From positions 544,001-608,000 of the forward strand of contig CAXXUA010000004.1 of the NCBI GenBank assembly GCA_963663765.2: 64,000 nt of DNA. Direction: 5' to 3'. Below, one piece after another: positions 1-64,000 of the stretch. The position numbers were made by a program, and so were the translations under genes. The notes under the pieces were generated by a model. The model did not search any database and was not told the origin of the DNA. It saw only the letters and a list, made by a program, of their open reading frames with translations. The first letter of the stretch is position 1, and the number at the start of each line of letters is the position of its first letter. The stretch comes from Candidatus Poribacteria bacterium. GTDB taxonomy: Bacteria > Poribacteria > WGA-4E > WGA-3G.

Positions 1-309
1 TGCGGCTTGCATCATCTCAAATCCACCTGATGCATGCATGTTGATCATGTTTGAACCATGTCTAGTCATCGTACCAACATCCCGCGCCACCGTATTCGGT
101 ATATCGTGAAACTTCAAATCAAGAAAGGTTTTAAATCGTCTTTCTTTCATCCAAGAAAAAACATTAGTGCCAACCGTGGTAATTGCCTGAAAACCTATCT
201 TAACCCAAAAAACAGAATCCATTAACTCATCTGTTATCCAATCAATCTCCTCCCCATCATCCGTATCCAATGCAACGATTAACCTGTTTTTCAATTTATC
301 ATTCTCCAT
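1..309 (-). CDS. pyrF: Orotidine-5'-phosphate decarboxylase (5' part, runs off window)
   Basis: Manual translation from ATG at 309: MENDKLKNRLIVALD...FLDLKFHDIPNTV...NMHASGG; DxKxxDIPNT signature. Confidence 0.93.
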   Translation of the reverse strand, partial: MENDKLKNRLIVALDTDDGEEIDWITDELMDSVFWVKIGFQAITTVGTNVFSWMKERRFKTFLDLKFHDIPNTVARDVGTMTRHGSNMINMHASGGFEMMQAA

Positions 310-319
310 GTGAATAAGC

Positions 320-1813
320 CTAAAGATTGCCCAATACTTCGTCAACTATTCGCTGTGTTTCTTTGTGAGCATCCTCAATTTGATTCTGACATTCATAGAT
401 GTGCTTTGCATTTTCGTTCAACTGATCTTCTATACGGTCAATCATACGATTGACTTCAGACGGAGACGTTCCACCAAGGCTCTGATTGTTTTTAATTGCT
501 AATTCAGCGTCCAGAATCTGTTTTAGCTTTTCAATCTGTATCTCAATTTCTTTCTTTTTCAGGAGTTCTTGGGTTAACTCCATGTCCAAAAACGTCTTTT
601 TCTGCTGCACTAACTCCCCAACCAGCCACCCAACGATTTCATGACATTCACGGAAACTAATCTGATGTTCTTTAACAAGGTAATTCGCTAATTCTGTCGC
701 AGTAGCAAAGTTTGCATTGACTAATTCAACCATTCTTTCATTGTTAAATTTTGTCGTTTTGAGCAGGTTTGGAAGGATATCCAAGCATCCAGTTACAATA
801 TCAAACGCTTCCCATAAAGGGGGTTTGTCTTCCTGAAAATCACGATTATAGCCTAATGGTAAACCTTTGAGATTAGTTAGCAAATCCATTAGTGCGCCAT
901 AAACACGTCCTGTGCGTCCACGTGTAAGTTCAGCGATGTCCGCGTTCTTTTTCTGTGGCATGATGGAGCTTCCCGAACTATATGCATCATCAAGTTCTGC
1001 AATACCATACTCATAAGTTGTCCAATAGATCAGTTCTTCGCTAAGTCGAGATAAATTCGCCATCACAAGTGATAATGCAAAGAGGGTTTCAGCAATAAAG
1101 TCGCGACTGCTAATGACATCAAGCGCATGTTCATGAACCGCATCAAAACCAAGAAGTTCAGTTGTCAAGTTTCGGTCAATCGGGAAAGACGTTCCAGCCA
1201 ATGCACATGCACCAAGCGGATTTGTATTCGTTATTTCATAGGCAGCTCGCAGTCGTTTTTGGTCTCTCAGAAACATACTGATGTATGCCGTTGCCCAAAA
1301 ACCAAGACTAATCGGTTGCGCATGCTGTGTGTGCGTGTAACCGGGTATTACGGTGTCCACATGATCTTTGGCAATACTTAAAAACGCATCACATAAAGAA
1401 GCAACACCACGTTGGATATTCAGTATCTCATCACGGATATATAGGCGCGCATCTACGAGGACCTGATCATTACGAGAACGAGCAGTGTGCAACTTCCCAC
1501 CGAATTCAATCCCTGCGTTATCAATCAGATACGACTCAACGTTCATGTGCACATCTTCTTTATTCGGATTAAGTGTGAAATCTCCATTTTGGAAATCATT
1601 TTCAGCATTACGGAGCCATCGTAATATCTCTTTTAGATCCGTATCGGATAATATTTCCTGTCGTGTGAGCATAATCGCATGCACTTGGCTTCCCCAAATG
1701 TCATATCCGATGAGTCGCGTATCTACATCAATAGAGTGTGTAAAGGCTACTGTTTCTGAGGTGAGACTTTTGCTAAAACGGCCGCTCCAAAGCGTTTTTT
1801 GTGGGTTTGACAT
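320..1813 (-). CDS. argH: Argininosuccinate lyase
   Basis: LWSGRF start, HTARSRNDQV, GYTHTQHAQP and SSGSSIMPQKKN motifs. Confidence 0.97.
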   Translation of the reverse strand: MSNPQKTLWSGRFSKSLTSETVAFTHSIDVDTRLIGYDIWGSQVHAIMLTRQEILSDTDLKEILRWLRNAENDFQNGDFTLNPNKEDVHMNVESYLIDNAGIEFGGKLHTARSRNDQVLVDARLYIRDEILNIQRGVASLCDAFLSIAKDHVDTVIPGYTHTQHAQPISLGFWATAYISMFLRDQKRLRAAYEITNTNPLGACALAGTSFPIDRNLTTELLGFDAVHEHALDVISSRDFIAETLFALSLVMANLSRLSEELIYWTTYEYGIAELDDAYSSGSSIMPQKKNADIAELTRGRTGRVYGALMDLLTNLKGLPLGYNRDFQEDKPPLWEAFDIVTGCLDILPNLLKTTKFNNERMVELVNANFATATELANYLVKEHQISFRECHEIVGWLVGELVQQKKTFLDMELTQELLKKKEIEIQIEKLKQILDAELAIKNNQSLGGTSPSEVNRMIDRIEDQLNENAKHIYECQNQIEDAHKETQRIVDEVLGNL

Positions 1814-1837
1814 ATTTTTTGATTTTATACTAAAGGG

Positions 1838-2156
1838 TTACTTAAAGCCAAGCCACTTATTTACTCCGACCTCAATTAACTCCAATAAGGTTGAGTTTAA
1901 TTTTCCTATTCTACGGATAAAAGTGGTGGGTGAAACAACTGTCAACCCTTGGATGTTGAAAGTACCTTGTGTCAATCCTGCTACAGATAGTGTGACATTA
2001 AAATACAGAATTTCTTGTACTTGTAGTATGCGGCACGACAGAATATAGGGCATAATCAGAATCTGAAAAAGGTATATTCAGAACCAAAGCAGGGCGTGTT
2101 TTCGCAGCGAAGCCAAGATCAGCAAGCCATATTTCTCCTCGTCTAGGAATTGCCAT
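1838..2156 (-). pseudogene. PemK/MazF-family toxin, frameshifted
   Basis: MAIPRRGEIWLADLGFAAKTRPALVL...VVPHTTS, then a stop near 2000; the C-terminal half (FIRRIGKL) continues in another frame to 1838. Confidence 0.8.
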
Positions 2157-2367
2157 TTTCTTTCAACATCTCTTCTTCATCAAGTCGTTTGAAGCTTAAT
2201 GCTGCTACAAAATTCTGATCTTGTTCAGTCCAAATACCATAGTCATCATCGTAGATAATATGAAAATCAAGAGTCCGATATAAATTGTGAATAGCGTGTT
2301 CAATTTACTGCAGTTCGTCTGTGCTTAGTTGCGGTAATACTTCCTCAATTTCTTGAATCGTAGTCAT
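2143..2367 (-). pseudogene. Putative cognate antitoxin with an in-frame TAA
   Basis: MTTIQEIEEVLPQLSTDELQ*IEHAIHNLY...; small acidic ORF whose stop overlaps the toxin start. Confidence 0.65.
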
Positions 2368-2570
2368 AACAAAATACCATCCTTTACAAGTTGAATTAAC
2401 GAAACTAAAATCTATATCAGTACAAACACCCAGCTATTAAATTTACATATACTCATTTCTCAAAAACCGATGACAGATCGTATACTATGGTTAAATTAGA
2501 AAATGAGTTTACATTTCTACAATTTACCATATTGGCCGTCATGTAAGTATCCTATCCTTTTCTTCTCTTT

Positions 2571-2647
2571 GGTAGGAACGACCTCCTTGTCAGGGCTGTT
2601 TTGATACATTGTCTCCATACGGTCGCGACCGGGAGGTCGCTCCTACC
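2571..2647. repeat. GTAG-type REP inverted pair
   Basis: ggtaggaacgacctcc...gggaggtcgctcctacc; related copy at 57855-57898. Confidence 0.65.
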
Positions 2648-2709
2648 TGTGCAAGTGTGTAATTAATTCCATAATTTACCATAATAAACTCTACATAATA
2701 AACTCTACA

Positions 2710-3564
2710 TTAGGTAACCTGTGGAGGTCTTCTCGGTGACATCGGTTGAATAATTGACCGTTGCGCAGGGGTCAAACTTGCTAACAACGCCTCCGAATGC
2801 GGATAATCAAATCGTTCACGAACATACTTTGGAGAATAACGATACACAATTGACCGTCGAAAGCCAGGATTTGTCCGTTCTGCTGAACCGTGGGTAATCG
2901 CATCAGTAAACATCACAACATCCCCTGCCTTCAGATGTACTTCTTGTGTAGCAAATGCTGTTCCTGCGGGTTTACCGGTAATTCCATCGTAAACAATCCC
3001 CTTGCCGTCATGTATCAAACGTGGATGTATCTCGGAACATTTATGACTTCCAGGAATTAGCACAGGAGCACCATCACCCGGACCAATGTCGTTAATCGCC
3101 ATCAAGACATTTATCTGTCCTACAAGCCACTCCCCCGTATTGACTTGACGGAACGTAAGGTAACTCAAAGGAACATGTCCACCACAATGGATATGAATGA
3201 AACCGCCTGGACCACGAACATTCAAGAAGTTCTCGTGAATTGACAGACCATTTACCTCATGCACATACTTCCGTATCATGTTGGTCCAAGCCGGGTGGTC
3301 TATCAACTTTTGAAACACATCTCCACCTTCAATGATATTTTGGAAATTGACACCGTTCTCTATGTTATAGGTATGTGTTTCAATGTTACCGATCCAGCGC
3401 GGAATCCGGTGATTCTCAGGATTCGGTTCCCAAGGTTGTTCTACGTATTCCCAATGATTATCAATCCATTCGTTGATCTTCGTAAGGTCTTCATCCGATA
3501 TCGCATTCTCTAAAATCAGAAATCCTTGCAAATCAAAAAGGTAATCCAGATGTTCCTGATCCAT
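2710..3564 (-). CDS. Phytanoyl-CoA dioxygenase (PhyH) family Fe/2OG oxygenase
   Basis: YLFDLQGFLILENA, IPGSHK, LKAGDVVMF..HGS..R motifs. Confidence 0.85.
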   Translation of the reverse strand: MDQEHLDYLFDLQGFLILENAISDEDLTKINEWIDNHWEYVEQPWEPNPENHRIPRWIGNIETHTYNIENGVNFQNIIEGGDVFQKLIDHPAWTNMIRKYVHEVNGLSIHENFLNVRGPGGFIHIHCGGHVPLSYLTFRQVNTGEWLVGQINVLMAINDIGPGDGAPVLIPGSHKCSEIHPRLIHDGKGIVYDGITGKPAGTAFATQEVHLKAGDVVMFTDAITHGSAERTNPGFRRSIVYRYSPKYVRERFDYPHSEALLASLTPAQRSIIQPMSPRRPPQVT

Positions 3565-3643
3565 ATCTAAACTCCTGAGACTGTCTTGAGTTGGTGCAGT
3601 TTCATCCTACACCGTTCTTCTACTTCCGATTATTGTTCCTTAA

Positions 3644-4447
3644 CTACAAATAAGAATTCAATTCATCTTCTGTCGGTTTAGAAGTTGCAATACCACTTTC
3701 GGGTATCTCAACCTTGGCTGTCCAAGCTATAGCATTGAGGATAAACTTTCGGAGATTGTCATCACCCCAGTTATGATGATGGTGTCCACCCGTAAAACCG
3801 AACCCACGACCACGATCTGCACGTTCTACACACCAACCAAGATGTTGTGGTTCGCCTTTAGCAACGGAGGCGCGAACATGTGGATTCCCACTATGCGGTC
3901 CGTCTGGGCGCGTCAGTGTTGACTCGGGTGCAATCGCACTCAATACAGGAGTGACACCGTCCATATTCTCACGGAAACGCATGTGATAATACCATTCGTC
4001 ATCAAGTGTAAACGGCACTAAACCCCTTGTTGTCGGATGTTCAGGGAAAGATGTAAAACCTGCTGTCCAATGCGGATTGACTGAGAGATGCGTTTCAAAA
4101 TAACCACCAATCCAATCCAAGAAACAATCACCAGCTTTTCCTTTTGGCACCTCAACAGCATAATGCAACATTGCAATTCCCATGCCTTTAGCAGTTAACT
4201 CCGATATCTGGTCAAGATGGGGAATACTGAGATGTCCTCCACCACCATCTGAATAAACTATGATTGCATCTGTATCAGCAAAAATATCAGAATCAGAAGG
4301 CCAACCTTGATGCACAACTGCATCCATACCATCAACAACTGCATTTAACTGATCTGCTAAGAAAGAACATCCTCCCGGATGTTCATGCGACCCACTTCCA
4401 TGACTCGCTCTACCAGCAACAAAAACTATTCGCGTCTTTTTAGACAT
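3644..4447 (-). CDS. ThuA-like (class I GATase-like fold) protein
   Basis: SHGSGSHEH, DGGGGH, LHYAV, DEWYY, FTGGHHH motifs. Confidence 0.8.
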   Translation of the reverse strand: MSKKTRIVFVAGRASHGSGSHEHPGGCSFLADQLNAVVDGMDAVVHQGWPSDSDIFADTDAIIVYSDGGGGHLSIPHLDQISELTAKGMGIAMLHYAVEVPKGKAGDCFLDWIGGYFETHLSVNPHWTAGFTSFPEHPTTRGLVPFTLDDEWYYHMRFRENMDGVTPVLSAIAPESTLTRPDGPHSGNPHVRASVAKGEPQHLGWCVERADRGRGFGFTGGHHHHNWGDDNLRKFILNAIAWTAKVEIPESGIATSKPTEDELNSYL

Positions 4448-4569
4448 ATAAACTCCAATAAGAATTAATCATTTAGGGATAACCAACCGTAATCAATGCA
4501 ATACTCATTAAAATAGAATCTGATTTTACATCTTCTATCTGTCTATGTCAATCCATTAATCAAACAAAA

Positions 4570-5085
4570 TCAAATTCCCATTCCAAGAGCAACTGCTGCC
4601 AACAGAATCAACAACGATACTACACCCATCAAACTTGACACTATAGACATCTGCGTCCGGAGTGGTTTTACTTCAGGGGGTAATTCTTCTAAAGATTCGT
4701 CTAATCCATCTATTGCAGACAGCATCTTTGGTGCAAAAAATATACTATGTAGAAATGTCAGGATCAGTAAAGCAATAAAAAGTATAAGTTTGATAAGTAA
4801 TGTCCTCATGAAAGGGTTGTTGTCAACATTAGCAGAACCATCAAAACTAATAAAATAGGTAATGATGTTTGCAATTCCTGTAACAAAAAGCACAAGTACA
4901 CAACCCCATACAATCGGTTCAAACCTTTTCCCAATATCTGACAATAACTTAATACGTTGAACGGGTGGCAAATTCTGCCGAAAATATGGAACAATGACCA
5001 TTGCTAATATGAGGTTACCACCAATCCACACAACAGCAGCCATAACATGAATCCATCTAATTAATAACCAAAATAATTCTGGCAT
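4570..5085 (-). CDS. CopD/DUF4149-like four-TM membrane protein
   Basis: IHVMAAVVWIGG motif and four hydrophobic segments. Confidence 0.65.
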   Translation of the reverse strand: MPELFWLLIRWIHVMAAVVWIGGNLILAMVIVPYFRQNLPPVQRIKLLSDIGKRFEPIVWGCVLVLFVTGIANIITYFISFDGSANVDNNPFMRTLLIKLILFIALLILTFLHSIFFAPKMLSAIDGLDESLEELPPEVKPLRTQMSIVSSLMGVVSLLILLAAVALGMGI

Positions 5086-5130
5086 ATTCTAATTTCCCTA
5101 TCTGTTTTGCATGACACGTTTCATTTTACT

Positions 5131-5251
5131 CAGGACTTACGTAAAAACGGTAGGCGTGCTTTGTAAGCGCGCCGGAAACCTAAAAAATGCTGAAAATTAC
5201 ATCGTTTTCGTCTTAATTCTTGATTGGATCATGAAAACTGCGTAAGTCCTG
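5131..5251. mobile_element. MITE family A (TIR CAGGACTTACG)
   Basis: TIRs plus 5-bp TSD TTACT (5126-5130 and 5252-5256). Confidence 0.85.
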
Positions 5252-5265
5252 TTACTTTTTGTGTA

Positions 5266-6888
5266 TTATTCGGAACCTTCAAAGTGATGAATAATTAAAT
5301 CCGCTCGTGATATAAGTGATTTGCGTTCCTCAGATGACATCAATACAGGAGAAAACCGATGATAATCACATTTTGAGAGAATATCCAAAAACTCTTTTTG
5401 TATACGTACCGGTATCTTTGCTTTTTGACATATCGCTTGAATTTCAGTTGTAGTCAATTTACGGTATGTTAAACCTTCCCGATCACCAAGATATTGATAT
5501 AGAATACGAGTTAAGGCTTCCTCATAGGTTGTACTATTCGTTTCAAAATTTCCTTCTCTCAACGATTCCAACGCAGTAAAGGCTTTTTGTGCAGGAGTTA
5601 CTGTGTCTACCTGTGTTATTACGCGGGACGGTTTCAGTTTGACACGATACAGAAAAAAAATCGCTAAAATTATACCAGCAAGAATCGGAATAACGGTTAA
5701 CGCCAATAGCCAAGATTGAAAAGTAGAATCTTTACTTACAATTCTTATTGGATTAGCTACTGCAGTGATGTTTATCGGATCTGTTTTTGATATCTGATAA
5801 CTATGTGTTTTTGGATTGAAAAATACAAATTCTATTTCGGGAATCTGTAAAAACCCAGACCTTAAAGGCATAAACACATAAGTGTAAACGCTACTTTGGA
5901 GTGTTTTACTTTCAACTTGAATGGGTTGTTCCACTCTGAAACCACTCACAGATGAGATTTTTGGAGGTTTCACCGTTTTTAAATTGCCTTTTCCACTGAT
6001 TGTCAGAGATAAGGTCAATGCTTTTCTTATTTCAAGTCTATTTCGATCCACCTGTGTAGTGACTTCATAATCACCTACCGCGCCGGTAAAATTCGCAGGT
6101 TTTCCAAGTTCAGGCAGTGGTTGCACAGTCAATGCTAAAGTTTTCGTCTTTAGAGTCTTTGGATGGTCTTTTATCGGTAGCTTCAATTGTGCAGGATTGA
6201 TCAGCACTCTACCAGTTTCCCTCGGATATAAAAGGCGCAAGTATTTTTGAACTTGATAAGTAATCCCATTTATTGTTTCAGTAATACCCTCTTGCTCTGG
6301 TTGTTCTTCGACAATAAACTCAGGAAATTCGGGCAGAACAGGCATAATCGGTTCCATTGTTGGCAACACAGTGGTATAAAGGTAACGAAACTCATACTCA
6401 ATCGGTTCGTTTAGATACGGTTTTGAATTATTGATCTTAGCTTCAATTTTGTGGATACCCCCAGTTAGGGTGTGCCGATATGTGTCAACAGCACTGACAA
6501 TGATTGCACCAGGATTTGTTATATATGGAACTCCCTGATACAAGAATTGTATGTCCGATAAAGCAATCTTACCGACCTTTTGCGGTATAAGCTCATAAAA
6601 CCACGCCATTTTAACAGCTAATTTATTATCAACCAAATAAGTATTAGTTTTGGAATGTAGTGGAACTACAAGGAAATCCGGTAAGAAATCAAAACTCGGA
6701 GTCCCAATATACTTCATCTGTGTATTCCCAGAAATCGTCAGTTCTAAGGTTGCTTTCTCGTTGTATTGAATATGACGTGGACTGATAGCAGCTGCAACTT
6801 GCACATCATCACTAAATGATGCTGTAGTGTACAATATAAGCATTAGAACGTGTGTTGTAATACCTAAAAAATACTGGAAACGAGACAT
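5266..6888 (-). CDS. batD: BatD-family protein
   Basis: Signal peptide, FTGAVG motif, C-terminal TM; follows a batC-like TPR gene; start re-called at ATG 6888. Confidence 0.8.
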   Translation of the reverse strand: MSRFQYFLGITTHVLMLILYTTASFSDDVQVAAAISPRHIQYNEKATLELTISGNTQMKYIGTPSFDFLPDFLVVPLHSKTNTYLVDNKLAVKMAWFYELIPQKVGKIALSDIQFLYQGVPYITNPGAIIVSAVDTYRHTLTGGIHKIEAKINNSKPYLNEPIEYEFRYLYTTVLPTMEPIMPVLPEFPEFIVEEQPEQEGITETINGITYQVQKYLRLLYPRETGRVLINPAQLKLPIKDHPKTLKTKTLALTVQPLPELGKPANFTGAVGDYEVTTQVDRNRLEIRKALTLSLTISGKGNLKTVKPPKISSVSGFRVEQPIQVESKTLQSSVYTYVFMPLRSGFLQIPEIEFVFFNPKTHSYQISKTDPINITAVANPIRIVSKDSTFQSWLLALTVIPILAGIILAIFFLYRVKLKPSRVITQVDTVTPAQKAFTALESLREGNFETNSTTYEEALTRILYQYLGDREGLTYRKLTTTEIQAICQKAKIPVRIQKEFLDILSKCDYHRFSPVLMSSEERKSLISRADLIIHHFEGSE

Positions 6889-6895
6889 TTTTATT

Positions 6896-7522
6896 TTACC
6901 AATCTTTATCTCGTCTGTAACTACTATTGAGTTGTTGTTTAAGTATATTTTGACGATGTTTGTTTTCATTCTGGGTGAGTCGTTCAAGGAGTTTTTGTGC
7001 ATCTGATTTTGACATGTTATTCGGTTCAGATTGAGTTTTATTATTGTGTGAATCTGATTTGTCTTGTTGTCCTATCAAGTTTTCTTGTTGTTGCTTGAGC
7101 AGCTGAAGTGCCAAAGTTAAATTATATTTGGCATCAACGTCTTTCGGTTGTATTTGGAGTGAGTGTTTATACGAATCAATTGCTCCAGTAAAATCCTGCA
7201 TCTGAAACTGCGCATTACCTATATTGTAATATACATCTGCTTCATTAGGTATATTCCCTTTCAACAGTGACTTCCTAAATGTTGTAGCAGCTTCCTGGTA
7301 TTTTCCCTTCTTATACAGGGCAGCAGCGAGATTATAATGAGCAATATGATTGTTAGGTTGATTTATTGCTGCATCTTGAAATACTTGTACAGCTACATCA
7401 TAGTCCTTGTTCCAATATGCTTCATTGCCGGTTTTCATCAAGCGCGACCAACTACCAAACCAACCAACAAGAAAGACAAGTATTAGAAGTATCATTGTAG
7501 TACGTATCATCAATCTCATCAT
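6896..7522 (-). CDS. BatC-like TPR protein
   Basis: GNEAY, YYNIGNAQF, DAKYNL TPR motifs, Q/N-rich linker, C-terminal DKDW. Confidence 0.8.
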   Translation of the reverse strand: MMRLMIRTTMILLILVFLVGWFGSWSRLMKTGNEAYWNKDYDVAVQVFQDAAINQPNNHIAHYNLAAALYKKGKYQEAATTFRKSLLKGNIPNEADVYYNIGNAQFQMQDFTGAIDSYKHSLQIQPKDVDAKYNLTLALQLLKQQQENLIGQQDKSDSHNNKTQSEPNNMSKSDAQKLLERLTQNENKHRQNILKQQLNSSYRRDKDW

Positions 7523-7532
7523 GTTTCTATTC

Positions 7533-8953
7533 TGACATACTCCCCAAGCTAAAGCATGGGGGTTCTTAGTTCTTATATTGGAAACGGTTTGAGTTGTTTC
7601 CAAACGACTTTTCCTGCTTCCGTGTCTCGTGCCCTTTCCTGAACAGCTTTGGGTCTTATTTGCACTCCACAGGCGTGACTTTCGGTGTGTCCCACCGTAG
7701 TTGGTTTCAAGTTTATTGCAGCATTGACATCTCTATCTATAGACATATCACATTGACTGCAGTGATACATTCTTTCTGAAAGTGTTAGGTCTTTCTTTTT
7801 GTGTCCACAACCGGAACAGGTTTTACTACTTGCAAAGAACATATCTGCTTCTTTGACAGGTATACCGCGCACTTCTGCTTTTGTCTTGAGTTTTAGCAGG
7901 AAACTGCCTAATGCTGTATCTGACAATGCTTTTGCGAGGTTTCTGTTCTTCAGCATATTAGTAACCTTGAGTGTCTCAATACCGATCACAGATGCGAGGT
8001 TGACAATCTCTGTAGTTGCTTTATGATGTGCATCGTTTCGGATACAAGCGATACGATAGTAGTTACGTTCTAACTTGTGTTTTTGTTTGAACCAGTTGTT
8101 AGACTTGAAAACTTTTCTACTTAATCTACGTTGTTCTCTTGCTAACTTCTTTTCATATCGTTTCAGGGGTCTTGGATTATCATATTTCGTGCCATCACTC
8201 AATGTGGCAAGTGTGTTTATGCCTACATCTATACCAATCACAGGGTGCGTTGAGTTATCAACTGCTTCGGTGTCCTCTGTTTCTATGGTGATAGATACAA
8301 ACCAACGATGTGCTGTCCTTGAGATCGTCACTTTCATAATCTTACCCACAAAACGCAATGATTCAAACATTCTAATCCAACCAATCTTAGGAAGTTTGAT
8401 ACGCTTACCTTCAACTTCTACAGATTGATTATTTGTGGTGAATGCGTCCTTTTTGCCACGCTTCTTGAACTTCGGAAATCTCGCACGCTTACCAACCCAA
8501 TTCGCAAGCGCAGCAGACAAGTTACCAAATATGCTTTTATTGGCTACAACCTGATCCATATCTTTAGTCCAAGCATGTGCTTTCTTAGCAATATTAAATC
8601 GAGTGTTTAACTTCGCAGCGGATAAGAACTCATCATTTGCCAATGCAGACTTGAAATCTGCTAATGCATGATTATATGCAAATCTCGCATAGCCACACTG
8701 TTGTGCAAACCATTTGCGTTGATTGTTATTTGGATTCAATGCAATCTTATGTGTTTTTAGCATGATGATATTCCAGTCCTATGAAGACGTCAGTTCCCTC
8801 TACTAAAGGTGTGTAGGTGTTAGTAGCACCTACACTGAACTGGTATAATGAGTATCTCATGTTTTAAACCAAAAATCAAGTTTTTTCTTGACACAAGCAC
8901 TTAGCACGACTACATCCCACTACCTAAAGGTAGGGGTTTTGTCGTGATTCTTG
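7533..8953 (-). mobile_element. IS200/IS605-family element, tnpB only (IS1341-like)
   Basis: Similar subterminal hairpins in direct orientation (ccccaagctaaagcatggggg near 7542; cccactacctaaaggtagggg near 8916); no tnpA; exact ends inferred. Confidence 0.7.
7573..8763 (-). CDS. tnpB: RNA-guided endonuclease TnpB
   Basis: HTH_OrfB-type N-terminus, RuvC-I GIDVG, RuvC-II IGIETL, zinc finger CSGC/CSQC, RuvC-III DRDVNAAINL. Confidence 0.95.
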   Translation of the reverse strand: MLKTHKIALNPNNNQRKWFAQQCGYARFAYNHALADFKSALANDEFLSAAKLNTRFNIAKKAHAWTKDMDQVVANKSIFGNLSAALANWVGKRARFPKFKKRGKKDAFTTNNQSVEVEGKRIKLPKIGWIRMFESLRFVGKIMKVTISRTAHRWFVSITIETEDTEAVDNSTHPVIGIDVGINTLATLSDGTKYDNPRPLKRYEKKLAREQRRLSRKVFKSNNWFKQKHKLERNYYRIACIRNDAHHKATTEIVNLASVIGIETLKVTNMLKNRNLAKALSDTALGSFLLKLKTKAEVRGIPVKEADMFFASSKTCSGCGHKKKDLTLSERMYHCSQCDMSIDRDVNAAINLKPTTVGHTESHACGVQIRPKAVQERARDTEAGKVVWKQLKPFPI

Positions 8954-9119
8954 ATAAAAAAGAGCAGCAGATGAGAACCAAATGTCCGATTTGTCGTTAA
9001 GGTGTGATAGTGAGATATATCACACACTCATTGTTACGTGTGCAGTTCTCTATAGTAGGACATTGTCTAAACATTGATTGTAAAAGGTATAAACAACATT
9101 GTGAGAAATGTCAACTTAT

Positions 9120-9905
9120 CTATTCTTCCTCTTCCTTGCGATTCTGATCCTTCTTCAAGAATGGACTTAGCAGATCAATTGGTATTGGGAAGATAACGGT
9201 AGAGTTCTTTTCTGCACTAACTTCTACTAAAGCTTGAAGAAACCTTAGTTGTACAGAGGTCGGTGTCTTACTAAGTATTTCTGCTGCATTCGTTAGTACC
9301 TCTGCAGACTCAAATTCACCTTCAGCATGTGTGATTTTTGCCCTACGTTCACGTTCAGCTTCAGCTTGTTTTGCCATTGCACGCTGCATTTCAACTGGAA
9401 GGTCAACGTGTTTTATCTCCATAGTGATCACCTCAACACCCCACGGTTCACACTGCTTTTTTATTATTTCCTCTAAATCCTGATTGAGTTTTTCTCGTTC
9501 AGAGAGAAGATCATCAAGTTCCGCGCGTCCAAGAACGCTACGGAGCGTAGTCTGTGCTACTTGAGAGATAGCAAAACCGAATTCTTCTACCTCAATTACT
9601 GCTTTGTCTGGTGCGGTTACTCGAAATGTCAGAACTGCATTGACACTCACCGAGACGTTGTCTTTTGTGATTACATCTTGCGGTGTAACATCATTTACGA
9701 TAACGCGAAGACTAATCCGTTGCATCCTTTCAATCCAGAATGGGATTAATAGAACCAATCCAGGACCACGTGTGTTAGTGAACCGTCCTAAACGGAATAT
9801 GACTGCGCGTTCATATTCCTTTAAGACCCGAACGCTTGTCGCAATCATAATAACAACAACACCAATAGCAATAGCAATATAAATTGGATCAATTCCTTCT
9901 AGCAT
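9120..9905 (-). CDS. SPFH/band-7 stomatin-like protein
   Basis: [33 protein letters not shown]. Confidence 0.93.
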
Positions 9906-9920
9906 ACTAAGTTATCCTCT

Positions 9921-10940
9921 CTATGGGTTAATCCCAGTGATGTCGCTAACCTTCTTAAAAAATGCTTGTTTACGAGGTGTGTTTAATTGCCATTTCACAG
10001 GAACCGATTGGTATCCGTGGTGATAGTCATTTTCTCCTGGATCAAAATATCCCCACGAAGCGTATTGACTGACTGCAGCCATGAAGTTATTCATAGGTTT
10101 GTCAAAGTTAAAATGGTCATCTTCGTTGAAGAGAATAGGCATTGGCTTATAACCGGGGACATGTCGCGTCTGTTGAACCATCTCCATAATACGATTTGGA
10201 TCTTTGACTCCATTACCGTGGATAAGTATAAAATCTGATGCACGTACAACATTCTCAAATGGTACTCTCCCACCACCATAACTTGTCCCTACAAGATACC
10301 TTCTTCCATCACGTGTCGTACCTTTCACACGTTCAATGAGTTCATTCACCCTTTCTGGTTGAAGAATTTCATGAGAATATCTCACATTACATTCGTTGTT
10401 AACTTCAACAATGACGTTGGTATAACCATTGTCAAACAACCAATTTGTAGCGTTATCCGTGGCTTGTTTTACTGCTTCCTCATCCTTTAGTCTGTGATCT
10501 TGTCCAAAGTAGAAGTATCCGAGAATAACTACCATGCCAAGTTCATCAGCAAAATCAATTATACGTTTGAGACGAGCCAGATAATCTGCATTGAGACTAC
10601 CATCTGCTTCTATGCCGGAATTGTGCCAGGGTTGTTTTTTTGAATACCCTTCTGGACTGCCACCTTGCAAGTTTATAGTAAATGCTAATAAACCGTGTGC
10701 ACGCCATACTGGCATTGCAGAAAGGAATTCCCTTGTGTTCCGTTCAGGATCCCATTTACCCGTATCTGGGTATTCCCATCTGTGGAGTGTCTCTGGATTC
10801 CTATCGTCAAAGATACCTTGTACCATTCTCGAGTTGAGCAGCAATCCCTCAATTTTGTGACCTTCATAGTTTCTTCCAGAATAGCTGATTTCATCGTTTA
10901 TATAGAATGCATCTTCAACGATACTAACTTTTGTATTCAT
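9921..10940 (-). CDS. Glycoside-hydrolase-like TIM-barrel protein
   Basis: VEVNNE acid/base-like motif, FNEDDH, GYFD. Confidence 0.55.
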   Translation of the reverse strand: MNTKVSIVEDAFYINDEISYSGRNYEGHKIEGLLLNSRMVQGIFDDRNPETLHRWEYPDTGKWDPERNTREFLSAMPVWRAHGLLAFTINLQGGSPEGYSKKQPWHNSGIEADGSLNADYLARLKRIIDFADELGMVVILGYFYFGQDHRLKDEEAVKQATDNATNWLFDNGYTNVIVEVNNECNVRYSHEILQPERVNELIERVKGTTRDGRRYLVGTSYGGGRVPFENVVRASDFILIHGNGVKDPNRIMEMVQQTRHVPGYKPMPILFNEDDHFNFDKPMNNFMAAVSQYASWGYFDPGENDYHHGYQSVPVKWQLNTPRKQAFFKKVSDITGINP

Positions 10941-11282
10941 AATTTCTCCACGAACATGTATAAACTGAATATAGTATATATTAGCAGATAGGTAGTTTTA
11001 AGACAAGAACTGTTTTGAGGAATGGTATGCAAAGCGGATGTGTTAAGTTGATGTCACTTGTCTGAACCGTGATTAGCAAATCCTGGTTCACACGGAATCT
11101 CGGATTACACAGATAACATTGATTGCGCGGAAAAGACCGATGCAATAGATCACATTGTTTAGTTAACGCTTTTCTATCTAATACAACCAAATGCAGAAAT
11201 CTTATCCGAATAATCCGTGTTATCCGCGCACTCCGCGATTCAGACTATACACATGACAAAGACTTTACACACCCAATATTAG

Positions 11283-11404
11283 CAGGACTTACGCAGTTTT
11301 CATGGTTTGATGAAGAATTATGACGAAAATGGTGTAATTTTCAGCATATTTTCGGTTTCCAGCGCGCTTACAAAGCACGCCTACCGTTGGGTGCGTAAGT
11401 CCTG
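11283..11404. mobile_element. MITE family A
   Basis: TIR CAGGACTTACGCA / TGCGTAAGTCCTG with TSD ATTAG. Confidence 0.85.
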
Positions 11405-11518
11405 ATTAGAAAAAAGTCGTAAATTTCACCTAAAATGTAGTATAATAATTGTGATTTACTCCATATTCTTAGGTATAAGTTATTCATTTTGCATCAGTTT
11501 TTATTCTAAGGAGTCTTT

Positions 11519-12277
11519 ATGAAACTTGGTTTAGTGACATACAATATGGCAAAAGATTGGGATATTCCTACTATTATTGAACGGTGTTCGGAAACTGGTT
11601 TTTCAGGTGTGGAGTTGCGAACGACGCATGCACACGGTGTAGAAGTAAACCTGTCAAAAGGTGAACGCGCTGAAGTCAAGAAGCAGTTTGAAGATTCGCC
11701 AATTGAGCTTGCAGGTTTAGGATCTGCGTTTGATTATCATTCAACTGATCAAGCAGCAGTTCGCAAGAATATAGAGGGAACGAAGGTATACTCACAACTG
11801 GCAGCGGATGTCGGTGCTCCGGGTGTAAAGGTGCGACCAAACGGACTTCCAAGTGAAGTTCCTGTAGAGAAGACATTAGAACAAATCGGATTGGCTTTGC
11901 GTGAATGTGGTGAATCCGCTGCTGATGTCGGTGTGGAGATTCGATTGGAAGTTCACGGTGGTGGTACTAGCGAACTCCGACATATTCGAACAATTATGGA
12001 TGTTGCTGACCACAATAATGTAGCTGTGTGTTGGAATTCCAACTTCGGTGAAGTAGAAAATGGATCAATTCAGAACAACTTCAACTATGTCAAAGGAAAA
12101 ATAGGATTAGTCCATATTACCGAATTACATCGTAGAGAATATCCCTGGCGTGAACTGTTCGCCTTGCTGAAAGAGTCTGGATATTCGGGTTACACATTGG
12201 CAGAAATCGCTGGAAGTTCCGATCCTGTGAGAGTGATGAATTTCTATCGTGCGTTATGGGAAGAATATAATAGATAA
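11519..12277 (+). CDS. Sugar phosphate isomerase/epimerase (xylose-isomerase-like TIM barrel)
   Basis: GVELR, RLEVHG, GLVHI, GYSGYTLAE. Confidence 0.85.
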   Translation: MKLGLVTYNMAKDWDIPTIIERCSETGFSGVELRTTHAHGVEVNLSKGERAEVKKQFEDSPIELAGLGSAFDYHSTDQAAVRKNIEGTKVYSQLAADVGAPGVKVRPNGLPSEVPVEKTLEQIGLALRECGESAADVGVEIRLEVHGGGTSELRHIRTIMDVADHNNVAVCWNSNFGEVENGSIQNNFNYVKGKIGLVHITELHRREYPWRELFALLKESGYSGYTLAEIAGSSDPVRVMNFYRALWEEYNR

Positions 12278-12303
12278 CTAATTTCATTGGAGAACTTTTT
12301 TAG

Positions 12304-13071
12304 ATGAAAAACCTATTACTTACGATACTATTTTTTGCATGCATGCTGACAATTTCTATTACAGATATCCATGCAGCAATTCAACAAGAAACGATTGTCG
12401 GAATATGGCTTCTTGAAGAGGGACAAGGTGATGACATTAAAGACGCTTCTGTCAATAACAATGATGGAAAAATCTTTAACGCCGAATGGACCGATGGTAA
12501 AATCGGAAGAGGTCTTGAGTTTGATGGTACTGCACGTGTTGAAATACCTGCAAGTGACACTACAGAAGACTATCTTAATGGATTTACGTATCTATTATGG
12601 GTTAAACCTACTGCTACTCCACCCGGTAATCACACACGCTTGATTGAACGTGGTTGGCACAATCCTACAATTCAAATCGGCCTGAACGACTTTTATGGTA
12701 GCATTGTCCAAAATGGGCTCCAAGATTCTTCACATGTACGAGGAGGAGAATGGCAACAGGATGAATGGAGTTTTGTTGCGCTTACACACGACGGGGATTT
12801 ACTCAAACTATATGTGGATGGTGTAATTGTTGGGGAAAAAGCGTTAGGGAAAGCCGACACAACAACTGATGCAGAAATACGATTTGGAGCGTATTCAAAA
12901 CCGAATTGGGACTTTACAGGAGTGCTGGATGAAGTTGGTGTTTTTAACGTAGCACTAGCTGAAAACGACATCAAGTTTATCATGAACAACGGACTTGAAG
13001 AAGCGTTAGCAGTTACTGCTGTTGGCAAATTGGCAGAAACTTGGGGTCATATCAAAAAGATACAATTTTAG
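12304..13071 (+). CDS. Secreted LamG-like jelly-roll protein
   Basis: Signal peptide, W.FVALTHDG..LKLYVDG, FTGVLDEVGVFN, C-terminal AVGKLAETWGHIK. Confidence 0.85.
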   Translation: MKNLLLTILFFACMLTISITDIHAAIQQETIVGIWLLEEGQGDDIKDASVNNNDGKIFNAEWTDGKIGRGLEFDGTARVEIPASDTTEDYLNGFTYLLWVKPTATPPGNHTRLIERGWHNPTIQIGLNDFYGSIVQNGLQDSSHVRGGEWQQDEWSFVALTHDGDLLKLYVDGVIVGEKALGKADTTTDAEIRFGAYSKPNWDFTGVLDEVGVFNVALAENDIKFIMNNGLEEALAVTAVGKLAETWGHIKKIQF

Positions 13072-13089
13072 TTTATCATTAGGTGAACA

Positions 13090-13479
13090 ATGAATCAACA
13101 AGAGTTTTATCAAGCAAAGTTAGATTTTGAGACAGATTCTTGGGATCTCAGTGAAGCATTGAATAACGGTGGGGATATTATTGTCATAGATGCACGTAGA
13201 CAAGAAGCATATAGAATTGAACATATACCGACAGCGATTAATTTCCCGCACAGAGAAATGACTACAGAAAGCACAGAAAACCTTGATAAATCAAAGACCT
13301 ATGTTACCTATTGCGATGGGATTGGATGTAATGCTTCTACTAAAGGTGCATTGAAAATGGCTCAATTAGGTTTTAATGTCAAGGAACTACTTGGCGGTTT
13401 AGATTGGTGGCGACGAGATGGCTATGAGACAAAAGGCATAAATGGTGTCAATGGTACGGAAATAAATTGTGGATGTTGA
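13090..13479 (+). CDS. Rhodanese-like protein
   Basis: VIDARR...HIPTAI, YCDGIGCNAS, GGLDWW. Confidence 0.88.
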   Translation: MNQQEFYQAKLDFETDSWDLSEALNNGGDIIVIDARRQEAYRIEHIPTAINFPHREMTTESTENLDKSKTYVTYCDGIGCNASTKGALKMAQLGFNVKELLGGLDWWRRDGYETKGINGVNGTEINCGC

Positions 13480-13501
13480 TAAGCAATTGATGGATTTTAA
13501 C

Positions 13502-13530
13502 TTGCATTCGGATTTTCAATATTGTATAAT
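13502..13530 (+). promoter_or_regulatory. Sigma70-type promoter of tRNA-Asn
   Basis: TTGCAT-17 nt-TATAAT. Confidence 0.7.
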
Positions 13531-13555
13531 TATATGTGCTGATACTTAAACATAT

Positions 13556-13628
13556 TCCCCAATAGCTCAGTTGGTAGAGCAGATGGCTGTTAACCATCGT
13601 GTCGGCGGTTCGAGTCCGTCTTGGGGAG
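13556..13628 (+). tRNA. tRNA-Asn(GTT), CCA not encoded
   Basis: Cloverleaf: TCCCCAA/TTGGGGA acceptor stem, anticodon loop CTGTTAA, GTTCGA T-loop. Confidence 0.96.
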
Positions 13629-13636
13629 TTTCGATT

Positions 13637-13679
13637 AATGCTGATGGACTTGAGGTTCAAGGTTCGTCAGCATTTTTTT
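13637..13679 (+). terminator. Intrinsic terminator after tRNA-Asn
   Basis: aatgctgatggac...gttcgtcagcatt hairpin followed by a T-run. Confidence 0.7.
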
Positions 13680-13781
13680 ATATGGAATCCTCATTATTGC
13701 TGAATATAATACTTCAACTCTGAAATTTACAGTATTGGATCTATATACGAGTCGACATTATTATTTTGTTTTGTTATGCTG

Positions 13782-14407
13782 ACGACTTGTGCCAGTTAAC
13801 TAAATGTTTATACTAAATTCACATATATTGGGTATGGTATATAAGCATTTCGTCCCTACGGGACTAAAGATCATCCAAAGCAAAAGAAGGACGGTTAAAT
13901 CCTCTTGTCTATGTGAAGTAATTATTAATAAATAGTTATTTAGCACAAGTCGCTACTTTCAGGCAATTGGTAATTTTTTCTGTGCACGAATCTTGTCTAT
14001 GACTGGGTTTTTCCGAAGATAAAATTACCAATTTTACCAATTAGTAACTTAAAATAGGACTTACGCAGTTTTCATGATCCAATCAAGAATTAAGACGAAA
14101 ACGATGTAATTTTCAGCATTTTTTAGGTTTCCGGCGCGCTTACAAAGCACCAAATCAACGGTATGAATGCCATTTAGGCATTCCCCGCCTACCGTTGTGT
14201 GCGTAAGTCCTGTTAAAGTAAATTGAGCAATATTCTGATTTGTGCCAGTTAACTAAATATTTATACTAATTTTACATATGTTGGGTATGATATATAAACA
14301 TTTCGTCCCTACAGGACTGAAGATCGTTTCAACCTATGAGAGACACCTGCAAAACGTTATGCTTATGTGAAACAATGGTTTACATAAAGTCATTTAGCAC
14401 AACTCGT
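13782..14407. mobile_element. Composite MITE family B (TIR ACGACTTGTGC) containing a family A copy at 14055-14212
   Basis: 7-bp TSD TATGCTG at 13775-13781 and 14408-14414. Confidence 0.8.
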
Positions 14408-14649
14408 TATGCTGGTTTTCTGAAATCGGTGTTACAAACACCTCCCACAATAGTCCATTTCAGACAATTGAACACCTCTGAACTGAGCACTAATGTTGAG
14501 TCAACATACTATTGTAGGTTGAGATTCGGAGATCGCTCCTACAGAAGACTTGTGTATTGTGTGTATTGTAGGAGGGAACTCCGATTCCCGACTACTTTTT
14601 AGACCCATCAATAAACACTTGACTAAGCACTAGTAGAGTGTCCAATCTA

Positions 14650-15304
14650 ATTTACTTGTATATGTTTATGAAACTTGGGGCATGTTTGCCGGTTTGTGTG
14701 TGCCACACGTATACGTCTCCGTATCCATAACCCGTTGCGGCAATGTATTGATTGTCAGGTGAGAAGGTGAGTTGAGAGGCGTTTTTGTACCATCCTTGTA
14801 TTTTGGTAACTCACTGTTGGGTATCTGTTTCTTGTACTTTAATGATACAGTCCCAATTACTTGTGGCAATCCACTGTCCATCATCAGAAAGTGCGACATT
14901 ACTAACCATGCCTCGTTCAGTATCCAATCAGGACTTACGCAGTTTTCTTGATTTAATCAAAAATTATGATGAAAATGATGCCATTATCAGCGTTTTTCTG
15001 GGTTTCCGGCGCGCTTACAAAGCACCAAATCAACGGTATGAATGCCATTTAGGCATTCCCCGCCTACCGTTGTGTGCGTAAGTCCTGCCAATAATGCAAC
15101 AGGTTGCATTGTATCGAGTTGATATACCCAAGTACCTATATGTGTTGCGACAGTAAGAATTCTTTTTTCTGAAGAAATTGCGATATTGCGTATTACACCT
15201 CGTCCCAATCGGGCAATTGCGCCATCGGGCAGGTGACATGTTGTCACGTCTGTGTCGTCAAGTGGTCTCTGGACATGGTTCAAAGGTTTTCTGTTTTTCA
15301 TCAA
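14650..15304 (-). pseudogene. Truncated WD40 paralogue interrupted by a MITE
   Basis: DTDVTT..LPDGAIARLGRG N-terminus; after MITE removal reads LDTERGMVSNVALS...GYGDVYVW with an internal TGA, then is truncated; closest by eye to 26487-28472; left boundary approximate. Confidence 0.85.
14929..15087. mobile_element. MITE family A inserted in a WD40 gene
   Basis: TSD CCAAT at 14924-14928 and 15088-15092; removal restores the local reading frame. Confidence 0.9.
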
Positions 15305-15320
15305 AATTTCTCCTTGTATT

Positions 15321-17330
15321 CTACAGGTAAGGTTTCAGATCCCAAAGGTAAATTGCACCATCATGTCCACCACTTGCGAGAACGGTACAATCCTGCGAAA
15401 ATGCGAAGCACTGTACATCAGTGGTATGTCCCTTGAACGTGGTGATATTTTTACCTGTTGCGACTTCCCATAAACAGATGGATGTCTTTTTTAGTCCTCC
15501 TTTCCACCAAGCACCCGAAACCAGATATTGACCACACGGCGTGAAACGAAGTGTAATAGGTCGCTGATTCTCTTCCGATTGTGGAATCGTAATAAGCGTG
15601 TTTCCGTCTGTTGCATCCCACAGAACAATCTCGTTCCAAAATCCACCAGCGATTATGTTGCCATCTGGTGAAAACGTTATCCCCACCTGGTAAATGTTAT
15701 ATCCGCCCCGTTCCAGCGTAGTTAAGGGTAACTCGGTAATCTGTTCTTCAGCATCAACATCCCATAATATGGGGATTCGTTCTTCTGGTACACGTGCTAT
15801 AGGGATGCTTGCAAGCCTTTTTCCATCAGGACTCAATGCCAACGCTCTAACATATTCTGCGTGTCCTATAAGGACGGCACACTTTTCCCAGTTTCCTCCA
15901 TCGTCTATTTTGTCTGATGAGGGTGTGTACTCCCATACATAGATGTTGCGATCTTTGCCAGCACGTGCCAACCGTTGACCTGTCAGTGCTAATGCATCGG
16001 TCCCCGTGCCGGATGATAGCCCGGATTCAGGAATAGGAATTTCAGCGATGGATTCACCGCTTCCAAACTCACATACCTTTAATGTTTTTTCGTCTCCACC
16101 AACAGCAAAGATTGTCCCGATTGAAGTCGGGTAAACATCACGTATACTATTGGGCAATTCTTTTTCGGTTGGATGTCGGACACGTTGACTTGAAACATCC
16201 CATAAAACCGTGTTCCTACCCCAGTAGGCAGTCACTAACGTTTTTTCATCCGGCGCAAACGCCAATGAACCGACAGTCCCAGTGTGTCCCTGAATAGTCG
16301 GGCATGCTTGAGCGATGGGTCTACCTTCTATCCAGATTTTTATTTCACCTCTATCAGTATAGGCGAATTGTGTACCACTCTCCGAAAAACGAATAGAACT
16401 TCCCTGACTCTGATGTTCACATGTGTCGATTTTTTCACCTTTTTTTAAATTCCAGACTTCAAGCTTAGACTGAGATGGAAAGACTACCGCGGCTATTAAT
16501 TCACCTTCTGGTGTATAATTTGGATGTATTTGAGCATCCTCGTGATCGGTATAGGTTTCCTCAAGGTTTCCAGTCTCCACGTCCCACACATATAATCTTC
16601 CTTCTGAACCAGTGGCAGCAAAAAATCGTCCACACGGCGAAAAGCAATGGCTACCCCACCTTTCAGTCCAATCAAGACGAGCGATTTGTTCTCCAGTTTC
16701 TACCTGCCACACTGCAATGAATTCAGCGGTACGGTTTCTATGATCGTAACACGTCCCTGCCAACAAACTCAAATCTGGAGAAAAGTAGCTTGGATAGATG
16801 GCATTTATGGATTTAATGTCAGTATCACTTAATTTTATCTCTATTTCATTTTTTAACGTGCCTGTGCGCGGACACCAGATATAAACCCTCCCGATGAAAT
16901 AATTGAAAGCGACGAGTTGTTCTCCATCTTGAGAAAAGACCGGATTCATATTAGACAAACGAATCTGCCCTTTTCGTCCTTCCGGCAACACCATCTCTGC
17001 AACACACACCTGATTATGGATGTCCCATACTCTGAGTGCTTGCTGATATGTATATGCGGAAAGCCATTGAGCATCTGGTGAAAATGTAACACTATCAATA
17101 TATCCCCTATCCGTTTCCCACAGCGCGATCGGAGATAGCGTGGAGAGTTCGTATAACCAGAGTCCTATCTTTGTTCCAACTGCAAAGAGTTGTCCATCCG
17201 GTGAAAATGCCATATCACGAATCTCCCCGCGCCCCAATCGGGTAATTGCGCCATCAGGGAGTTTCCAAGTTGTGACATCTCCGTTTGTTTTGGATAATTG
17301 TGTGGTTGTCTGTGAACGTAAATTTTCCAT
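15321..17330 (-). CDS. WD40-repeat protein (array member)
   Basis: GH...FSPDG...WD repeats; GGAGG RBS before ATG 17330. Confidence 0.9.
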   Translation of the reverse strand: MENLRSQTTTQLSKTNGDVTTWKLPDGAITRLGRGEIRDMAFSPDGQLFAVGTKIGLWLYELSTLSPIALWETDRGYIDSVTFSPDAQWLSAYTYQQALRVWDIHNQVCVAEMVLPEGRKGQIRLSNMNPVFSQDGEQLVAFNYFIGRVYIWCPRTGTLKNEIEIKLSDTDIKSINAIYPSYFSPDLSLLAGTCYDHRNRTAEFIAVWQVETGEQIARLDWTERWGSHCFSPCGRFFAATGSEGRLYVWDVETGNLEETYTDHEDAQIHPNYTPEGELIAAVVFPSQSKLEVWNLKKGEKIDTCEHQSQGSSIRFSESGTQFAYTDRGEIKIWIEGRPIAQACPTIQGHTGTVGSLAFAPDEKTLVTAYWGRNTVLWDVSSQRVRHPTEKELPNSIRDVYPTSIGTIFAVGGDEKTLKVCEFGSGESIAEIPIPESGLSSGTGTDALALTGQRLARAGKDRNIYVWEYTPSSDKIDDGGNWEKCAVLIGHAEYVRALALSPDGKRLASIPIARVPEERIPILWDVDAEEQITELPLTTLERGGYNIYQVGITFSPDGNIIAGGFWNEIVLWDATDGNTLITIPQSEENQRPITLRFTPCGQYLVSGAWWKGGLKKTSICLWEVATGKNITTFKGHTTDVQCFAFSQDCTVLASGGHDGAIYLWDLKPYL

Positions 17331-17355
17331 GAATACCTCCAAATTTATTGTTTTA

Positions 17356-19407
17356 TCAGATGTCTTTAGTGCACATATACTGTTTCATATCCCACAATAG
17401 GACAGTACCATCATAACTGCCACTCGCCAGATATTTACCATCTGGTGAAAAGTCTAAATCTTGTACATCCGAAGAGTGTCCCCATAAAGTGTGTATGTTT
17501 TCACCAGTCGACATATCCCACAAGTGGATAGGTGCTTTGTCTAATCCCCATTTCCACCAAGCACCGGAAGCGAGGTACTTTCCACACGGGGAAAATGCTA
17601 ATGCCCACGGACGAATACACCCATGAGGTTGAAGGAGTATCATGTGTGATTCTAACGTAGTTGACTCCCACAATCGGATTTCGTTGATTAACCCATCTGC
17701 GCACCTTGCACCCAACCCGCCAGCAATCCAGTTACCACATGGCGAGAATACGATAGACTGCATGTATTGATTATCCTTCCATTGAAGATTCCCACCATTG
17801 ATGACCCGCTCAATTTCTTGTGGTTCACCTCTATATTTAGAGGCATCTTCTAAGGTTTCAGGTAAAGGAAGTGGTGAGATTTGTTCTCCTGTTTCAACAT
17901 TCCAGAGTAATGCGGTTCCATCCCTGGAGGAGGTAACGAATCGTTTTCCATCAGGATGGAATGCTATTGCCTCAATTGAACTTGTATGTCCTATAAGTGT
18001 GTGCAGTTTTTTCCATTGTGCGATATCCCAAACGTATAATTCGTCTCTCGTTCCTCCACTGACAAGATATTCACCAGTAGGAGAAAACGTCAAGGAATAG
18101 ATGTCTTTTTCATGTCCTGTTAGTTCGGTAACTAATACTTCAGATTCAATATTCCAGATTTGTATATCGTTGCCTCTTGTATCAATAGCCAAGAGTTGAT
18201 CATCTGGAGACAACGTCATGCATCCTCCTAAAGAACTGCGTTTGCCTGAAGGTGGGAGTATTCGTTGGACTTCCCGTTTACTAATATCACAAAATAACTT
18301 ACCAGTACCACTATAGTACCCACCGATCAATGTATTGTTATCTTGCATAAATGCAACCGAATAGGGAACACTTCCATATCCAGAAAAGAATGATTTTGTT
18401 GTAAAGTCACCTTCATGCCATATTTGGATTTTGCGGTTTTTGCATGTAATTGCGAATTTTGATCCATCGCTTGAAAACCTTGCGTAATTGTCTGTGTTCC
18501 CAATAGTGTTGAAGGTATCTAATATATTGTGTTGTGAAGCATCCCACATGACTACTTTGTCGCTATAGATGTCTGCAACTCGTAATGTTTCATCAGGTGT
18601 ATAAGCAAGTCTTACTCTTTCTCCTTGATATGTTTTGGGGTGCATTGCAAGAGATTTATCCTGAATATCCCATACTTGAACTGTAGCACCAAGGCTGGCA
18701 CTGGCAAGGTACTGTCCACAAGGTGAAAACAGGAGGGTATGTAATGGAGCAGTGTGTCCTGTGAGTTGCGTTATGTCTTCACCATTTTTTATATCTGAAA
18801 ACGTTACTGTTTCGGGTGAAGACACATAAGCAAATAGATTACTGTTGGGTGAAAAGGCGATGGGAAAACATGTGTCATTGACAGTACCTTCTTTCCTATA
18901 ATCGTTCCATTTTGTGTTTTCAATTTTAAAGTTACTGATAGGGACAATCTGTTCTTCGCGCCATGCATAAATAGCACTATGTCCGATTCCTGAAGCAGCG
19001 AGATATTGATTGTCCGGTGAAAAGCGTGCATGAAAGATGACATTACGTTCCTCAGTACCTCCCCAGTCAGTTCTTGCAACGCACTGTCCGTTATGTGTAT
19101 TCCAGACCTTGAGAATCCCATCTTGGTCACCTGTGGCAATCCAGGGTGAATCATGCGAGAAGGTGGCTACATTCATCATACCGCGTTCTGTTCCCCACAA
19201 TGCGCGGGGTGCCAAGGTATTCGTATCATATAACCAGAATCCGATTTGTGTTGCTACGGAAAGATATGCGGCATTATGTGAGAATTCGACATCAAGTCGT
19301 AATCCGTGTCCGAATCGGGCAATTGCGCCATCAGGAAGTTCCCAAGTTGTCACGTCTGTGTCGTTAATAGATCTAAGTGCAAGGGATAAAGAGTCTCTAT
19401 TTTCCAT
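17356..19407 (-). CDS. WD40-repeat protein (array member)
   Basis: WD repeats; start re-called at MENRDS after an AAGGAG RBS. Confidence 0.9.
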   Translation of the reverse strand: MENRDSLSLALRSINDTDVTTWELPDGAIARFGHGLRLDVEFSHNAAYLSVATQIGFWLYDTNTLAPRALWGTERGMMNVATFSHDSPWIATGDQDGILKVWNTHNGQCVARTDWGGTEERNVIFHARFSPDNQYLAASGIGHSAIYAWREEQIVPISNFKIENTKWNDYRKEGTVNDTCFPIAFSPNSNLFAYVSSPETVTFSDIKNGEDITQLTGHTAPLHTLLFSPCGQYLASASLGATVQVWDIQDKSLAMHPKTYQGERVRLAYTPDETLRVADIYSDKVVMWDASQHNILDTFNTIGNTDNYARFSSDGSKFAITCKNRKIQIWHEGDFTTKSFFSGYGSVPYSVAFMQDNNTLIGGYYSGTGKLFCDISKREVQRILPPSGKRSSLGGCMTLSPDDQLLAIDTRGNDIQIWNIESEVLVTELTGHEKDIYSLTFSPTGEYLVSGGTRDELYVWDIAQWKKLHTLIGHTSSIEAIAFHPDGKRFVTSSRDGTALLWNVETGEQISPLPLPETLEDASKYRGEPQEIERVINGGNLQWKDNQYMQSIVFSPCGNWIAGGLGARCADGLINEIRLWESTTLESHMILLQPHGCIRPWALAFSPCGKYLASGAWWKWGLDKAPIHLWDMSTGENIHTLWGHSSDVQDLDFSPDGKYLASGSYDGTVLLWDMKQYMCTKDI

Positions 19408-19520
19408 AAAATATCTCCTTTTATTGCGAATGTACCCGCGAGGTATGGTAACCTCGCGCGTCGAGATGTTGTGCAATGCAAGCAGCATCACTATACGATA
19501 GATGAATTGACAATGTATCT

Positions 19521-21683
19521 TTAAGAGTTGATAAACGGTTTCATATCCCAAAGCAAGATGGTGCCATCATAACTACTACTGGCTAAAAGCGTGCCATCGG
19601 GCGAAAATTTGAGCGATAAGACATCAGTAGGATGTCCCCAGAAAGTATGGATATTTTCGCCAGTGGTGATATCCCACAAACGGACAGAGGTCTTTTGTTG
19701 TCCCTTTTCCCATTGTGGGTCCCATCGAGAACCAGAGGCAAGGTAATTACCACATGGTGAAAATGCAAGAGCGAAGGGTGCTTGGCAACCTGTGGGTTGA
19801 ATTAATGCCATTCGCACTTTGAAGGTAGTTGCGTCCCAAAGTCTAATTTCACCCCACATTCCACCAGCGATAATGTTATGGTGAGTAGAAGTCTGGAGTG
19901 CTCTAATGCGACGGGGACCTTCCTTCTGGCGCTCTTGGGCACGTTGAAGGTCTTGATGCATGCCTTTATATATAGAAGTCTTTACACATGGTTCTATATC
20001 AAGCAATCCGATTTGTTCGTCGCTTTTGAAATTCCAGACTATAGCAGCACCTCTTGGCGGACGAGTGAAAAACTGCTTACCATTCAAATCAAAATGCAAC
20101 TTCCAGCCCGGATATGTTTGTGGTGTTAGTGGCGCGTGATAGTGTTTTTCCCATTGCTGCACATCCCACACAGCGATACTATCTCCATAGATGATAACGA
20201 AGTATGCCCCTGTAGGCGAGAACCCTATCTTGGACACATGTGAGGATGGACTTTTGGGAAGTTCAGTGACTTGTGTGCCGGATGCAACATGCCAAATTTT
20301 AGTAGGAGTTCGGAGCCCCGCGGTGACGAGATATTCCTCTGTGGGAGAGAAAACCATATTACGCACTCGCGCGGGGTTTTCGGCGAATTCTGTAACCTGG
20401 GTTTTAGACAAGAGATTCCAAACTTCAATGGAATTTTCACTCTCTTCGGTGGTAGCCAGAAGTTCAAGACTGTTTGATAAAACTATGGAACTTGGTCCGT
20501 TAGGATTGCGGGTTTGGAAATGGAATGTGCGTTCCACTTGTCGCCGCTTAACATTCCATACACAGATCGCAGAGCGGGTTTTGTGGTTACTTACCAATCT
20601 ATGGCTATCATTAGAAAAACTTATTGGACTAACGTTCTGATGATGTACAGGGAGAGATGCAAGTGCTGCTGTCCCTTCTGTCCACACCTTGAGTTCACCA
20701 CGTCCATTTGCAACTGCGAATTGTGTGCCATCATTTGAAAAACAAGCACTTCCCTGATCTGGATTCCAAGATTCAAAAACATCTACCGTCTTCTGCTGCG
20801 TTGCATCCCATATCACTACTTCAATGCCTCCGATACCGGCAACACGTAAGGTGCCATCTGATGTATCAGAAGGTATTCCATATTTAATGTAACTATCTTC
20901 GCCATAAGGTGTCGGCGGCATCTCATAAGTGCCGTTATGAATGTTCCATACGTGAACACTATTTCCGCTATTGCAGGCAGCAAGATACCGTCCACAGTGA
21001 GAAAAGACGAGTTTGTAGCAACCCTCCTCATATTCATCGGGCAATTCAGCGATGTATTCGCCGGTTTTTACATCTAATATGGATGTTATATTAGCATCAG
21101 AAGTATATGCAAGAAGGTGTCCACCGGGTGAAAACGCCTTAGGAGATGATAGATAACGTCTTTTCGGTTTTGGTTTCACAGTGAAACTTGTCATAGGCGT
21201 GCTGATGTTTGTTTGCCAGGCGTGAGCAGCACAATGGAAACCACCGTAAGCGATAGCATTAGAAAAGGTTAAGTACTGTCCATCTTGAGAAAAAGTAAGG
21301 TTGCCAGCAATTGCCATACTACTCATCGAATTTCCGGGTACGTCTATTTTTCTCACACATTGCAGATTTTGTGAATCCCATATTTTGACAATACCATCCC
21401 AGTCACCTACAGCAATCCATTGTGCATCAGGGGAAAAGGAGATGGTTGAAACCATCCCCCGTTCTGTTCCCCACAATGCATAGTGCGTCATTGTATTGAG
21501 GTTGTACCACCAGCAACCTATGCGAGTTCCCACTACAAGGTGAGTCCCATCGGGTGAAAATGCTATTTTGCCTATCTGGCCTCTGCCTAAACGAGCAGTT
21601 GCTCCTTCGGGTAGTTTCCAAGTTGTCACATCCGTGTCTTCAAGTTGTTCAGGTTTGGGAATCGAAGTGTTTTTTCTTTTCAT
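19521..21683 (-). CDS. WD40-repeat protein (array member)
   Basis: WD repeats with conserved N- and C-termini. Confidence 0.9.
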   Translation of the reverse strand: MKRKNTSIPKPEQLEDTDVTTWKLPEGATARLGRGQIGKIAFSPDGTHLVVGTRIGCWWYNLNTMTHYALWGTERGMVSTISFSPDAQWIAVGDWDGIVKIWDSQNLQCVRKIDVPGNSMSSMAIAGNLTFSQDGQYLTFSNAIAYGGFHCAAHAWQTNISTPMTSFTVKPKPKRRYLSSPKAFSPGGHLLAYTSDANITSILDVKTGEYIAELPDEYEEGCYKLVFSHCGRYLAACNSGNSVHVWNIHNGTYEMPPTPYGEDSYIKYGIPSDTSDGTLRVAGIGGIEVVIWDATQQKTVDVFESWNPDQGSACFSNDGTQFAVANGRGELKVWTEGTAALASLPVHHQNVSPISFSNDSHRLVSNHKTRSAICVWNVKRRQVERTFHFQTRNPNGPSSIVLSNSLELLATTEESENSIEVWNLLSKTQVTEFAENPARVRNMVFSPTEEYLVTAGLRTPTKIWHVASGTQVTELPKSPSSHVSKIGFSPTGAYFVIIYGDSIAVWDVQQWEKHYHAPLTPQTYPGWKLHFDLNGKQFFTRPPRGAAIVWNFKSDEQIGLLDIEPCVKTSIYKGMHQDLQRAQERQKEGPRRIRALQTSTHHNIIAGGMWGEIRLWDATTFKVRMALIQPTGCQAPFALAFSPCGNYLASGSRWDPQWEKGQQKTSVRLWDITTGENIHTFWGHPTDVLSLKFSPDGTLLASSSYDGTILLWDMKPFINS

Positions 21684-21814
21684 AAACTGTCTCCTTTTAT
21701 TTTCAATCTACTGGCGAGGTATTAGTTCCTCACACGCCTATTATATGAAACAGACTTTGAGAACCGTGTAATATTAAGGCATCACTATGTATCTATCAAT
21801 TGGCTTGAGATGTG

Positions 21815-23992
21815 TTAAGAACCGATAATAGATTTCACGTCCCAGAGAAGAATAGTACCATCATAACTCCCGCTTGCAAGAAGTTCTCCATCCGGTGAAA
21901 AATCGAGTGACCAAACATCAGTGGGGTGGCCCCAGAAGGTATGTATGTTTTCACCTGTATTAACATCCCACAAACGCACAGACATTCTTGTTTTTCCATT
22001 TTGCCATTTAGCACCCACAGCGAGGTAGTTACCACAAGGCGAAAACGCAGATGACTGAGGGTTCTGACATCCTGTAGGCGGAATTATCACCATATAGGTT
22101 TCAAAGGTAGTTGTATCCCATAATCGAATTTCGTTTCGACCACTCCTCCGTATCACACCAGCAATGCGCGTGCCGCAAGGTGATAACCTGAGTTTACCCC
22201 AGATCCGTTGAAAGACCGTTTCTGGCTGTTCGTGAAAGCGTTGAATATCTTGTGATGTGCCTTTATACAATGCGGTATCTATGCATACTGTTGTATCAAG
22301 TGAACCGGACTGTTTTCCACTTTTCATATCCCATACAAGAATTGGATTTTCGCGTGGCACAGTGAGAACATGTTTGTCGTTCGGATGAAACAATAGTTGC
22401 CAACGTTTAGAACTCTGCACCTCTGGAAGTGGGACGTGGTAGCGTTTTTCCCACCGCGTGGTATCCCATATTGTGAAACTATCTCCATAGAAACTGACAA
22501 AATATTCTCCTGTTCGTGAGAATCCCATTCTATTAATTCTTAAGGGGTTTTGAGAAAGTTCAGCGATTTGTGTGCTGGATGCAATGTGCCATATATTAAT
22601 AATTTTTTGAATATTGGTAGTGGCAAGATATTCTTCTGTCGGTGAAAACGTCATCCGAGTCACCCCTTTATGTTTTTCTGTGAGTTCTGCGACTTGGGTA
22701 TCTGACACGAGATTCCAAACTCTAATAATTTTATTTTCTTCTAAGGCTGCGAGTAGTTCCCTACTGTGAGAGATAGATATCACACCAAGTGAATTAGGAC
22801 GTGGAAGGTGGAATGTTTGTTTCACTTGTCGCAGCACAAGATCCCATAATCGATATCCGGTAGGATCGTGACTGCTGATCAATGTGCGACTGTCTTTGGA
22901 AAAGCGAACATAAACTACGCCTCTTGATATATGTGTAGGAAGAGACTTAACCGTTGATGGGTTACCCCGCGTCCACACCTGTAGTTCTCCGTATTTATTT
23001 CTGATGGCGAGTTGTGTTCCATCAGATGAAAAACACCCATTTAATGGTATCCAAGATTCCAGGGTATCCACCGTTTCCTGCCGCGTTATATCCCTGATCA
23101 TCACTTTACCGTTAGATATACCAGCAATCTGTAAGGTGCCATCCGGTGTATAAGCGGGGATACGAAACGTTCCTTGCTTTTCACTGTCACAATAGGCTGT
23201 TGGAGCTATTTCTAAGGTGCCGTTCTGAATATTCCAAACGTGGAGCTTGTTACCCCAATTGCAAGCAGCAAGATACTTTCCACACGGAGAAAACAGGAGT
23301 TTGTAGCAGCCTTCTCCCGGCGTATCGATGTAATCATCACGTAGTTTAGCGATTTGTTCGCCAGTTTCTACATGCATCACGGATGTGATATTCGCTTCAG
23401 GCGTATATGCGACAAGACTTCCATCAGGTGAAAGAGCTGTAGGGTGGACGTTCCGTTTTCCTGATTTCGGTTGAACAGTATAACTTGCAATGGGTGTGTC
23501 GGTATTTTCTTGCCAATCGTATACGGTAAAATGCCAACCACTACCATTATCACGGAAAAGTAAATTGGAACGTGTTAAGTGCTGCCCATCTTGTGAAAAG
23601 AGTAGATTGCCGGATAATCCCAACACACCTTCTGGGTTTTTAGGTATATCTATGTTCGCAACACATTGCAGGTTTTGTGTATCAAATATCTTCACATCTC
23701 CATTCCAATTTCCAGTAGCAAGCCATCGGGCATCTTGTGAAAAGGCGATGTCGTATAGTATTCCTTGCTCGGAATTCCACCATGCGCGAAGTTCCATTGT
23801 ATTGAGGTCATACCACCAACAACCGATAGTCGTTGCAACAACAAGTACCATACCGTCGGGTGAAAATGCCATATCACCGCTTATCCAACCCGTTCCTATA
23901 CGGGCAGTCGCACCCTCTGGGAGATTCCAAGTAGTTATATCTGTGCTGTCAATAGGTCTAAATACGGAAGTTGCATGTTTTCTGTTTTCCAT
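21815..23992 (-). CDS. WD40-repeat protein (array member)
   Basis: WD repeats; start re-called at MENRKH after AAGGAG. Confidence 0.9.
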   Translation of the reverse strand: MENRKHATSVFRPIDSTDITTWNLPEGATARIGTGWISGDMAFSPDGMVLVVATTIGCWWYDLNTMELRAWWNSEQGILYDIAFSQDARWLATGNWNGDVKIFDTQNLQCVANIDIPKNPEGVLGLSGNLLFSQDGQHLTRSNLLFRDNGSGWHFTVYDWQENTDTPIASYTVQPKSGKRNVHPTALSPDGSLVAYTPEANITSVMHVETGEQIAKLRDDYIDTPGEGCYKLLFSPCGKYLAACNWGNKLHVWNIQNGTLEIAPTAYCDSEKQGTFRIPAYTPDGTLQIAGISNGKVMIRDITRQETVDTLESWIPLNGCFSSDGTQLAIRNKYGELQVWTRGNPSTVKSLPTHISRGVVYVRFSKDSRTLISSHDPTGYRLWDLVLRQVKQTFHLPRPNSLGVISISHSRELLAALEENKIIRVWNLVSDTQVAELTEKHKGVTRMTFSPTEEYLATTNIQKIINIWHIASSTQIAELSQNPLRINRMGFSRTGEYFVSFYGDSFTIWDTTRWEKRYHVPLPEVQSSKRWQLLFHPNDKHVLTVPRENPILVWDMKSGKQSGSLDTTVCIDTALYKGTSQDIQRFHEQPETVFQRIWGKLRLSPCGTRIAGVIRRSGRNEIRLWDTTTFETYMVIIPPTGCQNPQSSAFSPCGNYLAVGAKWQNGKTRMSVRLWDVNTGENIHTFWGHPTDVWSLDFSPDGELLASGSYDGTILLWDVKSIIGS

Positions 23993-24129
23993 AGAGATGT
24001 CTCCTTTTATTGCCAATGGACACGCGAGATATGACACCCGCGTGCACCGAAGCATTATGTAAAATTGACTAAGAGAGTTATGCGATACAAGCAGCATCGC
24101 TATGTAATAGATGAATTGACAAGGAATAT

Positions 24130-26217
24130 TTAAGGGGCAATAAACGGTTTCATATCCCAAAGTAGGATAGTGCCATCAAAACTACCACTTGCAAGAAATT
24201 TTCCATCCGGTGAAAATGCTAAATCCTGCACATCCGTTGTATGTCCCCAGAATGTGTGTATGTTTTTTCCTGTTGCGACCTCCCATATTCGTATGGACAC
24301 TTTCTCCAATCCTTTTCTCCACCACGACCCAGAGACGAGGTATTTTCCGCAAGGAGAAAATGTAAGTGCAAACGGTCTGCTACACGTTTCGGGAGGTAGT
24401 ATGAGCCTGTGGGTTTCTAAGGTCGCTGCATCTCGCAACCGTATATGTTCCCGTATCCCGCAAGCGATAGTAGTGCCGCAAGGAGAGAAAGCGAGTCTGT
24501 TTGGGGTACACTTATATTGATTGTTCATTTTTCTACAAATCTGAATATATTGGTGTATCTGCTCTGGATCACCTTTATACATATAAAGAGGAATATCTTC
24601 TGGCAGTTCTGTAGGGAACACTCTGATCTGTTCACCGTTTATAATATCCCAGAGCATTCCAGCACTCCCTTTTGGTGCTGTAGCGAGTTGTTTTCCATCG
24701 GGGTGGAATGCAGTAGTCAAAATCATTCGGTTGTCTCCTATGAGTGTATTGATTTTCTCCCCAGACTGTGTATCCCAGACACCGATATCACCTGTGGACG
24801 CTGCGCCTATGAAATGTTCACCTATAGGTGAAAAACGCATTTCACGCGCAAATCCCTTACTGTCTGAGAGTTTTGTGATGAGGGTTTCAGACGCAATATT
24901 CCAGATTTCAATCGACCCCTTTGGAAGGTCGCAAAGTGCCAGTTTTTCCCAACAAGGCGACAAGGCACTGAGACGATACCACTGCTGTTTTTCTTCTGCC
25001 GTGAGATTTTCAGTGAGAGCTGTGCGTTGTGCTTGTATCTTCGACGTTGGAAATATCTGTTCTGTTTTTCGCTGTGCCACATTCCAGAATACATGATACA
25101 TACCAAACGCGTGTCCGCTTGCTAATGTCTTACCGTTGTTAGAAAAAGCAACCGAATGTGGAACAGGTTTATGATCAGCAGGACTTGAAACTTTACTTGA
25201 TTGTGACCCAACTGTCCACACACAGAGATCGCTGCGTGAGAGGATCGTTGCGATGTGTGCGCCATCGGGTGAAAAGTGTAAATGATGTCCGCCGTAAAAG
25301 TGATCATGCCAGGGTTTTTCACGTTCAAATGTATCTATTTTTTCTTTTCGGATAGCATCCCAAATCACAACTTTATAGTCGTAAATATCGGCAACGCGTA
25401 GTGTGCCATCGGTTGTATAGGCAGGGATTAACCTCCTCCCATCATAAGTAGTGGGTTCCGTTTCCAAAGTGCCTTTGTAAACATTCCACACTAACACTTC
25501 ATTGTTCCGATCAGCAGCAGCTATATATTGTCCACAAGGGGAAAAGACGAGATGACGGTATGTAGACAGTGCCGAGGATCGGCTAAGATGTGCTATGTGT
25601 TCACCAGTTTCTATATCTGAGATAGTAAGAATGTTGCGGTGATTTTCAGCGGACATGTAGGCGAGTAGATTACCTATCGGTGAGAAACAGATAGGAAAGT
25701 GGTGTACCCTCTCTGCTACGTCAATAGGGTAGCAAATAGTAGGTTTATCAGTGTTTTGTTGCCATGCGTAGACAACATTTTGTTTATCAAAACAAGATGC
25801 TGCTAAGTAGGCGTTGTCCCGAGAAAAATTTAGGTTCCCAAAACACCCGGTCGTTGCCTCTACATTCTTGCGATGGTCTATCTTCGCAAGACACTGTAGC
25901 GTCTGAGTGTCCCACACCTTCAAAACGCTATCCTGATTACTGGTGGCAATCAACTGTGCATCGTGTGAAAAGGCAATGGTATCAAGCATCCCGCTTTCGG
26001 TTTCAATCAAGTTGAGCGGTTTCAGCGATGATCGGTCATACAACCAACAACCTATAGGCGTTGCGACAGCAAGATATTTACCATCAGCAGAAAAGGACAT
26101 ATCCTTTACTCGTCCTCGCGCTAATCTACCGATCGCACCTTCTGGAAGTTTCCAAGTAGTCACATCTGTACGATCAAGTGGTTTCAATACTGAAGTTGAA
26201 TGTTTTCTGTTTTGCAA
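24130..26217 (-). CDS. WD40-repeat protein (array member, TTG start)
   Basis: WD repeats; AAGGAG RBS. Confidence 0.9.
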   Translation of the reverse strand: MQNRKHSTSVLKPLDRTDVTTWKLPEGAIGRLARGRVKDMSFSADGKYLAVATPIGCWLYDRSSLKPLNLIETESGMLDTIAFSHDAQLIATSNQDSVLKVWDTQTLQCLAKIDHRKNVEATTGCFGNLNFSRDNAYLAASCFDKQNVVYAWQQNTDKPTICYPIDVAERVHHFPICFSPIGNLLAYMSAENHRNILTISDIETGEHIAHLSRSSALSTYRHLVFSPCGQYIAAADRNNEVLVWNVYKGTLETEPTTYDGRRLIPAYTTDGTLRVADIYDYKVVIWDAIRKEKIDTFEREKPWHDHFYGGHHLHFSPDGAHIATILSRSDLCVWTVGSQSSKVSSPADHKPVPHSVAFSNNGKTLASGHAFGMYHVFWNVAQRKTEQIFPTSKIQAQRTALTENLTAEEKQQWYRLSALSPCWEKLALCDLPKGSIEIWNIASETLITKLSDSKGFAREMRFSPIGEHFIGAASTGDIGVWDTQSGEKINTLIGDNRMILTTAFHPDGKQLATAPKGSAGMLWDIINGEQIRVFPTELPEDIPLYMYKGDPEQIHQYIQICRKMNNQYKCTPNRLAFSPCGTTIACGIREHIRLRDAATLETHRLILPPETCSRPFALTFSPCGKYLVSGSWWRKGLEKVSIRIWEVATGKNIHTFWGHTTDVQDLAFSPDGKFLASGSFDGTILLWDMKPFIAP

Positions 26218-26232
26218 GAAATAAGCTCCTTT

Positions 26233-26367
26233 ATAGTGGATTTTAGAATTATTTTTACACTTTCAGGTGTAGGCGGGAACTCCGATTCCCGACTATCAAG
26301 GCGTTCAGTCGCGATTCGGAGATCGCTCCTACAGAAGAGGTTTAAACTTAATTGTATATTTCACTAT
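26233..26367. repeat. MITE-like element carrying a GTAG REP pair (family D)
   Basis: tatagtggat...ttcactata ends around tgtagg...cctaca; related copy at 31899-32129. Confidence 0.7.
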
Positions 26368-26486
26368 AATTCTCAATAGACGCGAGAGGACCGGTAACCT
26401 CGCGCATCGAGATGTTATGCGAAGTTAGCATAGAATAGTGCAATGTAACCGTATCGCTATGTAATAGATGAATTGACGAGAAATGT

Positions 26487-28472
26487 TTAAGTGTTAATCA
26501 ACGGTTTCATATCCCACAATAAAATAGTGCCGTCATAACTACCACTTGCCAGAAGTTCCCCATCCTTTGAAAAAGCGAGATTTTGCACATCTGAAGTATG
26601 CCCCCAGAAGGTATGGATGTTTTCACCTGTGGCGACCTCCCATAAACGGATAGAGACTCTGTCTGTTTTGTTCCACCAAGAACCAGAGGCAAGATACCGA
26701 CCACATGGAGAAAACACAACGACACCGACAAGGTAGCAACTCTCAGGTAGAATCATCCCCATGTGCGGCTCCAAAGTTGTAGCATCCCATAGATGAACTC
26801 CACCGCATAATCCACCAGCCAAAAAAGTGCCACAAGGTGAAAACGCAATTGAATGGAGATTCTTTGACAGTTTGTTACGTGGCTGGGTTTGTCTCTGGAT
26901 TTGTCGCATATCTCCTTTATATAGTGTAATAAAGGTGGAGTCTACAGAAAGTGAACCAAGCTGTTCACCACTCGTAACGTCCCACAGAAATATACCATAC
27001 CCGTCAGTAGTAGCGAATTGCTGTCCGTTGGGGTGAAAGGATGCTGTCCGAAGCGGCTCAGCATGCCCTATAAATGCATGCTGCTTTTCCCAACTTTGGA
27101 TACGCCACACAATGAGTTTTCCATCTACATCTCCGCCGACGAGGTGTTCCCCTGATGGTGAAAACACCACGGTGGTGATAAAACTTTGGTGTCCGGTGAG
27201 TTCTGCTATTCGGGTACCGGACATAATGTTCCAGACTTCAAGCGTTTGTCCACTTTCTCCGATGAGAGCCAACAATTCTTCACAAGGGGACAGCGCACAC
27301 CTTTTACCTCCGCTCTTTTGTGGAGTCGGGGGAGGTGACACCTGTTTCTGGACAACATCCCAGAAAACTGTATCTGCATACCAGTGTTGGCAAAGCAGCA
27401 TCTTGTCCGATTGATAAAAAAACAGAGATTCTGGCACCTGATTAGGCACTGTGAGCGGTGCTACTATGGCAGGGGAGCCTGCACGCCACACGCGGATATC
27501 GCTGTTGGTGAGAATTGCGAACTGTTGTCCATCAGTCGAGATACATTGTTCTATTCTACATATTTCTGGTGGATATTCAATGGTATCAAGTTTTTCACCC
27601 CGGGACACATCCCACATCACTACCTTGTCTTCATAAATATCTGCCACCCGTAATGCTCCATCAGGGGAATAGGCGAGAATCGCCCGAGTTCCATTGTAGT
27701 CTGTGTATGTTGTCTCCAATATCTCTTTATCAATATTCCACACTTGCACCTCAATGTTCTCACGTGTCGTCGGGTCCTGAATACTCGCAGCAAGAAACTG
27801 ACTACAAGGTGAAAAGACGAGATCATACACATGCCCTGATTCGCGCAGATGACGCAGATAAGCAAAGCATTCTTTCGTTTTTAGGTTTCGAACAGTAAGG
27901 GTGGTCCAGTCAGAAGCATAAGCGAGCAGCTGCCCATCGGGTGAAAAGCAGATTGGGAAACGGGCAGGAGAGCGTTCACCTTCCTTCAGTGTGCCTCCCA
28001 CTTTGAAACTTGCGACATGTTGGCCGGTTTTTGTGCACCAGATGTAAACGTCGCCGTATCCGTTGCCAGATGCGGCGATGTATTGGCTATCCGGTGAAAA
28101 GGCAAGTTGGGAGGTGCCTCCGTGCCAGCCTCGTATTTTCGCAACACACCGCCGGGTCTCTATTTCTCGCACCTTGATAATGCCATCCCCGTTGCTAGTA
28201 GCAACACATTTTCCATCGGGTGAAAGGACGACGTTAGAAAGCATGCCCCGTTCGGTTTCAAATAATGTGACGGGCTGCATGGTGTCGAGTTCATACATCC
28301 ATACCCCGACGCGAGTTGCAACAGCGAGAGACGCGTTATCCGGTGAAAACGCCATGTCAAATACGAGTCCTTGTCCCAATCGTGCAATTGCCAGTTCGGG
28401 GAGTTCCCATGTTGTCACATCCGTGTCGTGGTTAGGTCTAATTGAAGGTGTTATAGGTTCTCTGTTTTTCAA
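26487..28472 (-). CDS. WD40-repeat protein (array member, TTG start)
   Basis: WD repeats; AAGGAG RBS. Confidence 0.9.
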   Translation of the reverse strand: MKNREPITPSIRPNHDTDVTTWELPELAIARLGQGLVFDMAFSPDNASLAVATRVGVWMYELDTMQPVTLFETERGMLSNVVLSPDGKCVATSNGDGIIKVREIETRRCVAKIRGWHGGTSQLAFSPDSQYIAASGNGYGDVYIWCTKTGQHVASFKVGGTLKEGERSPARFPICFSPDGQLLAYASDWTTLTVRNLKTKECFAYLRHLRESGHVYDLVFSPCSQFLAASIQDPTTRENIEVQVWNIDKEILETTYTDYNGTRAILAYSPDGALRVADIYEDKVVMWDVSRGEKLDTIEYPPEICRIEQCISTDGQQFAILTNSDIRVWRAGSPAIVAPLTVPNQVPESLFFYQSDKMLLCQHWYADTVFWDVVQKQVSPPPTPQKSGGKRCALSPCEELLALIGESGQTLEVWNIMSGTRIAELTGHQSFITTVVFSPSGEHLVGGDVDGKLIVWRIQSWEKQHAFIGHAEPLRTASFHPNGQQFATTDGYGIFLWDVTSGEQLGSLSVDSTFITLYKGDMRQIQRQTQPRNKLSKNLHSIAFSPCGTFLAGGLCGGVHLWDATTLEPHMGMILPESCYLVGVVVFSPCGRYLASGSWWNKTDRVSIRLWEVATGENIHTFWGHTSDVQNLAFSKDGELLASGSYDGTILLWDMKPLINT

Positions 28473-28749
28473 AAATTATCTCCTTTATTGTGGTATATGA
28501 GACGCAAGACTCGGTAACTTCATGCTCTGATATGTTATGTGAAATTGACTGACAGAGTTGTGTAATGCGACAGGTATCGCAATGCTATAAATGAATTGAT
28601 AAGGAATGTCTAAGTGGTTGACTCGCTAAACATTAATTATATAGAATGGACAGAATAAACCCAAAAGTCCCTTCCCCTCGCTTGCGGGGGAATAAAAGAG
28701 GGTAAATTTAGAGTGTCCAAAATACAAACATTTATTACCGAGTGAACCA

Positions 28750-30967
28750 CTAAGAGTTAATAAAAGGTTTCATGTCCCACAAGAGGATAGTGCCATCATA
28801 ACTACCACTTGCCAGAAGTTCGCTATCCGGTGAAAAAGCGAGATCATGGATATCTGTGGGATGTCCCCAGAAGGTATGGACGTTTTCACCTGTGGCGACC
28901 TCCCATAAATGGATGGACATCTGCTCTAAATCTTTTTTCCACCAAGTGCCGGAAGCGAGATACCGTCCACAAGGGGAAAATGCCAGTACATAGGTCTGAG
29001 AAGCATCTGGGGGTAGTAGTATCGCCATTCGTGTTTCTAAGGTTACTGCATCCCACAGTCTAATCTCATTTGTTATTCTTTTCCATCTCCGTTCCCGAGA
29101 CAACTTACCGGCAATGAGGGTGCCGCACGGAGAAAACTTGATACTGCCAGGGGTAACAGCAGAATCAGTTGGCTGCTGTTACCCCAACTTCTGTTTCCAA
29201 TCAAGGACTTGATGAATTTCTTGAGATTGACCTTTATATAGGGATGTATCTTCTAAGATTGCGTCTAAAGGGAGTGAACCCATCTGTTCACCATTTTCAT
29301 CATTCCAGACCCTTGCAGTTCTGTCATGGGATGTGGTGACGAGCTGCTTACCATTAGGGTGAAATACCACATTAGTAATCTCATCCGTGTGCCCTATGAG
29401 TTCGTGGCGCTTTTCCCATTGATGCGTGTCCCATACATAGAGCTCACCGGACCTAGATCCACTGACCAAACAATCCCCTTTCGGTGAGTAAGCCATCTGG
29501 ACGACATGTCTTTCATGTCCAGTCATCTCAGCAATTAAGGTGCCAGATGTAATATGCCAAATTATAATAGCGATGTCGTTGCTATTGCGGATACCTAAAA
29601 TAGGGGTAGCAAGAAGTTCTTCACAAGGTGATAAGACGCTACTTCTTCCCAAAAAGTAACCCTCTGTTTTGGGATAGAAGATATGTTGTAACTGGTGATC
29701 CACTACAGACCAGACCAGAAATCCAGGTACGTGTCCACTAACCAGCGTCTTTCCTTTTTGAGAAAAACGCAACCATCTGACAATGTTTGTATGTGCAGCA
29801 GACATAGACACAACTTTAATCAATCCGCCATCCCTCCATACTTGGAATTCTCGTGAATTAGCGATTACGAAATGTGTTCCATCGTCTGAAAAGCGACATA
29901 CCGCCCTGCGCCCCTCAAATTCCAAAGTGTCTACCTTCTCACGCTGCACCGTATCCCACATCTCAACCTTTCCCTCATGGAGTTCTGCAACACGCAATGT
30001 TCCATCAGGTGTATATGCAAGTTTCACATAAGCCGCTCCGTTTGCTGTATGTAATATTTCTGAGGTGGCGTTGTGAACATTACACATCTGCACCTCGCCA
30101 TTCCGACTTGCAGCTGCAAGATACTGACCGCACGGGGAAAAGACGATACCGTGATACGTTAAGGGTGCAGAACAACTAAAGTATGAAATATGTTCACCGG
30201 TGACTATATCTGAAATCGTTATAGTGTCCTGAGGAGAGACTGAGGACACATACGCGAGTAGATTCCCATTAGGTGAAAAGCAGATAGGAAAGCGATGTCC
30301 CTTCGTATCTTCATCATCAATCAGAAACCGCAGGATGGGTTTATCAGTATCGATTTGCCAAGTGTAGACAGCAGTTCGTCCGCTGCTGGACATGGCAAGA
30401 TATTGACCATCCTGCGAAAAGTAGAGCGCACTAACACCGGATCCACCCATATTCCCGCAGTAGTCTATCTTAGTGATGCACTGCAGGGTTTGTGTGTCCC
30501 ATACCTTAACGATGCCATCCGCGTTAGCGGTAGCAATCCACTGTGCATCACGCGAGATGGTGACAACATTTAGCAATCCGCGTTCTGTTTCAAACAGAGC
30601 GAGCGGTTTCAACGACGGTTGGTCATACAGCCGATACCATAGGCGTCAATTTAAGAAAATATTGTTGTCATTTTTCTTGTGGGAGGGGTTTTCAACCCCG
30701 ATTTGAGCGGAAATGCACTAAAAAATCGGGGTTGAAAACCCCTCCCACAAGAGGTGAAAATCCTTAAATTGACGCCTATGGTTGGTCATACAGCCAACAC
30801 CCGATGGAAGTTGCGATAGCAAGATACCTTCCATCGGGTGAAAATGAGATATTCCGCAGACCACCTCGTCCCAATCGGGCAATTGCGCCATCGGGCAGTT
30901 CCCAAGTTGTTATATCGCTGTTTGTCAGGGTAGATTGTAGATTAGTCTTTATTCGTCTATTTTCCAT
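28750..30967 (-). pseudogene. WD40-repeat gene broken by a MITE insertion and an in-frame TAA
   Basis: Three ORF fragments join into one paralogue; the TAA at 29179-29181 is in frame with ORF 28750-29103; MITE at 30638-30780. Confidence 0.88.
30638..30780. mobile_element. MITE family C (TIR CATAGGCGTCAATTTAAG)
   Basis: Perfect TIRs and a long internal palindrome; second copy at 44292-44432. Confidence 0.85.
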
Positions 30968-31166
30968 AAAAACCTCCAAATATATTGTGGTGTGAGATGT
31001 TATAAGTGTGCTTAAAACATCTCATGTGCCTAAAGGGTTTCATGTCATAGATAAGGTCAGTGCCATTCAACTCCCACTTGCCATCACTATACCTAATGGA
31101 CATTTGTTTCTTCCTAAAAAACGTAATGAGTTATCCTCCATGTTTGGATAATATCAGAATATTCTT

Positions 31167-31784
31167 CTATTGTATCCATGTAATTCCTTTATTGATCAGT
31201 ATTTGCGTGAGTTCTTTTTTGCCCCGGAAAATCCAGATTTTCACAGTACCTTCTTTTATATTTAGTATACGGGAAATCTCTGCAACACTACATCCTTCTA
31301 AATGCCGTAATACCCAAGCAATGCGGTGATTCGGATTCGTTACCTGTTCAAGAGCCGTTTCTAAAATTTCTTGTGCCTCCTGAGCGATAAGATGTTTGTC
31401 TGGACCGGGTCCACTATCTTCATATTCGTTCAACGGCAAATTATCCTGCTCTTCATAAGTTAAGACCGATTCACGAATTCGTTTTCTTTTTCGAAATGCA
31501 TCTACAATTGTATTAAACGCAAGTTTATTTAACCAAGCCCAAAAACTTCCTTTCTCGGAGTCCCATTTATCATCTTGTAGTTTTTCCCAGACCTTGGTAA
31601 ATATATCCAGACTAGCCTCTTCTGCATCCTGATGATGTTTTAGTATACGATATGCTTTACTATAGACCCACTCATAGTGTTTATCAAACAACTGTCTAAA
31701 CGCTGCTTCATTCCCTTTTTTGACTTGTGTGGCTAAGTAATTGTCTTCGGTCGCCGACAATTTGTTTTTTGATTGATGCACCAT
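31167..31784 (-). CDS. ECF-type sigma-70 family RNA polymerase sigma factor
   Basis: Region 2 (DAEEASLDIFTKVW, FWAWLNKLAFNTIVD) and region 4 (SVAEISRILNIKEGTVKIWIFRG). Confidence 0.93.
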   Translation of the reverse strand: MVHQSKNKLSATEDNYLATQVKKGNEAAFRQLFDKHYEWVYSKAYRILKHHQDAEEASLDIFTKVWEKLQDDKWDSEKGSFWAWLNKLAFNTIVDAFRKRKRIRESVLTYEEQDNLPLNEYEDSGPGPDKHLIAQEAQEILETALEQVTNPNHRIAWVLRHLEGCSVAEISRILNIKEGTVKIWIFRGKKELTQILINKGITWIQ

Positions 31785-31898
31785 AGGCTAACCCCCATAC
31801 ACCTTTTACACAAAAATAAATGAAATCATTTCCGATGGCAAAATAACGAAATATGACTATATCAAGTTACAGAAAAATATCAAATCTTTTTGTATATT

Positions 31899-32129
31899 AT
31901 AGTGGATATTAGAATTATTTATTCACTTTCAGGTGTAGGAGGGAACTCCGATTCCCGACTATCAAGACGTTCAGTCGCGATTCGTAGATCGAAATCAAGT
32001 AATCAACGGTATGAATGCCAAAGGGCATTCCCCGGGTATGAATGCCAAAGGGCATTCCCCGAGTATGAATGCCCTTTGGCATTCCCCGCCTACAGAAAGA
32101 GTGTAAACTTAATTGTATTTTTCACTATA
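31899..32129. repeat. Family D element with three nested GAATGCC..GGCATTC mini-repeats
   Basis: Same ends as 26233-26367 with an extra ~95-bp insert. Confidence 0.7.
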
Positions 32130-32255
32130 TAAAGATTTTGCGAATTGGAAGACACAGTGGTATTGCGCTATATTCTGTGTTTAGGTTTGTTCATTAATTC
32201 GTTTTGGGTTGGATGTTGTTGTGTTAATCAAAGAAGGGATGGTTTACAAATAGGA

Positions 32256-32329
32256 TGGGCTTACCTGGAATCGAACCAGGGACCTCGCGCTTATCAGGCG
32301 CGCGCTCTAACCTTCTGAGCTATAAGCCC
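32256..32329 (-). tRNA. tRNA-Ile(GAT)
   Basis: GGGCTTA/TAAGCCC acceptor stem, anticodon loop CTGATAA. Confidence 0.96.
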
Positions 32330-32442
32330 CTGAGTGTAGTCAGAAAGTATGTTCAAGAAAGTTAAATAGTAGTTGTGCGTGTCTGTTAAGGTTCAGAGCT
32401 AATTGAACAAAGAGATTGTGTTAGAATCATCGTTGTTTAATG

Positions 32443-34001
<1,559 letters not shown>

Positions 34002-34122
34002 AGTATTGAAGTACATCTTCAAATAATTGAAGCGCACTCACAAGCTATAAAATAGGCACGTCACGTAAACTATTTAACTTTCAAAGAACATCTTCACCTT
34101 CCTATAATGAAAGGTAAAGTTA

Positions 34123-34151
34123 ATTATACTTCCTTAAAATAGGTTTGTCAA
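34123..34151 (-). promoter_or_regulatory. rRNA promoter, with a boxA-like TGTTCTTTGAAA at ~34079-34090
   Basis: Perfect TTGACA-17 nt-TATAAT. Confidence 0.85.
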
Positions 34152-34414
34152 ATAAAAATGTAAAAAAATGCGTAATTTAGACAGAAAGTAAGTAAAATAA
34201 ACGAATTATTCCTATTTTCGCATGCAAAGTTTTTTAATTGGCATAAATACGATAAAACGTATCTTTTAAATCTCGGTATACACAAACCTAAGAGAACTAT
34301 TATAGTGAATCCATTGCAAGTCTCACTGAAAAGGTGAGGAGTCCAAAGCCGGCTGCGGATGGGTGTGGGGGTTTCTTGTATGGGATAGGGTGTGTAAAGA
34401 TTTTGCACAGAGGT

Positions 34415-35560
34415 ACAAACTTTCGTTCTCTTTAGTCCCGTAGGGACGCAATGTTTATAGAAAGACGTTATACATCCCCTCTCTTGAGTTCCGTAGGAAC
34501 GACATAGAAGGATAAACATATCGTCCCTACGGGACTAAAAAGACGTGGGGATATGTATTTCTATAAACATATCGTCCCTACGGGACTGAAGAATATGGTT
34601 AATATTAACAATATTTCTTTATATTGACACCTAATGAAGTTTGACAATCAAAATCGGTAGTTGAATTCGTAGGGGTTGGGTTCCCCAACCCGTTTGGTTT
34701 TTGAGTTTGCGTAGATCATGTGTGGCAACCACGCCCCTACGAATACACAACTTGAACGTCAAAACTCATTAGGACTCTGCGTCCGCAATCTCTCATTTAA
34801 TCAGTTACGGCGGGGCAGAGAGACCCGGGGAATGCCTAAATGGCATTCATACCGTTGATTTCTTGATTTCTTGATTTCGCCCTACAATGGAGAGTGGGAT
34901 GTTAGTGCAAAAACTTTACACACCCCGATCACCCCTCTCTTGAGTTCCGTAGGAACGACATAGAAGGTTAAAACATATCGTCCCTACGGGACTAAAAAAG
35001 ACGTGAGGATATGTATTTCTATAAACATTGCGTCCCTACGGGACTGAAGCGTATGGTTGATATTAACAATATTTCCTTATATTGACGAGTTGTGCTAAAT
35101 AACTATATGTTGATCATTGTTTCACATATGCATCACGTTTTGCAGGTGTCCTTCATAGTTTGAAACGATCTTCAGTCCCGTAGGGACGATATGTTTATAG
35201 AAAAACGTCATAGTACATCCTCTTTAGTCCCGTAGGGACGATATGTGTGCATTATAAACCTAATATATGTAAAAACTTTAAAAACAATGGGTTAACTGGC
35301 ACAAGTCGTTATATTGACACCTAATGAAGTTTGACAATCAAAATCGGTAGTTGAATTCGTAGGGGTTGGGTTCCCCAACCCGTTTGGTTTTTGAGTTTGC
35401 GTAGATCATGTGTGGCAACCACGCCCCTACGAATACACAACTTGAACGTCAAAACTCATTAGGACTCTGTGTCCGCAATCTCTCATTTAATCAGTTGGGG
35501 CGGGGACAGAGCCCCGCCCTACAATGAAGAATGAGTAGTTTGTGCAAACATTTTACTATG
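34415..35560. repeat. Cluster of nested and duplicated MITE/REP elements
   Basis: Many cgtccctacgggact units; 34620-34810 duplicated at 35310-35500; family B copy at 35085-35309 with TSD TATATTG. Confidence 0.8.
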
Positions 35561-35961
35561 GGATATTCTTGCTTGACAATACTTTTAACTGGAGACTGCC
35601 ATCTCGTAACTTGAGACTGCCATCTCGGTGTTTATAGGATGTAAATCAACACTGAACGTGCAGACTGAAATCCACGGAACGCTTCTGTTTTTAGATAAAA
35701 CATATTTTTATAATTCGCCATATATAATGGTTAATCCTACTTTCCGCACTTTAAATTTGCGTTTTTCGATATTAATATGGTAAACCCTTACGTAGCCTAA
35801 GTTTAGCAAACATTTTCAATATTAAAGATTCAATAACAAGTTGAATCCAGTCTAAAAATTTAGAACACGAGATCTCCATTATTGTGTGCGAATCCTTGTT
35901 TGACATGGGTTTATTCTAATATTATAAAAATCTCTCAAAACAAGTGCGGAAAGTAAGGTTA

Positions 35962-36011
35962 ATGCAACTTGACACCAAATGCTGCAAGGTATTTGGTGTC
36001 AAGTTGTATTA
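35962..36011. terminator. Long hairpin downstream of the transglutaminase-like gene
   Basis: atgcaacttgacaccaaat...atttggtgtcaagttgtat. Confidence 0.55.
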
Positions 36012-36021
36012 ATATGAGAGA

Positions 36022-37524
36022 TTATTTCAAAGGTTTTTGAGATGAGCTTTCAAGAATGTCTATTTTGAGCTGATTGAGAGTGTTAGAAACTCCCTCTGTC
36101 AATTCTATTAGTGTATCCGATTCCAAGTTGCTTCCTGCCAGTTGGATATGATTTGCATCGGCGATCATCTGTCCTAATGTTGGTTCCATTGGGATCCAGG
36201 TACCGACGTAAACCTCGGGCCAAAAATGGTAATAAAAGGCATTTCCCGAAAATGCTAAACCTGAACAGATTCGTGCTGGAATTCCGACTGATCGCGCTAA
36301 GGCAGTCAACAACACGCTGAGTTCTGTACAGTCACCGGTAAGGGACTCAAGGGTTGTCAGTGAAGTGGCAAAACCGTTGTTAATCTTTTTCCGAGTTGAT
36401 TTGTAAACCCATTGGTATAATTTTTTTGCTGCTCGCCATGAGTTGGTTTCACCATCCAAGATTTCTAACGCTTTTGCCCTGATAGTTGGATGATCAGCTT
36501 GGACATAAGCAGTTGCGGATAGAAAAGGCTTAAGTTCCGGATGTTTGATCGGCAAATTTGGACTATTTTTCGCGTTGACCTTCGGAACATTAATGGTGAG
36601 TTTTCCCCGCATGTCGGAAACGTTCTCCAGTTTTTGGCGACTGTTGGTCATAATGGTTTGGTCAATTTTTCCTTTTTTGACTTGTACATTTGCAATCAGT
36701 CGTGATGCTTTAGGTCTCAGTTTTTTACCTGTCGGTAAGATACGCGACTTTAAAATAATATCCACCTCTTCTACATCGCCCAATGCAGTTTTTTTATCTG
36801 TTTTGGTCACCATTATAGATACACCCGCTCTATCCTTTGACTCTGATCTGTATATCGTCCCATCAGGACTAACCCAATGTCGTAGATTAATTCCACCTAC
36901 AATGTCAACCTTTTCTTGTAAAATGTATACATGCTTTTCCTCTGATTGATAAGTAAGAATCTCTTCTCCCATGATTCTGATTTCTGATTTTGCTGGTTGA
37001 AAAAGTTCAAAAACAAAAGTGTGAAAATTTCGTTTTATGCCAATTTTTACGTTGTTTCCCGCCAAAAAAGAATATATAGCCATGTGTTCAGAAACGGTGT
37101 CTGGAGGAAAAACTACCCTCGATTCCGTTGTTTCACCATTGAGGATGGTCTTGATGTGTGCTACTCCATTTAATACCTCACCTTCAACTTGTTTCGATTC
37201 GCCTTGATTGGTAGTTGAAGAAAAGTAACGCGGTGTAAAATTGGAATCTATGTATTCAACGAGAGTAACCTCATTTTTCATTTTTGCCCTAATTCCCTTA
37301 ACCTGTGTCATTATCTTTGTTTTACTCAGGATCATGGGCTCTCCCTGATATTCGGTTTTTTCAAGAGATATATGCATATAACCGATCTTTGACCCATCCA
37401 TGGCGACGTTATACCAATGTTCTTCTGGATGTTGTAGCATGCCTTCAAAATTAAAGGTATATACTGTTGTCACTATTGAAATAAACAGTAAAATAGATAA
37501 AAAGTAAATTTTTAAACGCTTCAT
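36022..37524 (-). CDS. Secreted transglutaminase-like domain protein
   Basis: Signal peptide; GDCTELSVLLTALARSVGIPAR, HFWPEVY, WIPMEPT. Confidence 0.88.
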   Translation of the reverse strand: MKRLKIYFLSILLFISIVTTVYTFNFEGMLQHPEEHWYNVAMDGSKIGYMHISLEKTEYQGEPMILSKTKIMTQVKGIRAKMKNEVTLVEYIDSNFTPRYFSSTTNQGESKQVEGEVLNGVAHIKTILNGETTESRVVFPPDTVSEHMAIYSFLAGNNVKIGIKRNFHTFVFELFQPAKSEIRIMGEEILTYQSEEKHVYILQEKVDIVGGINLRHWVSPDGTIYRSESKDRAGVSIMVTKTDKKTALGDVEEVDIILKSRILPTGKKLRPKASRLIANVQVKKGKIDQTIMTNSRQKLENVSDMRGKLTINVPKVNAKNSPNLPIKHPELKPFLSATAYVQADHPTIRAKALEILDGETNSWRAAKKLYQWVYKSTRKKINNGFATSLTTLESLTGDCTELSVLLTALARSVGIPARICSGLAFSGNAFYYHFWPEVYVGTWIPMEPTLGQMIADANHIQLAGSNLESDTLIELTEGVSNTLNQLKIDILESSSQKPLK

Positions 37525-37891
37525 AACAATTATTTCTCCATAAAATATAATTATTATAGTAGAATTTAGAATTACCTGAACACTTTGATCTACGCGTTTA
37601 GCAAAACTTGTAGCATAACCTGTTAGGTTGTGCTACAGTAGTGTAAAGATAATTACAGATTTTACAATAATATCAAAACTCACAGGTAATGCAACAAACC
37701 GGTAATGCAACAAACCGTGTTTACGATGTTTATGTTTTTTAATCAAAACTGCAAAAATTCACCCAATTTTCTGTGTCTTTTGATGTTATTAGGTATTTCT
37801 AATAACAAACTTTACTTTGATACAGATCACTGGGTGACCATTGTTCTATGATTTCCAACTGAGGTTTCTATTCATCTGCGGGTTCAAGTGT

Positions 37892-38527
37892 TCAGTTAGC
37901 ATTAAAAACTTCAACAGAAGCATTAGATGATGATTTAAAACGTTGTACTGCCTCATAAACTTTGATAAGCTTTCCTAATTGTTGACGCTTTTCGTTTTCC
38001 TCGGGTAAAACCGATATTAATTCCTCAAGAACTTCAATTATTTCTCCAATATTTGCATCTCCACTTTCTATTATTTTATTGTGTTTCTCAAGTACAGCTT
38101 GAACTTCGGGACTCATTATTGCCAATTCCTCAGGAGAGAAATATTCTGTATCTGACTCTAAACCATGAAGTGTCGATTTAGCATCAAATTTAGGTTTGGA
38201 TTTAGCATCAAATTTAGGTTTGGATGCGCCTTGATCTATCTCGTTGCCTGCTATCTCAGAAATCGCTTGTTTAGATTCTGATGGAGATTCTGTTTGATTA
38301 TCTATATTTTGGTTGGCAGTTTTTTCTAATGGTGTAGGCATAGCTTGATCTGGTGTAGGCATAGCTTGATCTGGTGTAGGCATAGCTTGATCGGAATGTG
38401 TTTCCCCTAATTCTGAGACGAAACGACTGTAATCCCATCGTGTGTAAAAATAGAAACTGCCATAACTAAATACTGCGATAATGAATACAATTCCGAGTAT
38501 TATTCTAGAATCTGAATTTTTTAACAT
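37892..38527 (-). CDS. Hypothetical membrane-anchored protein with short tandem repeats
   Basis: AAGGAG RBS, N-terminal TM, DQAMPTP x3, SKPKFDAK x2. Confidence 0.75.
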   Translation of the reverse strand: MLKNSDSRIILGIVFIIAVFSYGSFYFYTRWDYSRFVSELGETHSDQAMPTPDQAMPTPDQAMPTPLEKTANQNIDNQTESPSESKQAISEIAGNEIDQGASKPKFDAKSKPKFDAKSTLHGLESDTEYFSPEELAIMSPEVQAVLEKHNKIIESGDANIGEIIEVLEELISVLPEENEKRQQLGKLIKVYEAVQRFKSSSNASVEVFNAN

Positions 38528-38790
38528 CTTTACTCCTTATTCTAAAAGTTTAAACAATTTACAAACTTTTAGATTTTCAAAGCGACATTTGTAATAGAAT
38601 ATTGCTCATATTTTAAAGTTTCAACCTAACAGTCGGTATAAAATCTAACAGTCGGTATAAAATTTCAATTTTATATTAATATTTTACAGTATTTCATTAA
38701 ACCAAACTACCACATAAAAACTAAAACACTTCCAGTCTATTAACAAATGATCACCAATTATATTGTATGTTTCATTTTAATTGAGAAATG

Positions 38791-38827
38791 CCTCGGTAGG
38801 TACAACTACAAACTGTACCTACCGAGG
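38791..38827. terminator. Hairpin, probable terminator of 38965-39432
   Basis: cctcggtaggtaca...tgtacctaccgagg. Confidence 0.55.
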
Positions 38828-38964
38828 CTGAAGGACCGGAACCAAAAACCCAAAAGAATTCTGTAATTCTTATTGACGATCTCACAAGAGTCATTAGAAA
38901 TCTATTGACAACCCATTATTGATACAATCGTTAAGGGTTACGGCTTACAGTGTTCACATCCTTC

Positions 38965-39432
38965 TCATTCCTTTAATAATTCCTCTAACTCAATAACTGT
39001 TAACTCAATAACTGTTGAGATATCAGTTTCTTCAAAGTTTTCGGAATTTTCTAAGAATTCCTTGAACTCAAATGGATCAGCGAATTCGTGCGTGGAACTG
39101 TCCACTTCCACATCTACATTAACAGGTGCATCTCCACCAAAGATTGATTTAATGTCGTCAAATAGAGCCATTAAGTCATCCATAGATTGAAGACTCTCTG
39201 CATCGATATGATCAGCAGGTAATGCCGAGTTCAAATTATCAAAGGCTTCAATTAACCCATCAAAATCAGTTACTTCTGCCAATTCGTCAACTGCTGAATT
39301 AATTTCTGCCAAAACATCTTCTGCACAGTGACTGTTGTAATCCCAGCGTGCGTCAAGATGGACACCAGCATAGACAGGTGCTGTAGCAATCAGCAAAGCT
39401 AGGAATATTCCGAAACCAAATGTTTTTAACAT
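38965..39432 (-). CDS. Hypothetical secreted acidic protein
   Basis: AAGGAG RBS, signal peptide ending VYA, very D/E-rich. Confidence 0.75.
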   Translation of the reverse strand: MLKTFGFGIFLALLIATAPVYAGVHLDARWDYNSHCAEDVLAEINSAVDELAEVTDFDGLIEAFDNLNSALPADHIDAESLQSMDDLMALFDDIKSIFGGDAPVNVDVEVDSSTHEFADPFEFKEFLENSENFEETDISTVIELTVIELEELLKE

Positions 39433-39628
39433 TGTTTTACTCCTTTGTAAAATTAAATTTAGACAGTATAATTACACTGTCTGAATGACTACTTCAGAAA
39501 AATATGAAGTAGATCATTTGAGATATAAAGACATATTTTATAATTCTAAGAAGATAAAATAACAAATATGTCTATACATCACTTACATTCAGTATATACA
39601 CTATGTATCTCAAAATGTTCCCAATAAA

Positions 39629-39919
39629 TTATAAAGATTGGGTAGATGTTACTATGGTGCCGCCGCTGATGGCAGGAAGGAAATGGAGTTCGGACTCTTC
39701 GTCAACATGATCATGCATAGCGGTTCTGGTCAGCACACCGTTGATATAGACATTGACACTGGGGTGTATACGGTCACCGTCACATAACTTTTCCTTTGTG
39801 CCGGGATAGCGTTTTTCAAGGTTGTCAATGATCTCGCGGAGTGTATTGCCTTTCACTGAGACAATATCTTTACCGCCAGTCAGGTTTCGCATAAGGGATG
39901 GGATGGCTACGGTTGGCAT
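39629..39919 (-). CDS. moaD: MoaD/ThiS ubiquitin-like sulfur carrier
   Basis: Beta-grasp pattern with LPAISGG and a short C-terminal extension. Confidence 0.75.
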   Translation of the reverse strand: MPTVAIPSLMRNLTGGKDIVSVKGNTLREIIDNLEKRYPGTKEKLCDGDRIHPSVNVYINGVLTRTAMHDHVDEESELHFLPAISGGTIVTSTQSL

Positions 39920-39998
39920 TCTTGTAGTTCCTGATTGGATAGGCGCGACATGACACCGCGCCTAAAGAATTGTAGAAACTTGTAACTATGATGAAGTG

Positions 39999-42254
39999 CT
40001 ATATTTTACCCATTGCTTTCAAGAGACGGTCGGGGGACATCGGGAGTTCTGTCATGCGGACACCGATTGCGTCGTAAATGGCGTTAGCAATTGCTGCTGG
40101 TGGCGGAATAATTGGCACTTCACCTACACCGCGCACTCCGTACGGGTGTCCTGGATTCGGCACTTCTACGATGACAGTATCAATCATCGGGAGGTCCAAA
40201 CAGGTTGGCATGCGATAATCTAAAAAACTGGCGTTTGTCATTGCACCATCAGCATTGTATATGTATTCCTCGTTTAATGCCCAACCGATACCTTGAACGA
40301 CTCCACCTTGTATTTGTCCTTCAACATAACTCGGATGTATGGCTTTTCCAGCATCTTGCGTCGCGGTGTATCGTAGGATTTCAACCTTGCCGGTTTCGAC
40401 ATCCACTGCAACATCAACGACGTGTGTTGCGAATGCACCACCTGCACCTGCGGGGTTCATTGTGGCTCTGCCGATAACAGGTCCGCCAGTTTCACCGAGT
40501 CTTGCGGATAGATCGCGGAAACTGATCTGTTGCTCTTTTCCGTTGATACTTGAGAATTCACCATCAACAAACTGTATATTGTCTTCTTTAACATCCCAGA
40601 GTTTTGCAGCACGTGTCTTCATCTGTTGGACAACATCTTGTGCTGCTTGATATGCTGCATAACCTGTAGCGTAAGTTGTACGGCTACCACCTGTCACTGC
40701 AGTATAACCGATGGAATTGGTATCCACCACGGTTGGATTAACAGATTCAGCGGGAATGCCGAGGACTTCTGCTGCTTGCATAGCGATTGAGGCGCGAGTG
40801 CCACCGATATCTGTAGAACCTTCAACAAGGTTGACCGTACCATCAGGATTGACGTTGATAGTAACGCTGGATTCCAGGCCGATATTAAACCAGAAACCTG
40901 ATGCGACGCCACGTCCATGATACTTTTTACCGTTTGATGAGGCATAATGTGGGTGTTCTTTGGCTGCTTCAATTGATTCTATGAATCCAATGCGTGGGAA
41001 AACAGGACCGTCTGCGCGTCGATCCCCTTCTTTTGCACCATTTTTTAGCCGTATCTCAAGTGGATCTATGTATAATGTTTCGGCGAGTTCGTCAATGACG
41101 GTTTCTGTACCGAATGCAGCATTCGTTGCACCTGGTGCGCGATAGGGTGCAGTTTTCGGTTTGTTCACCACGACATCGTATCCATCAATCAGGACATTTT
41201 CAATGTTGTAAGGGGCAAAGACACACATCGCACCTGCACCGACCGGTGATCCCGGATATGCGCCTGCTTCAAAGACAAGTGATGTTTGTGCTGCAGTGAT
41301 TTTACCATCGTTTGTAGCTCCAATTTTTATCGTAATGTAAGAAGCAGGCGTTGGTCCAGTGCCTTCAAATACATCAGCACGGTTCATCAAGACCTTAACC
41401 GGTTTGCCTGTTTTCTTTGCAAGGAGAGCAGCGACTGGTTTGATATAGACGTTAATCTTCCCACCAAAACCGCCGCCAATCTCTAATGGGACAACCTTGA
41501 TTTTTGAAATCGGGTATTGGAGGATTTCCGCAAGTTGTTCACGAACAGTAAATGCACCCTGTGTGCTGCACCAAACGGTCAACTGCCCGTCTGGGTTGTA
41601 AAGCGCGGTGGCGTTGTGTGGTTCAATATATCCTTGATGAACGGTACCAGTAACGAATTCTCTTTCAATCACGACATCAGCTTCGGTGAAGCCTTTTTCA
41701 ATGTCTCCTTTTTTGTGCTGAAGATGGCTTGCAACATTACTCGGTTTATCTCCAGTTTCGCCAAGTGAGGATGTTCTTATATTATCGTGCAGAATTGGTG
41801 CGTCCGGTTCCATTGCTTGTCGTACTTCTAACACTGGGGGTAACACTTCGTATTCAACATCAATAAGTGTGCAAGCCTCTTCTGCAATATGCGGATTGCT
41901 TGCAGCAACGGCTGCGATGGCATGTCCTTTATAGAGTGCTTTGTCACTGGCTAAAATGTTGTCACAGAGGTATTTGAGATTGACTGCGCCTTCACCAAGG
42001 TCAGCCATTTTGTCCTCTGCTGCGGGTAGGTCTTGTGCGGTAACGATTCCTTTCACACCAGGAAGTGCTTCAGCGCGACTTGTGTCTATTGAGACGATTT
42101 TGGCGTGTGCATGCGGACTGCGTAAGACTCTACCATGCAAGAGTCCAGTAATCTGAAAATCTGCTCCGTATATTGCTCTACCTGTGACTTTATCAACACC
42201 ATCATGCCGGATGGGTCGGGTTCCAATAACTTTATATTCTTTTTTTTCAGACAT
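39999..42254 (-). CDS. Xanthine dehydrogenase-family molybdopterin-binding subunit (CoxL-like)
   Basis: GGGFGGK, GGSRTT, EGQIQGGVVQGIG, GVGEVP; active-site loop PYRAPG. Confidence 0.92.
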   Translation of the reverse strand: MSEKKEYKVIGTRPIRHDGVDKVTGRAIYGADFQITGLLHGRVLRSPHAHAKIVSIDTSRAEALPGVKGIVTAQDLPAAEDKMADLGEGAVNLKYLCDNILASDKALYKGHAIAAVAASNPHIAEEACTLIDVEYEVLPPVLEVRQAMEPDAPILHDNIRTSSLGETGDKPSNVASHLQHKKGDIEKGFTEADVVIEREFVTGTVHQGYIEPHNATALYNPDGQLTVWCSTQGAFTVREQLAEILQYPISKIKVVPLEIGGGFGGKINVYIKPVAALLAKKTGKPVKVLMNRADVFEGTGPTPASYITIKIGATNDGKITAAQTSLVFEAGAYPGSPVGAGAMCVFAPYNIENVLIDGYDVVVNKPKTAPYRAPGATNAAFGTETVIDELAETLYIDPLEIRLKNGAKEGDRRADGPVFPRIGFIESIEAAKEHPHYASSNGKKYHGRGVASGFWFNIGLESSVTINVNPDGTVNLVEGSTDIGGTRASIAMQAAEVLGIPAESVNPTVVDTNSIGYTAVTGGSRTTYATGYAAYQAAQDVVQQMKTRAAKLWDVKEDNIQFVDGEFSSINGKEQQISFRDLSARLGETGGPVIGRATMNPAGAGGAFATHVVDVAVDVETGKVEILRYTATQDAGKAIHPSYVEGQIQGGVVQGIGWALNEEYIYNADGAMTNASFLDYRMPTCLDLPMIDTVIVEVPNPGHPYGVRGVGEVPIIPPPAAIANAIYDAIGVRMTELPMSPDRLLKAMGKI

Positions 42255-42266
42255 AAAGATACTCCT

Positions 42267-42737
42267 TTACGTAGCTGCGACTGCATCAAGTACAGCACGC
42301 ACAATTTTATCGTAACCTGTACAACGGCACAAATTTCCTGCTAACCAGTATCGGACTTCGTGTTCTGTTGGGTTTGGGTTCTTATCAAGCAGTGCTTTTG
42401 CGCTCATGATAAAACCGGGTGTGCAGATACCACACTGGAGTGCGGCGTTTTCAAGAAAGGCATCTTGTATCGGGTGCAATTTATCTGGTTCGGCAAGCCC
42501 CTCAATGGTTTCAACAGATTTGCCATCAATCTCTACACCTAAGACGAGGCAAGAATTCACAAGTCTGCCATCAAGGATAACACTGCAGGCACCACAATTT
42601 CCGTTGTTGCATCCCTCTTTTGCACCTGTGAGGTGGAGTTCATCTCGTAAGACTTCTAATAGACTTTGTCGTGGTTCACAGAGAAATTCCACCGTTTCAC
42701 CATTGATTGTGGTTTGAACGTGCGATTTTCTGACCAT
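42267..42737 (-). CDS. (2Fe-2S) subunit, CoxS-like
   Basis: GCNNGNCGAC, QCGICTPG, NLCRCTGY. Confidence 0.95.
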   Translation of the reverse strand: MVRKSHVQTTINGETVEFLCEPRQSLLEVLRDELHLTGAKEGCNNGNCGACSVILDGRLVNSCLVLGVEIDGKSVETIEGLAEPDKLHPIQDAFLENAALQCGICTPGFIMSAKALLDKNPNPTEHEVRYWLAGNLCRCTGYDKIVRAVLDAVAAT

Positions 42738-42815
42738 AGTATCTGTTCCTTCTATTTTAAAGTTCGGGTATCAATCCGTGTCAATCCCTCATAAATATAT
42801 ATGGTGGTATTACAA

Positions 42816-43694
42816 TTATGCTGCGTCTCTGACTCTTTGGATAGCACCGTTGAGTGCGCGTCGTGTGAGAACACCAACGAGGTGCGTTCGTTGTTCCGCA
42901 GTCCCGCGCATGTCGCTAATCGGACGAGCGATAACTTGTGCAGCTTGTGCGGCTTCGTCAATAGCGGCTTCGGATATTTCCCTGTCAGCGAGAAGTGTGC
43001 TTGCTTCTTCCGCAAATAATGGTGTGGGAGCCACTGCAGCGAGTGCGATTCGTGCAGAGATAATACGTTCTTTCTTATCATCTAATACTACTGCTGCACC
43101 TGCACCGACGACTGCTATATCCATTTCGTTGCGTGGTATAAATCTGAGATAGTATGAGCTTGAATTTTGTTGAGGTGCAGGAATTTTTATGGAGACAAGC
43201 ATCTCTCCTTTTTCAAGTACTGTTTGCCCGGGAGCAGTACAGAAATCTTCAACAGGGATTTCACGTTTACCGTTCGTGCCTGCAATGTTACAAGTAGCAT
43301 TTAGCACTATTAGGGGTGGGATACCATCTGCAGCGGGTGATGCGTTACATAGATTTCCACCGACCCCCGCGCGTCCCTGAATTGCAGTGCCACCGATGAT
43401 TGTGGTTGCGTCAATTAAACCGGGGTATGCATTGCAAACCGCATCAGCAGCATATATCTGATAACACGGGACTGATGCACCGAGGGTTAATCCTGTTTCT
43501 GAGTCATAAGATAATTCATTGACATCGGGAATGGATTTGATGTCAATCATCCAGCCAAGTGTTCTTTTACCCTCTCTTGCTTGAACGATCAGGTCGGTAC
43601 CACCCGCAAGGATACGTGCTTTGTCACCTTTTTCGTACAGCAGTGATACTGCTTCGGATACCGTTTTAGCATTGATATACTCAAATGCTTGCAT
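42816..43694 (-). CDS. FAD-binding subunit, CoxM-like
   Basis: LAGGTDL, GGNLCNASPAAD, PISDMRG. Confidence 0.94.
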   Translation of the reverse strand: MQAFEYINAKTVSEAVSLLYEKGDKARILAGGTDLIVQAREGKRTLGWMIDIKSIPDVNELSYDSETGLTLGASVPCYQIYAADAVCNAYPGLIDATTIIGGTAIQGRAGVGGNLCNASPAADGIPPLIVLNATCNIAGTNGKREIPVEDFCTAPGQTVLEKGEMLVSIKIPAPQQNSSSYYLRFIPRNEMDIAVVGAGAAVVLDDKKERIISARIALAAVAPTPLFAEEASTLLADREISEAAIDEAAQAAQVIARPISDMRGTAEQRTHLVGVLTRRALNGAIQRVRDAA

Positions 43695-43904
43695 GGCAAC
43701 AATCTCCTTTCTTCTGATTAAACTGTCATTTCAAAATTGATTATACCACATTTAAGAATAGTTGCAAGTTTTTTCGTTGAAAATGTCAAGGACAGACGTA
43801 TATCGGGGTTGGAACCCTTCCTACAAGTATAAGAACATAGGGAAAAAAAATAGCGATGGTTCAACACTTGCTGAACAACCGCACGATAGGAGTCATAATA
43901 AAAA

Positions 43905-43980
43905 TGGTGGAGGATACCAGACTTGAACTGGTGACCCCTTGCATGCCATGCAAGTGCTCTCCCAACTGAGCTAATCCCCC
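43905..43980 (-). tRNA. tRNA-Ala(GGC), CCA encoded
   Basis: Cloverleaf with a G3-U70 pair, anticodon GGC. Confidence 0.96.
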
Positions 43981-44291
43981 ACTTTGTTTGTCTTTATATA
44001 ATAACATATATTTTTCCAAAAAGCAAATAAAATATTAATCACGGTATCAATCATAGGGAGTGCTAAACTGGAATGTCTTAGGTAGCATACATCAGATCAA
44101 AGGTATGAATGCCGTTGGGTGAATTCTCGTTTTGCATTCGCTATGATTCCCCGGAAATCTTACCTACGATAAGGATGAAGACGGCGCAGCGTAGTGCCCC
44201 GAAATTGGGTGTAGAAATTGAAGGGTCTTGTGTAAGTTATGGGGTATGTAAAGTTTTGGTTACTGGATGTAGGGGCGGGGTCTCCCTGCCC

Positions 44292-44432
44292 TATAGGCGT
44301 CAATTTAAGAAGTAGTGTTGCATTTTCTCTTGTGGGAGGGGTTTTCAACCCCGATTTGAGAGGAAAAGCGCATAAATTCGGGGTTGAAAACCCCTCCCAC
44401 AATACGTCAAAATCCTTAAATTGACGCTTATG
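44292..44432. mobile_element. MITE family C within a REP cluster (~44080-44600)
   Basis: Homologous to 30638-30780. Confidence 0.8.
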
Positions 44433-44807
44433 GGGCGTGGCAACCACGCCCCTACGAATACACAAAATACACAACTTGAACGTCAAAACTCATTAGGGCT
44501 CTGTACCCCGCAATCTCTCATTTAATCAGTTGGAGTGGGTACAGAGTCCCACCCTACAATGAAGAATGAGTAGTTTGTGCAAAAGTTTTTGCACACCCGT
44601 AAGTTATGTACTCTATTGACATCTGTATAGAACTTCTGTATAATAATTTAATACAACGTATCTCAAAAATGCGATTTTGTTTAAATTCACAGGAACGTGT
44701 GTCGCGTAAATCGGGGTTAGTAAGCCTTCCAACCATTTTTGAGATTGGTTGTAGGAGAAAAGCACAAAAACGATTGACAGAATATTGACTGTCCTTTGAG
44801 GTGGCAA

Positions 44808-45767
44808 ATGCCAGCAAATCTTCCACCAACATACTATAAACTCAAACATCAGCATGAAGCTGCCAAAACGGATTCGGAGCGGTTGAGTCTGTTAGAAGAG
44901 ATGTTGCGTATTGTTCCGAAACACAAAGGCACTGAAAAGGTAGTATCTGACCTACGCAAACGTATCGCAGTGCTTAAAAAAGGGTCGTTAGGGAAAGGTG
45001 GAAAAGGGGCAGGTAAAAAGGGTTATAGTGAACATATACCAAAACAGGGTGCTGGTCAACTTGTGATGTTAGGACCTCCTAATAGTGGAAAGTCGCATAT
45101 CCTTGCTAACTGGACAAAAGCAAAACCTGAAGTATCCCCTACACCCTATACAACAACGATTCCAGTTGTGGGAATGTTGCCGTATGAGAATATTCAGTTC
45201 CAACTCATTGATACGCCGTCTTTGATGCCAGACTTTATTTTACCAAACGTCTTGACGTTAGTTAGAAATGCGGATTTGTGTTTAGGTGTCGTGAGCCTTG
45301 CCAATGATAATCTGTTAGATGACTTGGACTCGATTTTGACATTGTTCAAGGAGCAAAGAGGAGATGCTGAGGATGGCTCTTTGGGGTATATTGTTGTGGC
45401 AAATCAAATCGACACACCTGGAGCATCTGATAGGTTAGAGATTCTCACTGAGTTTTATGGGGATTCTATGCCTATCTATCCAATTTCAGCAGAAACGGGT
45501 GAAGGCAAAGATGCTATCCTACAAGGCTTATATAAGACATTGGATATTGTGCGTGTCTACCCGAAAGCGCCGGGGAAATCGGTAGAACGTGATGATCCGA
45601 TTGTGCTTCTGAATGGTGCGACGGTGCTTGACGCTGCGATGGGACTACACAAAGATTTTGCGGAGTTCAAGTTTGCGAGGATTTGGGGATCTGCATGGCA
45701 CGACGGTCAACCTGTTAGTCGAAATGATGTAATACATGATGGGGATGTAGTGGAATTTCATTTATAG
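44808..45767 (+). CDS. DRG/OBG-family GTPase with TGS domain
   Basis: MPANLPP, PKHKGTEK, GPPNSGKS, TGS tail FARIWG...DGDVVEFH. Confidence 0.88.
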   Translation: MPANLPPTYYKLKHQHEAAKTDSERLSLLEEMLRIVPKHKGTEKVVSDLRKRIAVLKKGSLGKGGKGAGKKGYSEHIPKQGAGQLVMLGPPNSGKSHILANWTKAKPEVSPTPYTTTIPVVGMLPYENIQFQLIDTPSLMPDFILPNVLTLVRNADLCLGVVSLANDNLLDDLDSILTLFKEQRGDAEDGSLGYIVVANQIDTPGASDRLEILTEFYGDSMPIYPISAETGEGKDAILQGLYKTLDIVRVYPKAPGKSVERDDPIVLLNGATVLDAAMGLHKDFAEFKFARIWGSAWHDGQPVSRNDVIHDGDVVEFHL

Positions 45768-45843
45768 ATGTTGTTGTATCAACGTAAGCGATATTATACC
45801 AGTTTACCTAATAGGCAATTTGTGGTCATTAGGTTTGCATATC

Positions 45844-47412
45844 ATGAAATACAAGAAATCTCGACAACCATTTTTGATATATTCAATTCTTTTGCACATT
45901 GTCCTGCTGTTTTGCGTGTGGTTGTTTTCTCCGAGAGAGGAATTACCAGATACGGTACACTTTCCTATCATTGACATTATACCGTTACCGCGTGAAACTG
46001 TCGTGAAGCCGCCAGTTGAAATTGAAGAACCGCTTGTACCTGTTGCGGAAGCAGCTGAACACGAAATAGTGGTAAAAACTCAACCACCACCTAAACCGAG
46101 TGTGGATTTGGATATGGATTGGTCTACGACTGAAAGCAATCCAGTTATTACACGACCACAGAAAAATTTAGCAGGACATAAAAAACCGGATCCTGAATTT
46201 GCAGACACCATTGCCATAAATGGGAATACTAAAGTATCCCAAAATCCGAGAACTCAAACATCAGTCCAAATTGAGCGTCACCATTTTTCAGTAACGTCTA
46301 CTTCTGATGGGACGACTGATGCACCACAAACAGAAATAGTCCCCATCCAGTTTGATTCTGAAGACAGTCCTAAGGGTGTTTCTCCTACCATTGGCACACC
46401 AAGCGTCAACTATGGCAGTCAGCGTGGAGATGCGTTTCATGTAGCAAGCATGAGCAATACTTGGGGTGGTGGGAGTACTCCTTCAAATACTGGCAAAGTC
46501 AGTGATGTCTACATCAAAATGATGACTGAAATTGCGCAAGGTCTGGCTGCTGCAACAAAATCTAAAAAGGTTGATGTCGTATTTATCTTGGACGAAACTG
46601 CGAGTATGGTTGATAATGTACGCGGTATCAGGGCATACATTGAGATCCTGTTTGATGCTTTCAAACGAGAGGGGCGGGATGTGACTTATGGATTGGTGAC
46701 GTTTACGGATAAGGCAAAATATCATGGACGTACTGCCAAACTTGGCACGTTTAAAAATTGGCTATTCAAAATTGATGTAGATAAAGGTGGTGACATCTCT
46801 GAAGCAGGATTAGATGCGTTGATGATGGCACTAAAAAAGAGTAAATTCCGGCGTGATGCACAACGGTTCTTTATCCTTGCGAGTGATGCTGCGTTCCATG
46901 ATGTTGATTATGATGGTAAGTCTGTGTATAGTCTGGACTCGGTGATTTCAACATTGCAGCGTGAAAAGGTGCGCGTGGAAGTCATCGGTATTGACTATTT
47001 GCCGATTAAGCAGATTGCCCTTGCTACGGGTGGTTCTTGGCGTGCAATTCCGGGGAAAGGTTATCTTGAATATACACCACCGTTGACTATGATGACAAAA
47101 ATGTTATCAAAATTGGGGACACTTAGTGGAGACGATAGCAGTGATAAGATCATAGTGCATGTGAACAACTTACCGCGTCCGAAACAGGTGACGTTGACAT
47201 GGAAGGTGCTTAATCCTTTAGGTGAGAAATGTTACGGTCCATTCAAGGAAACAAGAAACGTTCCGAATGATGATTCAACGAAAATAGAACTCACACCTAA
47301 TCTCAATCGCACTGTATTTCAGACTATTCCTGGGACTTATACAGTTATCTATCGTATTGAAAGTGATCGAGGTGAGAAAAGCATACTTCGCAGAACACTC
47401 GCCTATCAGTAA
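45844..47412 (+). CDS. vWA-domain membrane-anchored protein
   Basis: TonB-like N-terminal TM (SILLHIVLL), Pro-rich linker, MIDAS-like DETASM; start uncertain. Confidence 0.75.
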   Translation: MKYKKSRQPFLIYSILLHIVLLFCVWLFSPREELPDTVHFPIIDIIPLPRETVVKPPVEIEEPLVPVAEAAEHEIVVKTQPPPKPSVDLDMDWSTTESNPVITRPQKNLAGHKKPDPEFADTIAINGNTKVSQNPRTQTSVQIERHHFSVTSTSDGTTDAPQTEIVPIQFDSEDSPKGVSPTIGTPSVNYGSQRGDAFHVASMSNTWGGGSTPSNTGKVSDVYIKMMTEIAQGLAAATKSKKVDVVFILDETASMVDNVRGIRAYIEILFDAFKREGRDVTYGLVTFTDKAKYHGRTAKLGTFKNWLFKIDVDKGGDISEAGLDALMMALKKSKFRRDAQRFFILASDAAFHDVDYDGKSVYSLDSVISTLQREKVRVEVIGIDYLPIKQIALATGGSWRAIPGKGYLEYTPPLTMMTKMLSKLGTLSGDDSSDKIIVHVNNLPRPKQVTLTWKVLNPLGEKCYGPFKETRNVPNDDSTKIELTPNLNRTVFQTIPGTYTVIYRIESDRGEKSILRRTLAYQ

Positions 47413-47437
47413 CAGAGAATTGGAGCAATAGAGAGTA

Positions 47438-48607
47438 ATGAAAGATCTGATTTTTGAACATTGTCATCGTCATTTCACTGACATCGTTGCGATTCGTCGG
47501 GATATACATCGGCATCCTGAACTTGAGTTTGATGTGGAACGCACAGCAGGGATTGCTGCAGATTCGTTAGCTGCTCTTGGCATACCTGTTAAGACAGGAA
47601 TTGGCAGAACTGGCGTTGTGGGTGATCTGGAGGTATCTGGTGCGACAAAACGGATTGCTCTAAGAGCAGATATGGACGCGTTACCTATTCAGGAACAGAC
47701 AGATGTTCCCTATAAATCGATGTTTGATGGAAAAGCACATTTGTGCGGACACGATGCACACACTGCAATGCTCATCGGTACCGCAAGAATACTATCCGAA
47801 CTGAAAAGCCAACTGAAGGTTAATATCAGGTTTATCTTTCAACCTTGTGAAGAGGCATATCCTGGTGGTGCAGCAGCAATGATAGCCGATGACGTGCTGG
47901 AAGGTGTTGATGAAATCTACGGTATTCATGTCTTTCCGCTGTATCCTGTTGGGAAGTATGCGACTTGCGCTGGACCGATGCTTGCACAATCGGATACGTT
48001 TGAAATCACGATTACGGGACGAGGCGGTCATGCTGCATTTCCCCACCTGACTGTAGACCCTATCATCGTTGGGTCGCAGTTTGTCAACGCTGCTCAATCT
48101 GTGGTGTCAAGAAATGTGAACCCGTTGGACTCGGCAGTTGTCAGCATAACGCAGTTTCACGGTGGTGATGCAAAGAACGTTATTCCTCCCTCTGTAACAC
48201 TGGCGGGTACTGTCCGAACTTTAGACCCAAAGGTGCAGATGCATGTTAGGACTCAGTTGGAGAACATACTCGCTGGAATAGCGAAGGCGCATGACGCACA
48301 ATACACGTTTGCTTATCAGGAAGGATGTCCTGTGACTTACAACCATGAACCGTGTGTTGATATAGTTTTACGTTCAACTCACGAATTAGTGGGAGAGGAG
48401 AATGTGGATTATCCTATTTCACCGGTACTTGGTGGAGAAGATTTCGCATTTTATTCACAGCAGATCCCAGCATGTTTTGTCATGGTCGGTGCTGGCAATG
48501 AACAGAAAGGTATTATCAATATGTGTCATCATCCACAGTTTGATATTGATGAAACGTGTATGATTTACGGTATGGCACTCACGACGAGTCTGGGTTTAAT
48601 GGCGTAA
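47438..48607 (+). CDS. M20D amidohydrolase
   Basis: HRHPEL, RADMDALP, HLCGHDAH, FQPCEE, GEDF, HHPQF. Confidence 0.93.
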   Translation: MKDLIFEHCHRHFTDIVAIRRDIHRHPELEFDVERTAGIAADSLAALGIPVKTGIGRTGVVGDLEVSGATKRIALRADMDALPIQEQTDVPYKSMFDGKAHLCGHDAHTAMLIGTARILSELKSQLKVNIRFIFQPCEEAYPGGAAAMIADDVLEGVDEIYGIHVFPLYPVGKYATCAGPMLAQSDTFEITITGRGGHAAFPHLTVDPIIVGSQFVNAAQSVVSRNVNPLDSAVVSITQFHGGDAKNVIPPSVTLAGTVRTLDPKVQMHVRTQLENILAGIAKAHDAQYTFAYQEGCPVTYNHEPCVDIVLRSTHELVGEENVDYPISPVLGGEDFAFYSQQIPACFVMVGAGNEQKGIINMCHHPQFDIDETCMIYGMALTTSLGLMA

Positions 48608-48693
48608 TTATGGTGGTTGTGGTGTGTAATTATCAAGTAGCAAATTACAAAAACGAATTACAGTATGGACCGAACAGTAGAATGGAGAATTAA

Positions 48694-50994
48694 ATGTATA
48701 AATCAATCGCAGCATGGAAACGAATTGTAATCTCAGCACAAATATTGATCTTACTCCTATTTGTTGGAATTGATGTTTTTGCACAGGAGCAACCTAACAA
48801 TACGCAAACACAACAGGAGAGAATCCAAACTATAAGAGATATTCAAGCTGCAAACGATAACTATTATGAAAGACGTTATGCTGAAGCGATCAAGGCATAT
48901 CAAGCACTACTCAAAAAAGAAATTACACAGAACCAAAAGGATTCCATGCGGTTGATGCTTGGACAAAGTTATGCAAAACTCGGTGAAGATAAGGAAGCAA
49001 GAAGCATTTTAAAGGAAATTGTTGATGAAAATCCTGATGGTTCTTATGCGTCTCAAGCAGTGCATCAACTGTCAAACCTTTATAGTATGCGTTACAAGTA
49101 TAAAGAGGCGATTATTCTATGCAAACAGATACAACAACAACATCCGAAAAGTTCTGCGGCTGCGGTTGCAGCGTATCTCACAGCGTATCATCAATACTTA
49201 GATGGGAACTCTGAAGATGCGATCACAAGTTATAAGCATTTTCTTGATGAATATCCTACTTCCATTTATCGTTCTGCGGCAGTGAGTGGTCTTGTTCGTC
49301 TTTATACGCGAAATCAACAGTTCGCTGAAGCGGAAAAACTGATTAAGGAAAGGGTAAAACTAAATCCATCTGATACCACACTTTTAGAGGAATTGGCTAC
49401 CCTTTACCATCAACAGGGACAATCTCAGAAAGCACTTGAACTCTATGTAAGTGTGCTTGAAAAGAATCCTGCAAATACATCCATGCGTAGAAAACTTGGC
49501 AATCTCTATGCGGAACTTGGTAAGAAAGAACAGGCGATAGCAGAATGGAAAAAATCGGTTATAGGAAGCACGAGTCAATATCAGCAACTGGGTTCAATTT
49601 ACCTTTCACACAAGATGTATCCCGAAGCGGTAAAGGCGTTTCAACAAGCGATAGGAGCAAATCCAAGTTATTCCTACCTGTATATCCAGTTAGCATCAGT
49701 CTATAATATTCAGGGTGATATAGATAAAGCTGCGTCGACCTACCTTGATGGCTTACAGAGTGTTGGTCCCAGTGCAAGTCAACGGGACGCAATCTGGCAA
49801 GCTGTTCTTGAGATTTATGAAGGGGATAGACAGAAACCACTTAGAGAGAAGTTAATAGCTCAATACGAAAAGGTGTATCAGTCTTCGCCAAGAAACCTCA
49901 ATAACGCTTTGACGTTAGGTGAACTCTATTTCTATGCAGATCAACATGATAAAGCACTTCAAACATTTACTCAAACCCACCGAATTTATTCTACTTACGT
50001 GGATGCAACGTTGAAGAGATGTGCGAATTATTTACAACGCAAACAGCATCCTGCTGCGATTGACTTTTACAAGACACTGTTGCAGCTTTCAAGAAATAAC
50101 AGATATCTTTCCGAAGCAAGATATGCACTTGCAAGCATTTACGAAAACACAGAACAGTGGGAGGAAGCTGCTGAAGTCTTGAAGGAGATGAACAAAAACA
50201 GTACTACTTCTATTAACGGTCAAGTTTTACTTGCACAGATTCAGTTGCATGGTCTTCATGATCCAAAAGCTGCACAGATGACACTTCAACCTCTAATTGA
50301 CAGAAAGGTTTTATCTACTCAACACATAGAGTCCCAATTGGTTCTCGGTGAATGCCATCTACTCCTAAAGAGATATACGGTTGCGCGGCAAGTCTTAACA
50401 CCGATAGCAGACAGCAATGGTTGGTCAAGTGCATCAGCTTTTAAACTCATTGGAGACACATACTTTTTTGCCTCCGAATTTGATAATGCGACAGCAGAAT
50501 ATCGAAAGGTTCTAAGTGTCTCAACATCAGACAAACTCACGAATGATGCGCTTGAACAAATAGTGTTAATCCAAAGCAATACCGACTTTCTTACGATTCC
50601 ACTAACCGATTACGCAAACGCGCTTCAGCTGCACTTGAGTGGTAGCTCAAAGGCAGCGATCACGCAGTGTGAGGATACGATCTCACTCTATCCAAATGCA
50701 ATGGTCGTTGATGATTTGTGGATGCTTTTGGGATCCATATATATCTCACAGAAGGCTTATGGAGATGCAATTCATTCATATAAGCAGGTGGTTGCGCAGG
50801 AGAGTTCGTTAGCTGCTGAGGCTCTTACACAAATCGCTGACATATACAACAAGAAGAAAGATTATAAGAATGCAGCGGATACCTACACAACGCTACTGAC
50901 GACTTATCCTGACAATAGTATTGTTCCGCATGTCCGTCAGCAGTTGGACAAAATTACGAAGTTGATGGATACTACAAATCACAATTCTCCTTAA
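48694..50994 (+). CDS. Secreted TPR-repeat protein
   Basis: Signal peptide and many TPR-like repeats. Confidence 0.88.
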   Translation: MYKSIAAWKRIVISAQILILLLFVGIDVFAQEQPNNTQTQQERIQTIRDIQAANDNYYERRYAEAIKAYQALLKKEITQNQKDSMRLMLGQSYAKLGEDKEARSILKEIVDENPDGSYASQAVHQLSNLYSMRYKYKEAIILCKQIQQQHPKSSAAAVAAYLTAYHQYLDGNSEDAITSYKHFLDEYPTSIYRSAAVSGLVRLYTRNQQFAEAEKLIKERVKLNPSDTTLLEELATLYHQQGQSQKALELYVSVLEKNPANTSMRRKLGNLYAELGKKEQAIAEWKKSVIGSTSQYQQLGSIYLSHKMYPEAVKAFQQAIGANPSYSYLYIQLASVYNIQGDIDKAASTYLDGLQSVGPSASQRDAIWQAVLEIYEGDRQKPLREKLIAQYEKVYQSSPRNLNNALTLGELYFYADQHDKALQTFTQTHRIYSTYVDATLKRCANYLQRKQHPAAIDFYKTLLQLSRNNRYLSEARYALASIYENTEQWEEAAEVLKEMNKNSTTSINGQVLLAQIQLHGLHDPKAAQMTLQPLIDRKVLSTQHIESQLVLGECHLLLKRYTVARQVLTPIADSNGWSSASAFKLIGDTYFFASEFDNATAEYRKVLSVSTSDKLTNDALEQIVLIQSNTDFLTIPLTDYANALQLHLSGSSKAAITQCEDTISLYPNAMVVDDLWMLLGSIYISQKAYGDAIHSYKQVVAQESSLAAEALTQIADIYNKKKDYKNAADTYTTLLTTYPDNSIVPHVRQQLDKITKLMDTTNHNSP

Positions 50995-50999
50995 TTGAA

Positions 51000-52080
51000 C
51001 AGGACTTACGGAGTTTTCTTGATTTATGAAGATTAATAAATGAATTAGGTAATTCTAAACCCTCCATGGTAGGCGTGCTTTGTAAGCGCGCTGTTGAGAC
51101 TTGATCTGCCAGTGCGCTTACAAAGCACCAAATCAAGAAATCAACGGTATGAATGCTATAAAGCATTCCCCGGGTATGAATACCATTTAGACATTCCCCG
51201 CCTACCGTTTTTGCTTAAGTCCTGATGAAGAAATAAGATGAAAATGATGTAATTATCAGCGTTTTTTATGGGTTTCCGGCGCGCTTACAAAGCACGCCTA
51301 CCGTTTTTGCTTAAGTCCTGATGAAGAAATAAGATGAAAATGATGTAATTATCAGCGTTTTTATGGGTTTCCGGCGCGCTTACAAAGCACGCCTACCGTT
51401 TTTGCTTAAGTCCTGATGAAGAAATAAGATGAAAATGATGTAATTATCAGCGTTTTTATGGGTTTCCGGCGCGCTTACAAAGCACGCCTACCGTTATTGC
51501 TTAAGTCCTGATGAAGAAATAAGATGAAAATGATGCCATTATCAGCGTTTTTATGGGTTTCCGGCGCGCTTACAAAGCACGCCTACCGTTATTGCTTAAG
51601 TCCTGATGAAGAAATAAGACGAAAATGATGCCATTATCAGCATTTTTATGGGTTTCCAGCGCGCTTACAAAGCACGCCTACCGTTTTTGCTTAAGTCCTG
51701 ATGAAGAAATAAGATGAAAATGATGTAATTATCGGCGTTTTTATGGGTTTCCGGCGCGCTTACAAAGCACGCCTACCGTTTTTGCTTAAGTCCTGATGAA
51801 GAAATAAGATGAAAATGATGCCATTATCAGCATTTTTATGGGTTTCCGGCGCGCTTACAAAGCACGCCTACCGTTTTTGCTTAAGTCCTGATGAAGAAAT
51901 AAGATGAAAATGATGCCATTATCGGCGTTTTTATGGGTTTCCGGCGGGCTTACAAAGCACGCCTACCGTTTTTGCTTAAGTCCTGATGAAGAAATAAGAT
52001 GAAAATGATGCCATTATCAGCGTTTTTATGGGTTTCCGGCGGGCTTACAAAGCACGCCTACCGTTTTTGCTTAAGTCCTG
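51000..52080. repeat. Family A MITE with nine tandem ~95-bp amplified units
   Basis: One left TIR at 51000; right-TIR copies end at 51224, 51320, 51415 ... 52080; ATTGAA flanks both outer ends. Confidence 0.92.
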
Positions 52081-52108
52081 ATTGAATTCACCTTATTATA
52101 TTTTCAAA

Positions 52109-53773
52109 ATGGAATATCCTCAATATCTGTTACTTACCTACTTACTACTGTCCTCATGTCTTTTGCCATTAGATGCAGAGGAGACAAATATTCATTTTAT
52201 TGATCATACAGAAGCAGCAGGAATCAGCTTTAGACACGTCAACGGTGTGTCTAAACATAGGTATTTGCCAGAGACGATGGGAGCGGGTTGCCTCTTTTTT
52301 GATTACGACAATGACGGTCACCTTGATATCTATCTTGTCAACAGTGGGACTTCTTGTGAGGACGTGTCTCGTTCCCGAACGCAACCTAACGAGATTGACG
52401 TTCTTTATCGCAACAATGGTGATGGCACTTACACTGATGTTACTGCAAAAGCTGGAATTCGAGAGAATCTCGGATACGGCATGGGATGTCTTGCTGCTGA
52501 TTACGACAATGATGGCGATGCCGACCTATATCTCACCAATTATGGCAGAAATCAGCTTTATCGCAACAATGGTGATGGCACTTTTACTGATGTTACATCT
52601 ATAGCGGGTGTAGGGGATTCCCACTGGAGCGTCAGCTCTTCTTTCGGTGATTACAATTTGGATGGATACTTAGATCTGTATGTGGTGAATTATCTTGACT
52701 ATCAGGTTGAAACGGCACATGCGTGTTGGCTTGAAGGTATTCATATTTACTGCGGTCCACACGAATACCCAGGTGCACAGGATACACTATACCGCAACAA
52801 TGGGGATGGCACTTTCACTGATGTCACTACTCGTTCAGGTGTGCGTAATACTGGAAAGGGTTTAGGCGTCTTGTTCACAGATTACAATAACGATGGATTA
52901 CCGGATATTTTTGTTGCTAATGATGCAGTTCAGGATTACCTTTTTCGTAACAATGGTGATGGCACTTTTGCAGATGATGCAGTAACAGCAGGGGTTGCAT
53001 TTAATTCGGAAGGCCGCGCAACTGCAAGCATGGGAATCGCAAATGGTGATTACGATAATGATGGCATTCCAGACCTATTTATTACAAACTTTTCTATGGA
53101 AGTCAACAGCCTTTTTCACAATGATGGTGATGGTTTCTTTACAATGACAACTTTTGAAACAGGTCTTGCTGAACCCAGTTTTTCGCAACTCGGTTTTGGA
53201 ACACAGTTTCTTGATGCTGATAATGATGGGTATTTAGACATTTTCGTTGCGAATGGACATGTGTGGGATAATGTCGCCCAAATCACTCCTTCCCTTTCCT
53301 ACAAACAGAAATGTCAGTTTTTTCATAATAAAGGTACTGGAAGTTTCAATGATGTGTCCGAGTCTGTAGGGATGTTCTTTGCACGTCCAGTTGTGGCTCG
53401 AGGCACTGCTATTGGTGATTACGATAACGATGGAGACGTGGATATTCTGGTATCATGTTGTGGTGGGAGTCCTATGCTTCTAAGAAACGATTCACATACA
53501 ACGAATCATTGGCTGAAAATCCGATTGGTTGGTACTTCAAGCAACCGCGATGGAATTGGAACGAAAGTGAAAGTGAAAATCGCCGATAAGGTGCAGGTCA
53601 AAGAAGTTACTTGCGGTGGTAGTTATGCATCTGGAAGCGAACATTCCGTTCTTTTTGGACTTGGAGCACAATCAACAGTACAATCAGTTGAAATCCAATG
53701 GTTAGGAGGAGGGATCCAAAAACTAAAGAACATCCCAGCGAATCAAGTTATCCGAATTAAAGAAAATCAATAA
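52109..53773 (+). CDS. CRTAC1-like FG-GAP repeat / ASPIC-UnbV protein
   Basis: DYDNDGxxD repeats, SNRDGIG, FGLG; start uncertain. Confidence 0.88.
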   Translation: MEYPQYLLLTYLLLSSCLLPLDAEETNIHFIDHTEAAGISFRHVNGVSKHRYLPETMGAGCLFFDYDNDGHLDIYLVNSGTSCEDVSRSRTQPNEIDVLYRNNGDGTYTDVTAKAGIRENLGYGMGCLAADYDNDGDADLYLTNYGRNQLYRNNGDGTFTDVTSIAGVGDSHWSVSSSFGDYNLDGYLDLYVVNYLDYQVETAHACWLEGIHIYCGPHEYPGAQDTLYRNNGDGTFTDVTTRSGVRNTGKGLGVLFTDYNNDGLPDIFVANDAVQDYLFRNNGDGTFADDAVTAGVAFNSEGRATASMGIANGDYDNDGIPDLFITNFSMEVNSLFHNDGDGFFTMTTFETGLAEPSFSQLGFGTQFLDADNDGYLDIFVANGHVWDNVAQITPSLSYKQKCQFFHNKGTGSFNDVSESVGMFFARPVVARGTAIGDYDNDGDVDILVSCCGGSPMLLRNDSHTTNHWLKIRLVGTSSNRDGIGTKVKVKIADKVQVKEVTCGGSYASGSEHSVLFGLGAQSTVQSVEIQWLGGGIQKLKNIPANQVIRIKENQ

Positions 53774-53829
53774 TTATCCCTGATTCTCTGGTATATTATT
53801 ATTATTGGTTTTGTGAAAGTCATTTTGTG

Positions 53830-53858
53830 TTGACAAACGTGTTTAAATATTTTATTAT
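53830..53858 (+). promoter_or_regulatory. Sigma70-type promoter
   Basis: TTGACA-17 nt-TATTAT followed by an AAGGAGG RBS. Confidence 0.6.
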
Positions 53859-53878
53859 TAAAAACAAGGAGGTATAAT

Positions 53879-54646
53879 ATGAAAAGTTTAAAATATTGGA
53901 AAACTGTTAGTTACTGTTTAGTTTTGTGTATATTTACAGTCATGTCCGTAGGTATGGGTACTGTGCAAGCTGAAGTCTACTTTGGTGATCCATTTGAAGG
54001 TGGTGAACTGCAGAACCCAAATTGGAATTGGCAAAACGAACCACCTAATTGGGATCTCAGCAGTACACGCGATGGATTCCTTTACATGCAAGTTGACGAT
54101 ACAAGTAGGAATTTATGGGCTGACGATGGAACTCATCTTCTATATCAGGAAATTGATGTTGATGTGTTTGATGTTGAAACCCATTTCTTCGCCAGATGGG
54201 ATGCAAATTCTGGTGTTAGTGGAATTGTAGTAAAAAGTCCTGCTGATAATAACTGGGTAACTGTCAAGTTTTGGTCTCGTGATGCTAATGCCAGAGGTCA
54301 GATACAGTATCAAACAAAACAGAATGATAGCGGGAACGGTTTAACTGGAAACGCAGGATTTCAACCTGAGTATAGCAATACAGAACTTTTTCTACGTCTC
54401 AGGAAAAATGGTGATGAGTACACCTCATGGTATAAAACCGAAGAAGCGGCTGATTGGATTGAGATTGGCATTACCACTTTTGCTTTAACACCCCCGTTGT
54501 GGCTTGGAATTTATGTCGGAGATACAGATCTCAATGGTGGTCTTGAGGTAGAATACGAATATTTCAAGGACAATCTAAACGCTACTGATGTAGAACCTGA
54601 AGGTAAGGTTGCAACGACATGGGGTAAAGTAAAATCCCGTTATTAA
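53879..54646 (+). CDS. Secreted concanavalin-like (DUF1349-like) protein
   Basis: Signal peptide, LRLRKNGDEYTSWY, C-terminal VEPEGKVATTWGKVK. Confidence 0.7.
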   Translation: MKSLKYWKTVSYCLVLCIFTVMSVGMGTVQAEVYFGDPFEGGELQNPNWNWQNEPPNWDLSSTRDGFLYMQVDDTSRNLWADDGTHLLYQEIDVDVFDVETHFFARWDANSGVSGIVVKSPADNNWVTVKFWSRDANARGQIQYQTKQNDSGNGLTGNAGFQPEYSNTELFLRLRKNGDEYTSWYKTEEAADWIEIGITTFALTPPLWLGIYVGDTDLNGGLEVEYEYFKDNLNATDVEPEGKVATTWGKVKSRY

Positions 54647-54919
54647 TTTGATAGTAGTTGTATCTTGATTAGATACCCTATAGAAGTCAAATTATAGAGT
54701 ATAACCTCTTGTGGAAGGGGTTTCTAACCCCTTCCACAAGAGAAACTCCAACATATTTTAAAATTGACACCTATGTAGTTCCTATTGGATACCACTACTC
54801 ATAAGGTTTTTTAAGAGTGCGAAATTATCAACAACGATTTTTGCAGACATATTTTTTATGTATGAAAAACACATCGTTATATTCATTAAGTTCATATTAG
54901 GTAGAAATTGGAGAAAATA

Positions 54920-55735
54920 ATGAAAAATCGAAAGTTAAGCGAATATTTACATAATCCTTATATTTTAAGCAGAAAAATTATAGGAGTTAGCCTTTTCATC
55001 TTTATGTTTACAACGTTAACGATTTGGATAGGTGATGCAGCCGATGCACAGTCGTTTGGTGATCCGTTTGACGGCAATGATTTAAATAATTCTAATTGGA
55101 AATGGCAAAACGAGCCGTCTGAATGGGATGTAGGTGGGACTCTTGATGGACACCTGTACATTATGACTGATGATGCAGATAGGAATCTCTGGGCAAACGA
55201 CATGTCACATTTCTTGTATCAAGAAACTGAGACTGATATGTTTGATGTTGAAACCCAATTCAACGTCAGATGGGATACGAATAGTAGCGTTCTTGGATTG
55301 GTTGTAAAGAGTCCTGGCAATGTAGAGGATGATACTGATGATAACTGGGTAACCCTCAAATTCTGGGCTCGGGATGCAGGCAACAGAGGGCAAATACAGT
55401 TCCAACGTAAACAATCAGGTATGGGACCCGCCGATATTGGTTGGAGGTTCGGTGATTGGGGTGACATTCAACTTTCCCTTCGACTCAAAAAGGAAGGTGA
55501 TACATACACTGCATGGTATAAAGCAGAGGAAGACGAGGATTGGGTCGATATTGGACAGGGCACTTTTACCCTGACATCTCCACTTTGGCTCGGTATCTAT
55601 GCGGGTGTTGGTAATGCTGAAGGGGGCACGCTTGAAGTTGAATATGATTATTTACAAGACAATTTGAACCAATTCCCAGTAGAACCGGACGGTAAAGCGA
55701 CTACAACATGGGGTGCAGTAAAAACCCGTTATTAA
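54920..55735 (+). CDS. Paralogue of 53879-54646
   Basis: Shared FGDPF, WQNEP, NWVTxKFW, TTWG motifs. Confidence 0.7.
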   Translation: MKNRKLSEYLHNPYILSRKIIGVSLFIFMFTTLTIWIGDAADAQSFGDPFDGNDLNNSNWKWQNEPSEWDVGGTLDGHLYIMTDDADRNLWANDMSHFLYQETETDMFDVETQFNVRWDTNSSVLGLVVKSPGNVEDDTDDNWVTLKFWARDAGNRGQIQFQRKQSGMGPADIGWRFGDWGDIQLSLRLKKEGDTYTAWYKAEEDEDWVDIGQGTFTLTSPLWLGIYAGVGNAEGGTLEVEYDYLQDNLNQFPVEPDGKATTTWGAVKTRY

Positions 55736-55749
55736 GGAGAATAGAGACT

Positions 55750-57654
55750 ATGCGATACAGTTTAATAAGCGTGCTCTGTTTCTGTGTCGTTTCTCCATTG
55801 TTAGCTGAGACTTTCACAGATGTCAGCATATTTGCAGGTGTACAACAACGTGAAACACCAATAGATGAAAACTCCGGTACCTGGTTTGGTCCCGGTACCG
55901 CCGCTGCAGACTATGATAACGATGGTTGCTGGCTTGACATCTTCGTTGTTGGTGATGGGGGACTCCCGAACTCACTTTACCATAATAATAGGGATGGAAC
56001 ATTTACTGATATTGCTGGTAAAGCAGGTGTTGACAACACCCCAAATGGTAGAGGATGCGTTTGGTTTGACTATAACAATGATGGTTGGCGAGACCTTTAT
56101 GTAACCTGTGCGGGACCGAACTATCTTTTTATGAACAACGGAGATTGCACGTTCACAGATGTCACTGAGCAGGCAGGTGTTGCTGATGCACAGCACGGTA
56201 CAAGTATCGCAGTCGCAGATTATGACCATGATGGGTGGTTGGATATATATGTTGCAAACTGGGGACGTCCAGCATCGCTTTTAGTTTTTCAACCCGATCC
56301 GAGTGTTAATGTACTTTATCGGAACAAAGGTGATGGCACTTTTGAAGATATGTCACAGGTCGCAGGAGTCGCAGATGGTGGAATTGGATGGGGGGCAATC
56401 TTTTTCGACTATGATGGCGATACATGGGCAGATTTGTTCGTTGCAAATGACCATGGACCTGATAAGTTATATCGCAACAAAGGGGACGGTACTTTCGTTG
56501 ATGTTTCTGATCAATCTGGTATTGTAACGCTCATCAGAGGAAAACCGACCGGCGCAATGGGATTTTGCGTCGGTGATTATGACAACGATACTGACCTTGA
56601 CCTTTTCGTTACGAACTATGATGAAGACCTTCTCTGGCGAAACAACGGTGATGGTACTTTCACTAATGTTGCTGAAGATGTTGGCGTAGCAAACGTCGGT
56701 GTCGGCTGGTATGCCTCTTTTGTTGACTACGACAATGATGGACATAGGGACCTATATGTCGTCAACGGTGATGTGGATAATTCGCAAAAGACCAACCGCA
56801 ACCGTCTCTATCATAATAATGGAAATGGGATGTTTGTGGATCGTTCCGATGAATTCAACACGGTTGTTGATGTTGTTGGGCGCGGTGCAACCACCGGAGA
56901 CTTTGATAACGATGGTGATGTTGATTTTTATATAGTAAACAACACTGGCAATACGCTTCTTCTAAACGATCTGGATCCTTCGTGGCCGTCCGATGATCCA
57001 CCATGGCAGTCAAATAGACATGCTACTCGACGCAACTTAGCTAAGAATCAACGTCTACAAATACGTTTGCATGGAACAAAGAGCAACCGTGACGGCATCG
57101 GAACACGGATCGCTGTAAGAGTAAAGGACTTTGTTCAGACACAAGAACTAATTTGCGGTACCGGTTTTCTCGGTAGTGATAGCTTAGAACTTGAGATTGG
57201 ACTTGCAGGTGCTTCTCGAATTGATGCTATTACTCTGACGTGGCCTTCCGGTCTTGTTGAAACCTATGAAAACCTATATGTAGCAGATCTGTTTGTTTTT
57301 ACTGAAGGTGAAAAAGAAAAATTTGTCGTATCGGTTGAACCGACAGGAAAACAAATTACAACATGGGGTAGGACGAAAAAAGCAGAAATTTATCAAAACT
57401 ATCCTAACCCATTTAACCCAGAAACATGGATTCCGTATAAACTTTTTGAAACCAGTGATGTTCAGGTTTCCATATTTTCCTCAACTGGAGAATTGGTTAG
57501 AGAATTCAAACTTGGACATCAGTATCAAGGTAATAAAAAGTTGCATTGGGATGGGAAGAACGCTCAGGGTGAAACTGTCTCCAGTGGAATCTATTTCTAT
57601 CAGTTTAAGGCGGGTAATACCACAAGTGTGCGGAAAATGTGGTTAATGAAATAG
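55750..57654 (+). CDS. FG-GAP/ASPIC-UnbV protein with a C-terminal FlgD-Ig (T9SS-CTD-like) domain
   Basis: AAGGAG RBS, signal peptide, DYDNDG repeats, QNYPNPFNPETWIPY...WDGKN..GE.VSSGIYFY. Confidence 0.88.
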   Translation: MRYSLISVLCFCVVSPLLAETFTDVSIFAGVQQRETPIDENSGTWFGPGTAAADYDNDGCWLDIFVVGDGGLPNSLYHNNRDGTFTDIAGKAGVDNTPNGRGCVWFDYNNDGWRDLYVTCAGPNYLFMNNGDCTFTDVTEQAGVADAQHGTSIAVADYDHDGWLDIYVANWGRPASLLVFQPDPSVNVLYRNKGDGTFEDMSQVAGVADGGIGWGAIFFDYDGDTWADLFVANDHGPDKLYRNKGDGTFVDVSDQSGIVTLIRGKPTGAMGFCVGDYDNDTDLDLFVTNYDEDLLWRNNGDGTFTNVAEDVGVANVGVGWYASFVDYDNDGHRDLYVVNGDVDNSQKTNRNRLYHNNGNGMFVDRSDEFNTVVDVVGRGATTGDFDNDGDVDFYIVNNTGNTLLLNDLDPSWPSDDPPWQSNRHATRRNLAKNQRLQIRLHGTKSNRDGIGTRIAVRVKDFVQTQELICGTGFLGSDSLELEIGLAGASRIDAITLTWPSGLVETYENLYVADLFVFTEGEKEKFVVSVEPTGKQITTWGRTKKAEIYQNYPNPFNPETWIPYKLFETSDVQVSIFSSTGELVREFKLGHQYQGNKKLHWDGKNAQGETVSSGIYFYQFKAGNTTSVRKMWLMK

Positions 57655-57980
57655 ATTGATCCGACAAATATAAGGTGAGGAAAATGGTTGGAACGAATTG
57701 CATCACAGCGTAATTGCTACGACTCTTGTTGACTTTCTGCTTTATTACAACATGACCGCTCTCCTTTTTACATATAACCCTATGTCTATGTGCCATCCTT
57801 TAAACTTTAGAGTCTTGTTTTTGGTATATTTTTAAATAAATTACACACTTAACAGGTAGTAGCGACCTCCTGGTCGTGACCGGTAGGTCGCTACTACCAA
57901 ATGTAAAAGGCTAAATAAATAACACAATTCCAACGTCGTGAACTGAAGAAATGTATAATTCTTTTTAAAATCAACCCTAA

Positions 57981-58102
57981 CAGGACTTTCGCAGTAAACG
58001 GTAGGCGCGCTTTGTAAGCACGCTGAAAACTAAAAAAGTGCTGAAAATTACATCATTTTCACCATAATTCTTGATTAAATCTTGATAACTGCGTAAGTCC
58101 TG
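57981..58102. mobile_element. MITE family A
   Basis: CAGGACTTTCGCA / TGCGTAAGTCCTG; imperfect TSD cctaa/cataa. Confidence 0.8.
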
Positions 58103-58187
58103 CATAAAAAAGATACCTTTAGTGTTTATCCCTGTAAATCGGTTTTAGTATTTCCTCATATACCAACAGATTAGGAGCAAGCAAATC

Positions 58188-59210
58188 GTGTCAATCCCTC
58201 CCAAAGTTCGCGTTGCTTTCTATGGATGTGGAAACTTTGCAAAAAGAACCCGAATACCCAACCTTTTACAACAGGAAGTTGTTAATATTGTTGCAGTGTG
58301 TGATAGCAATGTGAAAACAGCAACGGAAACAGCACAACTTTTTGACATTCCAAAAACCTACCACAATGAAAACGGTGGCGCACACGAAATGCTTGATACC
58401 GAAGATTTTGACGTGCTATACTCTATCGTACCTGCTTATGTGCGAACTGATGTTGAAGTCATTGCTGCAAAGAAAGGCATACACATCTTCAGTGAAAAGC
58501 CACAGGCAATTACTATGCAGGTAGCAAATCGCATTGACAGAGCCATTCGAAAAGCACGTGTCCTGAGTACCGTTGGATTTCGCGAACGGTATCGTCCAAT
58601 TTTTCAAAAAGCACGTGAATTTTTGTCTGATAAAAAGATTGTGCATGTTCGCTTCCAAAGTTATGGAGGATTACCCGCTGCTGCAAGTAGCGAAACAAAA
58701 TCGTGGTGGGCAGACATGGAGAAATCCGGTGGTCGCGCTCTTGATTGGGGTGTCCATGCCACTGATTATAGTCGTTATATGACGGGATTGAATGTTGCTC
58801 GCGTGCAAGCGTTCTATTGTGAACGCACAGAATACGCTGCACCACTAACGTGTAGTTTTCATTACTGTTTTGAGAACGGTGGGACGATGACTCTTAACTT
58901 TATTTCCGCTGGTCAGAGCCCAAAAGACGAACCCTGGTTTACCATCTTCTTTGAAGGTGGGTATCTTGCTATTTATAAATACGACAGAATTGTTGTCAAT
59001 TCAGACACATTCTATCAAGCAGAGGAGTTTGATCCGTGGTTAGAACAAGATAGAACCTTTATTCGTGCTGTTGAAACAGGGGATGCAAGTATATTACAAA
59101 GCGATTACCACGATGGACTTTTCTCTTTAGCCCCAATATTGGCAGGTTGGGAATCTGCACGCCGAAATGGTGAATGTATCGAACTGGATTCGTTCATGGA
59201 TGTCACCTAA
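58188..59210 (+). CDS. Gfo/Idh/MocA oxidoreductase
   Basis: GCGNFA, HIFSEKP, GG.ALDWGVH. Confidence 0.9.
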   Translation: MSIPPKVRVAFYGCGNFAKRTRIPNLLQQEVVNIVAVCDSNVKTATETAQLFDIPKTYHNENGGAHEMLDTEDFDVLYSIVPAYVRTDVEVIAAKKGIHIFSEKPQAITMQVANRIDRAIRKARVLSTVGFRERYRPIFQKAREFLSDKKIVHVRFQSYGGLPAAASSETKSWWADMEKSGGRALDWGVHATDYSRYMTGLNVARVQAFYCERTEYAAPLTCSFHYCFENGGTMTLNFISAGQSPKDEPWFTIFFEGGYLAIYKYDRIVVNSDTFYQAEEFDPWLEQDRTFIRAVETGDASILQSDYHDGLFSLAPILAGWESARRNGECIELDSFMDVT

Positions 59211-59261
59211 ATGTAATTTTTTTCGTATGATTAATTAAATAAGTTTACTATTTATTGCAAT

Positions 59262-59495
59262 TTGGAGGAATTAGAAATAATGGATGCAAAATTAAAAAAA
59301 GTGCAAATTACACCGATGAAATTTGATAAGGATGGTGACGTACAAAAAGAGGAATTTGCAACGTTGACAATAGAAGTGCCGATGGATAGCGCGGGACAAC
59401 GTGATTCAATTGTAAGTCTATTGCAACTTCTCAGTAGAGAATGGGTTGTCCTGCATGTAGAAGGCAAATCACCTGGCGCAGTGGGAACCGCCTAA
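59262..59495 (+). CDS. Small hypothetical protein
   Basis: ORF closely spaced before the aminotransferase; start may be ATG 59280 after GGAGG. Confidence 0.6.
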   Translation: MEELEIMDAKLKKVQITPMKFDKDGDVQKEEFATLTIEVPMDSAGQRDSIVSLLQLLSREWVVLHVEGKSPGAVGTA

Positions 59496-59502
59496 GTCTA
59501 TC

Positions 59503-60636
59503 ATGAAAAAAAAACACCTTTTTACCCCCGGTCCAACTCCAATTCCACCAGATGCCTATTTGGCAATGGTACAACCGATTGACTACCACCGCAGTGAAGA
59601 GAGTGTTGCTTTAATTAAAGACATCTTAGAAAAACTCAAACATGTATTTCAAACGGAGAATGATGTTCTTTTTCTGACATCCTCTGGCACTGGGGCGATG
59701 GAGGGTGCTGTTGCCAATCTGCTATGTCGTGGTGACAAGGCTTTAGTTATTCGGAGTGGTAAGTTTGGTGAACGGTGGGCAGAAATCTGCACGGCGTATG
59801 GGGTTGAGGTCGTTCCTATTGATGTGACCTATGGTGATTCAGTTGCACCAGAAGTCGTAGCAGAAAAGCTGACTACTAACTCTGATGTAACAGCAGTTTT
59901 TGCAACACTTTGCGAAACATCTACAGGTGCATTGCACGACATTGAAGCGATAGCAGGCATAACGAGAGACAGTCCAGTACTTCTTGTCGTTGATGCGGTT
60001 AGTGCACTCGGTGCAGACGATTTGCAGATGGACAGTTGGGGTGTAGATGTTGTTGTGTCCTGCTCACAAAAAGGATTGATGACTCCTCCGGGACTCGCTT
60101 TTGCTGCACTGAACTCTCGCGCTTGGGATGCAACAGAACGATCCGATCTTCCAAAATACTACCTCGACTACCGCAAGGCACATCAGCGCGGGTTAGAAGG
60201 GTCAGCACCATACACACCAGCAGTTACACTACTTGCAGGATTACAATTCGCACTCAATCATATCTGTGCGGAAGGTATCCGAAATACCATCTCGCGTCAT
60301 GCCCGAATGGCATCTGCTACGCGAAATGCCATCAAAGCCATCGGTCTACCGTTGTTTGCAACATCTCCTGCGAATACGTTAACCTCCATCCGTTTGCCCG
60401 AAGAAATTGATGGTAAAGCGTTTGTTAAGATGATGCGAGATAATCATGGCATCACTTATGCAGGCGGACAGGGGAATTTGAGTGGAAAGATTGTCCGTAT
60501 TGCACATCTCGGCTGGATGAACGAATACGATGTTATTGTTGCTATCTCTGCTTTTGAGAGAGGGATTGCAGAAATCGGATACGATGTACAACTCGGAGCG
60601 GGTGTTACAGCTGCACAAGAGGTTTTTTTAACCTAA
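59503..60636 (+). CDS. Class V PLP aminotransferase (serine-pyruvate/alanine-glyoxylate type)
   Basis: FTPGPT, SGTGAMEG, ETSTG, VDAVS, SQKGL, RIAHLG. Confidence 0.92.
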   Translation: MKKKHLFTPGPTPIPPDAYLAMVQPIDYHRSEESVALIKDILEKLKHVFQTENDVLFLTSSGTGAMEGAVANLLCRGDKALVIRSGKFGERWAEICTAYGVEVVPIDVTYGDSVAPEVVAEKLTTNSDVTAVFATLCETSTGALHDIEAIAGITRDSPVLLVVDAVSALGADDLQMDSWGVDVVVSCSQKGLMTPPGLAFAALNSRAWDATERSDLPKYYLDYRKAHQRGLEGSAPYTPAVTLLAGLQFALNHICAEGIRNTISRHARMASATRNAIKAIGLPLFATSPANTLTSIRLPEEIDGKAFVKMMRDNHGITYAGGQGNLSGKIVRIAHLGWMNEYDVIVAISAFERGIAEIGYDVQLGAGVTAAQEVFLT

Positions 60637-60651
60637 GTATTGACAGAAAAG

Positions 60652-61483
60652 TAGGGTTATTCAGTTTTAAGAATCTATCGTTATGCCAGTTAATTTTGGG
60701 TTAAGATTAACGACTTGTGCCAGTTAACCCATTGTTTTCAAAGTTTTTACATATATTAGGTTTATAATGCATACATATCGTCCCTACGGGACTAAAGAGG
60801 ATGTACTATGCCGTTTTTCTATAAACATATCGTCCCTACGGGACTGAAGATCGTTTCAAACTATGAAGGACACCTGCAAAACACCATGCTTATGTGAAAC
60901 AATGATTAACATATAGTTATTTAGCACAACTCGTTAAATTACTAATTGGTAAAATTGGTAATTTTTTCTTCGGAAAAACCCAGTCATAGACAAGATTTGT
61001 GTACAGAAAAAATTACCAATTGCCTGAAAGTAGCGACTTGTACTAAATAACTATTTATTAAAAATTACTTCACATAGACAAGTGGATTTAACCGTCCTTC
61101 TTTTGCTTTGGATGATCTTTAGTCCCGTAGGGACGAAATGTTATATACCATACCCAATATATGTGAATTTAGTATAAACATTTAGTTAACTGGCACAAGT
61201 CGTAAGATTAGTAATTATATAGGATTTTTGTGGTATTCTTGATTTTGGTCTGAACTAGGATTTTCAGGATGAGTAGATTATCAAGATATTACTCATCAGA
61301 TCCTAATCCAAAAGAGAGCATAAACACATATCAAAAACCCTTGACGAGGTAAATCCTGCTAATCTGGTAATCCTGAAAATCCTGGTTCAGAAAAAGAATG
61401 GATTAACTCACAAGAATAAGCTCACTCAAGGATTAACAACTTTGATAGAATTTACTCAATAAATTGAAAACTGAATAACCCTG
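60652..61483. mobile_element. Non-autonomous element with (C)AGGGTTATTCAGTTTT ends hosting a nested family B composite (60710-61203)
   Basis: Inverted ends at 60652 and 61483; the nested unit has a 7-bp TSD AAGATTA; another end copy at 63720. Confidence 0.7.
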
Positions 61484-61567
61484 TCCTATTGATTTAGGAG
61501 TTGTTTTTTTCTGATGAATTCTGATACAATAATAAGATAAGTTGAACATCAGAAAAAACAATTCTTT

Positions 61568-62312
61568 TTTCTATTTCATTTAGGGGATTGACAACCCCCT
61601 AATACTTATCAATATTGTATCATATATTGTACAGGACTTACGCAGTTTTCTTGATTTAATCAAAAATTATGATGAAAATGATGCCATTATCAGCGTTTTT
61701 ATGGGTTTCCGGCGCGCTTACAAAGCACGCCTACCGTTGGGTGCGTAAGTCCTGTTTCTAATTCATTTAGGGATTGACAACCCCCTAATACTTATCAATA
61801 TTGTATCATATATTGTACAGGACTTACGCAGTTTTCTTGATTTAATCAAAAATTATGATGAAAATGATGCCATTATCAGCGTTTTTATGGGTTTCCGGCG
61901 CGCTTACAAAGCACGCCTACCGTTGGGTGCGTAAGTCTTGTTTCTAATTCATTTAGGGATTGACAACCCCCTAATACTTATCAATATTGTTTCATATATT
62001 GTACAGGACTTACGCAGTTTTCTTGATTTAATCAAAAATTATGATGAAAATGATGCCATTATCAGCGTTTTTATGGGTTTCCGGCGCGCTTACAAAGCAC
62101 GCCTACCGTTGGGTGCGTAAGTCCTGTTTCTAATTCATTTAGTGATTGACAACCCCCTAATACTTATCAATATTGTTTCATATATTGTACAGGACTTACG
62201 CAGTTTTCTTGATTTAATCATAAACTATGACGAAAATGATGCCATTATCAGCGTTTTTATGGGTTTCCGGCGCGCTTACAAAGCACGCCTACCGTTGGGT
62301 GCGTAAGTCCTG
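61568..62312. repeat. Four tandem 186-bp units, each 63-bp flank plus a complete 123-bp family A MITE
   Basis: MITEs at 61632, 61818, 62004 and 62190; TSD TTGTA at the outer junctions. Confidence 0.92.
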
Positions 62313-62426
62313 TTGTAATTAAGACAAGCAATAAATCCATTCTATGTATAGGCTTATAGCAGTTTTATTGAATCCCAAAACAACTAATTCCCAAGCTAAA
62401 TAACTCTGACCAGATATGTTTTCTTA

Positions 62427-62455
62427 TTGACATTCAATAAAAAACATGTTAACAT
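62427..62455 (+). promoter_or_regulatory. Putative promoter of the UxxU gene
   Basis: TTGACA-17 nt-TAACAT. Confidence 0.5.
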
Positions 62456-62538
62456 TTATACAAAATTAAGAACAAATTTGACTTATACCTAACTAAAATA
62501 CATTGTAGGTAAAAACTAATATTCGTGAGGATTTAACA

Positions 62539-63594
62539 ATGAAAAATCTACTTACAGCAATACTTGTTATACAGTTCGTTTTCATTTCTCTCGGTTTCGC
62601 ACAAGAGAGCTGAGGTGCGTGAAGCAACCCCACAATCCCACTCAGTGGGGGAGATGAAGTTAGTTTAACTTCAGAGCAAAAGAGATTTCAAATTACATTT
62701 GGCACACGAACTTTTAATGCCCATGGTGGACACGATGAAGTTAATGGTATATCGGCATTTGGTGAACCACCAGAACCTGTTGCTGCACACCGTCATGAAG
62801 TTGAGATGAATGTAGTGCGCTTTGAAATCGGATTAAAATACAAAATAAACAAGAATTGGCAACTGGAAACTATAGTTCCTTATGAGATAAAAGACCAGAA
62901 TGCTAATGTAAGTGGACTTGAAAACATTGATGATTCTGAAATGCACAGGAAAATACTACTCTATCAAAATATTCATCATCGGGATGAAACCTATCAAGGT
63001 ATCTCGGATATGGATCTATTGATGTCTTATCACAAGCATGGTCTTCTGATGAAAAATGATATGTTAACCGCGAAATTTGGATCAACAATACCGGTTGGAA
63101 AAACAGAAAAAGACCCATGGAAACTTGGTGATATGGGGATGGAACATCTCCATCTTCAATTCGGCACTGGGACATTTAATCCCATCGCAGACCTGCGTTA
63201 CTCCTTTCCAGTATATGCTGGATTGTCTGTAAATGCAGGTGTTCGCAGTAAGGTGCCTTTCTATGAAAACAGTAAGACATATCTCGGCTCATGGGAAGTT
63301 ACCTATACTGGTGGATTGAGATATAAAGTCGTAGACTGGCTTTCAGTACAGTCAAGTTTTCTTGGACTATATCAATCCTTTGCACATTGGGATGGAGAAA
63401 TTGACATCAATACAGGATTGCAGTTTAGTATGGCTTCTTTGGGAGCATCTTTCTCAACTCCTTACAATGTCCCTTTGACTATTACATTGATGTTGCCAAT
63501 ACAACAAGAAACCCTTTACGAAGACTCGCAGAATGGCAGTGATGCTTTCAAATTGAGTATGTTAGTTTCTCTAACTGCGTTGTATTCCTTTTGA
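62539..63594 (+). CDS. Putative selenoprotein (UxxU) outer-membrane beta-barrel protein, 351 aa
   Basis: GAGGA RBS, ATG 62539, signal peptide; in-frame TGA at 62611 and 62620; continuous frame into ORF 62806-63594; QFGTGT motif and terminal YSF. Confidence 0.72.
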
Positions 63595-63936
63595 TCTTAG
63601 CTCCAAGATAGAATTTGACACAAATATTGTGAGTCGTAATTCATCGTAAAAGAGTTCATAGACAAGTGTTTTTCTGCTCAGTTCCTCGCTTCATTTAGAA
63701 TGATACCAACTCCTTCCCCCAGGGTTATTCAGTTTTCAATTTATTGAGTAAATTCTATCACAGTCGTTAATTCTTGAGTTTGCTTATTTTTGGGGTTAAC
63801 TTATTCTTTGTTTGAAAAACCTGGTTTCGACATAAATAATAACTTTGCACACGCATACAGTTTAGGTTGAAAACCGTGAATTATTCTGATAAAATTATAT
63901 AGAAACATCAGAACTTCTTATAACAAAAGAGGCGAT

Positions 63937-64000
63937 ATGCAACATCTTTACGATACACAACCCATCAATCCACCATCTCGTGCGATCCTTGTCGGTGTGA
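63937..64000 (+). CDS. Start of a CDS, possibly an HflX GTPase (partial)
   Basis: GAGG RBS; MQHLYDTQPINPPSRAILVGV resembles the HflX N-terminus; only 21 codons visible. Confidence 0.4.
   Translation, partial: MQHLYDTQPINPPSRAILVGV

Follow-up and report, generated by a model that had tools for sequence, protein, structure and literature searches.

Within the window, i.e., the whole stretch of DNA analysed here (64,000 nucleotides), a reading frame that starts with a ribosome-binding site, an ATG and a signal peptide meets two in-frame TGA codons set in the spacing of a CxxC motif, and then runs on into a 262-aa open reading frame. This raises the question of whether the two TGA codons interrupt a decayed gene or are decoded, and, in the latter case, what kind of protein is made. 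A first-pass annotation of this DNA had proposed a hidden outer-membrane protein with two selenocysteines (UxxU). Our analysis indicates that the locus very probably encodes an intact exported selenoprotein, in which both UGA codons are selenocysteine (Sec) and a signal peptide precedes a 12-stranded barrel of the FapF/COG4313 type. The parts of the gene are as follows:

62427..62455, + strand: candidate sigma-70 promoter, inferred by eye (TTGACA at 62427-62432, 17-nt spacer, TAACAT at 62450-62455)
62527-62531, + strand: ribosome-binding site GAGGA, 7 nt 5' of the ATG at 62539, from reading of the sequence
62539..63594, + strand: whole selenoprotein gene, 351 codons and the stop TGA at 63592-63594, from the read-through translation and full-length homology
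62539..62601, + strand: signal peptide, residues 1-21, with a predicted cleavage between GFA and QES (site inferred)
62611..62613, + strand: UGA 1 (codon 25), decoded as Sec; relatives of the CxxU and CxxC types have Cys here
62620..62622, + strand: UGA 2 (codon 28), decoded as Sec; TGA in all copies of the Sec lineage that were read, Cys in CxxC relatives only
62686..63591, + strand: 12-stranded beta-barrel domain, residues 50-351, with H65, H86, H146, H147, H203 and H205 invariant and a C-terminal Phe (AlphaFold2, Foldseek, alignments A1 and A5)

The translated N-terminus reads MKNLLTAILVIQFVFISLGFA followed by QES, and the orthologous loci keep a hydrophobic leader with a small-x-small end and then Q-[ED]-S. 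With the predicted cleavage between GFA and QES, the two Sec would be residues 4 and 7 of a mature protein that starts Q-E-S-U-G-A-U-S-N-P, the codons GGT and GCG standing between the two TGAs. Past UGA 2 the frame stays open for 61 codons, enters the 262-aa ORF (table 11, 62806-63594) and ends in LTALYSF, with the terminal Phe directly before the stop. Each of the elements on which the first-pass annotation had built (ribosome-binding site, ATG, signal peptide, TGAs at codons 25 and 28, 61 open codons and 262-aa ORF) was found in the sequence, as were the His clusters AHGGHD, AHRHE, IHHRD and EHLH and the terminal Phe. Flanking 73-nt inverted repeats and a 186-bp array were considered as the borders of a cassette and discarded, both being dispersed repeats that occur genome-wide.

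The genome to which the window belongs is equipped for Sec: selA, selB, selC and selD, the four genes whose presence the proposal called for, are all there. Profile searches gave 620.8 bits for selA and 361.6 bits for selB, directly after which lies a tRNA-Sec (78.5 bits) with the anticodon TCA (UCA), while selD carries an in-frame TGA of its own; selA, selB, tRNA-Sec and selD all score above the curated cut-offs. TGA is also an ordinary stop codon in this genome. It ends the barrel gene itself, and the orthologues end in TGA, TAA or TAG.

The simplest doubt about such a locus is that it is a pseudogene, or that the TGAs are errors of the assembly or of one strain, in which case only the 262-aa ORF from 62806 would be real, or no product would be made at all. 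The databases appear to speak for this, since every gene call is truncated: the call in the window has 262 aa, and all of the 120 best matches lack the N-terminus, with query coverage of at most 89%. Upstream of 62806, however, the encoded amino-acid sequence is conserved, and this part of the gene supplies the signal peptide as well as barrel strands 1 and 2. Moreover, the TGAs recur at the same columns. A paralogue in the same genome (contig C5, 450667-451737), which is 52% identical, keeps AQES-U-GA-U-SNP across two TGAs, and among 62 Poribacteria loci that were read (interrelated and not independent, and part of more than 160 loci), the motif is UxxU in 54 and CxxU in the other 8, the second position always being TGA. 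Four further loci (L061 and L063-L065) are fragments, and the copy in genome G039 is split over three frames.

Across the phylum, matches were found in 140 of 176 genomes, including all 111, 11 and 7 genomes of families f1, f2 and f4, and 10 of the 29 in f3; seven further families had none (0/17). Every match listed has an in-frame TGA, mostly two, with nine cases of one and a single case of three (99 further matches exist beyond these). The barrel gene is part of the core of Poribacteria, where a genome usually has two copies, and is also found in other phyla. The assignment to Poribacteria agrees with the names under which homologues are recorded. The double TGA lies far beyond chance, since it is shared by the paralogue and by well over 100 further genomes.

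Sequencing errors and strain-specific changes were likewise considered. Two DNA runs from related strains retain both TGAs, and so does a contig from a sponge RNA library that spans 62568-62806 (in itself no proof of transcription), which differs near the motif only by the synonymous substitution 62616 T>C. Given that the TGAs also recur in GC-rich, unrelated lineages, we regard a pseudogene or an error as having a negligible probability. An intact gene has a consequence for annotation: the database entries that we examined are all N-terminally truncated or have TGA translated as Trp, so that the signal peptide and the likely active site are hidden from ordinary annotation.

We then turned to the residues that stand in place of the TGAs in distant relatives. 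An exhaustive HMMER search returned 378 representatives at E <=0.001, 16 of which reach the N-terminus. In 14 of these 16 full-length homologues, C-x-x-C-x-N-P stands at the TGA columns, and the remaining two have W at TGA, the gene caller having used Trp. One of these W forms, P0204, agrees with our own translation of locus L062. In alignment A5, C27, C30, N32 and P33 are invariant columns. We also read 16 metagenome loci, which comprise 11 UxxU, one CxxU and four CxxC forms; 10 of the 11 UxxU loci are GC-rich, unlike Poribacteria, and one of the GC-rich loci matches, at 99% identity, a protein cluster that carries the NCBI label of a Planctomycetota metagenome-assembled genome. Homologues with Cys at one or both positions, for which the first-pass annotation had suggested a search, are thus at hand as CxxU and CxxC, and the 62 Poribacteria and 16 metagenome loci show nothing but TGA or Cys at these two positions.

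The mRNA downstream of the two codons was examined for elements that could direct recoding. Alignment A2 comprises 34 sequences and runs from -12 nt to +99 nt relative to UGA 1. Two hairpins were delineated:

62628..62650, + strand: hairpin 1, with the 3' arm GUGGGG at 62645-62650 and the 5' arm either CCCCAC at 62628-62633 (register A) or UCCCAC at 62636-62641 (register B)
62655..62673, + strand: hairpin 2, with arms UGAAGUUA and UAACUUCA and the loop GUU at 62663-62665, candidate SelB-binding SECIS core

The whole structure is 89.4% paired in A2, and shifting the partners by 1-3 columns lowers this to 27-49%. In hairpin 2, 93.7% of cells are paired and compensatory changes are found in five of the eight pairs, some of them coupled to an amino-acid change (VSLT to VGST). 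For hairpin 1, registers A and B are each 75-88% paired with compensatory changes, their 5' arms lie 8 nt apart, and both covary with the same column 48, a synonymous site. RNAalifold on A2 predicted hairpin 2 and a 2-bp stem and did not predict hairpin 1; the minimum free energy (MFE) fold of the window gene's own sequence adopts hairpin 1 in register A. When the MFE folds were sorted by eye, 13 of 20 UxxU sequences took register A, five register B and two another fold, as compared with three A-like and six B among nine CxxU sequences, a split that is a trend only, the sequences being related. Single-sequence folding energies are unremarkable (z = -1.5 to -1.7 for the window gene), and the shuffle control of the RNA is inflated by sequence relatedness. 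A scan of 62450-62850 against Rfam gave a chance match to engA only (E 5.5).

Outside Poribacteria, seven of the 10 GC-rich UxxU loci form hairpin 2 in their MFE folds (it is missing in L167, L177 and L184), with the loops GUU, GUG, AGUUC, GGUCU or CGGGUC. None of the four Cys forms has hairpin 2 or the two-hairpin layout in its MFE fold. As far as covariation and folding can indicate, hairpin 2 is the strongest candidate for the SECIS to which SelB would bind. Its loop lies at about +52 nt from UGA 1 and +43 nt from UGA 2, farther than the SECIS loop of selD in the same genome (+19). Searches for bacterial SECIS elements use a spacing of 16-37 nt from UGA to loop. The loop of hairpin 1, at about +23 or +22, lies at the canonical distance and is without the conserved loop G. 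If hairpin 1 were folded, the effective distance between the UGAs and hairpin 2 would be shortened to a canonical one. In the arrangement that we propose, UGAs 62611 and 62620 would be decoded as Sec by the genome's own SelA, SelB, tRNA-Sec and SelD, under the direction of a variable 'spacer' hairpin (62628-62650) and, after it, a conserved hairpin of 7-8 bp with a GUU loop (62655-62673), the latter taken as the element to which SelB would bind.

It could be argued that one or both UGAs are not read as Sec. A tRNA-ReC-like tRNA could insert Cys with the help of the SECIS, or near-cognate read-through could give Trp or Cys, and the motif would then be CxxU, UxxC or CxxC. UGA 1 does alternate with Cys within Poribacteria, a single SECIS would have to serve two UGAs 9 nt apart, and tRNA-ReC-like tRNAs are enriched in genomes with UxxU hydrogenases according to the accessible part of a 2026 paper. 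In the genome of the window, however, the tRNA-Sec with the UCA anticodon is the single tRNA that reaches the tRNA-Sec threshold, the next scoring 40.6 bits. Furthermore, TGA rather than TGC or TGT has been kept at both sites across deep divergence, which speaks against Cys as the encoded residue. Decoding as anything other than Sec therefore seems to us very unlikely.

With both UGAs read as Sec, the two registers of hairpin 1 suggest how one SECIS might serve them. The ribosome would melt the first 5' arm, the 3' arm would re-pair with the second 5' arm 8 nt further on, and this switch would hold the SECIS at about an equal effective distance for both codons. The family may thereby offer a natural system for the recoding of two closely spaced UGAs, a question that is left open in the part of the UxxU hydrogenase paper accessible to us.

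To place the protein, alignment A1 was submitted to AlphaFold2 for structure prediction, with C in place of each U. The model (pLDDT 87.7, pTM 0.83) has 12 long strands from residue 50 onwards and two loop helices; residues 15-44, Sec residues included, were modelled with low confidence, and the segment of about 28 residues ahead of strand 1 has a pLDDT below 60. Foldseek placed FapF (E 4e-12) and the COG4313 channel 4rl8 (E 6e-11) at the top, followed by FadL/TodX, and the nearest named clusters in the ESM Atlas are PF13557. An exported beta-barrel, as first proposed from the beta-strand character of the ORF, is thus supported by structure prediction and by the fold search. At the profile level the family stands more apart. 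Pfam gave only sub-threshold barrel families for the window protein and no match to PF13557, to which the distant Cys forms P0205 and P0236 score 18.3 and 19.3 bits (cut-off 22). NCBIfam returned no match for the barrel at E up to 1, NF041115 and NF041027 included, and a profile search of PDB sequences with the barrel gave nothing meaningful. Longer fused barrel forms (616-2000 aa) were looked for and none was found, which is weak evidence.

Two known channels resemble the model. FapF (PDB 5O65/5O67) is the best Foldseek match (TMq 0.56-0.57), although sequence identity is 12% and the window gene lies outside any fap operon. FapF has a plug before its barrel, and it is itself without Sec, a CxxC tip or the His cluster. 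Pput2725 (PDB 4RL8), of the COG4313/PF13557 (Phenol_MetA_deg) group, shares a 12-stranded barrel of roughly 300 residues in which a segment precedes strand 1 (TMq 0.58). In the portion of the published work accessible to us, the N-terminal segment of these channels occludes the lumen from the periplasmic side, and they are thought to carry hydrophobic molecules. Compared with this group, the window family adds the tip C/U-x-x-C/U-x-N-P and six invariant His, and in non-Poribacteria loci it adjoins metal genes rather than genes for aromatic degradation.

These likenesses open another reading, in which the UxxU selenoprotein is genuine and its barrel conducts hydrophobic or organic substrates, with the diselenide or selenol pair as a redox-sensitive gate or plug. 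The fold match, the PF13557 clusters and the occluding N-terminal segment all fit such a channel. The six invariant His and the CxxC/UxxU pair, in contrast, resemble sets of metal ligands, and the PF13557 threshold is not reached in Pfam. The gene neighbourhoods bear on both sides. The genes around the barrel gene in Poribacteria (an aldo/keto reductase, a peptidase and an SBP_bac_5 ABC system) belong to metabolism and not to metal handling, as a substrate channel would have it. The Poribacteria loci L089, L110 and L159 gave no functional hint, and no HMA-thioredoxin fusion was found in the genome of the window, where the search returned a generic thioredoxin only (E 1.9e-8).

A different picture emerges from the other lineages, on whose loci the metal link is built. 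In seven of 10 non-Poribacteria loci, the gene immediately 5' of the barrel gene, in the same orientation, encodes a thioredoxin fold, and four of these seven encode an exported HMA domain and a WCGPC-thioredoxin in one ORF. In three loci a lipobox is followed by an HMA part in which two TGAs give the motif GMT-U-xxx-U; the HMA domain of this upstream partner scores 44 bits against NF041115, below the cut-off of 95. Other neighbours include a copper P1B-ATPase (TIGR01511, 616.6 bits), MerB (247 bits), a heavy-metal ATPase, a CusA/CzcA-like RND pump and a MerR-family regulator, and the Cys form P0135 is fused to a C-terminal HMA domain (E 5e-11). The metal role that had been suggested from the sequence alone thereby gains support outside Poribacteria. 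The HMA fusion and the repeated HMA-thioredoxin, P1B-ATPase, MerB, MerR and CusA-like neighbours count against a channel for organic substrates, which we consider unlikely.

Because these non-Poribacteria neighbourhoods are consistent, we lean, if only slightly, towards the barrel family being an outer-membrane relay channel for soft metals of the Hg/Cu type. The first-pass annotation had also thought of selenium uptake, and a genuine UxxU barrel might indeed handle selenium or sulfur species (selenide, polysulfide, thiosulfate) instead of metal cations; a thioredoxin partner would be compatible with chalcogen chemistry too. No sulfur or selenium metabolism genes were seen in the 13 neighbourhoods scanned, however, and the HMA domains and metal pumps indicate cations, which makes a role in handling selenium or sulfur species highly improbable.

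For the soft-metal relay, we propose the following course. The mature protein would begin with Q-E-S-U-G-A-U-S-N-P on a flexible stretch of about 25 residues, followed by the 12-stranded barrel in the outer membrane. The N-terminal selenol pair and the six invariant His would bind a soft metal such as Hg(II) or Cu(I), and the metal would be passed through the barrel between the outside and metal carriers in the periplasm. In other phyla this carrier may be the HMA-thioredoxin lipoprotein encoded directly upstream, whose thioredoxin domain would keep the CxxC/UxxU pair reduced. Soft metals are passed between paired-thiol sites of the envelope in the MerP/MerT mercury relay and by the copper outer-membrane proteins PcoB/CopB. 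The likeness to these systems is a functional analogy without sequence relationship, in that HMA carriers and MerR-type control adjoin the barrel in other lineages. To our knowledge, the mer system has no outer-membrane component, and we know of no outer-membrane step for mercury. Such a relay would tie the use of selenium to metal handling in the envelope, and the affinity of Se for Hg would be chemically meaningful at the outer membrane.

Taken as a whole, a UxxU selenoprotein that acts as a soft-metal relay channel is the explanation that we hold to be likely. A bolder combination can be put forward tentatively, with a rather small chance of holding in full: one SelB-binding hairpin would serve two UGAs through the register switch of hairpin 1, and the barrel would be a new outer-membrane component for soft metals that in some lineages forms part of a relay of two selenoproteins. 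There, the GMT-U-xxx-U HMA-thioredoxin lipoprotein and the UxxU barrel would together carry four Sec.

We finally compared the family with known selenoproteins. In the published accounts, as far as they were accessible, UxxU motifs are described for a Prx-like oxidoreductase, the metal-binding (seleno)protein NF041115, an FmdB-family protein and group 4 [NiFeSe] hydrogenases. What these families have in common with the window gene, in the same accounts, is two UGAs 9 nt apart that replace a CxxC, the existence of relatives with Cys or with CxxU, and a stem-loop further 3' that has a G in its loop. The window protein differs in belonging to another family and in being exported to the outer membrane, and in its gene the UGAs are separated from the conserved G-loop hairpin by an unusually long distance that includes a second hairpin. 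Selenoprotein reviews, in their accessible parts, have GSU2204 / MtrB-PioB (NF041027) as the only outer-membrane beta-barrel selenoprotein, tabulated with a single Sec, a CXXCH context and no motif; it shares the location with the window protein, which has no NF041027 match.

The main text of the published selenoprotein tables and papers searched held no counterpart of the window barrel family, and a search of the accessible literature that joined selenoproteins, the outer membrane and heavy-metal-associated domains found nothing. The initial description of an unusual selenoprotein class is supported, with a qualification: an exported UxxU barrel of an unlisted family is what we find, whereas UxxU motifs and one family of outer-membrane barrel selenoproteins had, from the accessible literature, already been published. 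On the genomic evidence, annotation has overlooked a selenoprotein family that is both real and widespread, new in kind and in location while following the known logic of Cys/Sec exchange, and with it the prokaryotic selenoproteome gains an exported outer-membrane family with two Sec.

Outside Poribacteria, a further gene with two in-frame TGAs lies upstream of the barrel gene in three GC-rich metagenome loci, at the following positions:

L184:3192-3905, L198:3102-3857 and L210:3159-3833, lipoprotein gene upstream of the barrel

In all three, the encoded lipoprotein carries a heavy-metal-associated (HMA) domain fused to a thioredoxin with a WCGPC motif, and the HMA motif reads GMT-U-x-x-x-U via the two TGAs, one residue longer than the usual CxxC. 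Gene callers would detect only the thioredoxin half of this gene.

In the source genome of the window (G000), the selD gene encodes a selenoprotein too, with the motif KCAG-U-ASK; in its RNA, a long stem begins 7 nt 3' of the UGA and presents the loop CGGGU at +19.

L012:1441-2520 (G000:C2:220603-221529), minus strand, selD

The surroundings of the selenoprotein gene in the window (62539-63594) are rich in repeats, and comprise the following features:

window:60640-62538, ORF-poor stretch of ~1.9 kb with no convincing ORF
window:61411-61483 and 63720-63792, inverted repeat pair, 73 nt, 92% complementary, flanking the 186-bp array and the selenoprotein gene
window:61568-62314, tandem array of four 186-bp units, 98% identity, just upstream of the barrel gene

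The ORF-poor stretch is dense in additional inverted repeats (I2-I6) and holds one 26-nt direct repeat. We considered whether the 73-nt inverted repeats delimit a cassette specific to the selenoprotein gene; this is improbable, since the arm is dispersed in its own right and has at least 41 matches across G000. The ~124-nt core of the 186-bp unit is likewise scattered through this genome: of 539 first-look candidates, at least 57 gave scored matches. The small ORF MMKMMPLSAF..., which recurs in the array, is probably a repeat artefact.

Among the database homologues of the barrel, P0179 and P0204 were found with both TGAs rendered as Trp (DSWGAWSNP), their contigs having been translated by some pipeline with a TGA=Trp code. 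Other observations concern copies in Poribacteria. In L082 (G119:C5:4100-5761), a third in-frame TGA, probably a mutation or sequencing error, occurs where a conserved Trp is expected (MMR-U-FDA versus MMRWFDA). The copy in G039 (L061/L063/L065; C56:9108-10115) is spread across three reading frames; this gene is a pseudogene or its assembly contains frameshifts. Finally, in one genome (G055:C1:6235489-6239091) two copies, L051 and L056, lie in tandem ~1.5 kb apart, one with CxxU and the other with UxxU.
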